The position numbers and the translations under genes were made by a program. Shown here piece by piece: positions 1 to 38,846 of a stretch of 38,846 nt of DNA. The notes under the pieces are model-generated. The model saw only the letters and a list, made by a program, of their open reading frames with translations. It searched no databases and was not told the DNA's origin. This stretch comes from Salisapilia sapeloensis CBS 127946 (lineage: Eukaryota; Protista; Oomycota): contig JAADVB010000180.1 of assembly GCA_023334545.1 (NCBI GenBank), positions 1-38,846 of the forward strand, read 5' to 3'. Each line of letters begins with the position of its first letter. Position 1 is the first letter of the stretch.

Positions 1-417
1 AGTACGAGCTCGTTACCGAATGATTCGACCGCTAACCTCCTTCAGTGGAGGCAGTGGCCGGATAAATATCGATCTGTGGAAGGAGACCTCTTATGGTAAC
101 CTAATATAAGTATAGGTAACCATCAATAGACTTATACTTTATTTTATATATTGTTGCTGCTTTTATGAAGTGTATTCGTCTAGTGATGTAGTACATGGAC
201 CGAATGCGCGCTCTTTTTTATCCGTGTTTCCAAGCAAATTTACTCATGCTGGAAGTGGTCTGCCAAGCTTGCCACTTGCCTTGGTACTCAGATCTGACTA
301 TATCGTGCTCACTTCTGAGACGATACCATAACCTATTGGCTGGACATCAAAGCCAAGAGTGGCATTCGAGTCCAACTGGCAGTGTATTTCGGCCCCTTTC
401 GACTTACGTGAAGCAGC

Positions 418-1049
418 ATGGAAGATGAAAAGCTAATCCACATGCACGAGATGCTTTCCAAGCTCCGACCTGGTGGTAAAAAGGTGTGTATTACAATTCT
501 ATCGACCTTCTTATCCCGCTCTTATGCATGGTCACCAAGTAGGGCGGACTCGGATTTGGTGCTGCAGCAATTCCAAAGCGTAATGGCAAACGCACGGATG
601 GCCTACCGGACAATAGCCTTTACTCGATGTTTGTAAGAGAAGGTCAGAGCGGCTATGAGCATAAACACTTCGAGGAACCAACAGAGGACACGTCCGAGGA
701 GCAGGAGAAACCCAAGAAGGACAAAAAAGCAAAGAAAGACAAGAAGAAGAAGTCAAAGAAGACATCAAAAGGAGCGAAGGAGATAGTAGTAGAGACAAGT
801 GTGACGGACGTGGAGGTTCCGAAGAAGAAAAAGTCAAAGAAGAGTAAAAAGGTAGAGGAGGACGACACGGATAGTAAGAAGAGCAAAAAAGTAGAAGACG
901 AAGAGCAAGCTACCAAGAAAAAGAAGAAGAGCAAGAAGCGTCAAGTCTCCGACGAAGAGGACGCTTCTCCACGGAAGAAATCCAAAAAACAGAAGACCGA
1001 GTCGAATGAAAAGTCGAAAAAGTCCAAGAAGAGCAAGAAGGACAAGTAA
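418..1049 (+). CDS. Small lysine-rich (KKE/KKD-tail) protein, probably nucleolar; 2 exons
   Basis: ATG at 418. GT-AG intron 484-542 (59 nt) joins ...RPGGKK to GGLGFGAAAIPKR...NSLYSMFVREG in frame with track ORF 627-1049. C-terminal ~110 aa is K/E/D/S low complexity. Nucleolar role is inference from composition only. Confidence 0.75.
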
Positions 1050-1108
1050 GGGTATAGTATAGACCACATTTTCCCATGTTCTCTACCGCCTCGCTCTCAT
1101 CCATCTTA

Positions 1109-3038
1109 CTACAAGCGAGCCATTTCCATCAGCATGCTGATGTACTCTGTTCTACCTTGAATATTCGGAATCGCCTTCAAAGAGGCTACGCGCACTCGAA
1201 TAAGCGCCCATCCGAGCTGCTCAATCTGCCTCGCCTGCAAAGCGACCGTCCCTAGCATCTCACCTTGTTCATGCTCAACCTGTCGGCCACGGCCTTTCCC
1301 TTTCGTTCCCGAGTCTTGAGCACTTTCTGCACTATGCACAGCGTCCTCCCGTTCGACCTTGTAGCATTCATCTCCATACAGCTCAATCGCGATTCGATGC
1401 TTTGGAAGCGCAGCGATGACACTGTAGCTGCCCTCGACGACATACGGCATCTCGTACCATGTCTTTCTACCGTACACTCTGTCCAATGCGCTGGTGAGCA
1501 AGTGTCGTCGTGTGAAAGACAATCCTCTCTTGGCCCTGACATTAAAGAGCTTCATCTCTTCCTGACACTCCGTCGCCATTCGTTCCGACAGACGCAAGTG
1601 CGACGGACGCTTATGGGCTTCACAGTCGATATGTGCTTGCCACAGTTGACTCTTAACTTTCATCTTCACCGACTCTGAACTCTTGATATCATCCACTGCT
1701 CCGTCATTCGCGAGTTGGAAAGCACGCGTGAATAGATTTTGATCAAAGTGTTCCGCCATGATAAATGATTGCACGAGAGACGTTACAGCAACTACATTGA
1801 CCGGTTCTTCCTGCAACACGTACCTAGCACATGTATCTAGTAGATGACGGATCCAATCACTCTCGTACTCTGCTCTAGGTGTAAGCGAGATAATGTGATT
1901 GACAGTGGATTCAATGGCGCTCGAACTCAAGTTCGAAGCTTCTCTCTTGCCATTGACCAAGTAGCACGTCTGGGCAGCCAATGGTTTGAGCGTCGACATT
2001 TGTCCCACACGCAAGGTGTGCAGTGCAGTTGCGATGGCATTGATCGCATTTAGATTCTGTAGCGTCATGACGTTAAAGTTCACGAGATTCTCAGTCATGT
2101 CAATGAGTTTCCACATGAGCATTTGATCTCGTTCCGTCTGTGCTGTCGAGTCGAGCGGCGGGAAGTCGGCCAGTCCATCTTCCGGTGCCTCTGACATGGT
2201 CGAAGTCGAATGTGGCCATGCCGTCGAATCGGAGAATGCTTTTTTCTGGAACTTGTACGAGCTAAAGTGACCGACGCGATGGAGTGCTGTCTGAATATTA
2301 ACAGCATTCATCTCATGCGCATGTTTGTCGACGATCTCGAGCACAGCATGACGACTCGAAGCCTTGAGGATCTGCGTGTTCAAGTCTTTATTCGAATGCG
2401 AGAACTTGTGCGTGTTTCGAATATCAAGAATGCCCAATGTCTCTCGTAGACTTGGCTGAGATGCCTGCATAAGGAACAGTTCATTCCACGTACTAAAGTT
2501 AAGCACAGATGAAGGGTATCCAGACACGGACATGAGTGGACTAGCATCCTCTGGTAGATGGATTTCTACTCTCTTCGCACTAAAGAATAGTCGTTCGACG
2601 GAAAAGAGCTCCCCCAAGGACCCAACTTGCTGGTTGCATTGGAGACAATGTAATCCTTTCTTGAGCTTCAATGCATTGTCTTCATAATCGTTCTGTAGCA
2701 CTGGTCCTGTATACAATTGCTCGAGTGGTGCGCCAGAGATACTGGATAGATGGACTCCGTTTTTCCTAGCATCCTACTAAGTATAGTACACAACTATGGT
2801 TTTAAGAATGCACATACCGTTTGAAGAAGACCAGGTCATTCGTTTGACTTACAACGGAGCTGCAATTGCCACACACCAATTGGCCTGATGGTCGTACATG
2901 ACTCTCGACATCGCTCGAATGGTTTTCATCCGATGAAATTTGCAATACCTGCGATCTAGACACAAACGTTCGAGGACGCTGGAGGGAAGAAGCAGCGATT
3001 GCAAGCCTCCTACTCGCTGCTAAGCCCCACACACGCAT
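1109..3038 (-). CDS. Putative mitochondrial RAP-domain protein with N-terminal two-CxxC zinc-binding domain; 2 exons
   Basis: ATG at 3038 (MRVWGLAASRRLAIAASSLQRPR, Arg/Ser/Ala-rich and acid-free, presequence-like). Intron 2817-2766 (52 nt) joins track ORFs 2802-3116 and 1109-2716 in frame. Motifs CGNC and CLQC. C-terminal RAP-like segment RIAIELYG...ARQIEQLGWALIRV. Confidence 0.75.
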
Positions 3039-3140
3039 ACCTCTCGTTCTCAATTGACGCGAATGAATACGTTGTATCGACGGTAACACGAATGTTGCAC
3101 AAGCAAAAGGTTGCACAGAGAGAATCTATATAGCTTAGCT

Positions 3141-4367
3141 CTAGCTAGATGGAAGTACGATTACACTCTCTTCTTTCGATCGATCGCAGCTTTCTGGGCA
3201 AGAGTATACGACGATACCGAGCCAATCCATCCCTCCTTTCGACTCTGCAGACTTGGCTTTTGCCACTTCATCCACATGGAGAAAGTATAGTAACGTCGGT
3301 GTCAATTGCATCTCAAACACCTTCTTACGTCCACACTGACATTGTGAGATTTTGCTGTCTGGAGGTGCTGTCGGCCATAATGGCTCACCACCGTAGTCAT
3401 ATCGGAGACACTGCAGTGGACTTCGACTGACTCGGTTCTGGAATTTGATAAAGTATCGCTGATGCGCAGGAGTCTTCTCGTATGCTTCGCTCGAGCCTTT
3501 ACTTGAGGAAGACTGCGCCGGGTTCTTAAGTAGCTCTTTTAACTGAGATACGTCTTCTGACTTCTCTTCCTCTTCGGAAGCCATGTACTGCTCTAGCAAT
3601 GACTTTTCGTATGCAAAGTCCTTGGCTCTTGTATGATCTTCATATGGTTCTTCCGTCACGTCGAGTAGTAGAGATGGAAAGGCGTCGCCGTTTGATACAG
3701 TTGTAGTCGTTGGAGCTTTCTGCTTTAGAGTATTGTCTTTCGCTTTGGGACTAGTCCGATGATTCATTGCTGCATCCCGTTGCTGTAGCAATTGCTCCAA
3801 GTCGACGTCATCTGAAGCTAAATTGGACTCTTCATCACTCCAGTCGCTATCGTCACCATCACCCCATCCTACTTCCAAGCCCTTCACTTGAGCTGTCAAC
3901 GACTCTACTGCTTTCTCTTCTACTTTTGCTTTTGCTTGGTCTCGAATCACTCGCCAACTGCTCTTGTTAGTCTTATTGGTCTATCGTATGCAAATGGACT
4001 AGCCTACCTCCCACTCGTGTCGACGCAATCGATCGAATTACACCCAAAGACATACAACGTCCGGTCCATCTCGGCCGGTGCATACACCTGCAATGCACTC
4101 AGCACCTAGCGATACCTCCTCATTCATTACTAGTCTACCTGAGCAACCAAATACAACGGTTCTTTGCACTTCGGGCATATCAATGGCTTGGACAGCTTGG
4201 GCATCGAGTCATACCATGCCTATATCTCTGCTAATAAGTACAATGACCACAATCTAGACATTCACATGAAAGCCTACAGGCTGTCCTCCGACTTTGCAAG
4301 CGTATGGGCTCGTATCATCCACTGATGCAGCCTCATGGACGATACCTAGTAGCACTGGTGTCTCCAT
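3141..4367 (-). CDS. PDCD2L: PDCD2-like / TSR4 (uS5 chaperone family) protein; 4 exons
   Basis: Spliced N-terminus METPVLLG...CKVGGQP / AWY...CPKCKEPLYLVAQ / VYAP...RTLYVFGCN...C.../ SWRVIR (introns 4277-4220, 4138-4088 and one near 4000-3955). PDCD2_C motifs FQNRVSRSPLQCLRY, CQCGRKKVFEMQLTP, MDWLGIVVYSCPESC. Confidence 0.9.
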
Positions 4368-4441
4368 CCGTCGACAGTATACTTTAATCAAGTGATTGTG
4401 GCAGCCACAAACAAGGAACACAAAACACAAGTCACGTGGAA

Positions 4442-4821
4442 ATGAGTGAGACTGCGCCGGTGAGCAAGGAGGAGATTCCGTCCGAGTACCGTATCTCGGA
4501 GAAGTGGGACAAGTGCCTCGAAAACTTTACTCTAAACTTCACCGCCGGACTCGTCGCTGGTGGCCTCACGTCCATCGTCCTCGCTCGTACGTCCTCTGCC
4601 GAGGAAGATTTGTTCATGTTCTAATAGCTACTCCTCTAGGTTCTCGCGGTACCCGAGGCTTGGTGACAGGTCTTGGTGCTGGATCTGCGGCCGGAAGCAG
4701 CTGGACGACCTGTCAGTTGGCTTTCAACGGCGATGAAAAAGCCCAGGAGCGACTGAATGCCTCCGATAAGATGATCTCGGACTTTAAGGACCAGCTCCAC
4801 CAGCCGCCCAAGGACGCCTAA
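4442..4821 (+). CDS. MIC10: MICOS complex subunit Mic10; 2 exons
   Basis: ATG 4442; intron 4587-4639 (53 nt). Product ...SEKWDKCLENF...GLVAGGLTSIVLAR/SRGTRGLVTGLGAGSAAGSSWTTC has the WDxC motif and two Gly-rich (GxGxG) transmembrane segments typical of Mic10. Confidence 0.85.
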
Positions 4822-4906
4822 TGGATACTTGCATACGAAAGGATGTGATGGAACAAGGCCAATACGTTGAAATAAAAGATGCTTTGTCTTTAGATACGAG
4901 GGCGGA

Positions 4907-5724
4907 TCACGCTTGGAATGTTAGTTGGAAGTTACATGCGCCGATACTGAGCTTGGTCTGTTGATCGGTGTGGATCCGGACGCTCTCGTCTTCTTCGAGC
5001 GTTAGTCCGTTGATACCAGATCCATTCGTACTGCCAACATCCTTGTAGAAGACGGACCCATCGGCATCGATGGAGAACTAGTACGACGTTAATGCACTAT
5101 CTACCGTCTATAACGATATACTGGTACCTCTCCATGGTTCGTAGACACTTCCATGTCTTTTGGAAGGCTCATTCCCTTTGGCGAACGATACTTGCGTCCG
5201 GCAGACCGACCAACAGGGCATACTCGTTGAGAGTCCTAGAAGTACTCGCCCTTTAGCACATTATGCATACAGATATAGATATTCTGCTTACGTAGCTTAG
5301 ACGAAAGATAAAGGTTTTGCCCTTGTAGAGACCTTTCGTACCCTTTGCATTTACAGTGTACGCTGCACTGGTCTTGACTGTCTCTGGGATGTCATTGAAT
5401 TCCGACGTTTTGGCTGTATGTACTTTTAGTCAGCTTTATGCTGTAGGTGTTCATTCGTGAATCGAAACTGCCGTACGCATCATTTTAAGCTGGTTCTCTT
5501 TGTTAACTTCACGCATCTTGTGCTGTGTCTTGTCAAAGTGGTCGCGTAATTGCTTGGCATCACGCATCGACTGCTCTGTAATAGTCTAGTTGTAACGTAT
5601 AAGTTTGCAATCAATGTGAGTGAATGAGCATGCATTTAAAATGTACTCGACATGCTCTATCTTGCACAATTGTGATCAGTTCATGCATTTCCATGGTCTC
5701 CATCCGCTCCTCTTCCAAGTCCAT
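4907..5724 (-). CDS. FHA-domain protein with N-terminal helical region; 5 exons (absent from ORF track)
   Basis: ATG 5724; GT-AG introns 5646-5586, 5476-5414, 5291-5236, 5127-5078, all phase-compatible; TGA at 4909-4907. Product contains VGRS...EVSTNHGEF...[10 protein letters not shown], matching the FHA signature G-R...S-x-x-H...D-x-G-S-x-N-G. Confidence 0.85.
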
Positions 5725-5952
5725 TTTTGTGCGTTTTCAAATGTAAACGCGGGAATTTACTATTATGCTAACGTCACCGACTATATTTTGAATTGTCATT
5801 TATCAAGCTCTACTTCGGTCGTTGCCACCGAAAATGCGTATATACCTTCCTTTACTCGTCTTTTACATCCTGTATGAATACGAGTAGCTCTAACGCAATG
5901 GAAGGTCATCAAAATTGCAATAGGCAGTAGTATCCACATATCTCCGAACACT

Positions 5953-5964
5953 TCACTTCATTTC
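5953..5964 (+). promoter_or_regulatory. Possible oomycete-type initiator (Inr, YCAYTYY), two overlapping copies
   Basis: TCACTTC (5953-5959) and TCATTTC (5958-5964) lie 21-33 nt upstream of the YEATS ATG. Short motif that can occur by chance. Confidence 0.3.
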
Positions 5965-5985
5965 AGTATGCAGCTGCCATAAAAC

Positions 5986-6621
5986 ATGTCGGACGCGAGG
6001 CAGAAGAATGTGGTGGTGAGTAAGCCCATCGTCTACGGCTCCGTTGCGTCGTACCTAGGACGCAAGTCGGAGGAAACTAAGACCCATCGATGGAGTATCT
6101 ACGTCCGTGGCGCAGACAATGAAGATCTATCCTACATGCTCTCGAAAGTCGTCATTACGCTCCACATGAGCTTTGCCAACCCTGTGCGAGTGCTCACGGA
6201 GCCTCCATACGAAGTCACAGAGCTCGGGTGGGGTGAATTTGAAACACGCATTCAGCTCCACTTTCACGACGCCATCGAGAAACCTGTCGATATTATCCAC
6301 GCACTCGTACTCTACCCTCCAGGCAATCAACCCGCCAGCACGAAGAAACCGGTCATTAGCGAATTTTACGACGAACTCGTGTTCAACGAGCCAACAGAGT
6401 ACTTCTACAAGAAGCTGATGGCCGGTCCAGAGAAGCAGGCACCACCGTACCCATTACAGGAGCATCTACCAGTGTACAAGGACCAAGAGATCTTGGAGAC
6501 GATGCAAAAGGCACAGGAATTTATTACAGACGAAGTGCAGGAAACCAAAGACACCATCTTGAGCACTGACATGGAGATCCACAAGCTGCATCAACTACTA
6601 GCTGAAACCAATACGACTTAA
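5986..6621 (+). CDS. YEATS4: YEATS-domain protein (Yaf9/GAS41 family)
   Basis: KPIVYGSVA...THRWSIYVRG...KVVITLHMSFANPVRVLTEPPYEVTELGWGEF...EFYDELVFNEP plus C-terminal coiled coil; single exon. Confidence 0.95.
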   Translation: MSDARQKNVVVSKPIVYGSVASYLGRKSEETKTHRWSIYVRGADNEDLSYMLSKVVITLHMSFANPVRVLTEPPYEVTELGWGEFETRIQLHFHDAIEKPVDIIHALVLYPPGNQPASTKKPVISEFYDELVFNEPTEYFYKKLMAGPEKQAPPYPLQEHLPVYKDQEILETMQKAQEFITDEVQETKDTILSTDMEIHKLHQLLAETNTT

Positions 6622-6664
6622 GTTCCTTTCTAAATAACTTTTATTACGCCAAGGTAAAATGAAT

Positions 6665-8002
6665 CTACACACGCACATTCGGGTCCGTCTGCTGCTGCCA
6701 CGCATTCAGCAGCTCCAACCCTCTCTCCACTTCACTCGAGGCAGGCTCTTCCGTTCGATTCGCGACACCTGCCTCCAACTCTTCATCCGACGAGTCCGTC
6801 GTCGTATCACTGTTACCATCGTGCAGCAGCTCCTTGACCTCATCAACCTTTTGCGTCTGCTGCTCTTGCGACAGCTTCGGCTCTTCCTGTTTCTTCGGGA
6901 AGCAGTTGAAGCGAACCCAATTGAGACCGATACCGGAGAATGCAAGCGTCAGTCCGACCGTCTGCTCCATCGACAGCACATGGCCAAAGAGGATGACGGA
7001 CAGCACGATCGACAGCACCTTGCGACACGTGCCCACGATACTCGTGGTCAACGCACCAAACTTGCTGATGGTAAAGAAGATGAAGCCTTGGCCCAGAGCT
7101 CCCGTAAGACTGACGAGCGCCAGGTCCGGCAGTGACGGAATGACGTAGCGCACAAAGGTCGGGACTTCACCCATGACGATCATACCGATCAAGGCGAAGA
7201 CACCTTTCCACATATTCACGTAGTACATGAGGTCGAAGGCGCCAATGTGGTACTGCTCCAAGTACTTGTCTTCAAGCGCTCCAGTCGCACCGTCGAAGAG
7301 GAGCGAGAGGACGAGGAGAGACATGCCGAAGAAGAGGTTGGGCGTGTGCTCTTCTTCGCCATCGAGCTTGGGTGCAGGCGTGCCTTCACGCTCTTCTTTC
7401 TCGTGCGCCGTGCCGACTAGGAAGACGGCGACACCGGCAGATAGCACGAGGACCGAAAGATACTTTTTCAACGGATAGTTCTTTCCCAAAAAGACTCCCA
7501 TGAGCATAACAGGGATACTCTTGCATGACTTGCCCAAGATACGCGTGATAAACGTCACGTAACGAAGAGCAACCATTGATGCGATCGTAGATCCAAATGC
7601 TAGCATACCGACTAATGCCACGTATTTCTGGGGCATGTCGGATTTCTTTTCCCTCGCAGCAAGGTGCAATCCCTTGGCTGCAAGCGCGTAGAAGACACAT
7701 GTGACGCAAGTGAGCGATAATTCACCGAGGACACGGTGCGTGGTAATTTTCTCCAATACAACCGCGTTAAGCGAAAAGGAGATCATAATACCAGTACAGC
7801 AAAAGGCTAGTAACCAGACACTGTCACTACGTCTAGACGGAGGCGTTCGTTCAGCAGGTTGGATGCTCGGCAGCGTCTTATCGAACCCGACCGACTTCAC
7901 ATCGTCTGACTTTTGTCGAAGAGCTTGCTTCTGATCGGCATTCACAGCGATCTCGGCGAACACTGGGTTCGTGTTGGAAGGAGCGTCTGCACTGCACACC
8001 AT
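6665..8002 (-). CDS. UAA-family nucleotide-sugar transporter (SLC35B1/HUT1-like)
   Basis: Multi-TM ORF with ILGKSCKSIPVMLMG, GALGQGFIFFTISKFGALTTSIVGTCRKVLSIVLS. Substrate cannot be assigned from sequence. Confidence 0.9.
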   Translation of the reverse strand: MVCSADAPSNTNPVFAEIAVNADQKQALRQKSDDVKSVGFDKTLPSIQPAERTPPSRRSDSVWLLAFCCTGIMISFSLNAVVLEKITTHRVLGELSLTCVTCVFYALAAKGLHLAAREKKSDMPQKYVALVGMLAFGSTIASMVALRYVTFITRILGKSCKSIPVMLMGVFLGKNYPLKKYLSVLVLSAGVAVFLVGTAHEKEEREGTPAPKLDGEEEHTPNLFFGMSLLVLSLLFDGATGALEDKYLEQYHIGAFDLMYYVNMWKGVFALIGMIVMGEVPTFVRYVIPSLPDLALVSLTGALGQGFIFFTISKFGALTTSIVGTCRKVLSIVLSVILFGHVLSMEQTVGLTLAFSGIGLNWVRFNCFPKKQEEPKLSQEQQTQKVDEVKELLHDGNSDTTTDSSDEELEAGVANRTEEPASSEVERGLELLNAWQQQTDPNVRV

Positions 8003-8388
8003 GATCGCGTTCGGAACTTGGCTTCAGAAGCTTGAATGGCGATTCGAAAGGAAGATCCATGCCTGCCATTGCTTTCCCGGCAGGAAAATGTGCTGGGAGG
8101 ATGCCTCTTTCTCATTGGATGTATGTGTCCAATCAAAGACGAGGTTTGTCGATATTCACAAAGTCCTTCCTTTGTGAAACGGAGCTTCTGTAGCAAAATA
8201 GGAAAAACGATAGTTGTACGCTTTCATGTTGATTTCTGTATGTAGCTTCAAGTGAGAAACAATTGACGTTAAACCATCACGAGGCCAGACGAAGAGACAC
8301 GAAGATCCTGAACAGACGCTTGCGGATAGTTTATGCGCAGGAGACACCATCGCTTTGATTCGACCTAGACGTGTCGATATCTACTTGT

Positions 8389-8442
8389 CTGCAGACACGT
8401 TAGACACATAGCTGCCTTAATAACAATTCATTCTGTACTTAC
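8389..8442 (-). other. Probable 5'-UTR intron of the nucleotide-sugar transporter transcript
   Basis: Minus-strand donor AG|GTAAGT at 8442, branch-point-like CTAAC at 8403-8399, acceptor TGCAG at 8389; 54 nt, matching other introns here; flanking exons lack an ORF continuous with the CDS. Confidence 0.6.
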
Positions 8443-8596
8443 CTACAAAGCGACGCTTCAGTCCACCGTTCAGTCCTCCACTTCTTTCCATAATCGGCTT
8501 AATTTAGAAAGCCAGAAATAGTCCTCGAGCGACTGCGTCCTGTGGCGGCAGTTTTCATCATCTGGCCTCGTCCTCGCGATAGGACTCACGCGTCCA

Positions 8597-8603
8597 TCAT
8601 TTC
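8597..8603 (+). promoter_or_regulatory. Possible oomycete-type initiator (TCATTTC)
   Basis: Matches YCAYTYY 27 nt upstream of the PDE ATG at 8631. Short motif, weak evidence. Confidence 0.3.
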
Positions 8604-8630
8604 CTGGTCCGTTGTAGCTAAGACACGTAC

Positions 8631-10853
8631 ATGACGTCTCCGTCTTTACCTAGTCGGCCCATGCATTCCCCACGCAACTCGACCGGTGATACACAGTACC
8701 AACCGAAGCATACTTCCTTCACCACCTTCTTTAAACGTTACTCGTATGCTGGCTCTGCAAGCCCAGGACACAGAGACAAGCGAGTCGCACCAGCCGATGC
8801 GCTACCCCATCAAGGAACCCAGACCGTCGGACGTGGAGCACGGCGTCGTGCGAGGAGCATGGAGCTTTTGGGCGAGAACGAACATGCGAGACTCCAACGT
8901 AGCCATCGTCGAGCAATGCATCCGTGGCGATTAAAAGTGGCTGAGTTCATGCGCCATCTAGCTGTCGAACTCTTTTTCGTCATTATCGTCCTACTCTATG
9001 GTGCCTTCGTTACCTTCCAACTGACCATTGATGAAAGTGACATGTCCGAAGCTGACCACAAGGTGTACACAAGTGTCGTCGACACAACAGACATTATAGT
9101 TTGTTCTATTTTGATGCTAGAGCTACTACTAAAGCTCTTTGCTTTTGGATGGGTCTACTTGAAAGACTTCTGGATCCTCTTCGATGCCATCGTTGTCATT
9201 GCCTCCTTTGTCATGGGCATTGTCGCTGCGACGGGGTCCCAGTCCACAGTTCTACTTCGTATCCTACGTCTACGTATAGTACTTCGCATCCTTCGTATTC
9301 TCGTTGTCTTTGAACGTCTCAAGCAACAATCGCGATCGCTTAAGCGACCACACAAGCTTCAGATGTCATCTCCAGTCGAGCTAGTTTTAAATGTCTTACG
9401 AGAACTTCAGTACCATCCAGCGCTACGCAAAGAACTGCGTCAGGACATTCACTACGCCATCGATGCGATCAAGAATAATCGATTATATAACGCAGATGAA
9501 GGCATCTTGGCTGGTGAAGGTGTCGATGATGCGACACAGCAGTGGCTGATCGGTGAAGTGCTAAAAGGTGGAATGGATGCTGATGCACTCCTTTCGAACG
9601 GTCATTCCAATGACAATGTGCATGATAAGCAAAATGTGAAAAGCGCTGGTGGAAAGGATCAGGCAAGAGCGAAAGCAAAAATGTCGATCCGGTCGTCTGG
9701 ATCAATCAGTCATGATATCACCCAAAGTGGAACGAGGAAAGTATCGCTAGGTCGAGGTGCAACGATGAAAGACTTGATGCCGACATTGGACACTGCTTCT
9801 GAATTTGAACTCGAGAACCTCCTTCAGAGCGCAGATGCATGGGTTTTCGATATCTTTCGGGTTCAAATGCTGTCTGGAGGAAATGCATTGAGCTACCTCG
9901 GCTATTTTCTACTGAAGGAATATGCCAGTACAATTTTCCAGACTGACTCATTCGTATTTGTGCATTTCCTCATGGAAATCCAGCGAGGGTACGTTGACAC
10001 GAACGCTTACCATAATGCTATTCATGCAGCAGACGTCATGCAGACTGTATACTACTTCTTAATGCAGCCAGAACTCTCTCCTTTCCTCCGACCACTTGAC
10101 AAGGCGCTGGCTCTCGTCGCTGCTGCTATCCACGATTTCAAGCATGACGGCTTTAACAATAGCTTCCACATTTCCACTGCGTCTGAGATTGCTCTTCGCT
10201 ATAATGACCATGCCGTCTTGGAAAACTATCACGTAGCGCAGTCTTTCCTTGTCATGAAAGATCCCAAGCTGAACATTCTAGGAAACCTTTCTCATGAAGA
10301 GTTTAAGTACAGTCGCGACTTGCTCATTCAAATGGTACTCGCTACGGACATGGCGAAGCACTTTGAAGACGTCGCATTGTTTAAAGCCAATATACTACCA
10401 GGCCCAGAGGAAGACTTGGCGATTAAGAGTGTAGGGGACAAGAAGCTACTATTGAAAATGATTCTACACACGTGTGATGTTTCGAATCCCGCGAAAGATC
10501 GAGAGATCATGCTCAAGTGGACGGATCGTGTCGTGGAAGAGTTTTTCATTCAAGGCGATTTAGAGAAACAGTTGAATCTCACCGTGTCGCCATTCATGGA
10601 CCGGGAAACTATTGTCCTAAAAAAGATGCAAGTTGGGTTCCTCGACTTTATCGTCGCTCCGCTCTTTGGCGTTTGGGCACAAATCTTGGATAACGTTGAT
10701 GTCGTTGCGTACAAAACACTGCAGTCGAACCGCGAGTTCTGGTCGTCACTACCGGACGAGTTCAAGCCACGCCACATCAAGGACGTACTTCGAGACATGC
10801 ACTTGTATAATCGACCGACACAACCTTACCTCGCCACGATCTCCGATGAGTAG
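8631..10853 (+). CDS. Voltage-sensor domain (S1-S4) fused to class I 3',5'-cyclic nucleotide phosphodiesterase
   Basis: Single 740 aa ORF. aa ~110-230: four hydrophobic helices with S2 LELLLKLFAFG, S3 FWILFDAIVV, S4 LLRILRLRIVLRILRI. aa ~400-710: YHNAIHAADV, IHDFKHDGFNN, VLENYH, LATDM, LHTCDVSNP, EEFFIQGD, MQVGF. Confidence 0.93.
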   Translation: MTSPSLPSRPMHSPRNSTGDTQYQPKHTSFTTFFKRYSYAGSASPGHRDKRVAPADALPHQGTQTVGRGARRRARSMELLGENEHARLQRSHRRAMHPWRLKVAEFMRHLAVELFFVIIVLLYGAFVTFQLTIDESDMSEADHKVYTSVVDTTDIIVCSILMLELLLKLFAFGWVYLKDFWILFDAIVVIASFVMGIVAATGSQSTVLLRILRLRIVLRILRILVVFERLKQQSRSLKRPHKLQMSSPVELVLNVLRELQYHPALRKELRQDIHYAIDAIKNNRLYNADEGILAGEGVDDATQQWLIGEVLKGGMDADALLSNGHSNDNVHDKQNVKSAGGKDQARAKAKMSIRSSGSISHDITQSGTRKVSLGRGATMKDLMPTLDTASEFELENLLQSADAWVFDIFRVQMLSGGNALSYLGYFLLKEYASTIFQTDSFVFVHFLMEIQRGYVDTNAYHNAIHAADVMQTVYYFLMQPELSPFLRPLDKALALVAAAIHDFKHDGFNNSFHISTASEIALRYNDHAVLENYHVAQSFLVMKDPKLNILGNLSHEEFKYSRDLLIQMVLATDMAKHFEDVALFKANILPGPEEDLAIKSVGDKKLLLKMILHTCDVSNPAKDREIMLKWTDRVVEEFFIQGDLEKQLNLTVSPFMDRETIVLKKMQVGFLDFIVAPLFGVWAQILDNVDVVAYKTLQSNREFWSSLPDEFKPRHIKDVLRDMHLYNRPTQPYLATISDE

Positions 10854-10990
10854 ATCGCTACATTACCATTACCAGCGAACATGAAGTATCTACAACAGAC
10901 GATGTCAGTCATTAGGTGGGACGCAAGATGGTCGACATACTACACAACCATGCCGCATCGTACGTTATATTACCTCGCTTATAACTCGTA

Positions 10991-13519
10991 CTAGTTAGAA
11001 TTCAGCGCGTAGTATTTATTGGCCACTGGGTCGTGGTAGCACCGCAACACCGGATCGTAGATTAATTCAATCGACTCACTTGCAACCGCTGATGATTTTC
11101 CTTTCTCTTTATTTCGTCCTTCAGTGCGCAGACTCTCGGTTGACTGAAGCAGGCGCTTGATGCGTTCATTCGCTTCTTTACTATCCATCTCTTCCGTTTG
11201 GTTTGATCTTTCCAGAACAGGTGAAGCGCATTGCTTGCTCTTACGCCAGACATGGACATCTTCACCCTTTGCAGCAGACTCTTGACTGTCGCCACTCTTC
11301 TCTGGTTGATGTGCTTCAAACTCATCTCTGCTAGGACTCGCATCTTTCTCTATTAGATCTCCTATGGTATCACGAACATAAGCACAACCAGTACAAGTAG
11401 AGTAATCCAGGCAGCATTGGACGCAATTACCAAAGTCGAAACTCTCTTCATCGTCAGATCGCTCACGTTCCTCACTTTGATCTACTTGATCCGCCTTCTC
11501 TGGTTTGACTTCCAATCTTGACTGGGACTTTTGTTTTCCAAGGCTCTCGGAAGAAAGCATTATGTCTGCTCGACTGTCTTCGACACTGACATCTTGTAAA
11601 TCATTTGTAAGGTCAATTGACACACTTTCATCTACGTCTGTAAAGAATCCTTCCAAGTCCCCTTGCGATAAATCTAGATCAAAAATACGGCGACCATCCT
11701 CGTCTTTTGACTGCGGACTAGACTCATCTTCCTCATTAATACTACTATTTTCACTCTTATCTCCTTGTATTTCGTTTCTATCATCGTACACGTCCATAGC
11801 ATATGAAGCATTGGCATCTTCAAATTTAGATTTATCACCATTTGAACTCGCCACTTCACTCTTTTTCATCCTTTCATTTCTCTTCTTCGCTAACATTTCC
11901 ATCAACTCTTCGTCGTCATCACTGTCACTGTCATTCTCATCGACAGATACTTCTTTAGTGTCCTCTAATAAACCCCCGTGGTTAACCCTAGTAGACGCTA
12001 GCTCATTCGCCTTCATCTCTTCTTCCGATTGCGTTGGTTCAAGCGAAGGTTTTGGCTCAACCGTATTCAATAACGAGTCAAAGTTGAAAAGATTAGATTG
12101 TGAAGGATGCTCGTCCACGTCTTGATCGTCTTGCAAGACTGCATCTGGCCTTGACTTTGTGCTAAACGCAAAGATGGATTGGCTTGTATCGTACCCAGTA
12201 GATCGCATAGGCTGGATTCGTCTCCTGTCGAACTTGTCTTTGATATCAGTGTCTGGAATGCTAAAGACATCCTCATCCGTTGCTGGTATTTTCGTATGCA
12301 TCATAAATCGATCATGATGCTTCTTACCACTTGCATCGTCGTCATCATCTAGCACATCCAGCTTGTGTCGAATTTCGTCGAAAATCTCTTGTCGACGGGT
12401 TTCTCTATCATCCTTTCGATCCTCCTCCTGCTTGACCTCTTCCTTCTCGCTTTCTTCTTCCGACTTTACCGAAGGTTCAACAACGTTACCTTCAGTCGAA
12501 TCGGTATGCTCTGTCACCGTAACTAAATCACTACTATCGATAAGTTCTCTACCACTAGCTTGGTGATCACGTTCAGGGATTGCAAGACTAACTGGTGAGT
12601 TCGACGACGGCTTATTGAATGGACTTTTCTGTCTGGAGAGATCCTTGATACCCAAGTTTCCGCTCGGCGTTGTTTTCTCACTTCGACCACGTCCACTGAC
12701 TTTGCTTTTCCTATCTTGCATGCGGACTGTATGAGTCTGAGGTCTAACAACGTTTCTTCCTTCGACTACTTTCGGGCGGGTGGAGGCACTTTGCGATAAT
12801 CGACTTTTTGTCACAGTCGGTTGACGAGTATTTGAAATATCCATTGATCCGATTTTAGTGCTCGAGCTTGAATCATTAGGTGGAAGGAAGTACTCTGTCG
12901 GCACTGGATTACGCACTCCAGTAGCAAAAACAAATTGACGAGGAATATCTGTGGTTTGCGCTTGCTTCCCGATGGCAGGGTGATGATCAAGTAGGACAGA
13001 GCTGGTTGGTGCATCTTTCATTACAAACACGCGCTTGAGCTTGCAAGTTCCAGTGATGCTTAATGATTCAACACATCGATAGCTGCATCCTGCAGGAAAG
13101 TAAAGCTCAATCAATGCCATGAGATCGAAAACAAAGTTCATCCAAATATTTCGTGAGATTTGGGATGTCATTGGGATTTGAACGTGGAGCGCATTGAGCG
13201 TTGTCTCTCGAAATGCTGACGAGAACACAAGTCGTCGACGGACACCTTGAAAGTCAGAAAAGCTAACTTCCACCCCAAAGCTTCGTGTGAAGGGGATTTG
13301 AAGTTGGAGAACAAGAAAGCGATGGGCAAGACCAAGAGATGACGCCTTCGGTACTTGCATTCGTGTTTCCGCCCCACCAGCGAGTGCAAATGTATTGCTT
13401 CGAATCACTTTGTCAAAACCACGATTGATTTTCCCTTGTAATTTCCATTTGGATGTTGGATCTTTGCCTTGAGCGCTGAGAAGCTCGACGGATGATCCTC
13501 CTTGAAAGAAAGATGCCAT
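10991..13519 (-). CDS. CFAP20DC: CFAP20 domain-containing protein (C3orf67/CFAP20DC-like), flagellar/basal body
   Basis: Likely start ATG 13519 (MASFFQGGSSVELLSAQGKDP...KW); N-terminal CFAP20/DUF667 domain; long acidic disordered middle; conserved C-terminal ELIYDPVLRCYHDPVANKYY motif. Probable in-frame intron 11430-11362. Confidence 0.85.
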   Translation of the reverse strand: MASFFQGGSSVELLSAQGKDPTSKWKLQGKINRGFDKVIRSNTFALAGGAETRMQVPKASSLGLAHRFLVLQLQIPFTRSFGVEVSFSDFQGVRRRLVFSSAFRETTLNALHVQIPMTSQISRNIWMNFVFDLMALIELYFPAGCSYRCVESLSITGTCKLKRVFVMKDAPTSSVLLDHHPAIGKQAQTTDIPRQFVFATGVRNPVPTEYFLPPNDSSSSTKIGSMDISNTRQPTVTKSRLSQSASTRPKVVEGRNVVRPQTHTVRMQDRKSKVSGRGRSEKTTPSGNLGIKDLSRQKSPFNKPSSNSPVSLAIPERDHQASGRELIDSSDLVTVTEHTDSTEGNVVEPSVKSEEESEKEEVKQEEDRKDDRETRRQEIFDEIRHKLDVLDDDDDASGKKHHDRFMMHTKIPATDEDVFSIPDTDIKDKFDRRRIQPMRSTGYDTSQSIFAFSTKSRPDAVLQDDQDVDEHPSQSNLFNFDSLLNTVEPKPSLEPTQSEEEMKANELASTRVNHGGLLEDTKEVSVDENDSDSDDDEELMEMLAKKRNERMKKSEVASSNGDKSKFEDANASYAMDVYDDRNEIQGDKSENSSINEEDESSPQSKDEDGRRIFDLDLSQGDLEGFFTDVDESVSIDLTNDLQDVSVEDSRADIMLSSESLGKQKSQSRLEVKPEKADQVDQSEERERSDDEESFDFGNCVQCCLDYSTCTGCAYVRDTIGDLIEKDASPSRDEFEAHQPEKSGDSQESAAKGEDVHVWRKSKQCASPVLERSNQTEEMDSKEANERIKRLLQSTESLRTEGRNKEKGKSSAVASESIELIYDPVLRCYHDPVANKYYALNSN

Positions 13520-13810
13520 GGTCTTATGAAGAGCCGTACTAAAAGCGTAGGATACGAAACACGAAACGGCAAGTTCTAATAATAAAATCATCTTTATATT
13601 TGGTAGGAAATATAACATACACTGAGGCTGACGAGCGTAGGATATGACTTTAAAGTCGTCCTGTTCGTGGTCAGCTTGCAAGCCTACACGCTTGGTGCAT
13701 CACAACCTTTATCGTGAGCGTCATAAAGTCTACTTGGACTGCTCTTGGGAATGTACAAATTTATGAGTTTAGTCATCTATCTACGCTCAATGTTGCGCTC
13801 GGCAGCAACA

Positions 13811-14954
13811 TCACATCCGGAGCAGCTTCGGGGGATCAGACCCGAGGTAGTAGCTCAGTCTTAGGCATATATACGTCGAAGATACCAAGTCTCCATGGCA
13901 AAAGATCATTTCAACCGACCGAGTTAATGAAGTATAAGACACCGACCAATTCGACATCCCACAGGTATTCGTAGGTTCTAAGCCATTTTCATCGCTACAA
14001 GTTAATATTTTACAGTTATGTTTGTTGAGCGAATGATCGGGAATTAAGGAAGTTTCGGGTATTATGAAAATAAGCAAGGATGAATTGGAATTGGAATCAA
14101 TGCTCAAGTCTTTGATACTTTGTCCTACTCTTACATTCTCGTTCAGATGTATTGTCCGTTCCTCTGTCATATCTTGGCGAGGAGTGATGTCGAGCACATC
14201 CTCAGAAGCCCTTCAGATTGAAGTGTCATTCGCTTTACTTGCAACATTGAGCTCTTCGCTAATTCATTGGGACAGGTACAGTGTGAGTCGCAAATATCGA
14301 TCAACTATTTCATCTACCACTGTACATAGTCTGTTCCTAAATAATAGCGAAGAGCTAACTAGCGCAAGTAAAGCGAAGAGCTCTCCGAGTCTTTCGCGCG
14401 CTTTTTCAAATTTGCACATGTCGAGCACCAGGCGTGCCTTGAAGTCTTCTCGAAAATCATTTCCTCATGGTTTGATCCGAGACGAAAACAGAAATATACC
14501 AAAACCAATAAGAGCGTGTTCGTTGCGAGGACAATCGGTATTATGTGAGGCAAAGTATGAAGCATGAGAATGAGTACGTGCAAACTGTGATCGGTATGAT
14601 GCCTTGAAAATTCCATTTTTTCAAATCGACGAAATGGTAGATTACATCGAAGGGTATACCAATCCAGGCCTATTTCGCTCCGTGACGTCATCTATATGTT
14701 GCAGCTTTCACACAGATCATCCTACAGCGAGCATGACAATGGAAACCTCACTTATAGCAGAGAATGGAGCTCGAGAGACAAGCTAAACCAAGAGTATGAA
14801 GCGGCGTGTCCATTGGCACCACCGATCACTTACCTTTGTACTCCTCGTTTGGCAAGAACGTTATATTATAGTGTTGTGTTGGGTTTCCAACGGCAAGTAG
14901 CAAACAAGATCAGCAATTCTTAACGACCGCAGAGTTTGTCAATTCGATTATCAT
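13811..14954 (-). other. Unresolved gene-sized interval; tentative multi-exon gene or pseudogene of unknown function
   Basis: Phase-compatible GT-AG introns can be drawn (14833-14770, 14751-14692, 14659-14603, 14499-14464, 14279-14211), giving helical-looking segments such as DFREDFKARLVLDMCKFEKARERLGELF. The model has an in-frame TGA at codon 15, one 36 nt intron and no recognisable domain. Confidence 0.3.
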
Positions 14955-15122
14955 GAGTGAAATTAAATATAGTGTACTCTTTTTTAGCAATCATAAGTTT
15001 TGACTCCTTTGAAGTTACACCTTGGCACGGTGATCTAGCATGCAACTCGTCCATTGCTATTTATACACAATGGCCCTTTTTGAATTGGCTGCAATTAAAG
15101 GGAAACGTTTCTAAACCAGACC

Positions 15123-16703
15123 ATGGACACAGGTCGAATCTCCTATTTGATTTTGTTCCTGTTGAACGCGCTTGCCGCTTCACTGATCAAATCCATTGGT
15201 GAAGGTGAACATCTTTGTCTGATTGAACTAGTGGATAATGTATTTACTTCATCTTGACTGTAGACGAGCTTTCACAGTTTGGCACGTTTGATCAGTGCGA
15301 TGGAGAACTATGCAAAGGTCATCAACTGATATTTCGAGCGAGCTTTTCAATCTCTCTGTTCTTCTTTGCTCGAACGCTTGTCTGCTACTTTGGCACACCG
15401 CAACGCATCGTTCGTTCTATTGTCGCTTTCTTCGCGATGGAAACACTAGTGTATATATTCGTGCTCGTGACGACATTCTTCATTCCTACTTGTAAGCATG
15501 AACTCTGCAATAATAGCCTACTTACCTCATTCTCACATTTGCCAGCTTTCTTTGATGGATATGCGCAATGCACCAAGTTTCTGTCGTCTATCTTTATTTT
15601 GTTCCAACTCATCATCATCGTTGATGTTGCATGTACGCATCTTCTTTCATTCATCGTCAATAGTGGCAAGCTAACGAGGTAATAGACAGCACGAGGGATA
15701 CGATTTTGGCTAAAATGGATGCAGCCGAAGAGTCTGGAAGCAAAAGCGAGCGACGCTATTTAATTTGGTGGTACGTAGCTTACTTCTCGAGAAACCATTA
15801 ATAGCATCTGAATTGCACATATAGGAAATGTTTCTACCTCGTCCTGTGTATTGCTGCCATGGTAGTCAGCGTGGCTGGAATCGTCCTATTGGTAACTCAT
15901 CTATTGCCTATCTAAGCTATAAACTTTTAACGATTGATCGGTCCGTAGTACATGTACTATAGCAAATGTACAATTGGTGTTGCATGCACAACGATCACTT
16001 TAGTTTCCGGATGTGTTTTGATAGCGCTATGTGGTAAGCTAGCAGCATGTGGTAATGGATTCACATAGCATTCATTCTTCGTGATAGTGTCAGACTATAT
16101 GGAAGTGGGACTTTTACCACCATGCATCATCTTTGGATACATAACAATGATGTGCTGGCAAGCGCTTACAAGTCATCCAGACTCATCTTGTCTACCGACT
16201 ACCCATGCGTCCAATGCGTCAGGAGAAGAATCTACTACAAGTGTAGTGGTTGGGGCTCTTATGGCAGCATTTGCAATTAGCTGGACCGGTTGGCGTACGT
16301 CTATGGCAACATCGGATATGCTTGTAAGAGAAAAAGGGTCAGCTGGGGATGTGCCGCTGTCAGTGGACGACATTAATGTAAAAAAACTAGAAAGCGGAAT
16401 GCCAAGCACGAGTGAAGAGCCGTTACAAGAGCTACGCCATTTTGGAAAAGATCCTTGGCAATTCTTTGCAATGATGTGTATAGCTGGTATCTACATGGCG
16501 ATGGCGCTGACGAACTGGGATGCTGACAGGTATCTACAATACTAATCTTGAAGCCAAGTTACTGCTAATTTTATAAAAACGATAGTACTTCACTAAACGC
16601 CGTACCAATGTGGATAAAGTTCGTAACACAATGGTGTACCATTGCTTTATTCTTTTGGACGTTGCTAGCGCCCAAAGTAGCTCCTCATCGTGACTTTAGC
16701 TGA
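15123..16703 (+). CDS. Serine incorporator (SERINC/TDE/TMS1) family membrane protein; multi-exon
   Basis: ATG 15123 (MDTGRISYLILF); exons encode CKGHQLIFRASF, FFIP, FILFQLIIIVD, WQALTSHPDSSC, IYMAMALTNW and final MWIKFVTQW...WTLLAPKVAPHRDFS* (TGA 16701-16703). Confidence 0.9.
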
Positions 16704-16777
16704 CCAAATGTAAATTTTTTTCTTTGTCTTCTATGACATACCCTTACAACGAATTGTGACAACAAAACGATTTATTC

Positions 16778-19540
16778 ATGCAGCGGCGAGTTCGTCTTGC
16801 AGTGAGCTCACTCCTGGCAGCTCTGGGAGCATTCTGGTGTGTAAGTGGATTGCTACGTTTCAATGAACTACTTTTTGATCCATATACATTGGTAAAAGCT
16901 CCATCGAATGCATCAAATGTGCATCAAATGGCGAATCATAGTGGTGCCAAAATGTATGATCGCCTTGTAGTCGTTCTGATCGACGCTTTACGTGCCGACA
17001 TGGTGCTTGGAAGTGACGCAATGTATGAACACTATGAAAATGCAGATGTACAAAAGCACCAAGAGCTCAACACATATGTCCCTCAAATTCGACATCTCCT
17101 AACTTCCCATCAAGCTCAAGCCTACATCGGATACGCCAGCGTTCCCACAGGTGCTTACTGCGAATAATTCGGAATAGTAGTATCCACTAATAGCGTACAT
17201 ATCAACTTGCATAATTTAGTGACTATGCCACGACTGAAGGCCCTGGTGACCGGGAAAGCTCCTGCTTTCATCGACTTGCTAAAGAATTTTAATTCGGCAG
17301 CAATGAACGAGGAGAACATTGTCCAGTTACTAGGCGAAGCTGGTCACAACATCGTTTTCTACGGTGACGACACTTGGCTCAAACTCTTCCCATCTGCATT
17401 TACGCGGACAGATGCCACCTCAGGATTCTTTGCTCGAGACACAGTCCAAGTAGACAACAACGTTACACGTCACCTTCATGAGGAGCTCGATCCAAGCATG
17501 TTAAGTAGTAAAAGTAACGACTGGGATGTCCTAGTACTCCACTACCTAGGTCTAGACCATGTCGGTCATCTCCGTGGCCCTCGGTCGTCAATGATGAAAG
17601 ACAAACTACACGAGATGGACGATATCGTCGCTCAAATCTATCGTGACGTTCAAAACCAGGATGCAAAGAGAAAAGAAGCTAATGACGCTGCTCTACCTAG
17701 TTTGATTTTGTTATGTAGTGATCACGGTATGTCCGAGGTCGGCAACCACGGTGGCGCGACTGTCGAAGAGTCTTCTGCACTGCTCATGTTTCTCCGTGGA
17801 GACGGAAGACCTCTGCAATCAGACACTTTGACCTATAATAAGAAAAGGATGCAGGTGGATATCGTTCCAACACTTTCGGCACTCTTCGGTTTACGTATCC
17901 CAAGCCATAGCACCGGGAGGCTTATTGACGATATTATCCTCAAGTCTTGTGACAGCCAGCGACAGTACCTGGAGGCACTTGATGCCAACTTTCAGCAGCT
18001 CTACTCTCTCGCAACAATCAAATTTCATGCCTCTAGCTTGACAGATTTTGACGATGACTATGCGGAGGCCATTCAAGCACTACAGAAAGCACTGGCGGAA
18101 GAAGGTGGGTTGGATGAAAGGATGATTGCTTCTATTCGAGACGCTTGTCAAGAGTTGCAGAACATGGTGGGGCAGAGTGACGGATCGGAGTACAATGAAC
18201 CGCTCGTGTTCCTCGGACTCTTCTCCATCATATTAGCCATCACCATCTCTATGTCGGGCAGTCTTAAATCATTTTCTATTTCGAAAGAGCACAAGCTGTT
18301 TGCAGTTAGTCTGGTGGCTGGATGTGGCATCCATGTCGTAAGTCTATCATCTAGCTCTTCGATTGAAAACGAACATGCCACCAGCTTCTTCCTTCTTACC
18401 ACTGTCCTGATATCAGCCGGCATTTCGCACATACAAGAACGCAAAGGTGGTGCAAGCAAAGTGCTAGGACATATTGCCGTGCTTTTATGCACAACCAGAC
18501 TGTTACGAGCTCGTAACCAAGTGATTAACTTTGGAAGGCTGAATGACATCCAGGTAGATCCACAGACACCAGGTAGTGAGTTTGCTGCTGACGATTCTCT
18601 CTCTATTCTATCGACTGCACCACTCTTCCATGATATCCCAGACGTTGTCTACTATATCGTCATCACTGTCTGTCTGCTTTGGAAAGAGAAGATGACGAAG
18701 TGGTCGTCCCAATTGTCTGCAGGATGCTTCCTTCTAGCCATGCTGTTGAATGGATGTTGTTCATATGCAGCAAAAGCAGAGGCAGCAAATAACTTCGACA
18801 GTACCTCAGTGCTGATACTACTAGATGCCGATGCATACGCTAGATTAGTATACTTGTGTATCTTGGGAATGGGCATCATCATGGTCATCTCAAGTATCAG
18901 TCGTCGAGAGCAAGTGGAGAGGATGCTGTGGACAGTGTGTTGCCTCGTACAGTCCGAGAGTAACTTGCCAACAATGGCTGTGCTGGCCGTTCACATCGTC
19001 CTAACGGACCACTTCCTCAAGTTAAAGACCTTTACCTCAGCTACACTTCCACTGCTCATCGTAGTGATGTCTCACGCCGCTTTCTTTGCACTGGGCAATT
19101 CCCATTTGGTCACAACAGTCGACATTAGTCAGTCGTATCACGGACTGAGTGGATACTCTCAAGGTCTAGTCGGTCTCCTCACTTTCTTCAACGTCATGAC
19201 CGGCCCTCTCCTCGTCTTTGCTTTTGGCGCCAAATGGATTCAAACGACCAGAGACTTATCCATCCTCTTCCTATACCAGTCTCTCCGCTTCGTCTTCTAC
19301 ACGTACATTCTATCCCGTTTTCTTTCTTATATGCATCTCATCTCTCTCGTAGATTTGTCGTGTACTTGCTCCGTTTCCATTTGTTCATCTGGAGTGTCTT
19401 CGCCCCCAAGGTTCCTACCATACTCTACCTACCTGTATACGAGACTAAATGTATGATACGACTAGCTCTTATACGAACTTGTGCATCTAACTGTCACACT
19501 CGTCTACCTCTTCCTGTCCGTACCATCCGAAACGAACTAG
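16778..19540 (+). CDS. PIGG: GPI ethanolamine phosphate transferase 2 (PIG-G/GPI7); multi-exon
   Basis: IDALRAD, VPT/VTMPRLKAL (intron 17151-17219), FYGDDTWLKLFP, LHYLGLDHVGH, SDHGM..GNHGG; multi-TM C-terminus; short terminal exons give FHLFIWSVFAPK/LLYE..., stop at 19538-19540. Confidence 0.92.
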
Positions 19541-19700
19541 AGAATAAAAGCAAATCAAGTCGATTTCGTTCTTGCATGCTACTTCCCAAAAAAGAAAAAG
19601 AAAGAAAAACTAAACGTAGTCGGAAAGCACGATGCCTGTTTCTCCTTTCTTAACGTGTTCGATCTCGAGTGCACTCGACAGATGAAAACAGCAAAGCTGC

Positions 19701-20186
19701 TTATTCGGCGGAAGCGCCAGTGTCCTCCTTCTTGGCGACAATCTGCTCCGTGCCACAGGCCTTGAGCACCGTGACAACGAGCTGCTTGCCTTCGTCAAAG
19801 TCCTCACGGATCTCATCGCCGAACGTTTCCGGGAACGTCGGGAGCTTGATGTCCTCACGGGTGTCACCAGACTCGTCCATGAGCGTAACAAAGTCGTCGT
19901 CGTGGATGTCGAGGAGCGTGTACTCGGCACGGGAGACGAACGGAACGCTCGTGGTGTGCGTGGACGGCACGATATCTTCGTACTTCTTGTTCGTGAAAAT
20001 GTCGAGAGCCGTGAAGTTACACTTGGCGTGACCGTGCTTGCCGGTCTTGGACGTCGAGACGCTCACGACCTTGCACGGGTGGCCCTTGATCATGATGAAG
20101 CCACCCTTGCGGATCTGTCCGGCTTCGCTCGGGTACGTCTCAGACGCACCGGCGTCAGTGGATTCAAAAGCGTAGTCGTCAGACAT
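19701..20186 (-). CDS. EIF5A: Translation factor eIF5A
   Basis: ATG 20186 (MSDDYAFES); hypusine-site motif STSKTGKHGHAKC; 5'-UTR intron 20257-20194. Confidence 0.98.
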   Translation of the reverse strand: MSDDYAFESTDAGASETYPSEAGQIRKGGFIMIKGHPCKVVSVSTSKTGKHGHAKCNFTALDIFTNKKYEDIVPSTHTTSVPFVSRAEYTLLDIHDDDFVTLMDESGDTREDIKLPTFPETFGDEIREDFDEGKQLVVTVLKACGTEQIVAKKEDTGASAE

Positions 20187-20440
20187 GATGTAGCTGCGGA
20201 AGGGCAAATATTAGAATGACAAAGGTGGTGGCTCACGAATAAGAAGACGGTACGTACGTTTAAGTGCTTCTCCCGTCGAGTACTTGCCGAAAGTGCGAAT
20301 TGGAGTGCCGACCTTCAGTCTCTAAACCAGTCGATTTGCCACCATACTCAACGCCAGTCAAAGAAAGCGGTATGCTTCCTACGACCTTCGAGCAACATCT
20401 TCTACATTCAAGTCCTCTGCGGTCGTACAACGAAGAAGGC

Positions 20441-20989
20441 ATGGCCGAGCCGCATATGAAGACTGCTGGGGTGAACCAGTACATTCGCAAACCAGAGGAT
20501 GCAGCTACGACAGCGATCACACCATCCGCAGAAGTCGCGACAGAGTTCAAGCAGCTCAAAATGAAGCGTCAATATCGCTATGTACTCTTTAAAATCGTCG
20601 GATCCGACATTGTACCGGATGCCACGGGCGAACGTAGCAAAACGTTTGCTGACTTTATCAAGGCACTGCCAGACTCAGAATGCCGCTATGCTGTCTACGA
20701 GCACGAGTTTTCCACTTCGGACGGGCGTAAAGCCAGCAAACTATTCCTGGTCACGTACATTCCCGAGAACTCGAATCCAGGCAACAAGATGGCGTAGGCA
20801 TATTATCAGATCTACTTGTAAACTTCGTTGACACTTATACGTAGGTATACGCATGCGAAGAAGACGATGCGAGGTGTATGTGATGGCTGCTTTGACGTGG
20901 CAGCAGTTGAGAAGAAGGACATCGAGGCTGGCATGGGTCTCACGAACACGAACGACTCGGACTCGGACAGCGATTTTTCGGACAATTAA
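20441..20989 (+). CDS. ADF/cofilin family actin-depolymerising factor; 2 exons
   Basis: EFKQLKMKRQYRYVLFKI, ECRYAVYE, KLFLVTYIPENS, and KMA/YTHAK across intron 20794-20844; stop 20987-20989. Start uncertain (20441 chosen; another in-frame ATG lies ~70 nt upstream). Confidence 0.88.
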
Positions 20990-21006
20990 AACCAATCTCC
21001 TTCCCA

Positions 21007-22950
21007 TTAACTCGCTAGCTTCCGTTTCTTACGCAGTGCCTGCATCTGCGATCGAATCGCTTGCTCTGCTTCTCGGTCCAGTCGCTTCCGTTCTTGTTCC
21101 TTCCGCTTCCGAGCTTCCTGTTCTTCCCGTTTTTTCCGTTCCGCCGCCACTTTTTCCGCTGCTCGAGAATGCTTCAAGTACACGAAACGAGTGTACTCAG
21201 TGCAGAGCATCTGGAGGATCGCTAGAGCCGGACCTTTACGTTGCTGAAGCATCGTCTCCGCCGTCTCGAGTTTATGCAAAGCATACGGATCGTTTGGTCT
21301 CGTAATCGACTTGGCTTTCTCCAATTGATCGGCTAGTGCTGCCCATAGCTGTGTCGTGTCGTCTGTAGATGGCAGACTGGAAGCCAGACGGATGACCTCT
21401 TGGACATGTCCTAACCACTGCGTCGTCTTCTTCACGTGCACGCGCTCCATCTTCTGTGGCTGCAGTCCTGGTGACGTCTGACAGCCATACGCCTGGATAG
21501 ATGCCAGTTCCTTGGCTGTATCATAGAACGAATGTGGACGTCGACCTCGTCGACTCTCTTTACCAATCGGTGCATGCTTCTCGCCTTCTTGGACACTTTT
21601 TACCGGATTTAGATAAGCTCCTCCGTTCTTAAAACTACTACGCTTGACAGACTTTTCTACATCCTTTTGATCCTGTCGAGAACCCAAGACTGAGTGCACG
21701 ACGACAGGTGCTTTACATACAGAACAAACGATTCGATCCGGTAGACTTGGAGCTTCCTTCGGTACTTCCACTTCCTCCCACATGCCATATCGGACCATCG
21801 AAATCGTCTTCTTCCCATTCATGACAGTAGGACTACTCGCTGGCTTCTCTCGTGCAACTGACTGCCGCTTCGTGCACTTCCAATGCTGCTCGTGACCAGC
21901 TTGGCAATGGAAGATGTGCTGTCGCTGCTGGATCGGCTCCTTGCAGACGTCACACGCGTGGATCTGTGTGACTGGGCCGTTGAATCGACCGATATGACGC
22001 GATGGATCAAAGGTAGAACGTAACGCAGCTTGGAGAGATGTGTCTTGTACGAGATGAAGAGACGAAAGGTCGTACACGTACTCTAGCTGTCGTACTTGGT
22101 CTAGATAGAGCTGCAGTGCCTGGAGATGACGAATTGGAAACTCCTTTGGCTGCTTTTTGGAGTTCTCTTTCCCTTCGATGCACGTCCGAACTAGTACTTT
22201 TGTCATGTCTTCTAGGACGTTCATGACGGAAGAGTAGTCTTGGAGCTGATCGCGGATATCAGCTAGCTCTTGCCGCTTGTCAGAACCGATCAACCGGTCC
22301 ATGGCAGTAGATGCCAGACTCGATAACAGTGTAGTGATGTCGAAGCGAGGCGACTGATGCCGATCGCAATAGATGTGGACTGCGTTGAATGGAACGTCTA
22401 AAGACATGTACGCTTTATCGCCTTTGGCACAATGCGGATGGAAGAAACGAGCACAGTCGATGAGACGGCAACGGAGCATACGGCCTTTATCAGAGTTACA
22501 GATATAGCAATGAGACTGCAATGCATTGAATGCAAGGGACGTGGACGAACGATCTGTTGTGTACGATTGCCACTGAGAGCAGAGCGAGTGCACGAGCGAG
22601 GCAGTATTGTCATTCGAGTCAGAAGACGAGACTTGGAGAGTATGTGGAGTTGCTTGGCAGCAGATAATACACTGAGCGTCTTGACGAAGGATACCATGAG
22701 AGCAGAGTTGGCAATTAAATGACGTGCTGTCGCCAACGCACTCGTCATGCACGTGGATGTGGCAAGTCTCACACTGCTGCTTATCCTTGTCAGTAGTCTC
22801 ATTTCCACAGACAACACATAAGACATCATCTGGAAGCTCTGTGTTCATAGTTTCCTCCGATATGACATCAGTTGTGCTGCTAGTGTCCACACGCAGAGCA
22901 GACGCTTCTGCTTTGGCATGCTCTTCCATTGGCATGCTAGCTTCCTGCAT
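21007..22950 (-). CDS. Multi-PHD-finger chromatin protein (PHD plus extended PHD, PZP-like, plus a third PHD-like finger)
   Basis: CVVC...CETCHIHVHDEC...CQLC (C4HC3); CIICC...VHSLC...CYIC...CRLIDC...FHPHC...YCDRH (HC5HC2H-type ePHD); CDVC...C...HWKC...CSVC; basic coiled-coil C-terminus. Likely ATG 22950. Confidence 0.85.
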   Translation of the reverse strand: MQEASMPMEEHAKAEASALRVDTSSTTDVISEETMNTELPDDVLCVVCGNETTDKDKQQCETCHIHVHDECVGDSTSFNCQLCSHGILRQDAQCIICCQATPHTLQVSSSDSNDNTASLVHSLCSQWQSYTTDRSSTSLAFNALQSHCYICNSDKGRMLRCRLIDCARFFHPHCAKGDKAYMSLDVPFNAVHIYCDRHQSPRFDITTLLSSLASTAMDRLIGSDKRQELADIRDQLQDYSSVMNVLEDMTKVLVRTCIEGKENSKKQPKEFPIRHLQALQLYLDQVRQLEYVYDLSSLHLVQDTSLQAALRSTFDPSRHIGRFNGPVTQIHACDVCKEPIQQRQHIFHCQAGHEQHWKCTKRQSVAREKPASSPTVMNGKKTISMVRYGMWEEVEVPKEAPSLPDRIVCSVCKAPVVVHSVLGSRQDQKDVEKSVKRSSFKNGGAYLNPVKSVQEGEKHAPIGKESRRGRRPHSFYDTAKELASIQAYGCQTSPGLQPQKMERVHVKKTTQWLGHVQEVIRLASSLPSTDDTTQLWAALADQLEKAKSITRPNDPYALHKLETAETMLQQRKGPALAILQMLCTEYTRFVYLKHSRAAEKVAAERKKREEQEARKRKEQERKRLDREAEQAIRSQMQALRKKRKLAS

Positions 22951-23204
22951 ATTATAATCCGGCAATGTATAGCGCAAAGACTTCTACTATCGACTTGTCG
23001 ACTTTTTACGTGTACTAAAGCTCTAGCGGACGTAAATACCGATGAAAGACGCCTCGGCTCCCGCCCAATCGCACAATGTGCCCTAGGCGTCCGGATGTCT
23101 TAAAGCCGTCGAATTACTCTAATTCCTATCTAATGGAACCGATAGAAAGGGTAATCGCACCAATCGGAATGCTTTATTTGGAACTTGCTTGTCAAATGCG
23201 ATCT

Positions 23205-24657
23205 TTAGGAGAAGTTCCCATTGCCCACTCTCCTGTTCTTGTATGTCGGATCGTCCTGATGGAGCTGGTAGCGTAGTACATTGTATCTGCATAGAGCATC
23301 GTCAATGTTCACGTACGTTCCTTGGAGATGGCGCACTCCACTGGAAGCAAGTGAGAATTCCTTGCGTCCATGGAGAACACGGCGTTGGTTGAAAATGACC
23401 GTATCACCTTCCTCGAGTCGGAATTGCACAAGGAACTTGCCTCCTTCGACCAAATCATGCATAGCCTTATACGCCTCATAATAAGGCATGACATCCTCGA
23501 ATGGAACCTTTAAAGGACCTTCAAAAGGCGGACTCCAATGCACCGCGATAACTTCATCTCGATGATTCAGCTGGATGTGCGGTCGCTGATACTGCATGAT
23601 CGTCGGATTACTCCTCTCGACATTGTACTTCTGGAACGTCGCAGGCACACGACACAATGTCTTAAAGTACTGTGGATACGTACGACGTAATTCATTCGCG
23701 ACGGCAAAGACATCGACAAACGTCGAGTCGCCACCTCGGACATTCTTATCAAATCGCAGCGCATGCAAGAACTGTAGTCCAGGAGGAGATTCATAGTAGG
23801 CTAGATCTAGATGATGACGCAAGTGATTCGACGTATAAGCAATGTTCACCGGGTCCGGCTCCGCGATCACGTTAAAGACGTCTCCGTACTGGAACGAATG
23901 AGAGAGCGGCGCAATGCGTTCAGCAATCCGCTTCACCTCATTCTCTTCCAACGGAGTGTTCTTCACGACAGCAAAGCCGTGTTCGACAATGCGATGGAGT
24001 AGTTGGAATAGCCCTTCATCCTTGTTTGTCGTGTCCATCACGTGTTCATACGAGACTTGCGGGATCTCATCCTGCTTGTGTAGACTTGTCGTCGTCATAT
24101 CCTTTGCCTCTTGTTCTAGTTTTTCATCCGAGTAACTGTTCTCTTGCAGCCAGGACCAGTCAAAGACGCTTTCATGCATATCTGGCTTCCACACGACATG
24201 CAGAGATCGACCTTTGACTAGCAAGAGATGAGTCTATATCCCCATGCACATGACAGACATACGTACTAAAAATATCTTCCACGTCCAGCTTCTTCCTGTC
24301 AATATCGTTGCTATTAATCAGTCGCTGCCCAGTTTCATGCTGGCACTTGGGGCACGGACACCACGTCCGGAGGTGGAGCAAGTGGAAACGGTCTTTGCTC
24401 CCGTCATCCCATTTGAGCGTCAAGTACTCTGGGTTCTGCACATCCATTGCTTTGAGCTATGCATACAAAGCAGTGAGAACACAGACACTTGTCATGGAGG
24501 CATGGACACGTTACAGTGCGCTCAGCAGTCGACAAGGAGCGTCGAGCATACGCTTTCGCTATGCATAATACATCAGTTGTCTAGTAATTGCAGAGCTACG
24601 AAAGCAAGTACAGGCAGGTAGGAGACGCTTCGAAACGGTATGGATGAGGGAACGCAT
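23205..24657 (-). CDS. Gamma-butyrobetaine dioxygenase / trimethyllysine hydroxylase-like 2OG-Fe(II) oxygenase (TauD family), mitochondrial presequence; 4 exons
   Basis: ATG 24657 MRSLIHTVSKRLLPASKAYARRSLST (spliced); GBBH N-terminal Zn motif HLRTWCPCPKCQH; HLDLAYYESPPGLQFLH (HxD), DSTFVD, NQRRVLHGR (distal His). Confidence 0.9.
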
Positions 24658-24748
24658 GACAAGTACTAGGCAGATGAGCAAGTGACGATGTAAACGCAAG
24701 CACAAGGTCGTGAAAATCTTGAAACGATGTAGATTCATCTACTTAGGC

Positions 24749-25694
24749 CTAGAGACTCTCGCCATGCGCAATCAAGCGCTGTAGGAATTCATGCACTTGT
24801 TCACAGTCTTTTAGCGTATACGAAGCAGCAGTGTCTTTACTCGTATCCGTGACGACGATACCGACGCCTTGATGCGACGGATCGTCGGGCGATCGAAGGA
24901 CACGGAAAGCATCTTCGTCCGTCGTGTCGTCGCCAATGTAAATCGTGAAGACGTTGCTCGTGTCCTCGACTTCAAGAGCTGACAAGAGCCATTTCAAGGC
25001 AGCACCCTTGTGCCAATCGATCTTGGGCTTGAACTCATGCACCATCTTACCCTGGTTAAAGCTACATATCGGTCAGGAGACGATGGAAGGAATTAATAGA
25101 GGGAGGATATACCGAATCTTAGGGTACTTTTCCGCCACGGACGATGCGATCTCTGCAATCTTGTCATGTAAAGCCTCGTCGACGTTCCTATTGACTCGTT
25201 AGCCATGGGGTGAAGTATCTTATAAAGCAAAAGACGAACCGGTAGTGGAGCGAGATGGAGAACAAGTTGTCTTCCACTTCGGCGTTTTCAATATCTTTTA
25301 CACCTTCCCGTAAATCGTCTCGGAGACCAGCCAAGTCTGGCAAGAAGTCTGCCGCAACTTGGTTCTTCAATGGCGTGCCGTTCGGTCCGGCAATGTCGAA
25401 GCCGTGACTGCCGGCATAGTACAATTGTGGGATGTTCATGAACTCCTGGATCTTTTCTAGTGACCGACCAGTGATGACACCAGTGATAAAGAGCTCGCTT
25501 AAACGCTCGACGCTCGCACGCGCCTCGGGCGTAATGCGTGCCGCCGACGGGTCACTTACTATCGGTGTCAAGGTGCCATCATAGTCGAGAAAGATGGCTA
25601 ATTTATATCCAGCAAAGCGCTTCGCGAGATCATCGAAGTTTTCAATAGCATTCGATGCTTCGACTGCAAGCCGCGACGTCGTACTCGTGTCCAT
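24749..25694 (-). CDS. Stand-alone trehalose-6-phosphate phosphatase (HAD superfamily); 3 exons
   Basis: FLDYDGTLTPIV, ITGRS, YYAGSHGFDI, VEDNLFSISLHYR, EFKPKIDWHKGAAL, YIGDDTTDEDAF. Confidence 0.93.
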
Positions 25695-25881
25695 GGTCCT
25701 AGTAAATCCTGAAGTGCGTTCTACCTCGTTCGGACGCGATCCTACAGCTCTTCTCTTCAGGATTGTATGTCGGCTACAACATGACCTTGAAGTTTGTCCC
25801 GTAGAAACACTTGCAAATCTTCGTGAGACTATTCAGCACATTCTGCCACACGAAATAAGACCACAGGAGCGAGGAGGAGAC

Positions 25882-27417
25882 ATGGTATTAGCCGAGCTCG
25901 GGACACGTCTACAGGGCGCTCTAGCCAAGTTGAACAGGTCGACAGTCGTCGACGATGAAGTCTTTAATAATATACTTAAAGAGATTTGTGGGGCATTGCT
26001 CGAAGCCGACGTACAGGTCAAGTTCGTCCGAGAGCTGCGAGATAATGTGAAGCTCGCAGTGAATTTAGAGGACTCGGCGTCCGGTGTGAACCGCCGCCGA
26101 CTGATCCAGAAGGCTGTGATGGATCAACTCACGCGTATGTTGGAACCGGAAGCAAAGCCTTATAAGATGCGCAAGGGCCAGACAAACGTCGTCATGTTTG
26201 TCGGTTTACAAGGTAGTGGTAAGACCACGAGCATTGGTAAATTCGCGCATTATTACCAGCGAAAGGGATGGAAGACTAGTATGGTCTGTGCAGATACATT
26301 CCGTGCTGGTGCGTTCGACCAGCTCAAGCAGAACGCCACGAAGCTCCGTATTCCTTTCTACGGTAGCTACACGGAAGCCGATCCCGTGCGTATTGCTGAA
26401 GAAGGTGTCTCGCAGTTCCGTCGTGAAGGCTATGAGCTCATCCTCGTCGATACGAGTGGTCGACACAAGCAAGAGGAAGATTTGTTTGCCGAAATGAAGG
26501 AAGTCTCGGCCGCAGTGCAGCCGGATGACATTGTCTTTGTGATGGACTCGAGCATCGGTCAGGCTGTACACGACCAAGCGAGTGCATTCCGTAGCGCCGT
26601 GGACGTCGGGAGCGTCGTGATCACGAAACTCGACGGTCATGCCAAGGGTGGTGGTGCCCTTAGTGCCGTCGCCGCGACCAACTCACCCATCATCTTCTAC
26701 GGTACTGGCGAACACTTTGCTGATTTAGAACCGTTTGTACCGAAAAGCTTTGTCAGTCGATTGCTCGGCATGGGCGACATGCAAGGACTGATGGAAGAAG
26801 TCAAGAGCAGCGGGATGCTCGACAATCAAGAAGAGATGGTGGAAAAATTCCAGAAAGGAGTCTTTACCCTACGTGACATGTACAAGCAGTTCCAGAGTGT
26901 CATGAAGATGGGACCTCTGTCGAAAGTTATGTCGATGATCCCAGGACTGCCACAAGGCATGAACCAGATGCTGAGTGCCGGAGGAGGCGAGGAAGAAGCA
27001 TCGAAGAGACTCCGTCGATTCCTCTACATGATGGACAGTATGACGGACGCTGAGCTGGATGGACAGGTGCAGCTAACTTCTTCTCGACAGGAACGTGTGG
27101 CTAAAGGCTCTGGCTGCCAGCCTTTCGAAGTTGACTTTTTGCTCAAGTGCCACAAACAGTTTTCGACGGTTGTCAGTCGCATGGGCAAGAGTGGGCTCAT
27201 GAAGAACGGTGATCAGGCACTTGGGAAGCAGATGCAGCGGAACCCGAATGCTGTCATGCAACAGCTTTCGAAGGCCATGGATCCTAAGATGCTGCAGCAA
27301 ATGGGCGGTCCGCAGAACATGATGAAGATGATGCGTCAGATGCAGAGCGACCCGAACGCCATGGCGAATATGGCTGGTATGTTTGGCGGTGGCAATGGCG
27401 GCGGCATGCCGTTCTAG
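25882..27417 (+). CDS. SRP54: Signal recognition particle 54 kDa GTPase
   Basis: True start MVLAELG at 25882; GLQGSGKTT, DTFRAGA, DTSGRH, TKLDG; Met-rich M domain. Confidence 0.98.
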   Translation: MVLAELGTRLQGALAKLNRSTVVDDEVFNNILKEICGALLEADVQVKFVRELRDNVKLAVNLEDSASGVNRRRLIQKAVMDQLTRMLEPEAKPYKMRKGQTNVVMFVGLQGSGKTTSIGKFAHYYQRKGWKTSMVCADTFRAGAFDQLKQNATKLRIPFYGSYTEADPVRIAEEGVSQFRREGYELILVDTSGRHKQEEDLFAEMKEVSAAVQPDDIVFVMDSSIGQAVHDQASAFRSAVDVGSVVITKLDGHAKGGGALSAVAATNSPIIFYGTGEHFADLEPFVPKSFVSRLLGMGDMQGLMEEVKSSGMLDNQEEMVEKFQKGVFTLRDMYKQFQSVMKMGPLSKVMSMIPGLPQGMNQMLSAGGGEEEASKRLRRFLYMMDSMTDAELDGQVQLTSSRQERVAKGSGCQPFEVDFLLKCHKQFSTVVSRMGKSGLMKNGDQALGKQMQRNPNAVMQQLSKAMDPKMLQQMGGPQNMMKMMRQMQSDPNAMANMAGMFGGGNGGGMPF

Positions 27418-27522
27418 ATAACCAAAAATAAAAACGGTAGCTCAGTTTTACATACTGCTTGGTCCAGATTGGTTCTAAAAGTAGATGACGATGGGTGTAA
27501 CGATCTGACACTTCATGCGGCG

Positions 27523-30500
27523 ATGAAAGTCGGAAACATGGACTACCCGCCATCAGGTGCACGACCGATGCGCCCACCACCGCACCCCGGACAACCGTTG
27601 CGGACGTTCGTCCATAAGAGCGCACGCTCATTGCTGCAGCATGTTCGAAAGATCGGACCGGGTCGGAAGGATCTACGAAATGCAAATCCCAAGACGATTC
27701 GAAGTATGAGACGAGTGCATCGAGACTTTGAGTCTGTAAAGCCACTCCCATCCAACTTGGTCCAGCAAGACTATGGATGGGTGATTACGCCGAAAGCGGC
27801 GTGGAAAGTCAAGTGGGATCTGTGGATTGGACTTATTATCGTTTATACGATCATCTTGGTGCCCTATCGAATCGGCTTTGCGATTGAACTCGAGCAATGG
27901 GAACAGATACTCAATTATCTTTTTGATGCTAGCTTTGGACTAGACATGGTCTTGACATTCTTCACAGGTTTCTACGACGACGACGTCTTTGTGTATCAGT
28001 ATGGGAAGATTGCTAGGCGGTACTTTCAAAGTTGGTTTTTTGTCGACCTCGTGTCGTGCCTCCCGTTGGACTCACTCATTGAAGCTGCATCAACTGGGAA
28101 TTCATCCTTGCTATCGTTCAAACTCTTTCGCACTGTTCGCCTCTTTCGACTGCTAAAGCTCATTCGAGTACTGCGACTCAAGCGGACATTTCAAACCGTT
28201 CAGATGAATGCTTTGAACGCCCATGTCTTGCAAACAATGAGATCTCTCATGGTCATTATCTTTATCATACACCTTGTCTCTTGCGGGTGGTACATGTTCT
28301 ATACGTGGGATACAACTGGGTCAAACTGGGTGACTGGTAACTATCCAGATGGACTGAAGCATACGTATCTTGTCAGCTTCTACTGGGTTGCCAACACCAT
28401 GATGTCCGTCGGATATGGAGATATCACAGCAGTCACAGACGGAGAAAGGATATACTCGATCTTTGTCGAATGTCTCGGCTCCGTGTGCGTCGGTCTCATC
28501 ATTGCAAATATTCAAATGCTGACAGACAACTTGAATCCACGAGGTGCCGAAATGAACAACAAAGTACAGGAAACGAAAGAGTTTTTATCGAAGAGTAATA
28601 TCCCAAGACGAATGCGACAACGGATCATTTCGCAATTCGAGTATCACTGGAATCGCCGATCGGTATTTGATGAAGATGAACTACTGGACAAGTTTCCCAT
28701 GAGCTTGCAATATGAAATCCTTGCTTCCTCGATGGATTCGTTCGTCCACACGTTTCCATTCTTTGGTGCCACTAGTGTCGACTTTTTCATCGAAGTCATT
28801 CCAAAGCTACGCCCGATATTACTCGGCCCGACGCAAAATTTGGTGGACGCTGAAAGTGTATGGGAAGAGATCTACTTTATATGTAATGGAACAGTGGACG
28901 CTTTGCGAGGAAATCTGGTCGTTGGTAGTCTTACCACAGGTGACATATGCGGCATCGAGTACCTTGTGACGGACCGTAAGCGCTACTTGCACACATATCG
29001 ATCTGTCTCCAAGACAGAGTTATATGCTATCCACAGCGTTGACATGATCGAAGCACTTCCAAAATGCGAAGTTGCAGAGCACTACTTACGAGATCTGTCC
29101 ATCATCTTGCATGACAGATACACAGAGAGCGCAAGTAGACCTCGAAAGCCACTTGTGCGCCAGGAAGGCTCTTTACGCTCTTCAAAGAGGAAATCACAGA
29201 GAGGTCCGGAGCTTTATGCTCAATATCGGCACCGCAAGTCTTACTCGGCCAAACATACATTGGAACAAATTCACCCATTTACAGCCTCGCGTATAAATGA
29301 AGAAGAGGATGGGCCTCACTGGTCTATTATACGCCATTATTCTAAGTGGCGAATCGCATGGGATGTTTTCATAGGCATCCAAGTTGCTTTTATTGCTCTC
29401 TCGGTACCATTTCGTATATCCTTCGATTTGGCAGACACGATGCATCTTATTGTACTTGATCGCACGGCCGATTGCTGCTTTCTATTCGACATTTTGATCA
29501 GCTTCTTTACAAGCTACGTCGACGAAACTGGCGTGGAAGTCTTAAACGTTGTTGACATTCGCAAACATTATTTAAAAACCACTTTCCTTCTCGATGTTAT
29601 ATCGACCATCCCATTTGATGTTATCGTGGATTCCGTGGCATCCTCGGAGCACTTACGCTCGCTTATGTTATTTCGTACCATCAAACTGATTAAACTACTT
29701 CGGCTTATGCGTATCTCCAAACTTTTCAAGGTAGCGGCGCAGTGGGCCTCGGAGTTTGATGTGAATACGGACACCATTCGTCTACTGAAGATACTGTTAC
29801 CGACATTCGTGATCGCCCACTATGTCGGATGCTTTTGGCATTATATTGCCATAGACAGTCTGGACGATGGATGGCTGAAGCATTCGACACCTCCGTTAAC
29901 AGAACAGAATTCCACCGCCACACGCTACATTGCCTCCTTGTACTGGGCGGCAACTACCATGACGACCGTTGGTTTTGGAGATATTGTAGCTATCAACATC
30001 TATGAGCAAGTGTACTCTACGATCGTCATGATCGGTGGGACTACAGTATTTGCTTATGTCGTGGGCACGGTCATTGAAGTGGTGAGCAACTCCAAATCGC
30101 TCACAAATCGAGAGCGCAACATGGGTCAGCGTGTGAATGAGTATATCAAGGAGCGTGGCGTGTCCAGTGAATTTATCAAAGCCTGCCATGAGCATCTACG
30201 TTTCCTCAACGGCGAGAAGACGCTGTTTAATGAAAAGCAATTATTCGATTCGCTTTCGCACTCCCTTCGGAGCGAACTGATTCTGTACTTAAACAATGGT
30301 ATCCTCTCCAACACTCGCTTCTTTGAGAAGAAACCGAAATGGTTTCTGTCGCTCATCTTGCCAAGGATGCAGCCCCAATATTTCTTACCAGGCGACTTGC
30401 TCATTTACAATGGAAACTTGGTCAGCGGCATCTTTTTTCTCATCCATGGCGTTGTCATAGCCAAAGAACCAGTAAAAGATGAAGTAACGCTTCCTTCAAC

Positions 30501-31329
30501 TGCGAGCAGTTATTCGTCCCTCGGAAGAAGACATGCAAACGCTTCCCAGAAAGTTGGTGCGACCACGAGGATCTACCAAGGAGAATTTTTTGGTCACAAC
30601 GAATCATTCGATAATGAGATTGCGAAGTATAACGTATTCGCACTGAAAGCCAGCGGCACATACCTTTTACCGAGGAAGTTTTTGGAGCATATAAAGCTTT
30701 ACTTTCCGGAAGTCATGACAGAAGTGAGTGCGCTCATTCTCAAGTCGGTTCAGAAACAGCAAACCAAGGTCCAGCGCGATCAAAACAATAACGCAGTATC
30801 GATCTTGGGGCAAAGGTCCGATACCTTTGGCAAAACCAGCGGTGGAAATGCGGACGAAAGCGAGTATTTACATGATAATTGTTCGGCGAACCAAAGCGGA
30901 CAAAACGACGTTGTCGAGATGAGTGTAGGTTCACCTCGAGATGATTCGACAGTAGGTAGAGCAAGTGTATCTAGCACGAAGGATGGCCCTGCTAGGAGTA
31001 TATTGGACGGACTTGCAGCTCGAGCTCAGGAAGACAAATCGGAGGCACACTCTAAAGATGAAGTTGAGCACGAACTGCACATCAAGTCAGTGCCAAGAAC
31101 CAGAAGAAGATCATCGCATCGAGTTGCTGTAAATGATTTGAGCGTCATGGACCTGTCTTCGGATGAAGACAAAAAGCGAAGGCAGCAATTACTACGATCC
31201 GTCATACCAATGGCTCCACGGCAGTCGGTGGATCATAGAAGGATCGATGACATTGTTGATAGATTGCTTTCAGGTGATGGATATATAAGTCCTCGCGAAG
31301 ATCCGAGCGAACCACCGAGCACGCCATGA
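27523..31329 (+). CDS. Two-repeat (2 x [6TM + C-linker + CNBD]) cyclic-nucleotide-binding-domain K+ channel (KCNH/HCN/CNG superfamily)
   Basis: Repeat 1: WKVKWD, S4 FRTVRLFRLLKLIRVLRLKR, pore SFYWVANTMMSVGYGDI (GYG 28411-28419), CNBD. Repeat 2: WRIAWD, S4 FRTIKLIKLLRLMRISK, pore SLYWAATTMTTVGFGDI (GFG 29971-29979), CNBD. Start at ATG 27523 or 27538. Confidence 0.92.
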   Translation: MKVGNMDYPPSGARPMRPPPHPGQPLRTFVHKSARSLLQHVRKIGPGRKDLRNANPKTIRSMRRVHRDFESVKPLPSNLVQQDYGWVITPKAAWKVKWDLWIGLIIVYTIILVPYRIGFAIELEQWEQILNYLFDASFGLDMVLTFFTGFYDDDVFVYQYGKIARRYFQSWFFVDLVSCLPLDSLIEAASTGNSSLLSFKLFRTVRLFRLLKLIRVLRLKRTFQTVQMNALNAHVLQTMRSLMVIIFIIHLVSCGWYMFYTWDTTGSNWVTGNYPDGLKHTYLVSFYWVANTMMSVGYGDITAVTDGERIYSIFVECLGSVCVGLIIANIQMLTDNLNPRGAEMNNKVQETKEFLSKSNIPRRMRQRIISQFEYHWNRRSVFDEDELLDKFPMSLQYEILASSMDSFVHTFPFFGATSVDFFIEVIPKLRPILLGPTQNLVDAESVWEEIYFICNGTVDALRGNLVVGSLTTGDICGIEYLVTDRKRYLHTYRSVSKTELYAIHSVDMIEALPKCEVAEHYLRDLSIILHDRYTESASRPRKPLVRQEGSLRSSKRKSQRGPELYAQYRHRKSYSAKHTLEQIHPFTASRINEEEDGPHWSIIRHYSKWRIAWDVFIGIQVAFIALSVPFRISFDLADTMHLIVLDRTADCCFLFDILISFFTSYVDETGVEVLNVVDIRKHYLKTTFLLDVISTIPFDVIVDSVASSEHLRSLMLFRTIKLIKLLRLMRISKLFKVAAQWASEFDVNTDTIRLLKILLPTFVIAHYVGCFWHYIAIDSLDDGWLKHSTPPLTEQNSTATRYIASLYWAATTMTTVGFGDIVAINIYEQVYSTIVMIGGTTVFAYVVGTVIEVVSNSKSLTNRERNMGQRVNEYIKERGVSSEFIKACHEHLRFLNGEKTLFNEKQLFDSLSHSLRSELILYLNNGILSNTRFFEKKPKWFLSLILPRMQPQYFLPGDLLIYNGNLVSGIFFLIHGVVIAKEPVKDEVTLPSTASSYSSLGRRHANASQKVGATTRIYQGEFFGHNESFDNEIAKYNVFALKASGTYLLPRKFLEHIKLYFPEVMTEVSALILKSVQKQQTKVQRDQNNNAVSILGQRSDTFGKTSGGNADESEYLHDNCSANQSGQNDVVEMSVGSPRDDSTVGRASVSSTKDGPARSILDGLAARAQEDKSEAHSKDEVEHELHIKSVPRTRRRSSHRVAVNDLSVMDLSSDEDKKRRQQLLRSVIPMAPRQSVDHRRIDDIVDRLLSGDGYISPREDPSEPPSTP

Positions 31330-31353
31330 TAAGAGAAATATAAAATGCTGTAT

Positions 31354-33878
31354 TTATGATTGTTCATCCACCTCATCCTCGTCCTCGTCCACGTCTTCGT
31401 CATCTTCTTCATTTGCCGCATCATAAACGCTCACACGACCTCTACGAGAGCCGACGACAACTAGACCTCGATCGCCACTTGCATCAAGTACCGGATATGT
31501 AGATGACAGATTAAAGTCAGTTGGAAAGTGTTCTACTTCCTGCTCACGGCAAGTCACAATGTCCGACTGCTCCAAGTGTCGCAACATACACGATGTAAAG
31601 TGTGAATATGGAGGTGTATAGTATGTACAACAGGAAAAAGACTGTACTTGAGTTGATGAAGTCGAGTCTGAAGTAAGCTTCAGTGCGCAGTCGTAGACAT
31701 AGATTACGTCTATATACAAATTACATTCTGGTTATTCAATCAAGCGACGCTGCATAGAGTATGAAAGCTACCTTTGTGATCACTATCTGTATCACTCTTT
31801 TCACATGTGATGGCAGCGATCCGAACTGTATGCGAAGCGGTTATAGCGTAGAATGCAAATGTCTCTAGTAGAACTCCAGTGCTGTAGAGCACAGCTTCCC
31901 ACGCGGTCATATCTTCTTGTATGACATGCCCGGTCTTCTGCCGTAGAATGAGAAGTGATCCATCCTTTTGAATAACACCCATCAGGGTCTCACGATCGCG
32001 ATGCTTACTCTCTGTATCGACGACATGACGAAGTGAACTCCACAGTGTTTCGATCGGATCGATCAGATCCGGACCGTCATCACTATCGCTTCCACTGTCA
32101 ACCATATCGTCCTCCGATGGCACAGGACCAACATAAAACTTGTGCGTTCGGATATTTGTTCCTAGATCTAAGGTGCTTTTGTCTCCACTAGTGACCATAC
32201 GACCAATTGTGCGAGTCACTTGCTGCATAAACTGAGACCATCCTTGATGTAACTGTTCCATATGCCGCATCGACCCGACACGACTCGATCCTTTGGTAAG
32301 CTTTCGTATCATTTCGGAGACAGTATTGCCAAACGTCGGCTCGACTTTAAATCTTTGCGTTTGGTCCTCTGAAAATGCATATGCGACCTTGGCAGCCCGT
32401 TGTAAAAACGCCTGAAGTCGATGTATGTTGGAAACATTCTCGGTGGAATGGAAAGATGGAGCAGTGTCTGAGCTTGACTGAGCTCGAATACAATTCGACA
32501 GCCATCGAAGAAGGATCTCAAAGTCCAAAGCCGTCGTATGCAAAGCCTTTACTAAACTCTCCATTTCCACAAGCATCTCTCGACATCCATGAAGAAGCAT
32601 CTCTATAGAACTATCGTCTAAAGCAAAGACATTATTCTCCTTCTTTTCATTCCATCGAACTCGTCCACGAAGCTCTCCTAAATGGAAGAGCATTACTTCT
32701 AAACCACTTTTGATCTTGTCTCGTATGAGCTCCATTAAAGTCGAGCAGCCGCTCGACATTGCTTTCTGCATACGAACAATACTCATTTCCTGAATGTCCT
32801 GAGCAAAATACTGTTCCAACGGTGGCGTCATTACGCCTGTCATCGACGCTGACAGCATATCCATCTGAGGTGCCGTGTCGCGACCATACTTTTCGTACAC
32901 GGAACCGAGTAGCCCCATCTTGAGCTCAAAAATTCTTGTCGCGTTCTTCCACTCAGTCACGACTTTTTTGCAGGCTGCATCAGCTGCTTCCAATGCTTCG
33001 TCTACCTCCTTAGCAACATGTGCGATGGACGCGACATCCTGCATGGCTGTCTGCATCGCACGTAGTTCGACAGATATAAGATGGTAGTCGGTCTCGACAT
33101 TAGCTTGAGATATATGGAAGATAACATGCAGCATGGAGAGATCTTGGGATACATAAGCGCCATCAGCAACACGTGAGACTTCTTCATTAACCTCCTGCGT
33201 TGGGCTGTCGAGTAAGTCTTCGATGTGAAGCATCGTTAAACACAGTTCTCCATCCCACCAGATACCAATGTATCCCTGCTCATCAACACTGGTCAATATA
33301 TTCATCTGTTCCTTTGATTTGATAGCTTTCGTATGGCGTTCGCCGCCAGAAGTGACATGCTGCAGCAGCCGGGATGACCGGTCCAACAATGGGTTATCCA
33401 GATCAGAGCTAATGCTATTATTTACTGCCAAAATTGAAGTCCAATATAATGAAGTAATTGTATGCTGATGACAAGGACGCGATGTATGACGTGAGGTACC
33501 ACACGATGCTGTTTGCTGCCCTGTTTCGATGTCATATACAACAAGATTACCATCTTCTCCACCTACAGCGAGAAAGAGTCCATTCGGGCTCCATTCCAGT
33601 GCGACGATGTCAAATAAAGCGTCCGACGCAGCGACAGAAACTAACTTTTGCCATGAAGTAGCTCGCTGTATCCATACATAATACAATAAGTATCGTAAGG
33701 AGTAGTCGAATCAACCTTGTAAACTTACATGCACTGCAAGACTACCGTCCTCGGTTAGTACTGCAATCAGGTCCATAGATGGACAACATTTTAGAAGACG
33801 AGCATTTGCGTAGTGCTCTTCAAGAACTGCGAGCGCCGGTGCCGATGCCATTGGGCTCGTTTGCTGATTAGTGTCCAT
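31354..33878 (-). CDS. ANAPC4: Anaphase-promoting complex subunit 4; multi-exon
   Basis: N-terminal exon (ATG 33878) CCPSMDLIAVLTEDGSLAVH, then RATSWQKL...LEWSPNGLFLAVGGEDGNLVVYD (APC4 WD40); helical long domain; terminal RGLVVVGSRRGRVSVYD plus acidic tail. Confidence 0.8.
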
Positions 33879-33942
33879 TTTCGTGTCCGAAATATACTAA
33901 ATGCCACTTCAATGTTATACCTATAGTCAACCTATAGCCAAA

Positions 33943-35414
33943 CTATATCTTTTCTTGATTCGTTTTAGGATGTTTTACAAGCGCATGCTTTTCTCTAGAC
34001 GTTGTCGAGCTCTGCTTGATAGGTATACGCTTTGCCTTTTGGGTTGTAGTTTGTTCCGGTCGCTGTCGAGCACTGCCGAGTAGTGGCGGCAGTACAGTGC
34101 CGGTAGAGTCTTTATCAGTTTTCCTTTTTAACTTTCCTTCCTTAGATAGTCGTGAGATATTCGCGTGAGTTTTTGTTCCACTCGCCTTTTTGGCTTCTTT
34201 ACTAGGAGAGGCATTCAACAAAAACTCCATGGTGATCCCTCTAGTCAACAATGCTTCTTCCACGAGTTTCAACTTGTCCTGGACCTCTGTCTGTGCCATT
34301 TCAGCTTTCACTGCACGCGTGTCGGCAGCATCAATCGTAGTTTGAATATCATTAAGCAGCTTTACAACTTTGGCCCTTTCAAATGAAGTAGAAAGCTGGT
34401 CTTCCCTGCTAAGCAAACTTCTTTCTTCCACTGCCCTCAGCTTCTCTTTCATTTCCGTAATGGTTCCACGCATTGCTTGAATTTTCTCCATAGTTGCTCC
34501 TAGCTCATCCTCGTACAGCATTTGAAGTCTATCGCTGATGTGCTGCCATTGGCATCTTTGTAACTCCCATGATCCCTTTTCCCTCAGGGACTGTTCTAGA
34601 TCCATCCGGAGATTTTCGATGGTCTTCTTGCTCTCCTGATTATGCTCAACGAAAGCATGCTCTTTTGCGTCTAGCTTTTGCTTCCATTCTCTAGTTATAC
34701 GCTGTCTTTCGCTTTCTACTTTCGCTTTAAGCTGTGACACTAAGGCTGTTTCCTGTTTAAGCAAGTCTTTCGTTTTAGTTAGCTCCTCACGTTCACTCAC
34801 TCCTTTCTTTTTCTCACTATTTCGTTCTCGAAGAGCTTTGTTTAATTTGTCTTTTGTTTCCGCCGCAGTTTGCCTGAACTTGCTCAGTTCATCCTTGGAC
34901 GTTACCAGTTCTTTATCTTTTGCCTCCAAAGCCTTTGTCAGTTGGTCAATTTGATTATTCTGAGCCTCAGCAGTTTGAAGAGCAGCAACCTTCTCTTCTT
35001 GCAGACTAGTTATTTCACCATTCAACTTGTTTATCTTTTGTTCGAACTTCCTTTCCATCGACTTTACCTTCTTTGATTCGGTCTCCACCTTCTCAGCTTG
35101 TCTAGCACCGACAGAGGCAATATGCTGTTGTGTTTGAGCCTTGAGCTCTTCCTTTTCTTGTCGAAGCAATACAAGCTCCTTTTTTAATTCTCGAGCTTCA
35201 TGAACAGCTCGCTTCATCGTACTTTCAACTGCTTTGCGCGCTTCAATTTCAGATCGAAGGCGGCATTTAACCAGTTTCTACTCGCCAGAAGCATGAGCAA
35301 AAGCAGTAAAGAGCATCAAATCTAGGTGACGGTAAAATGTACCTCGATGTCATCCTGCTGTTGCTTTCGACTTGCTGAAGACAGAATCGTCGACGGCACA
35401 TCTTGCTCCTTCAT
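33943..35414 (-). CDS. Long coiled-coil protein of unknown function; 2 exons
   Basis: ATG 35414 (MKEQDVPST...QDDIE) spliced to KLVKCRLRSEIEARK...MKRAVHEARE; ~330 aa E/K/Q-rich heptad region and basic C-terminal tail. Confidence 0.75.
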
Positions 35415-35482
35415 GCTGTCGATACAAAAATAGACTTCGTACGAGTCGTTGTAGCTACTGCACTCAAGTACGAGTAGTCGAA

Positions 35483-36465
35483 ATGGCTTTTAATGCTACC
35501 ATTCGCAGTGCAGATGAGTTTAAAATGAAGTCAGGAACAGGTCCACCTTTAGTTTTCCTCGACATTAGTGTTGGTGATCAACCTTCAAGGCGACTACGCA
35601 TCGAGGTTCGCAATCGTATAAAATCCATCAGCTATCTTGCATGCTCTTATCTCAGTATATGCAGCTCTTACATGAAGAGCTTCCAGACACATCGGAGAAT
35701 TTTCGGATGCTCTGCACAGGTTTATCCAGCATTGGATCTCTCTGGATACCAGTACTTGTGAACGTGTACTATGGTGTGATATAGGTGAACGTAAAGGAAG
35801 CGCCAAAGTGGGGTCGTTATGGTATAAACGCACTCGTTTCCACCGAATCATTCCAAGCTTCATGATGCAAGGAGGCGACATTACCCATGGTTGCCTCGAT
35901 CGAGTAGCACGATACTTGCCATCGATATTGACGATGCCTTATTCTCTAGGTAATGGATTTGGTGGGATGTCTGCCTTCTTCACTGCTTTCGACGATGAGG
36001 TATACTCCCTTATCACGCTTGCATTCGAGTCTGTCTAAGACCAGCTATATGATCCCCTGCTAGAGCTTTTACTTTAAGGTAGCTTTCCTTGGAATAAGTC
36101 ATGCTTGTCAAAGCACTTCACATTGGATAGTAGCACCAGAAAGGATCGGTATCGATGGCTCATCAAGATTCGACCAACAAATCACAATTCTTTATCTGCT
36201 TCGAACCGGTACGACGTCTTTATTAGCGTAGTCTCCACCATAGTAACCTCTCTATCAGGCTAGTTGGTGTGATGGGAAGCACACTGTTTTCGGTCAAGTC
36301 ATCGCGGATGATCTCGAGCATCTCATTTACTTTTCTGAAGTCGGGTCACGATACGGACGGCCTTTGCATCCTGTTGTTATCACCGATGCAGGACAGCTAA
36401 CTGGTCAAGGCTTTCCAGAGGAAGTTACAAAACAAGGTTTAAAAGACGAAAGCGATTTGTATTAG
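35483..36465 (+). CDS. Cyclophilin-type peptidyl-prolyl isomerase; 7 exons including a 15 nt micro-exon
   Basis: Spliced product VFLDISVG...IE/LLHEELPDTSENFRMLCTG...FHRIIPSFMMQGGDITHG/NGFGG...FDDE/SFYFK/HQKGSVSMAH...SQFFIC...WCDGKHTVFGQV...VITDAGQL; stop 36463-36465. Confidence 0.9.
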
Positions 36466-36523
36466 AATCGAATGAACGCGTAAGCTTTATGAGTGTAAGT
36501 AGCTACAATTGTTCCTCGCGCGT

Positions 36524-38494
36524 CTAGTTATACGGATCTGCCATGTCAAAGTATAGATCAGAAGCGATGTTGCCTTGACCAAAGTCAATACCAACGACCT
36601 CATCCACACATGACGTATCGACCTTGTCCAGCACTCCACCCTGTTTGACATACGATGCTAAAATTCGAGCTGCACAAGTCGCTCCGCCCATGCGCATCGG
36701 TGTCGTGAACACAGTGCAATGCGTCGCATCATCAAAGCGCACCAGCATAGCAGGTCCGTCCATATTGTTGTACTGGAGATACCCATAGTCTTCTCTCGTC
36801 TGAACATCCATCCCACCTGACATGAGCAGTGCCGTCGCCTGCGATGGTAACTTGGCCGTTTCGTTCCAGTACTCATCACGCTCATACACCAGTGGCTTCG
36901 ACTTAGGCAAGTTCACCAAGTCGGTGCATGCCTGCTCCTTGCTACCAGTAAACAGGCAATAGTAAGGCAGCGTCTGGTAGTTATAGGAGCCTACGATCCC
37001 CTCTTCGAACCACTCAATCAACGTTTCCTTGTCAGGCGTCGGGTGTTCCCACATCTCGGAGAAGACAATCACGTAGTACAACATCTCTGACATGTACATG
37101 ACGTCTTCGTAGCCTTCATCCGGCGAATCCTCTCCTCCCATCACTTCTACCAACACTTCAAACGCCTCTACATCTTTCTCTGAGCATCTATTCGCGCGGT
37201 AGATGATAGCAGGTATGAGGGGCTGAGCCGACTGATCAAGCAAGAGTTCTCCAATGACAAAGCGCAAAAAGTATGACGGGCGTTTCTCCGTCCCACTCGC
37301 CAACACATCAGCACATTCGTTCGATCCAGGATGGTTTTTATGAGCAGCATCTAGCTCTTGGTACAAGTCACGAGTGAACTTGGAGAGATCGTGGACGCCA
37401 GGGAACTTGGACTTGCAAAAGCTGTCTGCCATGCAATAGTCCAAGAAACGATCGCCGACAGATGTCATGTCGTGATCCCAATTCGAGTACGTCGACCTCT
37501 CTTCAATCGTCTTTCCAGACTCAGATACGATGCCATCGATCGCATAGCCGATCACAGGAGCTGGTGCGAGGTGGATGAGTCTCTCCGTCAAGTACGTCCC
37601 ATAGCTCAATCCATAGACAAAGACATCCATATCGCTTTGGTATTTCTCAATAACAAGTTGCAAATCGGTTGCAGCACTCGTGACGGAAAAAGCTTCCGTG
37701 TGGTTGTCAATTTGGAAGCGAACGTCCTCAATGCATTCTGGCACCTCATTGATAGACAGCTGAGGTCCATCCGGACTACCGATGTTCATCGCTCCGACGG
37801 CGGAGCATTCAAGACGATGACTACGAGCGGTGCCACGATGGTCCATCGTGTAGATGCTGACAGCACCATCTAGTTCCGAGTACATGGTCTCCATCAAACT
37901 TTCCATCGCTGAAGACGACGCACCTGGACCTCCTTGCAGCACCCACAGAGCTTTCGGCTTTTCACCTTTTGGTATTTTATTCTCATCAGCTACTACTCGC
38001 TTCACGAAGAGATCGATCTCCTTATCACTGGAGCATATTCCTTCATGGCACATTGGCACACGTACTTGAGCACATTCATACTTGGATGATTCGTATGAGT
38101 CAGTATAACCTGTCGCTTTCTTTTCATGATGCCGTTTGTGATGATGCTTGTGATGGTGCTTGTGATGCGGATGCTTACTATCCTTTAGCTGCGTGTAGAG
38201 ACTCTCTGCTCCATGCATCACCTCCTTTGCTTGCTTTAAAAATGGAAATCTACTCGTCAATTTCTCATGAGACTGCAGTCGCCGATGCCCAGAAGATGTC
38301 TCGAGATAGTAGTCCTCGTCACGCGAATCATCCTCCCATCGCTGGTCTTTGCCAAAGGTGGACGGCCCACACTTGTACCAGCCATTGAGCTCAATATCCG
38401 AATTCTTCTCTCCACTGACCTCTGCACTGGATGGAGTCACAGCTAGCAATACTGCTGATGCAATGGCAGCAAACGTCAAGGTGGGTGTCTTCAT
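36524..38494 (-). CDS. Secreted alpha/beta hydrolase (peptidase S33 / TAP-like)
   Basis: Signal peptide MKTPTLTFAAIASAVLLAVTPSSA; LQGGPG, DHRGT, nucleophile elbow YGLSYGT, acid SGGMD, His in ATHCT; single exon. Confidence 0.88.
   Translation of the reverse strand: MKTPTLTFAAIASAVLLAVTPSSAEVSGEKNSDIELNGWYKCGPSTFGKDQRWEDDSRDEDYYLETSSGHRRLQSHEKLTSRFPFLKQAKEVMHGAESLYTQLKDSKHPHHKHHHKHHHKRHHEKKATGYTDSYESSKYECAQVRVPMCHEGICSSDKEIDLFVKRVVADENKIPKGEKPKALWVLQGGPGASSSAMESLMETMYSELDGAVSIYTMDHRGTARSHRLECSAVGAMNIGSPDGPQLSINEVPECIEDVRFQIDNHTEAFSVTSAATDLQLVIEKYQSDMDVFVYGLSYGTYLTERLIHLAPAPVIGYAIDGIVSESGKTIEERSTYSNWDHDMTSVGDRFLDYCMADSFCKSKFPGVHDLSKFTRDLYQELDAAHKNHPGSNECADVLASGTEKRPSYFLRFVIGELLLDQSAQPLIPAIIYRANRCSEKDVEAFEVLVEVMGGEDSPDEGYEDVMYMSEMLYYVIVFSEMWEHPTPDKETLIEWFEEGIVGSYNYQTLPYYCLFTGSKEQACTDLVNLPKSKPLVYERDEYWNETAKLPSQATALLMSGGMDVQTREDYGYLQYNNMDGPAMLVRFDDATHCTVFTTPMRMGGATCAARILASYVKQGGVLDKVDTSCVDEVVGIDFGQGNIASDLYFDMADPYN
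38126..38173 (-). repeat. Coding His/Lys repeat (HPHHKHHHKHHHKRHH)
   Basis: Imperfect 12 nt units on the plus strand (gtgatgatgctt/gtgatggtgctt); 11 His in 16 codons within the hydrolase ORF. Confidence 0.9.
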
Positions 38495-38846
38495 CTACTT
38501 GATAAATCGGAACTGAGCTACTCATGCAGCCTCTACCTCGATGGATTTTTGAACCCATCTCGTACCTATCTCGTACCTGTATCTTGAAAGGTAGCACATC
38601 ACATGGGTAAAGGTCCTACGGACTATGGAGGGTGCTGGCTACGCTTTCTTTATCTGATACTGGATTAATCGGTAAGTTGACGGATGCGATGGAAAGTAGT
38701 GGGTATATGGCAAAATCTAGCTTTCCATTCATTGCTCTTGAGCTGCTTGTGTGTGCGTGCAGTCCCGAGCGTACGCTTGATGGAGGCACAAGGCGAAGCA
38801 ACTGCATTATCGACACTAGACTAGAGGCGTGTTCTCGTTGGCGCGA

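What the first reader, a model, noticed from the sequence alone, without database searches (positions are those of the whole stretch)
8631..10853. Putative voltage-sensing phosphodiesterase: pore-less S1-S4 voltage sensor fused to an intact class I cNMP PDE
Seen: one uninterrupted 740 aa ORF. aa ~110-230 (nt ~8958-9320) form four TM helices with S2 D154/E164/K168, S3 W181-x3-D185 and S4 Arg at 210, 213, 215, 219, 222, with no S5-P-S6 pore. A basic linker (RLKQQSRSLKRPHK) and a helical segment (SPVELVLNVLRE...IDAIKNNRLY) follow, then all metal-binding and catalytic PDE motifs (YHNxxHAADV, HDxxHxGxxN, ENxH, TDM, DVSNP, invariant Gln in MQVGF). Established: a sensor wired to an enzyme is the design of voltage-sensing phosphatases (Ci-VSP/TPTE); a membrane sensor wired to a class I PDE is the design of choanoflagellate rhodopsin-PDE; the helical segment recalls, from memory, the pre-catalytic helices of PDE8-like enzymes. 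Inference: membrane potential could directly set cAMP/cGMP hydrolysis. I know of no characterised voltage-gated PDE but cannot search. It would also be an attractive electro-genetic tool.
Basis: partly seen in the sequence, partly recalled or inferred. Interest (0 to 1): 0.9.

Follow-up and report, generated by a model that had tools for sequence, protein, structure and literature searches.

The report
Pore-less voltage sensor fused to PDE
An oomycete gene joins a channel-type voltage-sensor domain that has no pore to an intact cyclic-nucleotide phosphodiesterase; the family is old, widespread in stramenopiles and alveolates, and untested, and it may let membrane voltage control cAMP breakdown directly.

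Summary
Window 8631-10853 (+) is one intron-less 740 aa ORF. It is transcribed colinearly at uniform low depth. Pfam finds only the S1-S4 half of Ion_trans (aa 112-239) and a full PDEase_I (aa 460-691). No hydrophobic segment follows S4, so there is no pore. The modelled N-terminal domain superposes best on the Ci-VSP voltage-sensor crystal structure. All PDE catalytic motifs are intact.

The gene is the single orthologue of a family found in all oomycetes sampled. An exhaustive profile search found about 40 more divergent representatives with the same architecture in Platysulcus, Oxyrrhis, other dinoflagellates, Amoebophrya and Chromera, and a protein-atlas cluster suggests ciliates too. Family-wide, the sensor core is canonical. 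A family-specific linker module sits at a fixed distance after S4.

The oomycete branch replaced the charge-transfer-centre Phe with Leu161.

[quoted passage not shown] It did not read them as a voltage sensor and did not test them. I found no paper on a voltage-regulated PDE.

Best reading: a voltage-regulated, probably cAMP-preferring PDE (about 0.55). It would be a new enzyme partner for the design known from voltage-sensing phosphatases. Function is inferred, not shown.

The parts
8511..11085 (+). Approximate transcribed extent of the gene (5' leader, ORF, 3' UTR)
   Evidence: RNA-run contigs cover 8511-11085 colinearly at depth about 5-8. There are no joints inside the ORF, and depth is 0 beyond about 11085.
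8631..10853 (+). Single-exon ORF, 740 aa plus stop: VSD-linker-PDE protein
   Evidence: upstream in-frame stops; full-length orthologues at 46-63% identity
8631..8957 (+). Cytosolic N-terminal region, aa 1-109, basic (20 K+R against 7 D+E), predicted disordered, with a short motif conserved in oomycetes (R..V.P.D)
8958..9026 (+). S1, aa 110-132 (E113, Y123, Q130 invariant in oomycetes)
   Evidence: DSSP helix 110-132 in the model; hydropathy; conservation
9048..9146 (+). S2, aa 140-172: outer acid D154, hydrophobic plug L161 (the Phe position), inner acid E164, K168
   Evidence: Column 161 is F in 39/41 family representatives, E164 is kept in 40/41, and D154 is D or E in 40/41.
9168..9233 (+). 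S3, aa 180-201: CaV/NaV-type W181-x-x-F184-D185 motif
   Evidence: D185 is invariant in 41/41. It aligns to CaV3 and NaV S3.
9246..9341 (+). S4, aa 206-237: R210, R213, R219 and R222 in 3-residue register, out-of-register R215, then E228, R229, K231
   Evidence: Family-wide, R219 is kept in 34/41 and R222 in 37/41.
9342..9566 (+). Basic post-S4 stretch and the family-specific helical linker module, aa 238-312 (SPVE..VL ... NNRLY ... D..TQ.WL)
   Evidence: Helices at 248-260, 267-281 and 300-313. P248, E250, L285 and Y286 are conserved family-wide. The distance from S4 is fixed at 60-77 aa. No Pfam or PDB relative.
9567..9779 (+). Variable, low-complexity, predicted-disordered tether, aa 313-383
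   Evidence: pLDDT below 40; unalignable among orthologues; tether length varies from 57 to 155 aa in the family
9780..10766 (+). Class I cyclic-nucleotide phosphodiesterase catalytic domain, aa 384-712 (H461, H465, H501, D502, H505, E531, H534, D573, D616, N619, Q667)
   Evidence: Pfam PDEase_I, E 2e-81; PDE4, PDE1, PDE8 and PDE7 structures at E 1e-65 to 1e-54; invariant columns
10767..10853 (+). Short C-terminal tail, aa 713-740, plus stop; lacks the R.RRSV..LL tail of most peronosporalean orthologues
   Evidence: RNA is colinear through the stop

Best explanation
The gene encodes a four-helix voltage-sensor domain (VSD) of the CaV/NaV/CatSper/VSP type with no pore. A conserved linker ties it to a cytosolic, catalytically intact class I phosphodiesterase. 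The most likely mechanism has five steps. (1) The protein sits in a membrane with the N-terminus, the linker and the PDE in the cytosol (shown by topology). (2) S4 carries four in-register Arg and is paired with D154, E164 and D185, so it moves when membrane potential changes (inferred from conservation of every gating hallmark). (3) S4 movement is passed through the basic post-S4 stretch to the helical module 'SPVE..VL ... NKLY', which lies at a fixed distance after S4 (inferred). (4) That module then docks on, or releases, the catalytic domain or its dimer partner across a flexible tether, changing hydrolysis of cAMP (inferred). The variable tether favours a regulatory-module mechanism like autoinhibition, as with PDE4 UCR2 or the PDE1 inhibitory segment, over a rigid lever. 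(5) The preferred substrate is probably cAMP: the best catalytic relatives are PDE4, PDE8 and PDE7, and the DVSNP motif carries the Asn typical of cAMP-specific PDEs (weak inference, partly from memory). The sign of regulation is unknown. Physiologically it would couple electrical signals to cyclic-nucleotide levels in the motile or excitable stages of these protists. It would complement the ion-channel/adenylyl-cyclase fusions known in alveolates (from memory).
For: Architecture: Pfam half-match to Ion_trans plus a full PDEase_I. No further hydrophobic segment, and a positive-inside charge pattern: N-terminus 20 basic against 7 acidic, S1-S2 loop 1 against 5, post-S4 6 against 1. Sensor identity: the sequence matches CaV3 VSD-II, NaV, CaV2, Hv1, CatSper and Ci-VSP. 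The model's best structural match is the Ci-VSP VSD (4g80_S: TM 0.79 by target, rmsd 2.8 A), followed by NavAb/CavAb, TPTE and CatSper. Selection on gating residues: E113, D154, E164, W181, F184, D185, R213, R215, R219 and R222 are invariant in 18 oomycete orthologues that are only 48-63% identical overall. Across 41 representatives from distant lineages the Phe position is F in 39, E164 is kept in 40, D185 in 41, R222 in 37 and R219 in 34. S4 windows hold a median of 6 basic residues. Coupling element: the linker motifs are conserved family-wide (P248 in 29/41, E250 as E or D in 35/41, L285 in 40/41, Y286 in 37/41) at a fixed 60-77 residues after R222. Catalysis: all metal-binding and catalytic residues are intact and invariant. 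One gene, one transcript: colinear RNA contigs run from the VSD through the linker into the PDE at even depth with no joints. The same fusion occurs in more than 90 proteins from oomycetes, Platysulcus, dinoflagellates and Chromera, and a protein-atlas cluster suggests ciliates.
Against: There is no functional datum of any kind. In the oomycete branch, including this gene, the charge-transfer-centre Phe is Leu161, the third register position (216) is hydrophobic, and position 228 is Glu where the wider family has Arg. The oomycete sensor could therefore be shifted or weakened. The tether between the linker module and the catalytic core is disordered and varies from 57 to 155 residues, which argues against tight mechanical coupling. 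The full-length model is only moderate (pLDDT 61, pTM 0.46), and I could not inspect interdomain contacts. Expression is low: depth 5-8 here, and about 1-4 FPKM for the P. parasitica orthologue in zoospores. The published Toxoplasma analysis reports many substitutions among catalytic signature residues in TgPDE4, so not every member need be an active enzyme.
Confidence: 0.55

Rival explanations
1. The four-helix domain serves only as a membrane anchor or targeting device, for example to a flagellar or plasma-membrane microdomain. The PDE is constitutive or regulated by other means such as phosphorylation or Ca2+. The charges would be relics or serve folding or partner binding.
For: The tether between the sensor/linker and the catalytic core is long, disordered and variable in length. 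The oomycete sensor has lost the canonical Phe and one register Arg. Many protist PDEs are membrane-anchored by unrelated TM helices (PMC7720076).
Against: A simple anchor does not need four buried Arg with three matched acidic partners. These are energetically costly in a membrane, yet they are the most conserved residues of the N-terminal half across lineages whose overall identity is only 23-34%. The linker module at a fixed distance after S4 is also conserved.
Confidence: 0.2
2. The VSD works as an accessory or partner subunit of a separate pore-forming channel, or places the PDE next to one (for example a cNMP-gated channel). It would shape a local cyclic-nucleotide microdomain without sensing voltage for the enzyme.
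For: The VSD is closest in sequence to CaV, NaV and CatSper sensors. A CNBD-containing tandem K+-type channel lies 17 kb away in the same window, though linkage in a eukaryote means little. Toxoplasma authors read the domain as a link to cation transport.
Against: I know of no precedent for a free S1-S4 domain replacing a channel's own sensor. The conserved linker directly downstream of S4 points to intramolecular coupling. No co-occurrence test was done.
Confidence: 0.12
3. The VSD itself conducts ions, as an Hv1-like proton channel or an omega-type leak, and the PDE domain modulates or merely accompanies this conductance.
For: Hv1 shows that pore-less VSDs can conduct. The VSD matches Hv1 weakly in sequence (5oqk, E 2e-4) and in fold. 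The missing register Arg at position 216 is the kind of gap that creates omega currents in channel mutants (from memory).
Against: S1 has no mid-membrane acidic residue; its only acid, E113, lies at the cytosolic end. S4 lacks the Hv1 R-x-W-R-x-x-R signature. Better matches are to non-conducting sensors (CaV3, NaV, Ci-VSP). In the wider family the Arg ladder has no gap at that position.
Confidence: 0.08
4. Artefact: two adjacent genes, or an assembly chimera, read as a single ORF.
For: None beyond the fact that the RNA evidence consists of short assembled contigs, not single long reads.
Against: The frame is uninterrupted for 740 codons. The same colinear architecture appears in more than 90 independent proteins from many genomes and transcriptomes. 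RNA contigs overlap across every junction at even depth.
Confidence: 0.02

Closest known systems
Voltage-sensing phosphatases (Ci-VSP, TPTE/TPIP)
   Same: A pore-less S1-S4 sensor with cytosolic N-terminus, a basic linker immediately after S4, and then a cytosolic enzyme. The model's best structural match is the Ci-VSP VSD crystal structure, and TPTE is among the top AlphaFold-DB matches.
   Different: The enzyme is an HD-type class I cyclic-nucleotide PDE, not a PTEN-like Cys phosphatase with a C2 domain. The sensor is closer in sequence to CaV3 and NaV than to VSP (E 6e-16 against 6e-3). The linker is a helical module of about 75 aa followed by a disordered tether of 57-155 aa, not the short VSP linker that binds phosphoinositide (VSP linker details from memory). 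It is restricted to stramenopiles and alveolates as far as sampled.
Toxoplasma gondii TgPDE4 (TGGT1_229405) and TgPDE16 (TGGT1_258508)
   Same: [quoted passage not shown] At about 118 kDa, TgPDE4 matches the roughly 1000-1100 aa alveolate forms found here, such as the Chromera protein of 1083 aa.
   Different: They were interpreted as coordination with ion transport, not as a voltage sensor. [quoted passage not shown] TgPDE4 is reported to have many substitutions in catalytic signature residues, whereas the window protein has all of them. I could not obtain their sequences, so their membership of this family (linker motifs, S4 ladder) is untested.
Ion-channel/adenylyl-cyclase fusion proteins of Paramecium, Tetrahymena and Plasmodium (from memory: Schultz et al. 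1992; Weber et al. 2004)
   Same: A voltage-gated-channel-type membrane module with an S4 is fused to a cyclic-nucleotide enzyme in the same eukaryotic supergroup. They link membrane potential to cAMP.
   Different: Those carry a complete S1-S6 module with a pore, and they synthesise cAMP. Here there is no pore, and the enzyme degrades the nucleotide.
Rhodopsin-phosphodiesterase of choanoflagellates (from memory)
   Same: A membrane sensor domain fused N-terminally to a class I PDE, so that a physical stimulus directly controls cNMP hydrolysis.
   Different: Its sensor is a retinal-binding rhodopsin that responds to light. It is unrelated in fold and lineage to the S1-S4 sensor here.
Hv1 voltage-gated proton channel
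   Same: A stand-alone S1-S4 protein without a pore domain, with weak sequence and fold similarity.
   Different: There is no S1 selectivity Asp, no R-x-W-R-x-x-R S4 motif and no coiled-coil directly continuing S4. This protein carries an enzyme instead.
PDE4, PDE1, PDE8 and PDE7 catalytic domains
   Same: The catalytic domain aligns over about 320 residues at E 1e-65 to 1e-54 with every metal-binding and catalytic residue present.
   Different: There are no UCR, CaM-binding, PAS or REC regulatory modules. The regulatory N-terminus is a VSD plus a module specific to this family.

Membership tests
Voltage-sensor domain (S1-S4 of the voltage-gated ion channel superfamily, Pfam Ion_trans N-terminal half) | Four-helix transmembrane bundle with the VSD fold | tested here: met
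   Pfam Ion_trans at profile positions 4-124 of 241, 51 bits against a cut-off of 25. Four hydrophobic segments. The AF2 VSD has pLDDT 75-87. Foldseek's top hit is the Ci-VSP VSD at TM 0.72-0.79 by target, rmsd 2.8-3.5 A.
Voltage-sensor domain (S1-S4 of the voltage-gated ion channel superfamily, Pfam Ion_trans N-terminal half) | S4 with basic residues at every third position | tested here: met
   R210, R213, R219 and R222 are in register and align with R1, R2, K4 and R5 of CaV3.2 VSD-II. The third register position (216) is Ile, and R215 is out of register. R213, R215, R219 and R222 are invariant in oomycetes.
Voltage-sensor domain (S1-S4 of the voltage-gated ion channel superfamily, Pfam Ion_trans N-terminal half) | Acidic countercharges in S2 (outer and inner) and S3 | tested here: met
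   D154, E164 and D185 are invariant in oomycetes. Across the family they are kept in 40/41 (D or E), 40/41 and 41/41.
Voltage-sensor domain (S1-S4 of the voltage-gated ion channel superfamily, Pfam Ion_trans N-terminal half) | Aromatic (Phe) hydrophobic plug three residues before the inner S2 acid (gating charge transfer centre) | tested here: not met
   The window protein and the oomycete orthologues have Leu161. 39 of 41 wider-family representatives have Phe. From memory, aliphatic substitutions at Shaker F290 keep gating but shift it.
Voltage-sensor domain (S1-S4 of the voltage-gated ion channel superfamily, Pfam Ion_trans N-terminal half) | Gating charge movement in response to voltage | not testable with these tools
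   Needs electrophysiology or voltage-clamp fluorometry.
Voltage-gated cation channel (complete Ion_trans, S1-S6) | S5, pore loop and S6 after S4 | tested here: not met
   The Pfam match stops at profile position 124 of 241. No hydrophobic segment lies between aa 240 and 400 (max KD19 0.48). A true channel in the same window matches 4-234 of 241.
Class I 3',5'-cyclic nucleotide phosphodiesterase (Pfam PDEase_I, HD superfamily) | Full catalytic domain with the metal-binding His and Asp residues and the invariant purine-clamping Gln | tested here: met
   PDEase_I at 273.6 bits, profile positions 1-233 of 238. H461, H465, H501, D502, H505, E531, H534, D573, D616 and Q667 align with the equivalent residues of a PDE4-type structure and are invariant in orthologues.
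Class I 3',5'-cyclic nucleotide phosphodiesterase (Pfam PDEase_I, HD superfamily) | cAMP or cGMP hydrolysis and substrate preference | not testable with these tools
   Only a weak inference for cAMP. The top 60 PDB hits are PDE4, PDE1, PDE8, PDE7 and PDE3 with no cGMP-specific PDE, and the DVSNP motif carries Asn619 (its interpretation is from memory).
Voltage-sensing phosphatase (VSP/TPTE) | PTEN-like phosphatase domain with a C-x5-R active site and a C2 domain after the VSD | tested here: not met
   Pfam finds only Ion_trans and PDEase_I. The protein works like a VSP by design but is not a member.
Hv1 voltage-gated proton channel | Mid-S1 selectivity Asp and the R-x-W-R-x-x-R S4 signature | tested here: not met
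   S1 (aa 110-132) has a single acid, E113, at its cytosolic end. S4 has no Trp.
VSD-linker-PDE family defined here (oomycetes, Platysulcus, dinoflagellates, chromerids) | VSD, followed 60-77 residues after the last conserved S4 Arg by the SPVE..VL ... NKLY helical module, and then PDEase_I | tested here: met
   The window protein has SPVELVL at aa 247-253 and NNRLY at aa 282-286, with 64 residues from R222 to Y286. 41 representatives share this.
PDE8 / PDE4-UCR / PDE1 type N-terminal regulatory helices | Sequence similarity of the pre-catalytic helices to PDE8A_N, PDE4_UCR or PDEase_I_N | tested here: not met
   No Pfam hit at E up to 1 on the whole protein or on aa 234-383. A profile of the linker from 40 sequences finds no PDE in the PDB.

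The most novel reading that the evidence does not exclude
These proteins are a second natural class of voltage-sensing enzymes after the voltage-sensing phosphatases. In this SAR-wide family, S4 movement acts through a dedicated linker module to switch cAMP hydrolysis directly. Membrane potential would then be converted into a cyclic-nucleotide signal without any ion flux. Together with the channel/adenylyl-cyclase fusions of alveolates, this would give these protists voltage control over both synthesis and breakdown of cAMP. It would also give biology a compact, genetically encoded 'voltage-to-cAMP' actuator.
Probability: 0.5. Interest if true: 0.9.

Novelty: new variant of a known kind. Interest (0 to 1): 0.72.

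Why it matters
To my knowledge (from memory), the voltage-sensing phosphatases have been the only characterised enzymes driven by a voltage-sensor domain since Ci-VSP was described in 2005. A voltage-controlled PDE would show that the S1-S4 module is a general-purpose actuator. It would link electrical signalling directly to cAMP and cGMP in a large part of eukaryotic diversity, including oomycete crop pathogens and possibly apicomplexans and ciliates. It would also offer a mechanism for behaviours that depend on electrical and ionic cues, such as the zoospore electroception and K+-induced aggregation discussed in PMC7409359. The family comes with natural variants (Phe against Leu plug, different Arg ladders, tethers of 57-155 residues) that are ready-made material for structure-function work. 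Paired with voltage indicators, it would be an attractive tool for lowering cyclic nucleotides by depolarisation or hyperpolarisation. If voltage turns out not to regulate the enzyme, the finding is still a well-defined, conserved and uncharacterised PDE subfamily with an unexplained charged membrane domain.

Tried and rejected
(1) Ten full-text literature searches for a voltage-sensing or voltage-gated PDE, for VSD plus PDE domain, for oomycete PDE domain combinations, and for orthologue locus tags. The only relevant results were the two Toxoplasma papers and one P. parasitica supplementary table.

(2) The PDE8, UCR or PDE1 origin of the linker helices was rejected. The PDB profile hits to designer PPR proteins have no significant individual stretch and look like repeat-consensus noise.

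(3) The Hv1-like proton channel reading was rejected on S1 and S4 signatures.

(4) A two-gene or chimera artefact was rejected.

(5) The third word-indexed homologue search, using the 33-sequence alignment A3, returned only the oomycete set again and no new taxa. The search with the Chromera VSD+linker added only Amoebophrya. Neither produced Toxoplasma sequences, so TgPDE4 and TgPDE16 could not be tested for the linker motifs.

(6) The ESM Atlas search with the VSD+linker alone gave only generic Ion_trans clusters at 0.77, which is uninformative.

(7) The full-length AlphaFold model was too weak (pLDDT 61, pTM 0.46) and its coordinates could not be accessed, so no statement about linker-PDE contacts was possible.

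(8) The tree could not resolve where the window's organism sits among peronosporalean lineages. It is inside oomycetes and outside Saprolegniales, on a long branch of 0.87.
Full report
WHAT IS THERE. Window 8631-10853 (+) is one uninterrupted 740-codon ORF with in-frame stops just upstream of its ATG. Pfam finds two domains above their curated cut-offs. Ion_trans (PF00520) covers aa 112-239 but matches only profile positions 4-124 of 241, which is the S1-S4 half. PDEase_I (PF00233) covers aa 460-691 and matches positions 1-233 of 238. Hydropathy shows four hydrophobic segments (S1-S4) and nothing between aa 240 and 400 (maximum KD19 0.48). Charge counts give N-terminus 20 K+R against 7 D+E, S1-S2 loop 1 against 5, and post-S4 6 against 1. 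This places the N-terminus, the linker and the PDE in the cytosol. A true channel in the same window (27469..31329) matches the full Ion_trans profile at 4-234 of 241, so the missing pore half is not a failure of detection.

IS IT ONE GENE? Four RNA runs of the same organism hold the locus. Their contigs cover 8511-11085 colinearly at an even depth of 5-8, with overlapping contigs across the VSD, linker and PDE junctions and no splice joints inside the ORF. Depth is 70-230 on the head-to-head neighbour and 0 beyond about 11085, so this is RNA and not DNA background. The contigs are short, so this is consistent with a single intron-less transcript but does not prove one. The same colinear architecture in more than 90 independent proteins settles the point.

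THE SENSOR. Searched alone against PDB sequences, aa 98-240 matches VSD-II of T-type CaV3.2 and CaV3.1 best (E 6e-16 to 7e-14). NaV and CaV2 sensors follow, and then Hv1 (2e-4), CatSper4 and Ci-VSP (6e-3). An AlphaFold model of aa 98-312 (pLDDT 71; VSD part 72-89) superposes best on the Ci-VSP VSD crystal structures (4g7v and 4g80: TM 0.72-0.79 by target, rmsd 2.8-3.5 A). NavAb/CavAb, CatSper and TPTE come next.

The HMMER alignment to CaV3.2 puts R210, R213, R219 and R222 on the channel's R1, R2, K4 and R5. The R3 position is Ile216, and an extra Arg215 lies out of register. L161 falls on the channel's Phe, three residues before E164. The one atypical feature is a Leu in the charge-transfer centre.

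THE ENZYME. The C-terminal 330 residues align with PDE4B, PDE4D, a PDE4-type "Phosphodiesterase" (6ezu), PDE1B, PDE8A and PDE7A at E 1e-65 to 1e-54. The printed alignment shows YHNxxHAADV, HDxxHxG, ENxH, TDM, DxSNP and the purine-clamp Gln all in place. They are invariant in the orthologues. No cGMP-specific PDE is among the 60 best PDB hits. From memory, the Asn in DVSNP is typical of cAMP-specific PDEs. I take cAMP as the more likely substrate, with low confidence.

THE FAMILY. A word-indexed search found 49 oomycete proteins with both Pfam domains at 46-62% identity. They come from Phytophthora, Pythium, Globisporangium, Plasmopara, Peronospora, Albugo, Lagenidium, Saprolegnia, Achlya and Thraustotheca, typically one per species. 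A tree places the window protein inside this clade and outside Saprolegniales, on a long unresolved branch. The host is therefore an oomycete of the peronosporalean line that is not closely related to any sequenced genus in the hit list.

I then searched a profile of the VSD plus linker (A2) exhaustively against 1.84 billion cluster representatives. It gave 2220 hits. Among the best 150, about 40 distinct representatives also carry a PDE domain, according to an HMM I built from the orthologue alignment. Pfam confirmed both domains for all eight of these that I submitted. Named sources are Platysulcus tardus (an early-branching stramenopile), Oxyrrhis marina, another dinoflagellate, Amoebophrya, Chromera velia and MMETSP marine protist transcriptomes. 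The ESM Atlas adds a 248-member cluster that is PDEase_I in 100% and Ion_trans in 73% of members and is mostly from ciliates (score 0.97). That result is a lead and was not verified by alignment. The architecture is therefore old and spans stramenopiles and alveolates.

WHAT CONSERVATION SAYS. Among 18 oomycete orthologues that are 48-63% identical to the window protein, these residues are invariant: E113 (S1), D154, L161 and E164 (S2), W181, F184 and D185 (S3), and R213, R215, R219 and R222 (S4). Across 41 divergent representatives, whose overall identity to the window protein is 23-34%, the conservation at window-protein positions is:
- position 161: Phe in 39
- E164: kept in 40
- D154: D or E in 40
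- K168: K or R in 38
- D185: kept in 41
- R219: kept in 34
- R222: kept in 37
The S4 windows hold a median of 6 basic residues, typically as three consecutive R-x-x-R repeats plus a distal R-K. The ancestral sensor was fully canonical. The oomycete branch then changed Phe to Leu, lost one register Arg while fixing Arg215, and turned Arg228 into Glu. Buried charges conserved over this evolutionary distance are hard to reconcile with a mere anchor.

THE LINKER. S4 is followed directly by a basic stretch and then a helical module. Its motifs, consensus S-P-V-E-R-V-L and N-K-L-Y, are conserved family-wide: P248 in 29/41, E250 as E or D in 35/41, L285 in 40/41 and Y286 in 37/41. The distance from R222 to Y286 is held at 60-77 residues. 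The distance from Y286 to the first conserved Trp of the PDE core varies from 57 to 155 residues. In this protein that stretch is low-complexity and predicted to be disordered. The module has no Pfam family and no credible PDB relative, so the suggested PDE8-like origin is not supported. A module of fixed length attached to S4, followed by a flexible tether, suggests that the module itself is the regulatory element and not a rigid lever. It could dock on the catalytic domain or mediate dimer rearrangement, with S4 controlling its position relative to the membrane.

MECHANISM AND RIVALS. What is shown: the architecture, topology, fold, intact catalytic site, transcription, and deep conservation of the gating residues and linker. 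What is inferred: S4 moves with voltage, this is relayed by the linker module, and it changes hydrolysis of cAMP. The direction is unknown. I put this reading at about 0.55. The rivals are:
- anchor or targeting domain only: 0.20
- partner of a separate channel, or microdomain organiser: 0.12
- conducting VSD of the Hv1 or omega type: 0.08
- artefact: 0.02

COMPARISON WITH THE KNOWN. By design this protein works like a voltage-sensing phosphatase, but it is not one because it has no PTEN-like domain. It is not a channel (no pore) and not Hv1 (no S1 Asp and no RxWRxxR motif). The closest published items are Toxoplasma TgPDE4 and TgPDE16. [quoted passage not shown] A P. parasitica zoospore transcriptome table lists the orthologue PPTG_01456 with the automatic tag "PDEase_I Ion_trans" at about 1-4 FPKM (PMC7409359 supplement). 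Ten full-text searches found no paper that proposes or tests a voltage-regulated PDE. Subscription-only literature was not searched. From memory, the channel/adenylyl-cyclase fusions of ciliates and Plasmodium, and the choanoflagellate rhodopsin-PDE, are the nearest conceptual relatives.

VERDICT. The gene is a member of an uncharacterised SAR-wide VSD-linker-PDE family, best classed as a new variant of the known sensor-enzyme design. Interest is 0.72. If voltage control is demonstrated, it would be a second class of voltage-sensing enzymes and a useful tool.

Noticed in passing
window 27469-31329 (+): A 1286 aa ORF encodes a tandem two-repeat cation channel: two full Ion_trans matches, Ion_trans_2 and a cNMP_binding domain. 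It is a possible downstream target of cyclic-nucleotide changes, 17 kb from the VSD-PDE.
   Followed up: partly
window 6665-8455 (-): A UAA-family nucleotide-sugar transporter gene lies head-to-head with the VSD-PDE and is expressed 10-40 times more strongly. Its 5' leader intron at 8389-8442 (GT..AG on the minus strand) is seen spliced in one RNA run. The two divergent transcripts start less than about 100 nt apart or overlap; one contig reaches 8792.
   Followed up: partly
window 10991-13681 (-): A CFA20-domain (ciliary/flagellar-associated) protein gene is convergent with the VSD-PDE. The PDE 3' UTR (to about 11085) overlaps the end of its ORF. RNA depth is 0 at 11078-11400 in the same four runs, so this flagellar gene is silent in samples where the VSD-PDE is expressed at low level.
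   Followed up: partly
window 10877 and 11042: Two single-base differences (G>A and C>T) in the 3' UTR distinguish the RNA runs. They are probably allelic or strain polymorphisms.
   Followed up: no
P0045 (Thraustotheca clavata, 1233 aa), residues 1-530: This orthologue's gene model carries a Cys-rich N-terminal extension of about 530 aa that all other oomycete orthologues lack. It is probably a merged gene model.
   Followed up: no
P0082 (734 aa) and P0159 (633 aa): Both have good matches to the VSD+linker profile at about residues 360-590. Neither has a PDE domain by Pfam or by my PDE HMM. They may be truncated models or VSD-linker proteins with a different partner.
   Followed up: no
P0071, P0079, P0086, P0087, P0097, P0111, P0128, P0131, P0177, P0181, P0197, P0209: The alveolate-type members (about 920-1270 aa) carry an extra 300-460 aa in front of the VSD. 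Pfam found no family there in the four members submitted (P0071, P0079, P0086 and the similar P0081). Its nature is unknown.
   Followed up: no
window 10767-10853 (protein C-terminus): The window protein ends about 25 residues earlier than most peronosporalean orthologues and lacks their conserved R.RRSV..LL tail. RNA is colinear through the stop, so this is not a missed intron.
   Followed up: partly
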